Shown here: positions 1 to 37,378 of the stretch, one piece after another
Layout of the letters: each line of letters begins with the position of its first letter
How positions within the stretch are numbered: the first letter of the stretch is position 1
DNA from: Promethearchaeota archaeon
GTDB lineage: Archaea > Asgardarchaeota > Lokiarchaeia > Sigyniarchaeales > SOKP01
NCBI GenBank assembly: GCA_019058015.1
Contig: JAHLWH010000130.1
Location: forward strand, 1 to 37,378
Direction of reading: 5' to 3'
DNA: 37,378 bases
Made by a program: the position numbers and the translations under genes
Notes under the pieces: generated by a model
Told to the model about the DNA's origin: nothing
Seen by the model: the letters and a program-made list of their open reading frames with translations, nothing else
Database searches by the model: none

Positions 1-1
1 A

Positions 2-1378
2 AATTACAGTTCCATCCGTAGATGAGTTTTTTGTAAAAAGCGGTTGACCAGTAGAGCCATTATATAAGGAAACTTCTGCGTTTGGAACGATCCTTCCATC
101 CACATCTAATGTTGTGAATTTTACTTCAGCTTGCTGTTTTTGTTCTTCGTTTATATTTACATTTAATTGATAATTTTTGTACAAATTATATATTTCTGAA
201 CTAGAAAGAGTATCTTCAAAATACCTAACCTCGTCGATTTGACCATCATATAAGATACCATTTCGACCTCCATTTTCAGTACTCGCTTCAGAACCATCCC
301 CTATAAAACCAAATCTTGTAGTTCCACTACCTAAATTAAGCCCTGCGTGTGGATTATTGCCAAAACCTTTGACATCCTCAGTACCGCTATCGGGATCTAT
401 ATAAATGTACTTATCATTTCCATCATAAACTATAGCAGCAAAATGCCAATCGTTATCATTTAGTCCTGTAGTAGTGCTATAAAAATCATCTATAGAACCA
501 GTACTAGGTCTAGTTGAGTATCCTATTGCTCCGTTGTCTCCCCTAACATAAAAGTTAAAATATTCAGATCTATCATAATCAAAAAAAGCCCAATTAGAAG
601 AATAGCTACTTCCTGTATAAGTTGTTTTAAACCAGCAACTGACCGTAAGTTTATCAATTTGACCGTTGGTATTGTAGAACAAATCATTAATATATAAGTA
701 ATCGCTAGTACCATCTAAATCGAGAGAATAACTTCCGATCTTTCCAGGAACATAACCAGGACTATTTACGAGGGTCGCGTTATAATTTCCCAACGAGTCG
801 ATAGCGTTAAAGCCAGAACCTTCTTCAAATTTAAACCAAATTAACCCGGCGGGATTTTCACTTAAGAGCGTACTTGCATAATTAGCATCATTGTTTCCAT
901 AATACATAAATGTGTCATAGTCTGTTGTGCTTGCCGAGCAGTTGACTTTAAACCAGATTTTTGCATTGCCAGCCACAGGAAAATCCTGTTTAATGTAATA
1001 TTCTCTCAATATATCATTTTCCACAATCCTTACATCTTTTAAGCTTGAATTCATTTTGTTAGCATTTACCAATTCACTATAATTAATTTCTATTGAAACC
1101 GTATGATTAACTAAATCTATGGAATTAGGATTTGTAATATTGATAAGCTTTCTGTATAGGAATGAACCATTCCACCAAGGGTCAAGGCTTACTTCGCTTA
1201 AATCTAGAGTTTCAAAAAGATCAAATGAATCAAATTTATTATCAATTTGTGAATCATCGTCTACAATCTCATTATTGATATTTTCATTGCGAATATTAAT
1301 AAAAAAATTATTTAAAGGCATGAGAAGCATTGAAACAAATAAAATCGCCATTAAGATCAGTGTTTTTTTATTTTTCAT
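2..1378 (-). CDS. Secreted/cell-surface protein: signal peptide + DUF2341-like domain + LamG/concanavalin A-like domain; runs off the window start
   Basis: Manual translation from ATG 1378: MKNKKTLILMAILFVSMLLMP (signal-like), WWNGSFLYRKLINITN...DVRIV...KIWFKV...FMYYGN (DUF2341-like), WFKFEEGSG...SLDLDGTSDY...TVSCWFK...WHFAAIVYDG...GQIDEVRYF (LamG-like). Open to the window edge, so absent from the ORF track. Confidence 0.85.
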   Translation of the reverse strand, partial: MKNKKTLILMAILFVSMLLMPLNNFFINIRNENINNEIVDDDSQIDNKFDSFDLFETLDLSEVSLDPWWNGSFLYRKLINITNPNSIDLVNHTVSIEINYSELVNANKMNSSLKDVRIVENDILREYYIKQDFPVAGNAKIWFKVNCSASTTDYDTFMYYGNNDANYASTLLSENPAGLIWFKFEEGSGFNAIDSLGNYNATLVNSPGYVPGKIGSYSLDLDGTSDYLYINDLFYNTNGQIDKLTVSCWFKTTYTGSSYSSNWAFFDYDRSEYFNFYVRGDNGAIGYSTRPSTGSIDDFYSTTTGLNDNDWHFAAIVYDGNDKYIYIDPDSGTEDVKGFGNNPHAGLNLGSGTTRFGFIGDGSEASTENGGRNGILYDGQIDEVRYFEDTLSSSEIYNLYKNYQLNVNINEEQKQQAEVKFTTLDVDGRIVPNAEVSLYNGSTGQPLFTKNSSTDGTVI

Positions 1379-1583
1379 TTTATATCATTGTATTTTGTTA
1401 TTAGATTTTTTAAAAGATATGTAACACATTAATACAAATTTGAGTTTTTAAAATTTTTTTAAGTTAACATTATCGTAGTATTATAATATTTTCAAAAATG
1501 AGGAAAATTTGATTTGTGTTTACCTAAATCCGACAAAAAAAAAGATGATTTTTTCTTATAATTAAACAATTTCTTTACATTAT

Positions 1584-2213
1584 TCAAGTTATTTTTTTAA
1601 GAAATAAAAAAATTTTTCTCTTTTTAGGGCTTTTGATATTATCTATAATGAAGTTTCCCTCGAAAAAATCTTTTTTTTTAAAGGCGGAACCGATTTTTTC
1701 CATTATAATTTTAGTTTTAGGATAAAATTGAAAAATTATTTTTCCATTAGGTTTTAAAATTCGATGAAATGAATTGATTAAATTATTCAAATTATTTTCC
1801 ATATTAATGTTATTTAAATCTGAATATATCCATTGAAGGGCGGAGATTGATATTATTGCTCTAAAAGTTTCATTTCTAAAAGGAGTTAAACATATATCAG
1901 CAAGAATAGGATTCATTTCAGGAAGTTGATAAAAATTGAGTAGGTGTTTAATAATATCTATAGAAATAACTTTGAATCCTAACTCTCTTAGTACTATTGA
2001 AGAGAAACCACAACCACTCCCCGCATCAAGGACTAATTCTTTTGGTTGAATTTTAATAATTTCTAATGCCCGTAAAGTAATTTTTTCTTGTATTTTCATC
2101 ATGCTTTTGGATGTACTATATTTAATTACTTGGTCATCTTTAAAGTATTCAAAAACATTTTGATAAATTTCTTCGGGTCTCTTTTCCTTAATATTAAAAT
2201 TATAATCGGTCAC
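1584..2213 (-). CDS. Class I SAM methyltransferase, Bud23/WBSCR22-like (putative SSU rRNA m7G methyltransferase)
   Basis: Motifs RPEE, KYSTS..MKIQEKITLRALE, LDAGSGCGFS, PFR.ETF.AIISISALQW, FQFYPK and D..KSPKKRKIFL are colinear with yeast Bud23 motifs as recalled (RPEE, KYT.S...IQAKMTLRALE, ISISAIQW, QFYPK). Confidence 0.8.
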   Translation of the reverse strand: MTDYNFNIKEKRPEEIYQNVFEYFKDDQVIKYSTSKSMMKIQEKITLRALEIIKIQPKELVLDAGSGCGFSSIVLRELGFKVISIDIIKHLLNFYQLPEMNPILADICLTPFRNETFRAIISISALQWIYSDLNNINMENNLNNLINSFHRILKPNGKIIFQFYPKTKIIMEKIGSAFKKKDFFEGNFIIDNIKSPKKRKIFLFLKKIT

Positions 2214-2353
2214 AATTCATAACTTCAAATAAAAAGTCCTTGTCAACAAATATAAAAAGGATAAATTTTATATTTTTTCAATCTCTACATTTCTTAATAT
2301 AATTATTCTTAAATTGCATATAAGGGCATTTAATATCAATAAAGGTGCAACAG

Positions 2354-2650
2354 GTGTCTGAAAAAGAAGAAAAATTAAGTGTAGTCAAAAAAACAATTAA
2401 ACTTGGAAGAAAATATGGAAGAGTAAAACAAGTAAGTATAACAAAAAGAGATGTTTTTATTCCTGCTGGTTTAGAAAAACAAATAAAGGAAGAGATTTTA
2501 AAACTGAAAACGATTACTCCAACAACATTATCAATGAAGTATGAGATTAGAGTTTCAACTGCGAAAAAATTACTAGAAAAATACAAGGAGGAAGGACTTT
2601 TAATTTTAAAGAAGTCAACCCCTAAGTTTAAAGTATATATTCCTGCTTGA
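2354..2650 (+). CDS. rps25e: 30S ribosomal protein eS25
   Basis: Small basic winged-helix protein, ...IKEEILKLKTITPTTLSMKYEIRVSTAKKLL...GLL...KVY. GTG 2354 preferred over GTG 2345 because AGGTG lies 6 nt upstream. Confidence 0.85.
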   Translation: MSEKEEKLSVVKKTIKLGRKYGRVKQVSITKRDVFIPAGLEKQIKEEILKLKTITPTTLSMKYEIRVSTAKKLLEKYKEEGLLILKKSTPKFKVYIPA

Positions 2651-2700
2651 ATTTAAAGATTTTTTATTGTCCATCTTTCCAGCAATATTATAAAATTGGA

Positions 2701-3594
2701 CTATTCTTCTTTCTTATCTTCTTTAATAATTCTGAGTAAATTAATAAGGAGATTTTTTTCTTTAGATAATTCCATTTCTAAAAATTCTTTTATCTCTTCA
2801 GTCAATATTATTGCGTTTTTTGTATCATATTTAAAAAAATAAAAGATATCTTTATCAGAGAATTTTCTCTTTGAAATTTTTTTCTTAATTTGTTTTGTTT
2901 TATTGGGATCATTTAATATTAAGATATGGTCTTTTCCAACTTTTAAGGCTGATATTAACGCAAGCCAATGATAAGATGAATTAATTGCAATACAATGATT
3001 GGGAGCTTTCTCAATATGATTTTTAATAGCTTGATATTTTAAGGTAAATCTCTCACCATTTATGTCTTTCAAATCATCATTTGTAAAATAAAAAAATCCA
3101 CTCAAATCACTTAATTCTTGAGAGAGATACTTTCCACCAAATAAACTAAAGAGAATCCTTAATTCATAATCATGTTTTATTGAATAGAGGTGATTCCTAA
3201 TAATGAAAGGATTTTCTAAACCAGTTTTAAAATAAGAATCTAATGATTTTTTTCTCAGTTCGCGATTTACAATAAAATCCGTGTCTTTCTTTTTTTTAAG
3301 TTCAGATTTAATAAGTATTTTAGAATTTTCAAGTAATTCGGGGATTTCTTTTGATAAATGATCACTTAATTTATTATTTGCGAGTGATTTTAGAAGAAAA
3401 TATTCAAGTACATACGACCATCGAAATTCTTTTTTGTTATCTTTGATATCTAATACCAGAAATTTCATTTTTTGGAAAAATCCTTCTAAAAAATTTTTTA
3501 TAGTAGTATTTTTTTCTGGATTAATCAACATTAGAAAGGTGGATAATCCACAACTATTAGGTAATTGAGAATAAAGGGGTAAATTATATGACAG
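2701..3594 (-). CDS. Putative papain-fold (C39-like) cysteine peptidase, probable CTG start
   Basis: Frame is open upstream of the listed ATG 3531 and adds LSYNLPLYSQLPNSCGLSTFL (Q-x4-CG). HWLAL and ILNDP downstream complete a Cys-His-Asp pattern. GAGGT lies 7 nt before CTG 3594. Confidence 0.6.
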   Translation of the reverse strand: MSYNLPLYSQLPNSCGLSTFLMLINPEKNTTIKNFLEGFFQKMKFLVLDIKDNKKEFRWSYVLEYFLLKSLANNKLSDHLSKEIPELLENSKILIKSELKKKKDTDFIVNRELRKKSLDSYFKTGLENPFIIRNHLYSIKHDYELRILFSLFGGKYLSQELSDLSGFFYFTNDDLKDINGERFTLKYQAIKNHIEKAPNHCIAINSSYHWLALISALKVGKDHILILNDPNKTKQIKKKISKRKFSDKDIFYFFKYDTKNAIILTEEIKEFLEMELSKEKNLLINLLRIIKEDKKEE

Positions 3595-3802
3595 GATTAA
3601 TACCTCGAGTTTTCAATATTAAAAATTCAAAAAATGTTTAATTAATATTTTATAAAATGATATATATTTCGAATTTGAAAATCTTTATAGCAAAATGAAG
3701 AAATTTCCAATATTTGAATGTGAGTAAAAAAAAATAAGAAAAACTTCCTATATTTAATTATAGAAAATAAATTAAAAAATTTAATTAAGTAATATAGCAC
3801 AA

Positions 3803-3902
3803 GCAGAAGTAGTCTAGTGGTAAGGCGCCGGCCTCGAGATTCTTGAAATCGGGAAAGCCGGTGTGTGTTTCACACGCGGGGGTTCAATTCCCTCCTTCTG
3901 CG
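3803..3902 (+). tRNA. tRNA-Ser(CGA) with a 17-nt intron at 37/38 (3839-3855)
   Basis: Acceptor GCAGAAG/CTTCTGC with G73; D arm GTCT/AGGC; anticodon stem CCGGC/GCCGG with loop CT-CGA-G^A; long variable arm GTGTG/CACAC; T arm GGGGG-TTCAATT-CCCTC; BHB-like helix CTCG/CGGG with AGA and AAA bulges. No encoded CCA. Confidence 0.93.
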
Positions 3903-3942
3903 CATTTTGTGATCATATTTTAGAGACAAGAATTTGATTATC

Positions 3943-5055
3943 ATGAAAGAGAGAAAAAAAATCTTAGTTGTAGGAGAATGCCATATTGACTTGTATTATA
4001 AAACAAAATTTTTTAACCAACTTATTGAAAGAATTTCAGATAAAATCTTTAGTCTTTATGAAATTAATAAAATTAAATCGAAAAATTTTTTGAAAGAAAG
4101 GATTTTAGAGACGATTTTGGATTCATACAAAAAAAATGAAGGAATTTCATTTTTAAATCGTGGAGGAAACGGGAATAATTCTGCAGAATTAATGGTAAAA
4201 TTAGGATTACCAATAAAATTACTGACAATTATTGGAAAAGACGCGAGTTGGATATTAGACGAATTGGGAAATATGGGAATTGACATAGAAAATGTATATC
4301 AAATTGATAAACCAACCCCAATTAGTACAATTATTGAGGACTCTTCGATTACAAAAATATTAGTTGCTCCAAATTTAAAACGGGAAATGAATTTTGATAA
4401 AATTGAATTAAACGAGAGGGTTCTAACTGGAAATAAGATTATTTTCTTTACACCTATTGCAAAAAAATTTAAAAAGCCCATTCAATTGTCAAAAAATAAA
4501 AATATTATATCCATCTTCACGATAGAATTACAACAAGTAAAATCAATTGAAGAATTACGAGAAATATTAAATTATAAAATGGATATTATGTTTTCTAATC
4601 TTAGGGATTTGGCGGAAATATTAGGAAAATCATTAATAAACGTTGAAGATGAAATTGCAATGGAGAATTTAATTGATGGCATTGATGAAATAATGAAACA
4701 ATTTTCCCATATAAGGATTTATACACATGGAAGAAAAGGTTCCTTTATTAGGAGCGAGCATGATATTAAAATTAAAATCCCAATTATGCCAGTTAAAGTT
4801 TTAGACCAAACTGGTGCTGGAGATACCTATTCTGCTGGATTTATTTCAAAACTAGATAATCTTGTTGAAGATTTAAATCATCTTAAATCACTTTATCAGC
4901 CAGAAAATCGTAAAGAATTATTTGAAGTACTAGAAAATTGCGGAAAATTTGGTACATATACAGCTGCATTTAAAATCTCAAAAGGAGAGAGCCCAAATGA
5001 AAAAGAATTAGATGAATTTTTGAAGAGAAAACTAGATAATAGAGAATTTAAGTAA
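3943..5055 (+). CDS. PfkB/ribokinase-family carbohydrate kinase
   Basis: VVGECHID, GGNGNN, THGRKGS and DQTGAGDTYSAGF signature. ATG 3943 (TTG 3934 alternative). Confidence 0.88.
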   Translation: MKERKKILVVGECHIDLYYKTKFFNQLIERISDKIFSLYEINKIKSKNFLKERILETILDSYKKNEGISFLNRGGNGNNSAELMVKLGLPIKLLTIIGKDASWILDELGNMGIDIENVYQIDKPTPISTIIEDSSITKILVAPNLKREMNFDKIELNERVLTGNKIIFFTPIAKKFKKPIQLSKNKNIISIFTIELQQVKSIEELREILNYKMDIMFSNLRDLAEILGKSLINVEDEIAMENLIDGIDEIMKQFSHIRIYTHGRKGSFIRSEHDIKIKIPIMPVKVLDQTGAGDTYSAGFISKLDNLVEDLNHLKSLYQPENRKELFEVLENCGKFGTYTAAFKISKGESPNEKELDEFLKRKLDNREFK

Positions 5056-5980
5056 GGATTTGTGAAATAATTACTTCCATTTTATCTTTCTCGGCTTCAA
5101 TGGCATCTAAAGCGCTAACCGTTTTTTCTAAATTTTCTTTTTCTTCTTCAATTATAATTAATAAATAAAAATCGAAATTACTTAAATTTAAAACTTCAAT
5201 AACACCGGAAAAACGTTTTCCATTTGAAAGTTTATCAGAAAATTCATATTTATCTTTATTTTCCATTTTTACTTTTTTTAATACTTCCAAGTACAGATTA
5301 TAAATTTTCAATTTATCAATCAATCTTAATGCCGAATAATATTCTCCAACTGTGATTCCTGTAGAATCGATTAAAGAAATGAAAAGAATATTGTATCTTT
5401 TAGAAATATCTTCGAAGTAGCTATAAAGCATCTCTATGTTTTCGAAGAGAAACGATAAACCCGTTGAAAAAGCATCCATAATACTCTTAATATCATAAAT
5501 TGAAGTTTCAAAAAAATAGATCTGAAATTCTTTATATTTTAATAAATTTTGCTTTAATACCAATGCTCTTTTATTTAACTCTCGATTTTCTTTTATTTCA
5601 GGATCGAATTTATGTAAAAGAACCATGATCGGAATATTCTCCCGTTGTTCCTTAAAGTATTCCATAACTCTATCAAAATAATCCAGTGACTCCCCATAGC
5701 GCTCAGGGTCTTGGCAATCAATCAAATAAAATAAAAGATCTGTATTTGAAAGATAACGGTGAGGGTATTTTAAATAATCATCTCTATATTGTACCTGACC
5801 TCCAAAATCGTGGCTAATAATTTCTAAATTTAAGAATTGAAATTCCTCTCGTTCAATCAATCTTGTAGGTTTTAATTCTTTTATTTTTTCTATATAACCA
5901 AATTTTTCTTTGATTGCAGTAATTATGCTTGTCTTTCCCGCAAAATCTAAACCTAAAAATTTAATGGATTTCTTTGGCAT
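5048..5980 (-). CDS. Rag/Gtr1-like small GTPase with C-terminal roadblock/longin-like domain
   Basis: G1 GLDFAGKTS, G2 PT, G3 DFGGQ, G4 HKFD, G5 ETSIYD. The ~130-aa C-terminal alpha/beta domain begins ISLIDSTGITVGEY. Confidence 0.8.
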   Translation of the reverse strand: MPKKSIKFLGLDFAGKTSIITAIKEKFGYIEKIKELKPTRLIEREEFQFLNLEIISHDFGGQVQYRDDYLKYPHRYLSNTDLLFYLIDCQDPERYGESLDYFDRVMEYFKEQRENIPIMVLLHKFDPEIKENRELNKRALVLKQNLLKYKEFQIYFFETSIYDIKSIMDAFSTGLSFLFENIEMLYSYFEDISKRYNILFISLIDSTGITVGEYYSALRLIDKLKIYNLYLEVLKKVKMENKDKYEFSDKLSNGKRFSGVIEVLNLSNFDFYLLIIIEEEKENLEKTVSALDAIEAEKDKMEVIISQILT

Positions 5981-6079
5981 TATAATCAGAAGATGATCTT
6001 AGTATAATTCAAAATTTTCACTTTACTGTTGTAAAATATATAAAATGATAGTATATATAAAATTTCTCATGATTTAGAT

Positions 6080-6361
6080 TTAACCTCCCGAAACTGGAAG
6101 AGATAGATAAACTTTATCATTATCACTTAATTTGGTTTTTTTTCCTTTCAAGAATCGTATATTTCTACCATTTAGAAGGATTATTATTAGGTCGTTCACA
6201 AAATTTTGTTTTGTATTTAAAAAATCGGTTCCAATTTTATCTTTATATTCAGCTACAAATTTTGAAATGAGTTGTTTGATATTATTAGCTTCATATTCTA
6301 AAATGTTCTTTTTAACTCTTAGATAAAAGATATTTAGTAAGTATAGTTGTACTTTAGCCAT
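6080..6361 (-). CDS. Ubiquitin-like sulfur carrier (MoaD/ThiS/SAMP family)
   Basis: 93 aa; IILLNGRNI...TKLSDNDKV...PVSGG with C-terminal diglycine. Confidence 0.9.
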   Translation of the reverse strand: MAKVQLYLLNIFYLRVKKNILEYEANNIKQLISKFVAEYKDKIGTDFLNTKQNFVNDLIIILLNGRNIRFLKGKKTKLSDNDKVYLSLPVSGG

Positions 6362-6432
6362 AATCTTATAAAAAGAATTCTTAAAACTTTTTAAACCTAA
6401 ATATTATAAAAAATAACACAATTTAAATTTCC

Positions 6433-7656
6433 CTATGAATAGATATTGAGGTTTTTGACTTCAAATAATTCTTTTTTGATATACTTTTCTAAATTCATCG
6501 ATTTATATAAATCATAAACTGATTCATAGTCAAACTCCTGATTGTTAGGGCAATATGGACAATTCTTTTTTGCTTTCAGATTAGGAGAGATTTTATTTAA
6601 CATATCAATAATTTCTTTTATTTCTAAACCGATACAAGATGTGAAAACTGGTAAATCTAAAAATTTATTACTGTACGCCAGGATATCTAAATCTACAGCA
6701 TTAGGGCAACAATCGATGTCAGTTAAATTGATACCAGTAGTTAATCCTCGAATTTTAATTTTGTCTTTAAATTGACTAGATTTTAAAAGATTTGATATAA
6801 TTTTTAATCGAATTAGATTACAAAGAGCGCACATATACTTTTTTTCACTGATTTCGTTATGAATTTTTTTTAAAATAGGATTAAAATTAATTATATTAAG
6901 TTCCAAATTTTTATCATTATAGTATGTCCCAATATTCTTCCAATTTTTCAAAATTCCATCTAGATTTTTCTTATTTTTGAATAAATTAAAAATAATCGGA
7001 TGTATATTGCAACCACGTTTCATTAATAAGAATGCCGCAAGAGAATCAGTTGGTCGTCCAATATCCATATTAATAATATGTTTACCAGGTTCAATTGGAA
7101 GACCTCCCCAATCAGTTTTTATAATTCTTGTGAAGATGTAAGTAAAATTATCTCGAACTTCGATAAATATTTTCTTTTTAGGACTTGATAAATTAACATT
7201 TAGATTCAAATCTTTAAAACAACTTAAAACTGCATCGCCACACTGTTCTGCAACATCTTGTGATGTAAATGGATGTTTACCTGACCTCCTTGCTCTTATA
7301 GCAAAAGAATCATTCTGATCTAAAATATCGTTCCCTATTTCAAGAGTTCTATTGATAATATTTTTTAATATACTTGAGGTTCTTATTGCAGGACTTATGG
7401 AATGAATTCCAAAGACTTTCTCTTTTAAAACTCCAATAGCCTTATATATATCTTCATTTTTTAAGAAAAACAGTATTCTTGCAAAATCTTGAGTGTATTG
7501 ATATTTATGAAAAGAGATATTATTTTTTTTCAAAGAAAATATGATATTTTTTGTTAGAGTTTTTATCATTCGGCTTTTTATTTTCTTAGATTTAAGCCAA
7601 ATTTCACCATATCGTATGAGGATTAAATTAAGAAGATTTGAGTTTATATTTTGCAT
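6433..7656 (-). CDS. thiI: ThiI-like tRNA sulfurtransferase (THUMP domain) with divergent PP-loop
   Basis: LIRYGEIWLKS, VFGI.S.SP, SFAIRARRSGKHPFTS, VNLSSP, GGLPI and LLMKRG. The SGGxDS loop reads DIGRPTDS. Cys motifs CALC, CC and CPYC. Confidence 0.75.
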   Translation of the reverse strand: MQNINSNLLNLILIRYGEIWLKSKKIKSRMIKTLTKNIIFSLKKNNISFHKYQYTQDFARILFFLKNEDIYKAIGVLKEKVFGIHSISPAIRTSSILKNIINRTLEIGNDILDQNDSFAIRARRSGKHPFTSQDVAEQCGDAVLSCFKDLNLNVNLSSPKKKIFIEVRDNFTYIFTRIIKTDWGGLPIEPGKHIINMDIGRPTDSLAAFLLMKRGCNIHPIIFNLFKNKKNLDGILKNWKNIGTYYNDKNLELNIINFNPILKKIHNEISEKKYMCALCNLIRLKIISNLLKSSQFKDKIKIRGLTTGINLTDIDCCPNAVDLDILAYSNKFLDLPVFTSCIGLEIKEIIDMLNKISPNLKAKKNCPYCPNNQEFDYESVYDLYKSMNLEKYIKKELFEVKNLNIYS

Positions 7657-7718
7657 TTTAATAACTTAATAATTTTAATATATTAATAATTTTATAGTTA
7701 ATTTGTTTTTAAATAAAT

Positions 7719-9305
7719 ATGAAAACAACTTCTATTAAAGTTGCAAATCCAACAATTTCAGAGGGCGTAAAAAAAAGAATAGTGATAATTTCAGATACAC
7801 ATATAACTCAAAGTGAATCAGATTTTAATCTAAATGCTTATAAAAAGGGAATTGAACAAATAAATAAACTCAAAAATGTTGATTATATTATACATCTTGG
7901 AGATCTCACTCAAAATGGCACTCTACTTGAATTCGAATATGCAAAGACTTTAATGAGCGGAATAAAGCAAAAAGTGCCAACATATTATGTTATTGGAAAT
8001 CATGATGCCTTAAATGTAGGATATTTGCTTTTTGAAGAAATGATTGGAGAACGGCATTTTGAAATTGAAGATGAAAGTTTTTTCTTATTAGCGCTAGATT
8101 CAACTATACCTGACTTAGCTACTGGTAAGATTAATTACCGAACAATGATGAGGGTAAAAAATTTATTACTTGATCAACCAAATAAAATGAAAGTGGTTTG
8201 TTTTCATCATCAATTAATACCAATCCCGCATACAGGGAAGGAAAGGTCTGCAATCCTTGATTCTGGTGATATGCTTCAAGTACTTAAAGAGTGCGGGGTT
8301 CATTTAGTTTTAAATGGGCATAGACATATATCCAATCTTTATACTATAAATTTTGGAAAACAAGATCTGCTAGCCTTTAATTCTGGCACATTTTCCTCTA
8401 ATAAAACGAGATATAGGGAAAATTTTACTTATAATATAATAGAGATAAATAATGATATTTTTAGATTTAATATTATTCCAATCCTACAGCAAGAAAAATT
8501 TAAAAAAGAAATTTTTAGAAAAGTATCTACTTATTCCTTTAGAAAGAAAAAAAAAAATGAAAAACCTTTTTGTAAAATAATACATTTTTTTGATTCTTCT
8601 TTTTCTCCAGACGATAAAAAAACAGAACAAACCTTTGATAAATTAATTCAAAAAATCAACAATCAAAATGATATTTCAATTGTTTTACACTCTGGAAATC
8701 TCACTAAAAATAGTCACAAAGAAGAATATGAATTTGCAAGAGAAAGATTAAAGGAAATAGCATATCCTTACATTGTAGTTCCCGGAATAAATGATGTTAA
8801 ACCAAATGGTTATCAATTATGGCTTTAAAATATTGGTGATTTAGATTCTACTTATGAGGATAATAGATTAGTTGTTTTGGCATTGGATACAACTACATTT
8901 AATTCAAAACTTGGTCGAATTGGACGCCGTAGAATAAAAGAAATTTCAGAACAGACTATGCAAAAATCAAGAGAGAAAGTAATTTGTGTTTTATGTCATC
9001 ATGAGATAATTCCTACACCCATGAGTGTTTGGAAAACAGAGTTAATCGATGCAGGAGATGTATTATCAAGATTTTCTTTATCACAGATTGCTTTAATTCT
9101 AGCCAGCTCATCTGGTTTGTCATTAAATACAAAAATTGATAATTCAATATTTTCTAGCGTATCCAGTTTGAAAAAGGATTATTTCAACGAAGTATTTGTA
9201 GAAATAAACATATTTAAAGATGGCTTAGTAGAATTATATGAGCATGATTTAACGGAAAATAAAATTACAAATATTGGGAGATATTCAATTAATCTATTTA
9301 CTTAG
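7719..9305 (+). pseudogene. Tandem two-domain calcineurin-like metallophosphoesterase interrupted by one in-frame TAA (8826-8828)
   Basis: Domain 1 has DTH, GD, GNHD, HH and GHRH. ORFs 7719-8828 and 8877-9305 share a frame. GYQLWL*NIGDLDSTYEDNRLVVLALDTT aligns with domain 1 GYLLFEEMIGERHFEIEDESFFLLALDST. Confidence 0.7.
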
Positions 9306-10041
9306 ATTCTTCCAGTAGTTTAGCAGGATGACCACCGTAGTTTTTATTAACCTCCAATATTTGTCCTGGTAAGGTATAAGAATGTGCAGAAATCTTTGCG
9401 TTTTCTCCTACTTGCGTTCCAGGCATTAATACAACCTTAGAACCTATTTCAACGTTATCTCCGATATTGATTTTTTTAATATAGAGTTTATCCCTTTCAA
9501 TACCATAGCTTAAAATCGAGCTGCTAATCCCACAAATTACATTATTTCCAATAGTAATGAATTCTGAAGATATCCAACATTGGTCACAAGATGTATTTTT
9601 TCCTATTCTAACTCCAAAAATCCTTAAAACAAATTTATTTTTTAACCATGGCAATGGATTTGTTCCCGCTACATAAAGTGGCCACTTTTTTATCAAATTT
9701 CTAATATTCCAAAATAAATAATCCTTATCTTTTATATCTCGTTGGAAGATTCCTTCTTTTGGTTTGTGAATTAAATTTACAATCATAATAAAAATTTTAG
9801 AAACAATAAGTGAGCTAAGTAGCAGGATATAAATTCCAGCAATTATATTAAGTGGAAAGAGAATCCAAAATAACCAAGTCCATCCAGACACCCAAAAAAA
9901 TGTAAAATAATAATTTTCAAAAATCGTTAATGGAATAAAACTAAGAAATATTATTATAAAATAGATAATTAAATATTTTTTCATAATTCGTGCATCTACT
10001 GGAGTAGGAGAAGCAAGCTTCATGCTAGTTGGACCACTCAT
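9298..10041 (-). CDS. Membrane-anchored left-handed beta-helix (hexapeptide-repeat) acyltransferase-like protein
   Basis: Two N-terminal hydrophobic segments, PKEGIF, FGVRIGKN, ITIGNNV, IGDNVEIG, GGHPAK. Confidence 0.8.
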   Translation of the reverse strand: MSGPTSMKLASPTPVDARIMKKYLIIYFIIIFLSFIPLTIFENYYFTFFWVSGWTWLFWILFPLNIIAGIYILLLSSLIVSKIFIMIVNLIHKPKEGIFQRDIKDKDYLFWNIRNLIKKWPLYVAGTNPLPWLKNKFVLRIFGVRIGKNTSCDQCWISSEFITIGNNVICGISSSILSYGIERDKLYIKKINIGDNVEIGSKVVLMPGTQVGENAKISAHSYTLPGQILEVNKNYGGHPAKLLEESK

Positions 10042-10853
10042 TATTTTTTCTCCTCCTGATTCTTACCTTCTTGTTTATTTTTATATTGTTCAACTCCAAG
10101 CTTTGCCAATTTATCCTCAGTCTCCTCAATACTCATAATTGGAAAGCTTTTTGAGACGGGAACACCAACATGAATTTTACCCCCCTCTAAAAATTGTCCA
10201 ATTTTTGTAATACTATTGGCTCCTAAAATTGTTCCTTCTTCCAAAATGGTTCCCGGAGAAACAATTGTTTGAGGTCCAATGATGCAATTTCTTCCAATTT
10301 CTACACGCTGTATTATCAATTTATCATTGTATATTAAATGTGAGTGGATTATAGTATTCAGACTTGTCATTGTATGATCTCCAATAGTTATAAATTCTGG
10401 ATCAACCCAACCATCATAAATACATACATTTCTTCCTAATTTTACTCCAAAAATTCTATATATAGCAATATCCAACCAAGGAAGTGGTAGTGCTCTTACT
10501 GACCAAAGAGGAAGATAGGTTATCCAATATCTATACCTCCAAAATTTCCAATCTTTACTATTTCGCTCAAATATTCCCTCTTTAGGGGTATAAATTTTAT
10601 TTACTAATCGTAATAATAGAAATGCAATAAATGTAATAGAAAATGTAAATAAATACAAACAACTATATACAGATAATGGAACCAATAACCATAAAATCCA
10701 AAACCCTTGAAGTAAATAATCTATTAACCATAAACTTGTATAAATTACAATCAAAATACCGCAAATAAATTCAATTAGTAAAAAAAATGATGCTTTATCC
10801 TTAAAAATACCAGATGTAGAAATGATCTGAACTTTATTATTCTTTGATTGCAC
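10041..10853 (-). CDS. Membrane-anchored left-handed beta-helix acyltransferase-like protein (paralog of the neighbour)
   Basis: Two TM segments, PKEGIF, FGVKLGRNV, ITIGDH, IGRNCIIG, GVPV. Stop overlaps the next start. Confidence 0.8.
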   Translation of the reverse strand: MQSKNNKVQIISTSGIFKDKASFFLLIEFICGILIVIYTSLWLIDYLLQGFWILWLLVPLSVYSCLYLFTFSITFIAFLLLRLVNKIYTPKEGIFERNSKDWKFWRYRYWITYLPLWSVRALPLPWLDIAIYRIFGVKLGRNVCIYDGWVDPEFITIGDHTMTSLNTIIHSHLIYNDKLIIQRVEIGRNCIIGPQTIVSPGTILEEGTILGANSITKIGQFLEGGKIHVGVPVSKSFPIMSIEETEDKLAKLGVEQYKNKQEGKNQEEKK

Positions 10854-10955
10854 AGTTTTTTTTCCAAAATTTTAATTAAGAAGAACAGATTTAAAATATT
10901 TAAAGTTATATTACTAAATATATCGATTTATATAAAGTTATTAAGGTGAAAAACA

Positions 10956-11843
10956 ATAAGTATTAATTGGGCTGCAATAGAAGCAAAACCAGGTAAGACA
11001 CAAAAGGTTCAAGGGAAGGTTTTATTAGATTTACGAGCGAAAGTGAATGATTTAGAAAAGCAATTAGCTACTACTAAAACACAATTGGATAAAAAAATCA
11101 AAGAATTAAATGAAACTAATGATAAATTATCTTCAACGGAACAGAGTTTGAATGAAACTAAAGAGAAATTGAGTTCTACAGAATCAAATTTGAGTACTCT
11201 TAAAGGAGAAAAGGAAACAGTTGATGGTAAAATTATTGAACTTGAATCAAATCTACAATCAACTAAATCTGAATTAGAAAAAGCGAATGAAAGGAGTTCT
11301 GATTTAGAAAATGAACTAAGTGATGCTAAAACAAAAAATACAGAATTAGAAGGAAAATTCAATAATGTGTCTGGAACTGTTTCTGATTTAGAAAATAAAA
11401 TATCACAAAAAGATAAAGAGATAGAAAAACTTAAAACTGAATTACAAGGAAAAGGAGAAGAACTCGAAGCAAAAACAAATAAAATAAAAGATCTTGAAAC
11501 TGAAATTGCCTCTAATCACGATAAAATTAATGAATTAACCAATGCTTTGAAAAAAAAGGAAAGTCAATTTACTGCTATAACAAGTTCTCTCTCAGAAAAA
11601 GAAGAAGCTATTGCAAAGGCTTCTGAAAGATTAGAAGAAGTGGAGTCTGAATTAAGTGAGCTAAAACCTCCTGAGATTAGCGCAGCTGGAGGTTTTTCGA
11701 GTGAAGAGAGGATTATCTGCCCTATGTGTGGTGGAGTTAAAATTAAAGAAGTTGAAGATAAGAGCAAGGTACTTTCTTATGTTGGACACATTCCGCTATA
11801 CGCCAAGAAGAGAATTTGCAAAAGTTGCGGTTATGAATTTTAA
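10956..11843 (+). CDS. Long coiled-coil protein with C-terminal zinc ribbon; probable ATA start
   Basis: Heptad-rich body and CPMC...CKSC at the end. Frame is open from 10950, and AAGGTGA lies 6 nt before ATA 10956 (the ORF track starts at GTG 11043). Confidence 0.75.
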   Translation: MSINWAAIEAKPGKTQKVQGKVLLDLRAKVNDLEKQLATTKTQLDKKIKELNETNDKLSSTEQSLNETKEKLSSTESNLSTLKGEKETVDGKIIELESNLQSTKSELEKANERSSDLENELSDAKTKNTELEGKFNNVSGTVSDLENKISQKDKEIEKLKTELQGKGEELEAKTNKIKDLETEIASNHDKINELTNALKKKESQFTAITSSLSEKEEAIAKASERLEEVESELSELKPPEISAAGGFSSEERIICPMCGGVKIKEVEDKSKVLSYVGHIPLYAKKRICKSCGYEF

Positions 11844-12030
11844 GAAATCTTTTTTCTATTTATTTTTTTTAATATATGGCTTATCTGTATTAAATTTAAT
11901 CATCCTATGAAGATTTAATGAAATATTTTAAATTATGTTTTTTACAGATTTTTTCCCAAATAAAAAATTTTATTTTTTTTCCCAATTTCTTATTTAAGTA
12001 ATAGTGTAAAAATAAAGTAATTTGAATAAG

Positions 12031-13182
12031 ATGCAATATAAAATAAAAATTTTTTTCACTTCAAATGTATTTTCTGATACCGAGATCGGTACAAATACAA
12101 AAATAAGTGAAAAATATCGAAAAAAAATTGAGGGATTATGGAATATTCTAAAAAAGAAAGCTGAAATAAAAATTTTCGATGGACGTTTTCCTTCAGAATC
12201 TCAAATTTATAGTGAAATAAAAAAATTTAATCCTGATATTATTGGATGTCATTTAAGTCATGAATTAGCAACAGATATTCTTGAAGATTCAGAGATTTTT
12301 GCTATTGCTACTGCGACAATGGGATATAACCATATTGGAAAGATTTCTGGAAATAAAATTTTAATAACTCATACTCCAGGTGTTCTTTTTGAGACTGTAG
12401 CAGATTTTACAATAGCAATTATTATGACAAACCTTAGAAACCTAGTTGATTTACATAATTTTGTATGGACTGGAAAATGGACAGCGGAAGAGAAGTGGGA
12501 CCTCGACCAAAAACTGTGTTCAAAAATTGATAATAAGATACTGGGAATTATTGGTGTAGGTCAAATAGGTCGAGAGGTAATAAGAAGATTATATCCTGTG
12601 GGGGTAAAAATATTGTATAATGATATATTTAGAAATAAAACGATGGAAAAAAATTTTCCGGGAATTAAATTTATTGATAATTATGAAGAAATTTTTACTA
12701 ATTGCGATATTATAACAGTTCATATTCCTTTAACAGAAAAAACTAAAGGAATTGTTAATAGAGATTTATTAAAATTAATGAAGAAGGATGCAGTTTTAGT
12801 TAACACCGCACGAGGTCCTATAATAAATTTTCATGACCTTTTAGAGTTATTAGAAAATAGAGAGATTTCGATAAATTTAGCGTTTGATGTTTTCGGACCA
12901 ATTGAACCAATTAAACCTCAAATATTAGAACGTTTTAAAAAAATAAAAAAAGAAAATCCTAATTTGCGATTTACTTTTATACCTCATAATGCGAGTGCAG
13001 ATGCAGATACTAGGGCTAAAATGAATATTATGTTTTTACAAGATATTATAAAAATCATTGAATCTAAAAATTTAGATGATTTAAAAGAGGTCCATATTAT
13101 CCCCGAACAAAAGAAAAGAATAAATGAAATTGATTTTCGAATTAAAAAATATTGGGAAAAAAAAGGCTTGAAAAAATTATGA
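12031..13182 (+). CDS. D-isomer-specific 2-hydroxyacid dehydrogenase (glyoxylate reductase-like)
   Basis: GYNHI, HTPGVL.ETVAD, GIIGVGQIG, HIPLT, NTARG, DVF..EP, PHNAS. Confidence 0.9.
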   Translation: MQYKIKIFFTSNVFSDTEIGTNTKISEKYRKKIEGLWNILKKKAEIKIFDGRFPSESQIYSEIKKFNPDIIGCHLSHELATDILEDSEIFAIATATMGYNHIGKISGNKILITHTPGVLFETVADFTIAIIMTNLRNLVDLHNFVWTGKWTAEEKWDLDQKLCSKIDNKILGIIGVGQIGREVIRRLYPVGVKILYNDIFRNKTMEKNFPGIKFIDNYEEIFTNCDIITVHIPLTEKTKGIVNRDLLKLMKKDAVLVNTARGPIINFHDLLELLENREISINLAFDVFGPIEPIKPQILERFKKIKKENPNLRFTFIPHNASADADTRAKMNIMFLQDIIKIIESKNLDDLKEVHIIPEQKKRINEIDFRIKKYWEKKGLKKL

Positions 13183-13754
13183 AAATAAGAACATTTATGG
13201 CATTTGAATTAAAAGATGAACAAACAATTAGGAATTTATCTGATTTCTCTTATAAATTAAAGAAGATCCAAACAAAAATTAAGATAGTTGAGCAAGAAAA
13301 TTATCATATTACAATGAAATTTCTTGGCAATGTTGAAGAATCTCAAGCTAAAGTGATATATAATTTAATTACTAATCATATCAACAATGAATTTTTTAAG
13401 GATGGAGTAAAAAAATATTCTCTAAAAGGGATTGGGCAATTTAAAGGATATAGTACAATTTGGGTTAGGTTGATTGGGGATATTCAAATTCTACAAGAGA
13501 TTAAGGATACTCTTGAGAATTTGTTAAAAAATCAGCTTAATATTGAAAAAGATAAAAGAGAAATCTTTAAACCTCATTTAACTATTGGGAGATTAAAATC
13601 TAATAAAATTAATTATAAAAATTTTGATGATTTTAAAAATTTGATTAAGGAGAATAAAAATTTAGATTTGGGTGAATTCACAATTGAAAAATTATTGTTA
13701 AAAAAGTCAGATCTAACACCAAAAGGTCCGATATATACAACTTTATCGTATTAA
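13179..13754 (+). CDS. thpR: RNA 2',3'-cyclic phosphodiesterase (2H family)
   Basis: RTFMA, HITMKFLG, PHLTIGR and SDLTPKGPIY. ATGA overlap with the upstream stop. Confidence 0.9.
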   Translation: MKIRTFMAFELKDEQTIRNLSDFSYKLKKIQTKIKIVEQENYHITMKFLGNVEESQAKVIYNLITNHINNEFFKDGVKKYSLKGIGQFKGYSTIWVRLIGDIQILQEIKDTLENLLKNQLNIEKDKREIFKPHLTIGRLKSNKINYKNFDDFKNLIKENKNLDLGEFTIEKLLLKKSDLTPKGPIYTTLSY

Positions 13755-13772
13755 TTGAAGTAGAATTATATT

Positions 13773-14465
13773 ATGAGTGTTGAAGAAAAAAAGATAAGGG
13801 CAATAGCATGGGATTTAGACGGGACTCTCGTATATTTTAATATAGACTTTATTCAAGCGAGAAAAAACGTTATTGAAGTTTTCACAGAAAATGGAGTAGA
13901 CTCTTCTGATTTAAGTATTCAAAAATCAATATTGGAAAATGTGAAGATTGGAAAGGAAAAATTTAAAGAAATGAAAATTTCCAAAAAAAAAGTAAAAAAA
14001 ATATTAAAAAAAGTTGAAAAATCTATCATCAAAGTAGAGAGCCAAGCAGCAGAAAACGCTAATATTGTTGATGGAATTAGGGAGACTTTAGAGTTTTGCC
14101 ACCAAAAACGATTAAAACAAGCAATATATACTTTAAATACTAATGAAACCGCCAAAAAAACTTTAAAGAAGATAAAAATATTAAATTATTTCGATTTTAT
14201 TGTTGGTAGAGATGATGTTGTTAACTCAAAACCTCATTCGGATCATCTAAACTATATTTGTAAAAAATTAAATCTATTCAATCAAGAATTATTAATTATT
14301 GGGGATAATTCACGAGATATTGAAGGTGCAAACAATATTAGTGCACCATCTATTGGAATTTTAACATTTAAGCACTCTGAAAATGATTTAAAAGGTGCAA
14401 ATTTTATAATAGAACAGAAAAAAATAACTCAAGACTTAAAAAAAACAATAAAAACTTTTTTATAG
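13773..14465 (+). CDS. HAD-superfamily hydrolase (phosphoglycolate phosphatase-like)
   Basis: WDLDGTL, TLN, KP and GDNSRD motifs. Confidence 0.9.
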   Translation: MSVEEKKIRAIAWDLDGTLVYFNIDFIQARKNVIEVFTENGVDSSDLSIQKSILENVKIGKEKFKEMKISKKKVKKILKKVEKSIIKVESQAAENANIVDGIRETLEFCHQKRLKQAIYTLNTNETAKKTLKKIKILNYFDFIVGRDDVVNSKPHSDHLNYICKKLNLFNQELLIIGDNSRDIEGANNISAPSIGILTFKHSENDLKGANFIIEQKKITQDLKKTIKTFL

Positions 14466-14549
14466 ATATTTCAATACAAATATCTTATTAAATACAAATA
14501 ATTAAAAATTTAAAAAAAGAACAAAAAAGAACTTGATTAAGAGATTAGT

Positions 14550-14798
14550 ATGGTGAAAAGAGTTGTTCTAGATGTGTTAAAACCACATCAACCAAATATA
14601 GACGTATTAGCCACAGAACTTATGAATCTTGAGGGCATAACAGGAGTTGAAATAAAAGTTGAGGAGATTGATGAAAAAACCTCCTCTATAAAAGTAACAG
14701 TGCATGGAGAAAACTTTGATCTAGATAAAGTTATCGAAAAATTGGAAAGTCTAACTTGTGCTGTGCATAGTATTGACGAAATATTTATAACTAAATAA
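14550..14798 (+). CDS. DUF211-family small archaeal protein
   Basis: RVVLDVLKPHQP...V.EID...VHSIDE pattern. Confidence 0.85.
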   Translation: MVKRVVLDVLKPHQPNIDVLATELMNLEGITGVEIKVEEIDEKTSSIKVTVHGENFDLDKVIEKLESLTCAVHSIDEIFITK

Positions 14799-14906
14799 TT
14801 TTAATGAAATTTAATAATGATCCAGTTTATGGATTATCAAGAGAATGTAACGGGAACATTAAATTACTAAATAATAGAAAATATTTAAAAAATTTTTAGT
14901 TGTTAA

Positions 14907-15260
14907 ATGACTGAACCAAAAGTCGCAAAAATAGTTAATGAAAGTGGCGAAATCTCTGATGATTTAGATTATGCCTTAGCTAATTTTTTATTAGCTCAAA
15001 GGGGCCCTGGATTTACAGCTTGTCGTCCGCAATTAGTTGAATTAGAAGATCAATCTCAGGTGATAAAAATGATGATAGACCATACTTACATTGGAAAGGA
15101 TAACAATGTTTATGGCTTGGGAATTGTAGGTTATATTTATATTTCAACAACAGATTATTCAATTATTTTTTGTACTCCCCTTAAAGAAATGGAAGAGAAT
15201 ATTCAAGTGCTTAAAGATTCTGGAGTTGAAGCCCAGAAAAGACCTAGAGGAAAATATTGA
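14907..15260 (+). CDS. Hypothetical protein
   Basis: 117-aa ORF with ATG start and protein-like composition, collinear with neighbours; no family recognised. Confidence 0.7.
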   Translation: MTEPKVAKIVNESGEISDDLDYALANFLLAQRGPGFTACRPQLVELEDQSQVIKMMIDHTYIGKDNNVYGLGIVGYIYISTTDYSIIFCTPLKEMEENIQVLKDSGVEAQKRPRGKY

Positions 15261-15358
15261 ATATTGAAACAAATAAATTTTATCAATAATCTTTTTTCCA
15301 AAACTTTTATTATTTAGCTTAAATAAATCATAAACTAATTAAAAATCTCGTGAAATTG

Positions 15359-15928
15359 ATGTCTAATAATAAAAAAGAAGAATCAGAACAAGCTAAAAAT
15401 GTTAAGGCACAAATTCTTGACTATTTATTGGAAGAGGGAATATTGAGAAAAAAACTACCCTTAAGACCTAAAATTGATTTTGGTTTTGAAATTGCATATC
15501 CACCAGATCCTAGAGGAAAGAATCCTAATACTAAATTAATGGTGATAATTAAACCGAAAGAAAAAGACTATATAATTATTCAAATTGCAACTCAAATTTC
15601 CGAACCACATGTAAAAGCTTTAAATTCCTTGCCAGAAGAAAAAAGATTTTTTTTTTTTATAGATTTGAAAAAAGCATTATTACTGAGAAATTTAATGTAT
15701 AATATTGATATTCGAAATTATAGATATCTTATTTCAGACCAGATCTTCATAGAAAAAAACAAAAAAATTTCTAAGAATGACTTATTTAAATGTATAAAAA
15801 ATGTTTTCAATATTGCACTTTATGCAAATATTTTATTAGGGGAACTCTGTTCAGGAAAGATTGATAAATCAATTTTTGAAAAAGGAAAAGGAAATTCATC
15901 TGATCCTAGTTTTTCATTATATTCATAA
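15359..15928 (+). CDS. DUF2299-like conserved archaeal protein
   Basis: I.DYL.EEG, FEIAYPP, IIKPKEKDYI and ISEPH pattern. Confidence 0.6.
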   Translation: MSNNKKEESEQAKNVKAQILDYLLEEGILRKKLPLRPKIDFGFEIAYPPDPRGKNPNTKLMVIIKPKEKDYIIIQIATQISEPHVKALNSLPEEKRFFFFIDLKKALLLRNLMYNIDIRNYRYLISDQIFIEKNKKISKNDLFKCIKNVFNIALYANILLGELCSGKIDKSIFEKGKGNSSDPSFSLYS

Positions 15929-15949
15929 TATTCTTAGGTTTTCGATAAA

Positions 15950-16471
15950 ATGTTCGATCGCTGGCTTCAAGCAATTGGAAAAGTAGATTATGTTAGAAAC
16001 AATGATCGCCCTGATGTTGAGTGTATATTATGTTCCATCAGAGATGACGATGAAAGGGTAAAAATTTTTAAAATATATCAAGATAATGTCGCGCTGGTTT
16101 CTCTTAACGCCTTTCCTTATAATTCTGGGCACTTATTAATAGCACCCTGCAGACATATTAAATCTTTTCAAGAATTGACTAAATCTGAAATAATTCATAT
16201 TTCTCGATTGATTCAAGGTCTTCAAAAATTAATTGTTGATTTATTTAATAATACTGGATTTAATATTGGAATTAATGAGGGATTAAATTCGGGTGCAAGC
16301 ATAGACCATTTACACTTTCACATAGTTCCAAGATATGATAATGAATTAGGATATATTGATATTGTTTCAAATTCTCGTATAGTAATTGAAGGGTTAGAAT
16401 CTGTCTTAAAACGCTATAAAGAAAAAATTAGCGATTATATTAATAAAGATTACTTTAAGAATTTTAAATAA
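15950..16471 (+). CDS. HIT-family hydrolase (Ap4A phosphorylase-like)
   Basis: CILC, NAFPYNSGHLL, GFNIGIN.G..SGASI and HLHFHIVPR. Confidence 0.92.
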   Translation: MFDRWLQAIGKVDYVRNNDRPDVECILCSIRDDDERVKIFKIYQDNVALVSLNAFPYNSGHLLIAPCRHIKSFQELTKSEIIHISRLIQGLQKLIVDLFNNTGFNIGINEGLNSGASIDHLHFHIVPRYDNELGYIDIVSNSRIVIEGLESVLKRYKEKISDYINKDYFKNFK

Positions 16472-16513
16472 GAAAAAAAATAGAATTTTTTATAAATTGT
16501 TTTTTGAATTTAT

Positions 16514-16747
16514 TTATCTTGAAGCGTTTCGGATATCAACTGCTGTGACTCTCTTTCTTTTTGCTACTTTCGTATGAGCAATTGCATCTTTTGTTATTTT
16601 TGCACCTGCGTCTTCTAAATAATCAATTAATTTATCAAGAGCTTCTGCAGCCACTAAACGAGCACCTTCCGCTTTCATTAAGCGCCTAATAGGAGCTTTT
16701 GCGATATAAGATTCTCTTTTTTTAGCGGCTGGTTTCTTTTTAGCCAT
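16514..16747 (-). CDS. Archaeal histone (HMf-like fold) with Lys-rich N-terminal extension
   Basis: IAKAPIRRLMKAEGARLVAAEA...AKRKRVTAVDI histone fold preceded by MAKKKPAAKKRES. GGAGG lies upstream of ATG 16747. Confidence 0.92.
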   Translation of the reverse strand: MAKKKPAAKKRESYIAKAPIRRLMKAEGARLVAAEALDKLIDYLEDAGAKITKDAIAHTKVAKRKRVTAVDIRNASR

Positions 16748-17195
16748 AATTTTTTCCTCCACTAATATTTTTATATATAAAAAATTTATTGTGTTTAATA
16801 TAACCTACATCTTTCTAATATATAAATATTTTGTTTCGAATTAATATTAACTTTAATTTCTGAATATATTTTTCATTACTAGTAAAAAAAATTGATACAG
16901 TTAAATACCGACAAAATATAAAAAAAAATAAAAAATTTGATTTAATTTTTGGAATCCTTTTTATGGAATGTAGAAATTTTTTATTAAAAATTTAAAAAAG
17001 GTTCGAATTTATTAACTATTTATAACTAATACAAATGTAAAATTAGTTGATTTTATTTAATTAAAATTATTCTACAAATTTTTTTTTTTATTTATTAAAC
17101 CAATTTTGAAATGTAAAATTTGATTAAAAAATTAAATTTAATAATGTTATCTGAGATTATTTATTTAACTACAGAATTAGGATTGATGTCTAATC

Positions 17196-18041
17196 ATTGA
17201 AAAGACCGAAAAGATAAGTTTAAATTTTGATAACATCGTAAAAAAATTAGAGAAGTTAAATAACTTCACAAAAAATGATGCTAAAGTATATTTAACTTTA
17301 GTAAGATATGGCTATTTAAGCCCTGCAGAAATATCTAGGTACTCTTCGGTTGACCGAGCAAGAGTATATGACTCTTTGAATAGATTGGTTGAAAAAAATT
17401 TTGTTCAAAGGGAACCTATTAAAAGGGGGGCCGGGTACAAAGCTAAACCACCCTCCAATGTTTTTTCAATTATTCGGGAAGAATTAAGGAATAAAATAGA
17501 AATTACAACTGATATTGAGAAACAAATAAAAAATTTAGAACCACCAGTAGAAAAGACTGAATCCAGGGTCTGGAGTATATATACAAAGGAAAATATTAGG
17601 ACTAGAATTGTAGACCTAATTGATAAATCACGAGAAAGAATCTATTTCATAATTACACCAGATCTAATAATGGGTGATGAAGGATATAAGTGGTTGCTTG
17701 ATAGAATTTATTATAAAAAATTTAAAGACGAGGAGATTGAAATAATTATTGCATTAAATGTAACTTCCAAATTATTGGATGATCTTAAAAAATTATTACG
17801 AATAGGCATCAAAATATATAAATCCGTTAGCTCAAATATTGTTCCTTTTGGACTTTTAATTGCTGATAATGAATTTTTATTAACAACCTTAGATAAACCA
17901 AAAGAATTACCGGAATATAATTCGGGATTATGGTTAGAAGGTGGAGATGAAGGTCAAATAATTGGATATGTCCATTTATTTAACCATTTTATTAGTGCAG
18001 AATGTAAGGAAGGAACAATAATAAAAAAAACCAAGACTTAA
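17196..18041 (+). CDS. TrmB-family transcriptional regulator; start probably non-canonical (ATT 17196 or a nearby ATC/ATA)
   Basis: Frame is open from 17187 and encodes FTKNDAKVYLTLVRYGYLSPAEISRYSSVDRARVYDSLNRLVEKNFV (TrmB HTH) upstream of the listed TTG 17376. No in-frame ATG, GTG or TTG precedes this domain. Confidence 0.8.
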   Translation: MEKTEKISLNFDNIVKKLEKLNNFTKNDAKVYLTLVRYGYLSPAEISRYSSVDRARVYDSLNRLVEKNFVQREPIKRGAGYKAKPPSNVFSIIREELRNKIEITTDIEKQIKNLEPPVEKTESRVWSIYTKENIRTRIVDLIDKSRERIYFIITPDLIMGDEGYKWLLDRIYYKKFKDEEIEIIIALNVTSKLLDDLKKLLRIGIKIYKSVSSNIVPFGLLIADNEFLLTTLDKPKELPEYNSGLWLEGGDEGQIIGYVHLFNHFISAECKEGTIIKKTKT

Positions 18042-18072
18042 TTAAAGAATTTTAAAAAAGAGTTAATGAAAC

Positions 18073-18597
18073 TTGACACATTATAAGGCAAAAGTAATAA
18101 TGGCCGGGTCTTATGGGGTTGGAAAAACATCCTTAATTGTACGATATTGTGATAATACTTTTTTAGAGGAATATATCCAAACTATTGGAGCAAATTTTTA
18201 CATAAAAGAAATAGATCAAAAGGTCTTTACTGATTCGGATGTTAATTTAACACTTTTTTTATGGGATATATGCGGGCAAATTGATAAATTATTTGTAACG
18301 GAATATTACTTTTCTGGGGCAAGTAGTGCTATTATCGTTTTTGATTTAACTAACAAACAGAGTTTTAAGGATTTAGATTTTTGGATTAAAAAAATAAGAG
18401 ATCTCTCAGGGAATATTCCATTCATAATTATAGGAAATAAAACAGATTTAGAAGCCCAAAGAAAAATTTCAAAAAAAGAAGGATATAAAAAAGCATCTGA
18501 TTATAATGTAAATTATATTGAGACTTCTGCTAAGAAGAATATTAATGTTGACATAATCTTTAATGATATTTCGAAAAAAATTATTGCAAGAGTCTAG
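18073..18597 (+). CDS. Rab-like small GTPase
   Basis: GSYGVGKTS, TIG, WDICGQ, NKTD and ETSAK. No C-terminal prenylation motif. Confidence 0.92.
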   Translation: MTHYKAKVIMAGSYGVGKTSLIVRYCDNTFLEEYIQTIGANFYIKEIDQKVFTDSDVNLTLFLWDICGQIDKLFVTEYYFSGASSAIIVFDLTNKQSFKDLDFWIKKIRDLSGNIPFIIIGNKTDLEAQRKISKKEGYKKASDYNVNYIETSAKKNINVDIIFNDISKKIIARV

Positions 18598-18648
18598 TTT
18601 TAAGAATTAATTTTGTTTTTAAATATTCCTTTTTTATTTTTATTAAAT

Positions 18649-19341
18649 ATGAATATTCTTATTATCCCTGTATCTCAACTAGATCAAGCCAAGATAAGAT
18701 TACGTGACATTTTTTCTAAAGAAAAGATAAAAGAATTCACATTGGCAATGTTTAAAGATATTTGCCAAAAAACTTTGAATATAGATTGTTTTTCTAAAAA
18801 GATAGTATATTGTAATACACAAGAAATATTAGATGTTTCACGAGATTATGGTTTTATTCCTATTAAAGAAGATAGGAGTAAAAAATCTCCAGATTTTAAT
18901 AATGTTATTACTGAAATTAATGATATTATCGTAGAAAAGTTTAATCCAATCAGTACATTAATTGCTTTTGCAGATTTAATTCTCATTTCACAAAAAAGCT
19001 TCTTGGAGATAAGTGAACTATTAAAAAAAAACCAGTTAGTGATATGTCCATCGGTAAATTCATTGGGAATATCTTTAATTGGCAGATCACCTCCAAATAC
19101 TATTAAAACTTGTTTTTCAGATTCTAAAAACCCATCATTAATTGCTCAAATGGAATTAATAAAAAAGAAAGGATTAAAGAAAGTAGTGTTATATGATTCA
19201 TTTAGAGCTGGATTTGACGTCGATATTAAAGAACAAGTAATTATAGGTTACGAGTTTTTGAAAATATTCAATCTTACGGATACTGAAACTTACAAATTTT
19301 TGAAACGGAATTTGAAAGAAAGTATAAGGCACAATAAGTAA
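18649..19341 (+). CDS. cofC: CofC-like 2-phospho-L-lactate/PEP guanylyltransferase (F420 biosynthesis)
   Basis: IIPV...AKIRL, AMFKD, ADL, ICPS and FDVD pattern; divergent. Confidence 0.7.
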   Translation: MNILIIPVSQLDQAKIRLRDIFSKEKIKEFTLAMFKDICQKTLNIDCFSKKIVYCNTQEILDVSRDYGFIPIKEDRSKKSPDFNNVITEINDIIVEKFNPISTLIAFADLILISQKSFLEISELLKKNQLVICPSVNSLGISLIGRSPPNTIKTCFSDSKNPSLIAQMELIKKKGLKKVVLYDSFRAGFDVDIKEQVIIGYEFLKIFNLTDTETYKFLKRNLKESIRHNK

Positions 19342-19359
19342 AGTTGTTTAAATTATTTT

Positions 19360-20592
19360 TTAAAAAGTAAATGTTATTGCGATTTTGATTTTCTCATCGG
19401 TAATATCTTCCACCATTTTGACGAATCTTTCACGTTCTTCTTTTAATTTTCTAAGATATAAGTGGTAATCATCATTTTTCTTTTTAAAATCGTTTTCTAA
19501 ATGATCTTTTTTCAAACTTGCAGTTGCAATTTTCTCTTTTAATTGAGTAATTTTTTTTGAGAGTCCAATATCATTGATTTCTTTTTCTAAATTACTAATT
19601 TCTTCTTGTAAATGTTTATATTTTTCAATATTTTCTTTTAATTCATTTCCTGAAAGAATTTGATTAATTTGTTCTATAGTAGTTTCCTTTTTAGATGTTT
19701 TTAAATTTAATTCATTTGATTCTAAAGTTAATCTTAATTGTACTAATAAATCAGACAATTTTCTTAGATCTTTGCTATCTTTACATAAATTGGCAATAGG
19801 ATCTTTAAGAAAATCTTTGATATCATCTATGGAAATATTTCTTAATTTAATATTTCCCCTTTCTATCTCAACTCGTAATTTTTTTAAGGCTTTTTTAAAT
19901 TTCAAGTTATCATTTATATCAATTTTTAAATTAAATAAATCATTGTTCAAATCTGATTGTTTTTTAAAAAGTGCATGATCTTCAAACTGTAAAAATTCAT
20001 TTTTTAAAGATTCCCATTGTATTTCCACATCATCCTTTTCATTGCCTATTTTATTTATTGAGTTTTTAGCATTTTCAATATTATTTTTTAATGCAAATAA
20101 TTTTGGTAACTTGTTGATCAAATTTTCAGCTTCTCTAATTTTTTTATATTTTTCTCTCAAGAATTTATCTAGTATTCCACCTTTTTGGCCTAATTTTCTT
20201 GTATAGTAATGTAGATCTTTTATTTCTGCTTGAAAATCCCTTTGAAATTTTGGAATGGTCTTTCTACTAATATCAGTTATTAATTCAAATAATTTTTTAA
20301 TTTCTTTCAATAATGTAGAGAGTTTTTCATAGGTCATATCTTCCGGAATTTCAATTATATTAACATCTTTTTTAACTCTCTCTGTAAAATATGATAATGA
20401 TTTATTTGCCTTTTCGTCTAGATTCTCCTTGGCTTCGGATTTTTCCATTCTATCTATTGATTTTTTTAAGTTAATTAAACTGTCATCAATACTATCAATT
20501 AACTTTTGGGCTTTTCGCTTAACTTTAGAAAAAATCTCTTCCAACTTGGTATCATACCATTCTTCAAAATCATCGATGTTAATTTCAGATAT
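19360..20592 (-). CDS. Alpha-helical coiled-coil protein of unknown function; probable ATA start
   Basis: Lys/Glu/Leu-rich. Frame is open to 20601, GAGGGTGA lies 9 nt before ATA 20592, and the ATA follows 2 nt after the serS stop. Confidence 0.7.
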   Translation of the reverse strand: MSEINIDDFEEWYDTKLEEIFSKVKRKAQKLIDSIDDSLINLKKSIDRMEKSEAKENLDEKANKSLSYFTERVKKDVNIIEIPEDMTYEKLSTLLKEIKKLFELITDISRKTIPKFQRDFQAEIKDLHYYTRKLGQKGGILDKFLREKYKKIREAENLINKLPKLFALKNNIENAKNSINKIGNEKDDVEIQWESLKNEFLQFEDHALFKKQSDLNNDLFNLKIDINDNLKFKKALKKLRVEIERGNIKLRNISIDDIKDFLKDPIANLCKDSKDLRKLSDLLVQLRLTLESNELNLKTSKKETTIEQINQILSGNELKENIEKYKHLQEEISNLEKEINDIGLSKKITQLKEKIATASLKKDHLENDFKKKNDDYHLYLRKLKEERERFVKMVEDITDEKIKIAITFTF

Positions 20593-20594
20593 TC

Positions 20595-21896
20595 TTACTT
20601 TTCACCCTCAATTGGATTAATAATTTTCTTATTATTCATATATTTTTGAATAGCTTTAGGAATATTTATCGAATGATCTTCATTTTGATAATTTTCCAAA
20701 ATACAACATATAGTTCGTTCTGTCGCTATTGCAGTAGAATTTAATGTATGTATTATTTGATATCCTTCAGGGTCACCTAGCTTTCCAAATCGAATATTTA
20801 ATTTCCTTGCTTGATAATCCAAACAATTGCTACATGAACCTAGCTCTCTATATGCATTAGAGGCGGGAAACCACCCTTCAAGGTCGTATTTTTTTGCAGC
20901 GTTATCATTCATTTCTCCAGAAGCAATATTTACAATTCTATACGGAATTTCTAGTTTTTTGAAAAGATCTTCAGTATTTTTGTTTAATTCCTCATGATAA
21001 TTCCAAGAATCTTCAGGTTTGCATAGTATAAATTGTTCAATTTTTTCAAATTGATGAACGCGAAAAATTCCTAATGTATCCTTACCATGAGCCCCAGCTT
21101 CCCTTCTGAAACAAGTAGAGATTCCGGCATATTTTAACGGTAATTGATCATTATCAATTACTTCATTTTGATGATATGCAGCAAGCGTTTGTTCAGCTGT
21201 AGCAATCATATATAAGTCTTGATCCTGAATCTTATATAATTGTTCTTCAAAATCAGCAAGTTCTGATGCTGCTTTAATTGAATTATATTTAATGAAAAAT
21301 GGGGTCCATAATGGAATAAAATCTTTTGAAATTAAGAAATCTAAAGCAAATTGCATTAATGCAAGATTCATTACAGCTATATCATTTTTTAGGAAATAAA
21401 ATCTAGAACCAGAAATTTTAGATGCCCGTTTGATATCCACACCATCAATAAATTCAATTAAATCAACATGAGAAAGCGGATTAAATGAGAATTTTGGTAA
21501 GTCTCCGACATTTCTAACCAATTCATTCAAATCTTCGTTTTCACCCACGGGCACACTCTTATGAATTAAATTTCCAACCTGATAACGATACTCATCCCGT
21601 TTTTCTAATAATTTATTCACTTCATTTTCTACTTTAGGGATTAAATTACCTATACTCTTTGATTTTTCAACTAATTCTTGAATTTTATTTTTATCTTCGG
21701 CTTTTTTTTTCATATCAGCGATTTTTTTTGAGAGTTGATTTCTTTCATGCCTTAATTCATTTAATTCTTGTAATTTATTTCGCCAAGTTGTATCATACTC
21801 GATAACTTTATCAACTATATTTGAATCTTTAAAGCGTTTTTTCTCGGATTCATATATCAAATCAATGTTTTTTCGAAATAACTCGATATCAAGCAT
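20595..21896 (-). CDS. serS: Seryl-tRNA synthetase (standard type)
   Basis: MLDI start, N-terminal coiled coil, ATAEQ, FRREAG...GIFRVHQFEK, KKYDLE, ELGSCSNC and HTLNSTAIATER. Confidence 0.97.
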   Translation of the reverse strand: MLDIELFRKNIDLIYESEKKRFKDSNIVDKVIEYDTTWRNKLQELNELRHERNQLSKKIADMKKKAEDKNKIQELVEKSKSIGNLIPKVENEVNKLLEKRDEYRYQVGNLIHKSVPVGENEDLNELVRNVGDLPKFSFNPLSHVDLIEFIDGVDIKRASKISGSRFYFLKNDIAVMNLALMQFALDFLISKDFIPLWTPFFIKYNSIKAASELADFEEQLYKIQDQDLYMIATAEQTLAAYHQNEVIDNDQLPLKYAGISTCFRREAGAHGKDTLGIFRVHQFEKIEQFILCKPEDSWNYHEELNKNTEDLFKKLEIPYRIVNIASGEMNDNAAKKYDLEGWFPASNAYRELGSCSNCLDYQARKLNIRFGKLGDPEGYQIIHTLNSTAIATERTICCILENYQNEDHSINIPKAIQKYMNNKKIINPIEGEK

Positions 21897-22079
21897 TTTC
21901 TTGTTATTGACCCAATTTTCAATATCTTAATGAATTTTTATATAATTTTTTCCTTTATTATAATAATTAGTATTAGTAGTAAATTATTGATAAGTTATTT
22001 TTATTTATTCATCAACCAAAACATTTACAAAAAAAAATTGATCTTATAAGTTATCAAGGAACAAATAGTAATAAAAAAA

Positions 22080-22268
22080 TTATTTTTTTTTGTTATTAAT
22101 TCTTTTGCTTAGAGTTGCTCTAAGATAAGCGGTTTTAATTTTATTTTCGAATAATCCGACCTTTTTTGCAATCGATTGGAGTAGGATTCTATTTTTTTTG
22201 CCTTTCAAGCTTTCCTTTTCCATAAATCTGTTTACAAAAGCTTCAATTGGATCTTCTTCTGAACTCAT
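22080..22268 (-). CDS. Small hypothetical protein
   Basis: 62-aa ATG ORF in an otherwise empty gap; no family recognised. Confidence 0.5.
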   Translation of the reverse strand: MSSEEDPIEAFVNRFMEKESLKGKKNRILLQSIAKKVGLFENKIKTAYLRATLSKRINNKKK

Positions 22269-22419
22269 TGTTAATTAAAAATAAATCAATAAAAATAAAT
22301 TTTATTTTTCTTTTTCTCAATTACAATTTTTATATTTAAATCAAATTTTAAAAGAAAAACAATTTACATTATTTAATTTAAAAAAAGTAAAAAACAGGTG
22401 AGTAATTAAGGGGAGTATT

Positions 22420-24393
22420 ATGGAACAAGTTCGCATTGGAGTTTATGTTTGTGAGTGAGGGGTAAATATAGGGGGTTACGTAGATTGTGAAGCATTAAGA
22501 GACTTTGCAGAAACATTACCAAATGTTACAGTGGCTAAAATTAACAAATTTACATGTTCAGATCCAGGTCAACAAATAATTAAAAATGATATTCAAGAGT
22601 TGGACTTAAAAAGAGTAGTAGTGGCGTCATGAACACCAAAAATTCACGAACCTACATACAAATCATTGTGTGCTGAGTCCGGATTAAATCCTAATTATTT
22701 TCAAATGGTAAATATAAGAGAACATTGTTCATTTGTACATCAAGATAACAAAGAAAAAGCGACTCAAAAAGCAAAAAATTTAATTCGAGCAGGAGTAAAT
22801 AGAGCACGCCTTTTAGAAACTGTGCCAATCAAGGTTTTGAGCGTTGAGAAATCAGCGTTAGTTGTAGGAGCTGGTATTGCCGGGATGCATGCTGCGTGAG
22901 ATTTAGCAAACCATGGTATTAAGGTATATCTAGTTGAAAAAGAACCAACAATAGGCGGTAGAATGGCACAGTTAGATCGAATATTTCCAACAGATGATTG
23001 CGGAATATGAGTACTAGCACCAATTATGGTTAATGCATCAAAACATCCAAATATTGAATTAATGACATACTGTGAAGTTGTCGAATTTGGTGGATTCGCT
23101 GGCAATTATGAAATAAAAATTCTCAAAAAACCAAGATATGTTGATGAAAACAAATGTACGGGATGCGGTTTATGCACCACTAAATGTCCAATAGATGTAC
23201 CAGATGAGTTTAATAGAGGAATTGGGCAGAGACATGCAATTTATATTCCATTTCCACAAGCAGTCCCGATTCTTGCTTTAATTGATAAAGAAATATGCAT
23301 TGACTGCAAGCTTTGTGAAAAAGATTGTCCTGCTGAAGCAATTGATTATGAACAACAGCCAGAATATATCGATATTAAAGTGGGGGCTGTTATAATAGCA
23401 ACTGGTTGGGATGAATATCCAATTATTGATAGTAATGAGTATGGTTATGGCATCTATCCGAATGTAATAACCCAAATAGAATTGGAAAGATTATTAAGTC
23501 CAATCGGTCCAACTTATGGTCATGTCCATAGAATTTCCGATTGTAAAACGCCTAAAAATGTTGCTATGTTTCAGTGTGTTGGATCACGGAATTTAAAAGC
23601 TAATATATATTGTTCGGGTGTTTGTTGCATGGTTGCAATGAAAAATGCCCAACTTTTAAAACAAGAATATCCAGATATGGAAATCACAATTTTTTACATT
23701 GATATTAGGGCTACCGATAAAGGGAATGAAGAGTATTATACCGCAACGAGGAATGCAGGAGTTAATTTCATAAAGAGTAATATTTCACGAGTGTATGAAG
23801 ATCCGAAAACAAAAAAATTGAAATTTTTGGTGCAAGATTCTTTAAGAGAATCATTGGGCATTCAAGAGATGGAATATGATTTAATTGTTTTATCCACCGG
23901 AATCAATCCATCAAAAGGAACAAAAGAAGCCATTGCAGTATTGGGATTGGACAAAGGACCAAATGGATTTTTATCAGAAATTCATGGATGTCTCTCACCT
24001 CAAGAGACCAATAAACGGGGGATATATATTTGTGGTTGTGCTGCAGGTCCAAAAAACATTCCATATTCCGTATCTACTGCATTAGCAGCTGCGAGTAAAG
24101 CATCAGCACTTGTATTATCAGGTAGAATAAGACAAGAATTAATGATACCGGAAGTTGATCAGAATCTATGTATGGGATGCCACCGGTGTGAAAAATCATG
24201 TTTCTATCACGCTATTAAAGTTAATGAAGATGGTGTAGCCGAAGTTGATGAATTAAATTGTAAAGGATGTGGATTGTGTGTAACAGTCTGTCCAGCTAAT
24301 GCATTAGATCTAAAATATTATAGGAATAATCAATTTAAAAGTGAAATATATGGAATCTGTGGAAATAATTATTCTATGGAGGATACAGTTTAA
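22420..24393 (+). CDS. hdrA: Heterodisulfide reductase subunit A selenoprotein (657 aa; in-frame UGA at codons 13, 71, 160 and 197)
   Basis: One continuous frame: [18 protein letters not shown]...FTCSDPGQ...VVAS*TPKIHEP...[10 protein letters not shown]...[13 protein letters not shown]...[12 protein letters not shown], joining the 455-aa ORF with ferredoxin motifs and QCVGSR/YCSGVCC. TGAs at 22456, 22630, 22897 and 23008. GGGGAG upstream; TAA stop. Confidence 0.93.
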
Positions 24394-24431
24394 ATCTAAG
24401 TAAATAATAAAAAATGAGGGGTTTAAAAAAA

Positions 24432-24857
24432 ATGGAAAGTAAAATAATAAATCATAATCCTAAAATTATTTTGTTTGCTTGCGAAAAATGAGGTTATGCA
24501 GCTGCAGATTTAACCGGAACTTGTAGAAAACAATATTCATCTGATATCTATATAATAAGAGTGAAATGTACAGGACGTGTAAGTTTGGATATAATCATAG
24601 AATCACTTCTCAATGGGGCAGATGGGGTTGCAATAATAGGTTGACATGAGCATGAGTGTGAGTTTGGAGATGGTAATATGAATACATATAAGCATATTAA
24701 ATTTTTAAAAAAACTTTTCAAACATATCGGAATATCTGAAAATAGAGTTGAATATTATTTTGTATCTGCTGCAGAGGTGGAAAATTTTCTTAATGCTACT
24801 ACTGATATAATAGAGAAACTAAAAAAATTGCCTCCTTTACCAAAAAAATCTGAATAG
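24432..24857 (+). CDS. mvhD: MvhD/VhuD/FlpD [2Fe-2S] subunit selenoprotein (141 aa; UGA at codons 20 and 71)
   Basis: MESK...PKIILFACEK*GYAAADLTG...IRVKCTGRV...GADGVAIIG*HEHECEFGDGN...GISENRV...SAAE. TGAs at 24489 and 24642 occupy the CxxC and GCH Cys positions. Missing from the ORF track. Confidence 0.93.
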
Positions 24858-24897
24858 AATGACCTTTATAAAAAAATTTTAGTTATAAAGTGACTCT
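24856..24897 (+). promoter_or_regulatory. Eukaryote-like SECIS element in the 3' UTR
   Basis: AGA-ATGAC-CTTTATAA-AAAAATTTTAG-TTATAAAG-TGAC-TCT: UGAC/UGAC non-canonical quartet with tandem G.A pairs, perfect 8-bp upper helix, unpaired A-run at the 5' side of the loop, short lower helix. Directly after the mvhD stop. Confidence 0.85.
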
Positions 24898-24950
24898 CCT
24901 TGCAAGGGATCTCGGATTATTTTATATATAAATATTTAATTTGAAGAAAA

Positions 24951-26405
24951 ATGAAAGTGCAAGAGAATATTAATAGGAATGTTTTAAATGATGCATTAAA
25001 TGTTATGAAATCATATAGATTTAGAAATCTAATTGATTCTAAGGAAGACATTTTAAATTCAGGAATATATTCAGAAGAGGAATATTACGATTTCATTTTT
25101 ACATTGTACGATGAAGACAAATTAAAATATTCTCTTTTTAATTTTTTAAAAAATAAAGAAATTGCTTCTATTAAAGATTTAAAAGAATTTAGTAAAGAAT
25201 TTAATCATGATTTAAAAAAGATCTTGAGCTTATCTTATCTTTTAAAATATGAAAATTTAATTGAAATTAAAAAAAATGAAAATACTTCAGAATTAGAATT
25301 TAATATTAAAAATAAGGATTTTATTAAAGTTAAACCAATATATGAACCTGTCAAGGTTATATTTGATTCAAAAATATGTTCTGGTTGTGGAATTTGTCAA
25401 GGAATTTGTCCTGTTGATTGTATAAAAATTGATAACGGCGTTGGTATTATTGATGATGAGAAATGTATTAGTTGCGGGTTATGTTATACAGTTTGTCCAA
25501 GGTCATACTTACCAATAGACATTTTAAACATATATATCTCTAATTCAAATAAATTTAAAAATCAATCAGATATTGGAGAATATTTGGAAGCATATTCTGC
25601 AAAAACAAAAGTTGATGAGATATCCAAAATTTGTCAAGATGGTGGAATTGCAAGTTCTATTTTACATTATTTATTTGATACCCAGCAAATTGATGGTGCA
25701 ATTGGGGCTGGTATGAGTGAAACAATTTGGAAGCCAACACCACTTTTAATTAAAAATAAAGATGATATTAAAAAAACCTCAGGTACAAAATATGCAAATA
25801 ATCCTAATTTGCAATTATTAAATCAGCATATAGATTGTGAAAACTTGGCTGTAGTTGGAACTCCATGCATGATGCAAGCATTATTAAAATCTCATATTTA
25901 TAATTTTAAAACTCCAAATATAGAAAAAGTTAAATTTAGAATTGGAATTTTTTGTATGGAAAGCTTTCCATATGAGAGTATTTTAGAAATTGTAAAAAGA
26001 TTGTCTGTAGAAATTAATGATATAAAAAAAATGGACATAAATAAAGGAAAATTTTTTATATATCCAAAAAATGGCGAGCCTAAAAATATCCCAATTAAAG
26101 AAATAACTTCATTAGCTAGAGAAGATTGCGAATATTGTTATGATTTAACATCAGAATCTGCTGATATTTCTATAGGCTCAATTGGGTCCCCAGCAGGGTG
26201 GTCGACTGTTTTAGTCAGAACAAAAGTTGGAAAGGAAATTTTTAAGGGATTAGTTGATAAAAATTATATCGAATGGAAAGATCTTCAAGATGTTCAGCCC
26301 GGCTTAAACTTATTATTAAAAATTGCTAAAATGAAAAGAAAAAATTGTACTGAACATATTAATAAGGTAAAAATGGAGAAAGAGCATATTCCTCAATATT
26401 ATTAA
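24951..26405 (+). CDS. Coenzyme F420 hydrogenase/dehydrogenase beta-subunit family protein (FrhB/FdhB-like) with ferredoxin domain and ~130-aa N-terminal extension
   Basis: CSGCGICQGICP and CISCGLCYTVCP; QDGGIAS, SGTKY, VGTPC, GIFCME, CEYCYD, ADISIGSIGSP.GWS. Confidence 0.9.
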   Translation: MKVQENINRNVLNDALNVMKSYRFRNLIDSKEDILNSGIYSEEEYYDFIFTLYDEDKLKYSLFNFLKNKEIASIKDLKEFSKEFNHDLKKILSLSYLLKYENLIEIKKNENTSELEFNIKNKDFIKVKPIYEPVKVIFDSKICSGCGICQGICPVDCIKIDNGVGIIDDEKCISCGLCYTVCPRSYLPIDILNIYISNSNKFKNQSDIGEYLEAYSAKTKVDEISKICQDGGIASSILHYLFDTQQIDGAIGAGMSETIWKPTPLLIKNKDDIKKTSGTKYANNPNLQLLNQHIDCENLAVVGTPCMMQALLKSHIYNFKTPNIEKVKFRIGIFCMESFPYESILEIVKRLSVEINDIKKMDINKGKFFIYPKNGEPKNIPIKEITSLAREDCEYCYDLTSESADISIGSIGSPAGWSTVLVRTKVGKEIFKGLVDKNYIEWKDLQDVQPGLNLLLKIAKMKRKNCTEHINKVKMEKEHIPQYY

Positions 26406-26413
26406 ACAAAATT

Positions 26414-26452
26414 ATGATAAGAATTATTAGAAATATTGAATTATCTTATTAT
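26414..26452. terminator. AT-rich imperfect hairpin between convergent genes (possible bidirectional terminator)
   Basis: ATGATAAGA pairs with TCTTATTAT (one G-U) in the 68-nt gap between convergent stops. Confidence 0.3.
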
Positions 26453-26473
26453 TATTACAGGAATCTCTAATTA

Positions 26474-29257
26474 TTACTGAAGTAATATTTCCTTATCATG
26501 ATATATCATTCCAAGGAAAGAGACTAAATCCATTACTTTTAGTTTTAAATCTCTATTTTCTTGTAGATAGCAATTAAAATGAGTTAAACATTTTGGGCAC
26601 GTTACTATCAAATATTCGGCACCTGTATCAATAGCTTCATTAATCCTTTGACCTTGCAGTAGTTTTGAATAATTACTACAAGAGATATAAGCAGAAACTC
26701 CACAACAATTTGCATCTTGCCTGTTATTTATCATTTCTATCAATTCAACATTTGGGAAATTATTTAATATATCACGGGGAGCATCATAAACATTACTCAA
26801 TCTACCAAGTCTGCAGGGATCGTGATAAGTTATTTTAATTTTATCCTGATCAGAAAGTTTCAAATTATCTAATAATTTTTCTTTTTGTATATATTCGCTA
26901 ATGTGATATACTTCAAAATCATATTCATTATCATCTTTAAAAAACTCTTTATATACATACTTCCACATATAGTAGCCTTCAGCACAGCTGCATATTATGG
27001 TTTTTACTCCTACATCTTTATATAATTTTGCGTTATATTTTGCCAACTTTTCGAAAGTATCTAAATCTCCAGTCCAATAACAATCATGTCCACAACATTT
27101 CTCATCAGCTAAAACTACTGGAGTGATATTATTTAGGTTTAGAATACCAATAGTCGTTTTTGGGATTTTTAAATAATCAATATTGTTATGGTAGAGTGGA
27201 AATTGACATGTTCCATAGTAATGTTTTGATTTTTGGGAATTATTAAATGAATCATCATCTTTTTCATAAGGGATATCACAGTTAGAACAACTATTACAAT
27301 TTAAGCATCGATTTGCTTCCTGAATTGCAATTTCTTCGGTAAATTCGAGTTCAACTTCATTAAAAGAGCTACATCTTTCTTCTATTGGGATAATAGGCAG
27401 ATCATTTCTCTCTTCGAAATTAACTTCCTTTTTAGGGATTGGTGATGTTTTAAATTCTTCTCTTTTAAATCTGTTTTCACCTATATCAATCCCTCTTAGA
27501 TATCGATCAATAGAAATTGCTGCTTCATATCCATTAGCTATTGCTCTAATTGCTATTCCTTGACCCTCTGTAACATCTCCCCCAGCAAAAACACCAGGGA
27601 TATTTGTTTCTAAAGTAGAGTCATCAATTTGAATTTTATCTCTTTTACTTATTATCAACTCATTTTGAGCTGCCTTTAGGAGAGAATAATCAGCTTCTTG
27701 ACCTATTGCTAATATTAACACATCAATTTTCATTTTAAATTCAGAGCCTTCGATTTGAATAGGTCTTCTCCTTCCTGAAGAATCTGGTTCGCCAAGTTTC
27801 ATTCGTATACATTCTACTTTGGAAACATTTCCTTTTTTATCTCCAATTATTCTTACCGGATTAGTTAAGAATTGAAAATCTATATTTTCTTCGTTTGCCA
27901 TTTCAATTTCCTCTTCTGTTGCAGGCATTTCCTTTTCCGAACGTCGATAAATAACAATCACTTTTTTTGCACCTAATCTTACGGCAGTTCTTGCTGAGTC
28001 CATAGCAACATTTCCACCACCCGTTACTCCAATAATTTTATCTTTTATTATCACAGGAGATTTTTTAGATACTTGATCTGTAGGTCTGAGATCTTTGAGA
28101 AATTCTATTCCTCCTATAACATTATTCAATTCTTCACCTTCGAGTCTCATACTTCGGCTACTCTGGAGTCCTATTGATATAAAAATCGCTTTATAACCCA
28201 TATTTGTTAACTTCTTGAATGTCAAATCTGGGCCTATTGGAGTATCTGTTTTTATCTCAACTCCACTTTTTTCTATGAATTCAATTTCATAATCCAAAAT
28301 ATCATCAGGTAATCTATATTCTGGGATTCCAACTCTCAGCATACCTCCTTTAAAAGGGCTGGCTTCAAATATTGTTGGTTTATATCCTTTTTTTGCAAGA
28401 AAATATGCTGCTGTTAGACCAGCAGGTCCCGAACCAATAATAGCAACTTGTTCTTTTGTTTGTTTAAATGGTTTTAATTGACTTAAGGGTTGATTTTTTA
28501 TTTCCCAATCAGCAACAAATCTTTTTAATGCCCGGATGGCAATTGGTTTATCTATAGTATTACGATTACAATTTAATTCACATGGATGTGTGCAAATTCG
28601 CCCACATACACCTGGAAGGGGATTCTTCTCCCGTATTAAATTGAGAGATTCTTGAAATCTTCCTTCTTTAATTAATGTAATATAACTTTGAACATCAATA
28701 TTTGCAGGGCAAGCTTGTGTACACGGTGATATTCCATTCATAAATGGCAAGCAACCTATAAAATATGCTATTTCTCCTTTTTTAGCAATCTTTAAATCTG
28801 TATTGTCTAAAAAGCCAATTTTATTTACTAATTCTATTTGATCATTAGCCATTAAATGCGGTAAATTTGAATATAATCGACCATGAGTTGTACATTGAAG
28901 CTTTTCCTCTTGAAATGGGTCATTTTCTGTAGCAATAGTTCGAAGTTTTAAAATAATATCGAGAAAATTAACACCAATGTTATCTTTAGACATTGGACAA
29001 TATTCTGAACAAAGACCACAAGTTAAACAACTCCAAATATTTGAGTTATTAATTGCCTCTTCAACTGAGTAAGTAGAAAAATCTCTAACTAATTGCCTTG
29101 GATAAAACAATCCAAATGGAGAGAGAGGACATATATTAATACAACGATTGCAATCATAACAATAGTAAGAGGATTTTAACAACTCAGACATTTTTTCAAT
29201 GCCCTTATGCTCAATATTTAAACTCGTCCCTATAGAAGTTTTACTTTTAGTTTTCAT
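26474..29257 (-). CDS. HdrD-like Fe-S protein (2x[4Fe-4S] + CCG domains) with an inserted GltD/NfnB-like FAD/NAD(P) oxidoreductase module
   Basis: CYDCNRCINICP, CLTCGLCSEYCP; YFIGC; then PCTQACP, GVCGRICTHPCE..C, GSGPAG, GGGNVAMD, YRRS, FAGGD, RCLNC; then EKCCG, CAEG, YHDPCRLGR, CCG and CPKC. Confidence 0.88.
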   Translation of the reverse strand: MKTKSKTSIGTSLNIEHKGIEKMSELLKSSYYCYDCNRCINICPLSPFGLFYPRQLVRDFSTYSVEEAINNSNIWSCLTCGLCSEYCPMSKDNIGVNFLDIILKLRTIATENDPFQEEKLQCTTHGRLYSNLPHLMANDQIELVNKIGFLDNTDLKIAKKGEIAYFIGCLPFMNGISPCTQACPANIDVQSYITLIKEGRFQESLNLIREKNPLPGVCGRICTHPCELNCNRNTIDKPIAIRALKRFVADWEIKNQPLSQLKPFKQTKEQVAIIGSGPAGLTAAYFLAKKGYKPTIFEASPFKGGMLRVGIPEYRLPDDILDYEIEFIEKSGVEIKTDTPIGPDLTFKKLTNMGYKAIFISIGLQSSRSMRLEGEELNNVIGGIEFLKDLRPTDQVSKKSPVIIKDKIIGVTGGGNVAMDSARTAVRLGAKKVIVIYRRSEKEMPATEEEIEMANEENIDFQFLTNPVRIIGDKKGNVSKVECIRMKLGEPDSSGRRRPIQIEGSEFKMKIDVLILAIGQEADYSLLKAAQNELIISKRDKIQIDDSTLETNIPGVFAGGDVTEGQGIAIRAIANGYEAAISIDRYLRGIDIGENRFKREEFKTSPIPKKEVNFEERNDLPIIPIEERCSSFNEVELEFTEEIAIQEANRCLNCNSCSNCDIPYEKDDDSFNNSQKSKHYYGTCQFPLYHNNIDYLKIPKTTIGILNLNNITPVVLADEKCCGHDCYWTGDLDTFEKLAKYNAKLYKDVGVKTIICSCAEGYYMWKYVYKEFFKDDNEYDFEVYHISEYIQKEKLLDNLKLSDQDKIKITYHDPCRLGRLSNVYDAPRDILNNFPNVELIEMINNRQDANCCGVSAYISCSNYSKLLQGQRINEAIDTGAEYLIVTCPKCLTHFNCYLQENRDLKLKVMDLVSFLGMIYHDKEILLQ

Positions 29258-29528
29258 TTTAAAAATCGTCTTTTATTTAAAATTTATTCAATTTTTCAAC
29301 GAAAGTTATCATTCCTAAATAATTTAATAAAAAATTGGTTAATAGATGGCTGAATCATTAATACTTTAAAGTTTATTTACCTTGTATAGGAATATGCAAT
29401 TTTTTATAATTATTTTTAATTTGTAGAAATTAATGTTTTTTATTCAGAGGTAAAAACGGTAGATTATTTGCGTATTTTTTATTAATCATAAAATTAATAA
29501 TTATCTCCTTATTATATTTAATAATACT

Positions 29529-30020
29529 ATGGCACAAGAAATTATAATAAAGCAGAAAACTTTTAAAGAGATTATTAGAATTCTACGCACTAATGTGGAT
29601 GGTACATTGCCGATCCAACATGGATTAGCGAAAATTAAAGGTGTTGGACAGAGACTTTCTCAAGCAGTCTTAAGAATTGCAAATATTGATCCAACAATAA
29701 GAACAGGATTGGTTTCTGAAAAGGATATAAAAAGAATTGAAGAGATAATTGAAGAACCCATACAAAATGGTATTCCAAAATGGATGGTTAATAGGCAGAA
29801 AGACTTAAGAACGGGTGAATATCTCCATATAACCGGTCCTCGCTTAGAGCTCAGCGTCAAAAGAGATATAGAAAGAATGAGAAGGCTTAGATCTTGGAAA
29901 GGGTATAGGCATGGGTTCGGTTTGAAAGTTAGGGGGCAGAGAACACGCTCTACAGGTCGTAAGGGTCTTGTAGTTGGGGTAATCAGGAAAAAAATTCGAA
30001 GACAAATGGAAAAGAAATAA
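29529..30020 (+). CDS. rps13: 30S ribosomal protein uS13
   Basis: IKGVGQR, IPKWMVNRQKD, WKGYRH..GLKVRGQRTRSTGR. Confidence 0.97.
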   Translation: MAQEIIIKQKTFKEIIRILRTNVDGTLPIQHGLAKIKGVGQRLSQAVLRIANIDPTIRTGLVSEKDIKRIEEIIEEPIQNGIPKWMVNRQKDLRTGEYLHITGPRLELSVKRDIERMRRLRSWKGYRHGFGLKVRGQRTRSTGRKGLVVGVIRKKIRRQMEKK

Positions 30021-30040
30021 TAATACTAAAGTGAAGATGA

Positions 30041-30553
30041 ATGGGAGATCCAAGAAGATTAAAGAAGAAATATAAAAAGCCAAGTCATCCTTTCCAAAAA
30101 CAAAGAATTGAAGAAGAATTAAGATATTTAGGAGAATATGGACTCCGAAATAAAAGAGAATTTTGGAAACATCGAACACAATTAGGGAATTATAGACGAA
30201 CTGCCAGAAAAATAAGAACTTTACCACCAGAAAGACAAAAAAAAGAATTAAGGGTTTTAATGGATAAACTGATCCGTTTAGGGATTATCGAAGCAAGTGC
30301 TGAATTTGAAGATCTTTTGCTTATAACTGTTGATGATATTCTAAATAGAAGACTTCAAACTTTAGTATTTAAAAAAGGTCTTGCTAATTCAATTTATCAA
30401 GCAAGACAATTCATTACACATAGGCATATTGAAGTTAATGGCAAAAGAATTGATTCACCTTCATATCTTGTTAAAAAAGATGAAGAAGATACACTCAAAT
30501 TTGAAAGTTCTAGTCCATTTTATGGAAGAGAAGAACAACCAGTAAGTGATTAA
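30041..30553 (+). CDS. rps4: 30S ribosomal protein uS4
   Basis: MGDP, YGLRNKRE, RRLQT..FKKGLA.S..QARQFITH.HI, PSYLV. Confidence 0.97.
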   Translation: MGDPRRLKKKYKKPSHPFQKQRIEEELRYLGEYGLRNKREFWKHRTQLGNYRRTARKIRTLPPERQKKELRVLMDKLIRLGIIEASAEFEDLLLITVDDILNRRLQTLVFKKGLANSIYQARQFITHRHIEVNGKRIDSPSYLVKKDEEDTLKFESSSPFYGREEQPVSD

Positions 30554-30742
30554 TAAAAATTTTATGATACTTCTAATTTTAAATAATCTACTCATTTTTA
30601 AAATTTCTTTTAAAAAAAAAAAATAGATAATGCATTAATCTAATTTATTAAAATAACAAAGAATTTAATATTACTAAGTTCTTCGAATAATTAATTGTTT
30701 CAATTTGAACAATATTAGTAGATTTAATATTTGGTTTTAAGA

Positions 30743-31009
30743 ATGGTAAATGGAACTGTAAAGTGGTTTAATAGCCGAAAAGGCTTTGGTTTTATTACTT
30801 ATGAAGATGATGGGGAGGAAAAGGATGTATTTGTACATTATACTGCGATTTCAGCCGAAGAAAATAGATTTAAAACACTAAATGAAGGAGATAAAGTAGA
30901 GTTCACTATTGAAGAGGGACAAAAGGGTCCAGAAGCCAAAGATGTAGTAATAACTGAAAAAGCACCTGTGCAACATAGATCGAGAGGGGGATATTCTCGT
31001 TCTTTTTAA
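30743..31009 (+). CDS. cspA: Cold-shock domain protein with short RGG/RS tail
   Basis: [15 protein letters not shown] (RNP1), DVFVHY (RNP2), KGPEAKDV, tail [10 protein letters not shown]. Confidence 0.93.
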
Positions 31010-31118
31010 TTAAGAAAGTAATGAAAAAGAAAATAAAAAAAAAATAAGAAATTTTAACAAAAATATATGAAGTAGAAAGTGAGAATATAATTAATTCTCC
31101 AATCTTCTTCTCATTTTT

Positions 31119-32381
31119 TTATTTTTTCTTAGTAAATAATTCTGCCAAATAAATTACAACTTCAGCAGCTTTTTGTAAGGCTAAAGTTGGAATATATTCT
31201 TTTTTAGAATGGAATAATAAGCCCCCAGTAAAGATATTGGGAGTTGGAATACCCATAGCACTTAAATGAGAGCCATCAGTCCCACCTCTAATTAGATGAA
31301 TATTTGCTTCTATTCCTGCTAATTCTATTGCCTTCTTAGCCAAATCTATAATTTTTTGTTCTTTCTTCAAATAATTATACATATTCTCATATTGATGTTG
31401 AAAGTTTAATTCAATCCTCAAACCTGGATACCGAATTTCATAGGCATTTTTCAGACTTGTGATATAATCCATCCGCCATTTGTTGTTCTTCAATTCAAAA
31501 TCTCTTACAATTAAAGTTGCGGTTGCTTCTTCTTCTTTTCCTTGTAGATTTGATAAATGGTAAAACCCTTCCCTCTCCTCGGTATGTTCTGGGGATTCTG
31601 ACTCAGGTATTTCGCTTAAGAATCGGCAAGCTATATGAATTGCGTTAAACATTAAATTTTTAGCATATCCTGGGTGAACACTTAATCCTTTAAAATTAAT
31701 TATAGATTTCCATGCATCAAAACATTCAATTTCTAATTCTCCCATCTCAGAACCATCTAATGTATAACAGATTTTCGGTAATTTTTCAATATTTACTTTT
31801 TTTGTTCCTCTTCCAAGTTCCTCATCTGGAAAAAAGCAAACTGCAATAGGTCCATGTTTTAATTCAGGAAATTTTTTCCAAGTAGCACATGCTGCCATGA
31901 TTTCAGCAATACCAGCTTTATCATCAGCACCTAATAACGTATCTCCTTGGGATGTAATTATATCAAGTCCGATATATTTTTCTAATTGTGGAGAATCATT
32001 GATGTTTAATTCTAAGTCTTTGTCTTGAGAAAATTTTATTGCTGTTCCATCGTAATTTTTATGGATAACAGGTTTTACATCTTTACCGCTTACAGCAGGT
32101 GAGGTATCCAAATGTGCAATAAAACCAATTTTTTTTACATTTTCAAATCCTTGGCTTGGAGGTAAGTTTGTATAAATATATCCAAACTCATCCTGAATGA
32201 TATTCTCCAAATTTAGATTTTTTAATTCTTCATTTAATAATTTACCAAATTCTATTTGCCCTTGAGTAGATGGTATAGTTTCTGTACTCTCATCTGAAGT
32301 AGTCCAAATTTTTACGTATCTTAGAAATCGCTCCACCGCATTATCTAATAAAAAATTTTGGATTTCTTTCGAAAGAATCAT
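31119..32381 (-). CDS. pepT: Peptidase T (M20B tripeptidase)
   Basis: ERFLRYVK, AHLDT, LLGADDKAG, PDEE.G.G, HPGYAK, RGGTDG, PNIFTG and HS..E. Confidence 0.95.
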   Translation of the reverse strand: MILSKEIQNFLLDNAVERFLRYVKIWTTSDESTETIPSTQGQIEFGKLLNEELKNLNLENIIQDEFGYIYTNLPPSQGFENVKKIGFIAHLDTSPAVSGKDVKPVIHKNYDGTAIKFSQDKDLELNINDSPQLEKYIGLDIITSQGDTLLGADDKAGIAEIMAACATWKKFPELKHGPIAVCFFPDEELGRGTKKVNIEKLPKICYTLDGSEMGELEIECFDAWKSIINFKGLSVHPGYAKNLMFNAIHIACRFLSEIPESESPEHTEEREGFYHLSNLQGKEEEATATLIVRDFELKNNKWRMDYITSLKNAYEIRYPGLRIELNFQHQYENMYNYLKKEQKIIDLAKKAIELAGIEANIHLIRGGTDGSHLSAMGIPTPNIFTGGLLFHSKKEYIPTLALQKAAEVVIYLAELFTKKK

Positions 32382-32506
32382 AATAACAATTAAACACTTT
32401 AATTTTTAAATTGGTATTTAATATAATAAATATAAAAAATAAGATATTTCTTCATTTAAGGAATAAAATTAGATCTTGGTGTTTAATTAAAACGTAGAGT
32501 AAATGG

Positions 32507-32908
32507 CTATACACGCCTTCCTCTATGCCCTCCTTTTCTTCTACTTCCATCATGGGACTTTGGTGTAACTTCTTCTATTCTGCCAATTCTTAAACCAGAC
32601 CGTGCCAATGCACGAATAGCAGCTTGAGCTCCGGGTCCTGGTGTTTGGGCTTTATGTCCTCCAGGACCACGAACTTTAATATGAACTCCTGTAATTCCCT
32701 TATCCCTTAACTCCTTGGAAACTCTAAAACCCGATTGCATAGCACTATACGGAGAACTCTCCTCCCTTGAAGTTTTAACTACCACCCCTCCGGAACATTT
32801 TGCAAAAGTTTCAGCACCTGATAAATCAGTAACTGTAATAATAGTATTATTATAGGAACTGAAAATGTGAGCGATGGCCCATTTTTCTTCCTTCGACTTT
32901 TTACTCAT
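32507..32908 (-). CDS. rps11: 30S ribosomal protein uS11
   Basis: [39 protein letters not shown]-terminus. Confidence 0.97.
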
Positions 32909-32995
32909 TTAAAAAATCCTATTTAACTTGATATTAATAAATAAAAAAGCAATTTTTTTTAATTTTATGATTTTTAAGATAAAGAATAATATAAT

Positions 32996-33703
32996 CTATT
33001 TTTTTTCTTTTAAGGTTTTCTTTTCAAACATTCTTTTTTTTAATTTAACCATACCCTTATCTTCATCATATTCTAATAGATGAACATTTGCTAATTCATG
33101 AATGGCTCTCAAAACCATAGCTCCTGATATACCTGTAGTTGTTTTTATTTCTTCTCTGAGCATCTCTTCCTTATCACCGTGAAGTGTCAACAGAATTCGA
33201 AAATGGGGTTGGCCCTGCCATATTTCTTCTAATAACACCCTATAGATAGACAATAAGGCCTTAATTCTTTCAAAATTAAATTCAGCTTCTTCGTGTTCTT
33301 CAGCTACTTTTGCAAATTTTTTTAATTCTACTTTTAAATTTTCATATTCATCCAATAATTTCATTTGTTCTTCTGTGAGGATACCTATTTTTTGATCTCT
33401 TTCTTGTTTTTCTTCTTCTAATTGTTTTGTCTCTTCTTCTAATTTCTTTTTATCTTGTTCTAATTGGATTTTGTCTTGCTCTAATTTTTTTTTTACAGAT
33501 TCTAATTTGGTTTTTTCTTCTTCTAATTGATCCTTTTCCCTTTCTAATTTTTGTTTATCATTGCTTAATATAGATTTGTCCTTTTCAAGAGATATTAATT
33601 CATTTTTCGCTATTTTTAATGCATCTGTAAATTGGGTAAAAATATTTTTAACGGCTTCAAGAGTTCCATCTATAATATCTAATATATTTTTTTCTTCTGA
33701 CAT
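32996..33703 (-). CDS. Coiled-coil protein with C-terminal winged helix-turn-helix
   Basis: Regular LE-x-E/D-K-x-x heptads; C-terminal PHFRILLTL...REEIKTTTGISGAMVLRAIHELA...LLEYD. Confidence 0.75.
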   Translation of the reverse strand: MSEEKNILDIIDGTLEAVKNIFTQFTDALKIAKNELISLEKDKSILSNDKQKLEREKDQLEEEKTKLESVKKKLEQDKIQLEQDKKKLEEETKQLEEEKQERDQKIGILTEEQMKLLDEYENLKVELKKFAKVAEEHEEAEFNFERIKALLSIYRVLLEEIWQGQPHFRILLTLHGDKEEMLREEIKTTTGISGAMVLRAIHELANVHLLEYDEDKGMVKLKKRMFEKKTLKEKK

Positions 33704-33912
33704 TGAAATCAAAATATAATTTTCTATTAATTTATATAAAGTTATTTAAAGATATATAAACAGAAAAAATTTAGAAAAAATATATAAAAAATTCCACCCT
33801 AAAGGTAAAAAATAAATATTTATAATATAATAAGATTATTTAGAAAAAAAGTAATTTAAATTAGAAATTTTGAAGAATCTATTTATTTAATTAAGTACCC
33901 CAAGTTGATTCC

Positions 33913-35331
33913 GTGGCTCAAGAAAAATATTCTGAAGCGATTAAACAAATAAAAGACATATATATTAAATTATATGAAAAGGAACCAACTCCAGATGATG
34001 AAATTGAAGCTAAGGAAGATCTTTTAAGTCTTTTAAGGCAACTTTTAAATAATATTTCTGGTTTTGAAGATAAAGAAGCATTAATACAAGATACCTTGAA
34101 AATAATTGAAAATTGGGACACACTTGACTTGTGGTTTAAAGAAGTAAATGGACTTTCTGAAAATATTAAAAAGCTCATCGGATATAGGGAAAAATCAGAG
34201 ATTCAAGAGAAAATAGAAGAATTAATTCAAGAATCAGATGAAGAAACTAAACTCGCACCAAAATTTGATACTAAAGAAATAATTTCTCAAGTATCTGATG
34301 ATTTTAAGGGAGAAATTTCAAAGTTAAAAAATTATATATCAGATTTAGAAAAAAAATTAAGAGAAAAAGATACAGAATTAAAAGGTGGTAAAATAAAACC
34401 AAGCATCACATCACAACCTAAATTTCCAGTAACCAAAAAAAGAAAAACAAGACTACAACCTCCAAAAGTTATTATCCCTAAAATTGGAGCTCCACTTATA
34501 AAACGTAAAAAAGAATTAGCTCCTAAGAAGAAAGAAAAGGAAGAAACTATAGAATTACAAAAAATAAAAGCTCCGAAAATGGAAATATCCCCGGTTGCAA
34601 ATGAGAAACCGAAGATAGGAATTGTATCGGCAAAAAAATCACATTTTACTCCTCTCCCAAAAAAAAAAATTAAAATTAGTGAAGAATCAGTTATTCAACC
34701 CACTGAAAAACCAATTTCAACAAAGAAACCTAAAATTAGACATGTTTCTGCCGAGGAGATTGAAGTAGTACCGAAAGAAGAAGAGAAATTAAAAGTCTTA
34801 CCGTTTTCAGATACAATATCTAGAACCGAACTAAGTACAGCCAAAAAAATGAAAGTGTCTAATGTACCAGAGGGAGAAACAACACCTATTCCAAAAAAAC
34901 CAAAAATCACTCCAGTTAAATTAGAAGTGACACCTGAAGATCAAACGGAAAAACAAAAGCAAATAAGTTCTAAAAAATTGTATAATGTATTTTCAAGTGC
35001 AAGTAGTGTAGAAACGAAATCAAAACAAAAAGGACAAAAGAAAGTTATAGAATCTACTCAAGAAACTTTAACTTCTGGTAGTATTATTGGCACACAAAAA
35101 TCACAAGAAGGCTCTTTCACGTATAATAAGGATAAATTATATCAAGATTTAATTGTTCTTGAGGGAAAGAGATATTCAATCGAAAAAACTCAAAAAGAGT
35201 CAGAAACAATGTATAAAAAAGGGGAATTAGATGATCTTGCATATAAACGGGAGATGGATAAAATTAGAGCTCATATGGGAAAAATTACTTCAAAAATTAA
35301 TGAGATTAGAAAAGTAATACAAGGATTATAA
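33913..35331 (+). CDS. Hypothetical protein with helical ends and a long Lys/Pro/Glu-rich disordered centre
   Basis: 472-aa ORF; repeated KPKI-like motifs in the middle; C-terminal helical hairpin. Confidence 0.75.
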   Translation: MAQEKYSEAIKQIKDIYIKLYEKEPTPDDEIEAKEDLLSLLRQLLNNISGFEDKEALIQDTLKIIENWDTLDLWFKEVNGLSENIKKLIGYREKSEIQEKIEELIQESDEETKLAPKFDTKEIISQVSDDFKGEISKLKNYISDLEKKLREKDTELKGGKIKPSITSQPKFPVTKKRKTRLQPPKVIIPKIGAPLIKRKKELAPKKKEKEETIELQKIKAPKMEISPVANEKPKIGIVSAKKSHFTPLPKKKIKISEESVIQPTEKPISTKKPKIRHVSAEEIEVVPKEEEKLKVLPFSDTISRTELSTAKKMKVSNVPEGETTPIPKKPKITPVKLEVTPEDQTEKQKQISSKKLYNVFSSASSVETKSKQKGQKKVIESTQETLTSGSIIGTQKSQEGSFTYNKDKLYQDLIVLEGKRYSIEKTQKESETMYKKGELDDLAYKREMDKIRAHMGKITSKINEIRKVIQGL

Positions 35332-36093
35332 TTATTCTTTAATTCTAAATTTTGGAATTTCTTTTATTTTATGTTCTGAAGCCTTCATCATTTTCTGAAC
35401 TTTTAATAATTTATCTTGGTTTATATCGGTTAAATCTTTATTGTGATCTATTCTATAGATTATTTCATCCAATTCATCATATGTAAGACCTATTTCTCCT
35501 TCATCGGTCTGCCCCTCCCATAAACCAGCTGATGGAATTTTATTAATGATTGTTTCAGGGATTTTTAATTTTTTTGCTAATTTTCTTACTTCACATTTAT
35601 ATAACCCTCCTATGGGAAGGAAATCAACACCCCCATCTCCGTATTTTGTAAAATATCCAATAGCATCTTCGGTTCTGTTCCCTGCTCCAACAACTAAATG
35701 ATTTTCTAATGATTGTCCAATAAAATAGGCAGTAATCATTCTTAATCTTGGTTTGATATTGGCTTTAGAAAGGATATTTCCCTTAATTTTCTTTCCTGTA
35801 ACTTTAAGGAATTCTAAATAAATGGGAGTTAAATCAAAACGATAATATTCAACTTCAAACATATCTAATACTAGTTTTGCATCGATTTCATCTTGAGGCT
35901 GACTTTGACATGGTAAAATTAAAGCTATAATTTTTTTTTTACCTAAAGCTTTAACACATAATGCTAAGATAACGGCACTATCAATACCTCCACTGACACA
36001 AACAATAACTCCATCAGCGTTTGTATTTTTTACATAATCTCGTATCCAATTTTGAATTTCTTGTATCGTTTTATCGATATTTATTTTTCTCAT
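35332..36093 (-). CDS. nadE: NH3-dependent NAD+ synthetase
   Basis: SGGIDS, ANIKPRLRM, GYFTKYGDGG, PSAGLWEGQTDE and SEHK. Confidence 0.96.
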   Translation of the reverse strand: MRKINIDKTIQEIQNWIRDYVKNTNADGVIVCVSGGIDSAVILALCVKALGKKKIIALILPCQSQPQDEIDAKLVLDMFEVEYYRFDLTPIYLEFLKVTGKKIKGNILSKANIKPRLRMITAYFIGQSLENHLVVGAGNRTEDAIGYFTKYGDGGVDFLPIGGLYKCEVRKLAKKLKIPETIINKIPSAGLWEGQTDEGEIGLTYDELDEIIYRIDHNKDLTDINQDKLLKVQKMMKASEHKIKEIPKFRIKE

Positions 36094-36397
36094 AAACTAT
36101 TCACTATTTAATTGAAATATTATTAATCCAATGAATGAATTTCTATTTAATGATTTTTCTAATAAATCTTTCAATATATTTACAGTTTTTATTCCATATC
36201 AATTAGAATTTAATTTTAATTAAAAAATATTTTTTTGATTATATTGATTTTATTTAGTAAATATTATATTAGTGATTTTTAACAAATATCATAAGAGATT
36301 ATAAATCAAAAAAAATTTAAAATAAAATTTAGATTAAATATTTAAATTAATAATAATTGAAACATAATTTAATAGCATTAAATTATTGGTGTTAAAA

Positions 36398-36814
36398 ATG
36401 GGTAACGAGATATTGAAAATTATAGATACTGCATTTGATATCAGAACTCCCTTTATTGTTTATACAAGTGATTATATTTATGGACTCGTTCCTTTAGATG
36501 CTGAGGGAAAAAGATGGAAAGAAATTTCTTATATGTTCGAGGGGGAGAAAAATAATTTGGAAACACGAGAAATGGCAGCGGAACTTTCATTTCAATTCCT
36601 TTGCGAGGAAATTGAGAAAGGTTTAAGCCACTATGTTGAAGATTTAAATGTTAATAAAATAAAAGAATATATTGAATCCATAAAGGATAAATCCGGAGAG
36701 GAAAAAATAAAAATAATTATTGAAGAATTAATTGCTAAATCAACAGACTATTCAGCTTCAATGCCAATAATTAAATCAAAAGAAGAACTTCAAGTTTTAA
36801 AAGATAAAATCTAA
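36398..36814 (+). CDS. Hypothetical protein
   Basis: Acidic ORF; ATG 36398 (TTG 36386 alternative); no family recognised. Confidence 0.7.
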   Translation: MGNEILKIIDTAFDIRTPFIVYTSDYIYGLVPLDAEGKRWKEISYMFEGEKNNLETREMAAELSFQFLCEEIEKGLSHYVEDLNVNKIKEYIESIKDKSGEEKIKIIIEELIAKSTDYSASMPIIKSKEELQVLKDKI

Positions 36815-37281
36815 ATAAAAAGATTTTTTCGCTGGGGGTATCTTTTTGAAAATTCTCCATCTACTTTTCTAGCTAATGATTGGGCTAGATTCTTTTTTTT
36901 CTCAGTAATTTTTTCTTTTAAAAATTTGCCCTTTTGTTGAGAGAATCTTTCTATACCAGAGGTGATTATCGCATTATTTGAAGATATAGGTACAATAAAT
37001 CCAAATAATCTCAACATTTCATCAGGTGTTAATTTTTTACCTATTTCTTTATTGATCTCATCATCAAGATGTCGGACTACAGATCCATAAGAGATTGCTG
37101 AAAAAGGATTAATTGCTTTTGATTTTAACCAAAAAGTATTTGGAGGGTGTGTTATAAAGGTATCTTGATTTCCATATTTATCTCTACAACCAGTAACTTT
37201 CCAATCTTCAGGATCTTTATCATATTTTCTCTTAATTTTTTTGATAATCTCCTTAACTGGTTTTACTTCATCGTCAACCAT
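36811..37281 (-). CDS. Hypothetical protein
   Basis: 156-aa ATG ORF convergent with its neighbour (stops overlap); no function recognised. Confidence 0.7.
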   Translation of the reverse strand: MVDDEVKPVKEIIKKIKRKYDKDPEDWKVTGCRDKYGNQDTFITHPPNTFWLKSKAINPFSAISYGSVVRHLDDEINKEIGKKLTPDEMLRLFGFIVPISSNNAIITSGIERFSQQKGKFLKEKITEKKKNLAQSLARKVDGEFSKRYPQRKNLFI

Positions 37282-37378
37282 TACTTATTCCCATAAAATA
37301 AAAGTAAAATAAAATATAAAAAGATATATATATTATTTGTAGAATTTGGGTTTATTCTGCATAAAACGTTTTTCCTTC

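Follow-up and report, generated by a model that had tools for sequence, protein, structure and literature searches.

In Lokiarchaeota a single SECIS element located past vhuD serves up to six UGA codons of the hdrA-vhuD gene pair, as described by Mariotti et al. 2016 (PMC4989117), and all Sec positions of HdrA described in that paper align to conserved cysteines in Lokiarchaeota, the canonical position being found at about residue 200. The hdrA-vhuD selenoprotein system of Lokiarchaeota was extended to Asgard archaea in a further article (PMC11227280). Moreover, Peiter and Rother 2022 (PMC9622424) reported, using a beta-lactamase Sec reporter in M. maripaludis, that UGA recoding by a SECIS in the 3′-UTR takes place at several positions and over several distances.

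The window, i.e. the complete stretch of 37,378 nucleotides which was analyzed, is AT-rich (25–32% GC) and carries such a pair. The first gene, hdrA, encoding a homolog of the heterodisulfide reductase subunit A, is located at 22420..24393 on the forward strand, comprises 657 codons with TGA readthrough and ends with the stop TAA. In translation its frame is open only if four TGAs, at codons 13, 71, 160 and 197, are read through. The product matched the solved HdrA of Methanothermococcus thermolithotrophicus (5odc_A) over residues 1–646 of 657 (E 1e-219) and gave Pfam matches to the Fer4, Pyr_redox_2 and NAD_binding_8 families. Full-length similarity, comprising the Cys-rich N-terminus, the FAD-binding Rossmann motif and the 4Fe-4S ferredoxin-type domains, assigns this predicted protein to HdrA. 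At least four further full-length HdrA homologs were found in the genome of the window (G000), on contigs C237, C143, C134 and C228. With respect to the neighborhood, a seryl-tRNA synthetase gene (20595-21896, reverse strand) lies divergently upstream of the pair, a gene for an FrhB/FdhB-like iron-sulfur protein (24951-26405, forward strand) follows directly downstream of the SECIS described below, and the reverse strand at 26474-29257 encodes a 927-aa fusion of a ferredoxin, a GltD-like flavoprotein and two HdrB-type CCG domains.

The second gene of the pair is of the vhuD/mvhD/frhD type (FlpD family; PF02662 FlpD, E 2.2e-39). It occupies 24414..24857 on the forward strand, starts about 20 bases past the end of hdrA and terminates with TAG, whereby its start may be ATG 24414 or ATG 24432. 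Two in-frame TGAs, at 24489-24491 and 24642-24644, were found in vhuD, both at Cys/Sec columns. Directly past the vhuD stop, a lokiSECIS common to hdrA and vhuD was located by pattern and comparison at 24859..24893 (forward strand). It consists of AUGA (24859-24862), a stem formed by 24863-24871 with 24883-24891, a loop at 24872-24882 and a terminal GA (24892-24893). The stem has nine positions with eight standard pairs plus C.U, and the 11-nt loop reads AAAAAUUUUAG. The combination of AUGA, 9-bp stem, 11-nt loop starting with A and GA just past vhuD assigns this putative element to the lokiSECIS type.

The strict lokiSECIS pattern was found after vhuD in 18 of 30 orthologous loci, while only two matches occurred elsewhere in those loci. 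Among these 18 elements all nine stem pairs (9/9) were changed on both sides, and 94.4% of the cells were paired, a share which is biased upward because the 18 rows were chosen for at least 8/9 pairs. The minimum-free-energy fold of the SECIS region gave a z-score of −0.12, which is not significant, and the support is thus comparative rather than thermodynamic. Furthermore, an outer stem is predicted between 24847-24853 and 24912-24918 (forward strand; AAUCUGA with UCGGAUU), the 5′ arm of which would fall within the 3′-terminal codons of vhuD, together with a further small hairpin at 24897-24909 (forward strand) beside the SECIS core. A UUCGGA-like 3′ motif and a CCC...GGG hairpin were observed at the corresponding place in many orthologous 3′ regions. 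When the complete window was searched against Rfam (gathering thresholds), no SECIS family was returned and the only match was a tRNA at 3803-3902 (forward strand, 50.2 bits). An intron-containing tRNA gene is suggested there, because the match covers 100 bases for a 71-position model.

As regards the decoding of Sec, the genome carries a tRNA-SeC with the anticodon tca (contig C156) and SepSecS (PF05889, 388.5 bits, contig C197). The 34 ORFs of the window end with TAA (22), TAG (9) or TGA (3), and nearly all other long ORFs remain intact when they are translated with the standard code (table 11). Since the ORFs are intact, TGA serves as a stop and both tRNA-Sec and SepSecS are present, TGA is to be regarded as a stop which is locally recoded to Sec rather than reassigned. 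Judged by this gene content, the organism would be a Sec-decoding one, having tRNA-Sec, a Sec synthesis gene and TGA as an otherwise ordinary stop. Its nearest named relatives are Promethearchaeia/Promethearchaeota MAGs, i.e. Loki-type Asgard archaea.

For the analysis of the individual TGAs 73 HdrA homologs from 41 related genomes were compared. This set comprises the 30 loci of the homolog search, 40 loci from the top of its list and three further paralogs of the window's genome, and it leans to TGA-rich copies, as the 40 added loci were taken with a preference for at least three TGAs. TGA codon 13 (22456..22458, forward strand, CEUG) lies in a Sec/Cys column (U 64, C 7 of the 71 homologs with a residue at this position) and aligns to the Cys of CHCG in 5odc_A. 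TGA codon 71 (22630..22632, forward strand, VASUTP) likewise occupies a Sec/Cys column (U 32, C 40 of 72 homologs) and aligns to the Cys of AACSP, whereas TGA codon 197 (23008..23010, forward strand, DDCGIU), the canonical HdrA Sec position, is nearly invariant as Sec (U 72, C 1 of 73) and aligns to the Cys of DCSIC. By column conservation and recurrence in orthologs among the 73 homologs all three codons behave as Sec codons.

Throughout the set, 186 of the 188 in-frame TGAs stand at columns which are otherwise Cys. Ten Cys columns carry TGA, namely 13, 46, 71, 197, 246, 296, 402, 403, 594 and 620 in the numbering of the window, compared with the five positions reported in the 2016 paper (PMC4989117). 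One homolog (L032, G020:C12:40265-42523) has five TGAs in HdrA, two of which stand next to each other (VUUC) in the conserved CC motif 402-403. The two exceptions at non-Cys columns are singletons, each in a single MAG: Leu160 in the window and Gly88 in L004 (G002:C68), where GGA is replaced by TGA and the other 72 homologs have Gly or Asp/Asn/Val/Leu. L004 belongs to a fragmentary MAG and the same gene also contains an in-frame TAA; its codon 88 TGA is the same kind of assembly-only stop as codon 160 of the window. A global reassignment of TGA, as in code 4 or 25, was ruled out with respect to the intact long ORFs, the 3 of 34 ORFs ending in TGA and the 186 of 188 HdrA TGAs at Cys.

The fourth TGA of hdrA, codon 160 at 22897..22899 (forward strand), was at the center of the initial annotation, which had placed an in-frame TGA at a non-cysteine position in the helix following the GxGxxG FAD-binding loop. 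This description was confirmed for the window, and the residue aligned to codon 160 in 5odc_A is Leu. Among the 73 homologs the column reads L46, I21, N3, V2 and U1, the single U being that of the window; in the 28 other orthologous loci (28/28) Leu was found 23 times, Ile four times and Asn once, and Cys or TGA not at all. The tabulation of this column, which the initial annotation had proposed, thus yielded no Cys, as all 72 other homologs (72/72) carry Leu, Ile, Val or Asn. An ordinary Sec/Cys pair was ruled out on the same count (Cys in 0/72 other homologs). The three orthologs of the same genus (L002, L003 and L004; 96–97% identity) read GCTGCG-TTA-GAT where the window reads GCTGCG-TGA-GAT. 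Consequently, the codon of the window differs by a single T-to-G change at 22898, which is assembly-specific, and this alignment demonstrates TTA as the ancestral codon. When codon 160 was examined for Cys or TGA in homologs and for recurrence in orthologs, neither was found.

A second deviation was detected immediately upstream, at codon 157 (22888..22890, forward strand), where the window reads CAT (His157) and all close relatives read AAT (Asn). His occurs at this column in one of the 73 homologs. N157H and L160U are the only window-specific changes at columns which are invariant in the family orthologs L002-L022; they are 10 bases apart with His157 upstream, both convert A/T to C/G and both are non-synonymous. 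Since the two neighboring changes both alter the amino acid at an invariant column and are found in no other data set, the pair looks like the product of one local event and not of selection, as far as can be judged from the aligned sequences. The motif GCCGGG stands just upstream of the changed sites. Past GGC-type motifs, Illumina sequencing typically produces systematic A-to-C and T-to-G errors following a G. As a different origin, a paralog was considered as the donor, via gene conversion or chimeric assembly, but this was not supported: the genome contains the 31-mer spanning the site only once, and none of the 72 other homologs has His157 or TGA160.

In order to compare the site with independent data, Logan contigs of four public runs from three studies were aligned to 22420-24900; as these are contigs and not raw reads, they speak for the presence of T and not for the absence of G. 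All four runs carried T at 22898 at full depth: X1, which is flagged as possible source (24.3 of 24.3), X3, another sample of the study of X1 (9.35 of 9.35), X5 from another study (35.4 of 35.4) and X11 from another study (9.42 of 9.42). No covering contig in any of the four runs (4/4) had G at 22898, a result at the contig level, where rare variants are dropped. Over 2481 bases X3 showed just two differences from the window, a C>A and a G>T, the latter being at 22898. The C>A is very probably position 22888, because the left X3 contig ceases to match exactly at 22887. X1 differs from the window also at 23938. For the region 22758-22894 both X1 and X5 contain two alternative 137-base unitigs each, with 12 versus 1–2 differences from the window. 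Therefore, at least two strains coexist which differ in hdrA just upstream of codon 160. The refuting outcome named in the initial annotation, that reads show TTA, was accordingly reached by proxy only, the TTA being found in contigs of 4/4 runs in place of raw reads.

In a collection of 15 billion proteins, the 77-aa ORF product which ends at the codon 160 TGA was present on one contig, that of the window itself. Its 90% cluster holds 12 other members with 39 contig sightings (NCBI, Logan, ENA and JGI), all with MNAAL. These siblings read ...GMNAALDLANHG or ...GMNAALNLANHG, i.e. Asn157 together with Leu160. Among these, P0021, known from 7 contigs (NCBI and Logan), shares all residues with the window apart from Asn157 and continues through Leu160. 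In addition, JGI metagenome contigs were scanned with the flanks of the window, both changed sites being set to N. Two matching contigs were obtained and both (2/2) read AAT...TTA, so that Asn157 (AAT) is found in 12/12 protein-cluster siblings and both JGI contigs. For one of the JGI contigs only 3 mismatches to the window were counted over 146 bases, and the changed sites in codons 157 and 160 account for two of them. With the contigs of 4/4 runs, 2/2 JGI contigs and a protein known from one contig, codon 160 as a Sec codon was not reproduced in these independent data.

TGA160 is thus a singleton, and T stands at its second position in independent contigs. Taken together, we consider it highly probable that the TGA at codon 160 is an assembly-specific deviation from TTA, to be traced to an erroneous base or to a private or rare allele rather than to programmed recoding. 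Under this explanation hdrA would be an ordinary Loki-type multi-Sec gene, co-transcribed with vhuD and provided with a single SECIS of the eukaryote-like type, which follows vhuD. The real Sec codons of hdrA would be 13, 71 and 197, each located in a conserved Cys column, codon 160 would be the leucine codon TTA in the population of this organism, and the G at 22898 together with the C at 22888 would be peculiar to one assembled contig. Because G22898 is peculiar to one contig, it is to be seen as an error or a private or rare allele instead of a recoding site. This agrees with the third option of the initial annotation, a TTA-to-TGA error or mutation, which is supported by TTA in three same-genus orthologs and in the contigs of four runs. 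As to the cause, we infer that a base-calling or assembly error is the more probable origin and a rare allele the less probable one. A small share is kept for a real allele, as several observations speak against a mere error: at a depth of 9–24x an assembler would normally not follow an erroneous path, and the sample or strain of the MAG may have a dominant G haplotype; contigs lose rare variants, so a low-frequency G is compatible with the contig data; the flag of X1 as "possible source" falls short of proof, and X1 deviates from the window at a further site. Furthermore, the rest of hdrA is intact, with no frameshift and no further window-specific change at invariant columns beyond 157/160, and a 3′ SECIS is present, so that a real UGA160 could be decoded as Sec and survive for some time.

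If the G is real, codon 160 might belong to a private or low-frequency allele whose UGA is read as accidental Sec at a hydrophobic helix position, because the shared 3′ lokiSECIS would act on any in-frame UGA of the hdrA-vhuD mRNA and would probably direct the insertion of Sec with some efficiency; tolerated or mildly harmful, such an allele would not yet have been purged. We regard this as unlikely, although the machinery would be at hand: the lokiSECIS is intact and conserved, the genome has tRNA-Sec and SepSecS, five other recoded UGAs are located on the hdrA-vhuD mRNA, hdrA is otherwise undamaged, and the 3′-UTR SECIS in M. maripaludis was reported to recode three reporter positions, including a Ser codon (PMC9622424). 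However, the variant is found on no other contig of the four runs, the JGI set or the protein collection, the other 72 homologs (72/72) have nothing but hydrophobic residues or Asn in this column, and a second unique non-synonymous change lies at an invariant Asn, which is not favored by selection. Very unlikely is a real nonsense allele through which one strain would have a truncated or inactive product of this hdrA copy. Such a loss would be tolerated because the genome has several other hdrA paralogs, the at least four full-length homologs mentioned above, and TGA is an ordinary stop in 3 of 34 window ORFs. Nevertheless, TGA160 is equally unreproduced elsewhere under this explanation, hdrA has no further signs of decay, and with a working SECIS on the mRNA Sec insertion would compete, leaving termination incomplete. 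The remaining options of the initial annotation, a programmed non-catalytic Sec and a selenium-dependent translational checkpoint at codon 160, were not supported and are extremely improbable: nothing speaks for them except that the window contains the codon, TGA160 is a singleton among 73 homologs which is not conserved within the genus (0/72 others, three same-genus orthologs included), and every recurrent TGA column of the family is a Cys column.

The preferred explanation of an assembly-specific deviation has consequences for the annotation of selenoproteins, as multi-TGA genes easily hide a single-base artefact or a private nonsense allele among true Sec codons; the TGAs which enter selenoproteome counts should therefore first be screened by column conservation and read support. 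A slim chance is left that G22898 is a true minority haplotype of the sediment Promethearchaeia population, its UGA being read as Sec at a buried leucine position. In that case it would capture, in nature and at a single moment, how genes already provided with a SECIS acquire accidental Sec sites and later retain or purge them. If UGA160 were genuine and conserved, it would represent a rare prokaryotic Sec at a non-Cys, non-catalytic site and direct natural evidence for position-independent recoding. The premise of the initial annotation that a 3′ SECIS recodes any upstream UGA is reasonable, yet its novelty did not hold up, since such recoding has already been reported in Methanococcus maripaludis (PMC9622424). 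On our reading, that reporter result would make a natural accidental Sec plausible, yet not new in principle.

With respect to the known systems, the multi-Sec HdrA, the shared lokiSECIS past vhuD and up to six UGAs per transcript are already published (PMC4989117, PMC11227280), and the locus matches the Lokiarchaeota pairs, as these are described in the 2016 paper (PMC4989117), in most features. In the window as in these pairs, hdrA is followed by vhuD on one strand after about 20–40 bases, several TGAs occupy conserved Cys columns, among them the canonical position near 200, and vhuD has two TGAs. After vhuD stands, as in lokiSECIS, AUGA, a 9-position stem, an 11-nt loop starting with AAAAA, and GA. 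Unlike the Lokiarchaeota pairs in that account, the fourth hdrA TGA of the window aligns to Leu, and it is exactly this TGA which is unreproduced elsewhere. In analogy to Methanococcales HdrA (5odc chain A, HdrABC-MvhAGD), the window protein has the FAD-binding GxGxxG...ALDL helix and conserved Cys columns 13, 71 and 197, whereas 5odc chain A differs in having Leu at the TGA160 of the window and Cys at the three real Sec codons. The M. maripaludis reporter represents the mechanism which was hoped for at codon 160, with one UGA replacing a Ser codon, but it is an engineered construct and uses a methanogen-type SECIS (PMC9622424). The closest parallel to codon 160 itself is the Gly88 GGA-to-TGA change of L004, which is likewise a single-base stop at a conserved non-Cys position in one assembly only, and which differs from TGA160 of the window in its position and base change.

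Follow-up and report, generated by a model that had tools for sequence, protein, structure and literature searches.

The hdrA–vhuD locus of this Promethearchaeota archaeon carries in-frame UGA codons in two neighboring genes and what looks like a single eukaryote-like SECIS after the second of them, and it raises the question of whether one 3' element can act on the UGAs of two cistrons, over a distance of up to 2.4 kb, and, if so, which of the UGAs it serves. The window, i.e. the whole stretch of DNA that was analyzed (37,378 nucleotides), is one entire contig of a 94% complete genome of 3.84 Mb, assembled into 283 contigs with 29% G+C.

Gene layout and in-frame UGA codons

As listed in Table 1, hdrA and vhuD (mvhD) lie on the same strand, and the distance between the two genes ranges from -8 to 38 nt, with a median of 19 nt, in 31 homologous operons. 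Neither gene ends in TGA, as the initial annotation had pointed out, and the hdrA stop is TAA or TAG in 33 of the 33 operons compared (the set is described below). An AT-rich, TATA-like stretch, read from the sequence, separates the SECIS from the FrhB/FdhB-like gene that begins at 24951, and may represent a putative promoter. A gene for a 927-aa fusion of a ferredoxin, a GltD-like flavoprotein (Fer4_20, Pyr_redox_2), and HdrB-like CCG domains follows on the opposite strand (26474–29257). HdrA-MvhD, the FrhB/FdhB-like protein, and this fusion together look like an electron-bifurcating module without methanogenesis genes. Elsewhere in the window, a 100-nt Rfam tRNA match (3803–3902, + strand, 50.2 bits), which was not called by ARAGORN, may be an intron-containing tRNA.

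Table 1. Features of the hdrA–vhuD locus, in window positions
Feature	Position	Strand	Remarks
hdrA	22420–24393	+	heterodisulfide reductase subunit A-like, 657 codons, stop TAA
hdrA, conserved predicted Sec codons	TGA 22456–58 (codon 13), 22630–32 (codon 71), 23008–10 (codon 197)	+	
hdrA, singleton TGA	22897–22899 (codon 160)	+	
hdrA–vhuD gap	24394–24431		38 nt
Shine-Dalgarno-like run GAGGGG	24416–24421	+	10 nt 5' of vhuD ATG, within the gap (read from sequence)
vhuD/mvhD	24432–24857	+	141 codons, stop TAG 24855–57
vhuD, predicted Sec codons	TGA 24489–91 (codon 20), 24642–44 (codon 71)	+	
Helix I, 5' strand AAUCUGA	24847–24853	+	in the last vhuD codons; pairs with 24912–18 in the MFE fold
AUGA, kink-turn core 5' half	24859–24862	+	invariant in 30/30 aligned elements
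Helix II and apical loop	24863–24891	+	24863–71 with 24883–91; 11-nt loop AAAAAUUUUAG at 24872–82
GA, kink-turn core 3' half	24892–24893	+	
Helix III hairpin UCCUU-GCA-AGGGA	24897–24909	+	3' (non-bulged) strand, conserved GC in loop
Helix I, 3' strand UCGGAUU	24912–24918	+	
FrhB/FdhB-like gene	24951–26405	+	two 4Fe-4S motifs; Pfam FrhB_FdhB_C 2.7e-43, FrhB_FdhB_N 3.8e-18

The genome encodes much of the Sec machinery, with tRNA-Sec (60.1 bits), EFSec/SelB (266.9), and SepSecS (484.9) all scoring above their cut-offs and a PSTK-like gene (E 1.4e-44) below its cut-off. No selenophosphate synthetase (SelD/SPS) was found over the cut-off in this 94% complete genome, where the search returned weak PurM/HypE-like matches only; a fragment on C187, located where the contig ends, does not resemble SelD. 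TGA is in ordinary use as a stop, ending 227 of the 1706 ORFs of at least 250 aa (13%), and on this stop-codon usage a global reassignment of UGA is rejected. With regard to transcription, none of the public sequencing runs contains half of the window's words. The sole run recorded as RNA (X3) gives two 151-nt contigs, both inside hdrA, and a 377-nt contig from run X1 stops at 24415, before vhuD; no RNA contig across hdrA–vhuD was found among the public runs, the sole bridging contig coming from X4, a run whose kind is not on record. A scan for bacterial-type promoters and terminators, which is not applicable to archaea, returned counts at the level of shuffled sequence.

We compared the UGA codons with solved structures and with homologous operons. 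The comparison set of 33 operons consisted of the window, the locus of the top-ranking vhuD orthologue in each of 29 related genomes, and three other Sec-type pairs of the genome under study. When HdrA was aligned with PDB entry 5odc_A (phmmer, E 1e-219), codons 13, 71, and 197 were placed opposite Cys and codon 160 opposite Leu; in VhuD, aligned with 9sw2_D (E 4e-28), codons 20 and 71 were both placed opposite Cys. Among the homologues, HdrA codon 13 is TGA in all 32 that reach this position (set of 33) and codon 197 in 33 of 33; at codon 71, 6 of the 33 HdrA homologues have TGA and 26 have Cys. VhuD codon 20 is TGA in 33 of 33; at VhuD codon 71, TGA is found in 29 and Cys in the remaining 4. 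HdrA codon 160, in contrast, is TGA in this window only, 30 of the 32 other homologues having Leu, one Ile, and one Asn at this position. Three same-genus orthologues have TTA at this codon, and base 22898 is T in contigs of relatives from runs X1 and X4. Hence, of the six UGAs that the initial annotation had the SECIS serving, five stand at conserved Sec sites, whereas the sixth, at codon 160, replaces a conserved Leu.

Because this MAG contains stray in-frame stops elsewhere, a singleton TGA in a 657-codon gene is unremarkable, and most likely the TGA at codon 160 stems from faulty assembly or from a nonsense change at strain level and is not a genuine Sec codon. The gene for SepSecS (C197:20705–22003, - strand) has one in-frame TGA ~23 codons after its ATG, which occurs in none of the 12 related genomes with a match, and no SECIS-like motif was seen 3' of the gene; this TGA, too, probably reflects a stray nonsense mutation or faulty assembly, and it bears on the trust to be placed in TGA counts for this MAG. 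Further, 1 of 37 ABC ATPase domains (C236:1132–1611, - strand) is interrupted by an in-frame TAA. Genome-wide, frame pairs of at least 100 codons that are split by one stop without a near start number 32 for TAA, 13 for TAG, and 21 for TGA; those resembling real interruptions include a histidine-kinase ATPase domain (C272) and an esterase (C42), the latter interrupted at a likely Trp. Long TAA/TAG-delimited frames with an internal TGA are too noisy, owing to antisense frames and adjacent genes, to define a selenoproteome, and their list was used solely to show in-frame stops of all three kinds.

It is conceivable, on the other hand, that all six UGAs, codon 160 included, are read as Sec, a change from TTA to TGA being tolerated since the SECIS serves any in-frame UGA. 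The remainder of hdrA is indeed intact, differing from same-genus orthologues at 36–38 synonymous and 16–26 non-synonymous codons. A second singleton is found in hdrA of a same-genus genome (G002, contig C68), where GGA has become TGA at Gly-88, a residue kept in 31 of 33 HdrA homologues, and a reporter in Methanococcus maripaludis is described as accepting Sec at several positions with one 3' SECIS (PMC9622424). Set against these points are the Leu that 30 of 32 homologues, like the solved structure, have at position 160, and the stray in-frame stops of the same MAG in genes that have no SECIS (SepSecS with its single TGA, the ABC ATPase domain, and dozens of split frames with all three stops), and we regard the reading of codon 160 as Sec as unlikely. 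The singleton, in an assembly with stray stops, implies that counts of Sec codons from MAGs need comparative support.

A single SECIS after vhuD

The initial annotation described an AUGA/GA kink-turn-type core, an 8-bp helix, and an apical A-run right after vhuD, and every one of these features is present in the sequence. Helix II consists of eight standard pairs and a basal C.U; the first pair is also non-standard in 9 of 28 distinct relatives. According to the text of Mariotti et al. (2016, Mol Biol Evol, PMC4989117), a lokiSECIS has AUGA before a 9-bp stem, an 11-nt loop whose first five bases are mostly A and whose last G usually follows an A, either GA or AA directly 3' of the stem, and a position close to the stop codon. 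The element in the window has the AUGA, the 9-position stem, the 11-nt loop with an A-rich start and AG end, and the GA, and its AUGA starts 1 nt after the vhuD stop TAG. When the 3.84-Mb genome was scanned on both strands, a strict form of the pattern (A-rich loop ending in G) accounted for 14 of 251 raw matches, i.e. ~1 per 550 kb of strand; because the strict pattern is this rare and yet falls 1 nt after the vhuD stop, its position is not due to chance.

The 9/11/9 pattern fits 30 of the 33 operons. In the alignment of these 30 elements, the AUGA, the A-run, and the final G of the loop are invariant while the stems covary, and the 3' half of the core is GA in 12 and AA in 18. Helix II cells are paired in 94.4% of cases compared with 73.5% after shuffling and 37–60% when the partners are slid, the percentage paired being inflated by the choice of alignment rows with at least 7 of 9 pairs; the compensatory changes, which this choice does not inflate, are seen on both sides in 9 of 9 pairs. 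RNAalifold recovered eight of the helix II pairs unaided. The hairpin is thus conserved among orthologues and its stem supported by covariation, a check that had been suggested at the outset. Thermodynamic stability gave no support. The MFE fold of 24850–24935 lacks the hairpin and shows no gain in stability (z -0.17), and the fold of 24843–24923, described below, does not exceed shuffled sequence in stability (z -0.18); with z-scores near zero, thermodynamics is uninformative in a genome of this G+C content.

The stop codon of vhuD lies between -22 and +5 nt from the AUGA in 30 of 30 loci and is TAG in 17, TGA in 9, and TAA in 4 of them. In six of the nine loci with TGA, the stop is the UGA of the AUGA itself, in line with the published view that a UGA adjacent to the element escapes recoding. 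We noted that, in one same-genus locus (G004:C10), an extra A in an A-run before the vhuD stop causes the frame to end at a TGA 8 nt before the AUGA instead of at the TAG.

To count the elements in each operon, we used two models: R1, a covariance model of the 30-element alignment, run with filters off, and R2, a three-helix model. R1 gave one match in the window (24851–24901, 66.4 bits), the next best scoring 14 bits, and found nothing on the + strand of 22108–24850, which covers hdrA, its leader, and the gap; both models detect this type of SECIS only. In the 32 other hdrA–vhuD loci, R1 placed one match just after vhuD in 32 of 32, scoring above 50 bits in 30 of them, and in none was there a second match above 13.4 bits. 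The two lower scores came from L054 (22 bits) and L062 (16 bits). R2 gave exactly one match in each of the 33 sources, including three loci that lay outside model building, and one match in 66 of 69 further hdrA–vhuD loci drawn from a species-representative collection; the three misses were two loci cut by contig ends and one deltaproteobacterial homologue at 29% identity. Within the genome studied here, the element lies just 3' of 4 of 4 TGA-bearing vhuD-like genes compared with 0 of 8 Cys-type ones.

Searches for SECISes of other kinds were also negative. Rfam returned no SECIS or other relevant family in the window at the gathering score or, with E up to 10, in 22200–25100, and our own pattern scan for the euryarchaeal GAA_A-type SECIS gave 0 matches in 22270–24960 and 0 in the window on both strands. 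A look-alike at 24414 in the gap, with 6 of 9 pairs and a 13-nt loop, is found only in near-identical loci of the same genus and is not scored by the models, in agreement with the earlier statement that the 38-nt gap holds no comparable hairpin. The element after vhuD accordingly stands as a eukaryote-like SECIS of the Loki type and as the sole one detected in the operon, and the separate hdrA SECIS that had been named as evidence against a shared element was seen in none of the R1, Rfam, and GAA_A searches.

Two loci depart from the common form. In L054 (G022:C1:88230–91750, match at 3118–3202), the core reads AUGC and not AUGA, the three helices are kept, R2 scores 57 bits, and vhuD has one TGA. 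L062 (C237:10100–13700) is a fourth hdrA–vhuD pair of the genome under study; its HdrA has four TGAs, one of which stands at a ferredoxin-type motif Cys (position 296 in window numbering), and its SECIS has a longer apical part and scores 16–36 bits with the models.

The same genome also holds SECIS matches near small ORFs. At C101:7000–8000 (L117), ORFs 248–670 and 661–804 precede a single SECIS at ~823: the product of the first is 140 aa long and has a Kre9/KNH Ig-like domain, a TM helix followed by a UGA, and a C-terminal GGGUG, and the second, small UGA-bearing ORF comes before the one SECIS is reached. At C213:22300–23100 (L116), ORF 221–376 (- strand) encodes 51 aa, ends in GGGUG, and lies upstream of a good lokiSECIS match. 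These small membrane-anchored UGA-bearing ORFs, of which the 140-aa TGA form was found in G000 and G002 only, are possible genus-restricted selenoproteins beyond the seven families listed for Asgard. At C134:8400–9400, ORF 186–530/665 (- strand) encodes ~114–159 aa with no Pfam family and a GCUU motif (two adjacent UGAs), and a lokiSECIS lies just downstream; a near-identical second copy of this SECIS (C134:5992–6063, - strand), 2.5 kb away, has no convincing UGA-bearing ORF before it.

Three-helix architecture of the element

The initial annotation had placed the element at 24856–24897. The upper part lies within this span, but the whole element runs from 24847 to 24918 and is larger than first described, with a closing helix (helix I) that extends into the end of vhuD and a third hairpin (helix III). 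This three-helix fold is the exact MFE structure of 24843–24923, with pair probabilities of ~0.99 for helix I (range 0.89–1.0), 0.8 for helix II, and 0.6 for helix III. Typical helix I strands among relatives are UCCGAA with UUCGGA. As shown by the model-fitted alignments, whose paired-cell percentages lean towards the model, helices I, II, and III are paired in 90%, 94%, and 88% of cells in the 33 operon sources and in 96%, 94%, and 88% in the 66 further loci. For the vhuU SECISes, which were never used for model building and of which 28 of 30 loci were matched, the corresponding values are 97.5%, 94%, and 73%. Changes on both sides were seen, in the two vhuD sets, in 4 of 6 pairs of helix I, 9 of 9 of helix II, and 4–5 of 5 of helix III, the slid controls being 27–66% paired. 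The GC in the loop of helix III is near-invariant, and in two other SECISes of the genome the stem sequence is inverted and the GC loop is kept. The fuller structure, with its three helices and a stop codon inside, offers concrete targets for mutagenesis and probing.

Helix III lies between the 3' GA and the 3' strand of helix I, opposite the loop on the bulged strand. This is the arrangement of a k-junction, described as a k-turn core to which a third helix is added, on the non-bulged strand and facing the loop (Li et al. 2023, PMC10573300), although the agreement here is one of secondary structure only. The likeness to the k-junctions described (Wang et al. 2014, PMC4005666; PMC10573300) includes the tandem G.A-type core and the 5'-strand loop, again at the level of secondary structure; the connector in the element is 3–4 nt long (CUAA/CUC), and the k-junctions reported in these sources belong to riboswitches and DUF-3268 and not to recoding signals. 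We tentatively propose that the Asgard SECIS may be a k-junction with a GC-loop hairpin on its non-bulged strand, a form common to the vhuD, vhuU, and other SECISes, while regarding this reading as less likely than not. Known k-junctions are reported to fold with metal ions and not to be folded by L7Ae (PMC10573300); if the proposal is true, it could explain how these archaea manage without an SBP2/L7Ae-type SECIS-binding protein, and helix III would become a possible point of contact with the elongation factor or the ribosome in long-range recoding across cistrons. In the running text of the literature searched, we found no description of a three-way layout of the Asgard SECIS, nor any published link between SECIS and k-junction or mention of an Asgard SECIS with the term "three-way junction." In the parts available, Huang et al. 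(2024, ISME J, PMC11227280) mention lower stems for frhA and selD and link a GA_AA pairing to the TPP riboswitch, citing the k-junction paper; we see this GA_AA pairing in 18 of the 30 aligned elements.

Proposed recoding across a cistron boundary and relation to known systems

Taken together, the comparisons of sequence make it likely that 24847–24918 is a lokiSECIS, the only SECIS of the two-gene hdrA–vhuD unit, which serves both genes. In the mechanism that we propose, hdrA and vhuD would be translated from one mRNA, and the folded 3' element, a Sec-specific elongation factor, and a putative adaptor would together allow Sec-tRNA(Sec) to read the five conserved UGAs (HdrA 13, 71, and 197; VhuD 20 and 71), which lie 217–2403 nt upstream and across the cistron boundary. 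Any UGA that stands a few nt from the element would be read as a stop. The largest of these distances, measured from the first UGA to the AUGA, bears out the earlier figure of 2.4 kb. That hdrA ends in TAA or TAG in every operon of the set would be expected if any UGA on this mRNA were read as Sec.

The proposed mechanism has two difficulties. First, the vhuD stop codon lies in the internal loop and the 5' strand of helix I is coding, so each ribosome terminating on vhuD would have to unfold the element; the melted element would then have to refold for the ribosomes upstream, and any mechanism has to accommodate this melting of its base. Second, UGA13 comes 36 nt after the start of hdrA, at a distance of 2.4 kb 5' of the SECIS. 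If transcription and translation are coupled, the first ribosomes would reach this codon before the SECIS exists, and they would presumably wait, abort, or initiate late.

This coupling problem, the 2.4-kb distance, and the cistron boundary might be taken to favor a local signal: hdrA could have a recoding signal of its own, unrecognized within its coding region or leader, with the element after vhuD serving vhuD only. The models used here and in the literature seek known SECIS shapes only, which leaves room for a signal of another kind. However, no second match was found in the 33 operons with filters off, the GAA_A and Rfam searches yielded nothing, and Mariotti et al. state in their text (PMC4989117) that RNAz found no other conserved structure; the avoidance of TGA as the hdrA stop throughout the set points the same way. 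We therefore think it quite improbable that hdrA relies on a signal of its own. That the hairpin is a transcript 3'-end or stability element only, with the UGAs read in another way such as a genome-wide code change, would suit its position at the operon end before a U-rich stretch and its unremarkable stability, but is scarcely credible given that TGA ends 13% of long ORFs, that the element is missing after the eight Cys-type vhuD paralogues, that this core and loop also occur after unrelated genes that carry UGA (e.g. vhuU), and that the AUGA, A-run, and loop G stay invariant while the stems covary.

The shared SECIS is thus the preferred reading, and, as a proposal made from sequence, it has been known since 2016. 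Mariotti et al. describe for each HdrA–VhuD pair a single lokiSECIS after VhuD, probably on a polycistronic mRNA, and give its reach as "up to six UGA codons... ~2 kb" (PMC4989117), and Huang et al. report that hdrA and frhD (vhuD) are always neighbors, with one eSECIS-like structure, across Asgard (PMC11227280). Because both papers state a shared SECIS, what the initial annotation put forward as its own inference was already in print. The modest additions made here are the codon 160 singleton and the three-helix, k-junction-like architecture. If the shared reading is true, one 3' signal acting on two cistrons over 2.4 kb would be the longest-range, and the only cross-cistron, Sec recoding known.

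Compared with the published lokiSECIS of HdrA–VhuD, nothing essential differs: the AUGA, the 9-position stem, the 11-nt loop (beginning AAAAA and ending AG), and the GA are the same, as are the site at the vhuD stop, the presence of one element per pair, the TAA or TAG at the end of hdrA, and the several HdrA Sec codons at Cys positions. The UGA at codon 160 of the window, in contrast, is not at a Cys position. The VhuD SECIS of Methanococcales and Methanopyrus, as described in the text of Mariotti et al. (PMC4989117), likewise follows vhuD, serves two UGAs separated by ~50 codons, and combines a main stem flanked by AUGA and GAC/AAC with an extra stem; it keeps, however, a GAA_A bulge and GC clamps, neither of which occurs in the element in the window. 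A lokiarchaeal SECIS tested in Methanococcus maripaludis was non-functional, as reported by Peiter et al. (2025, PMC11881835).

With the type I SECIS of eukaryotes, the element shares its 3' location, a proposed action at a distance, the AUGA_GA quartet of kink-turn type, an apical loop containing unpaired A's, and a lower helix. It differs from it in matching no Rfam family, in the extra hairpin on the 3' strand, in probably lying on a polycistronic mRNA, and in an upper helix of 9 positions that is shorter than the eukaryotic one, as the initial annotation noted and as Mariotti et al. state (PMC4989117); further, no SBP2 homologue is known in Archaea, according to the text of Peiter et al. 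(PMC11881835). Such a shared SECIS would bear on the origin of the eukaryotic SECIS, and the window adds one more putative instance of it.
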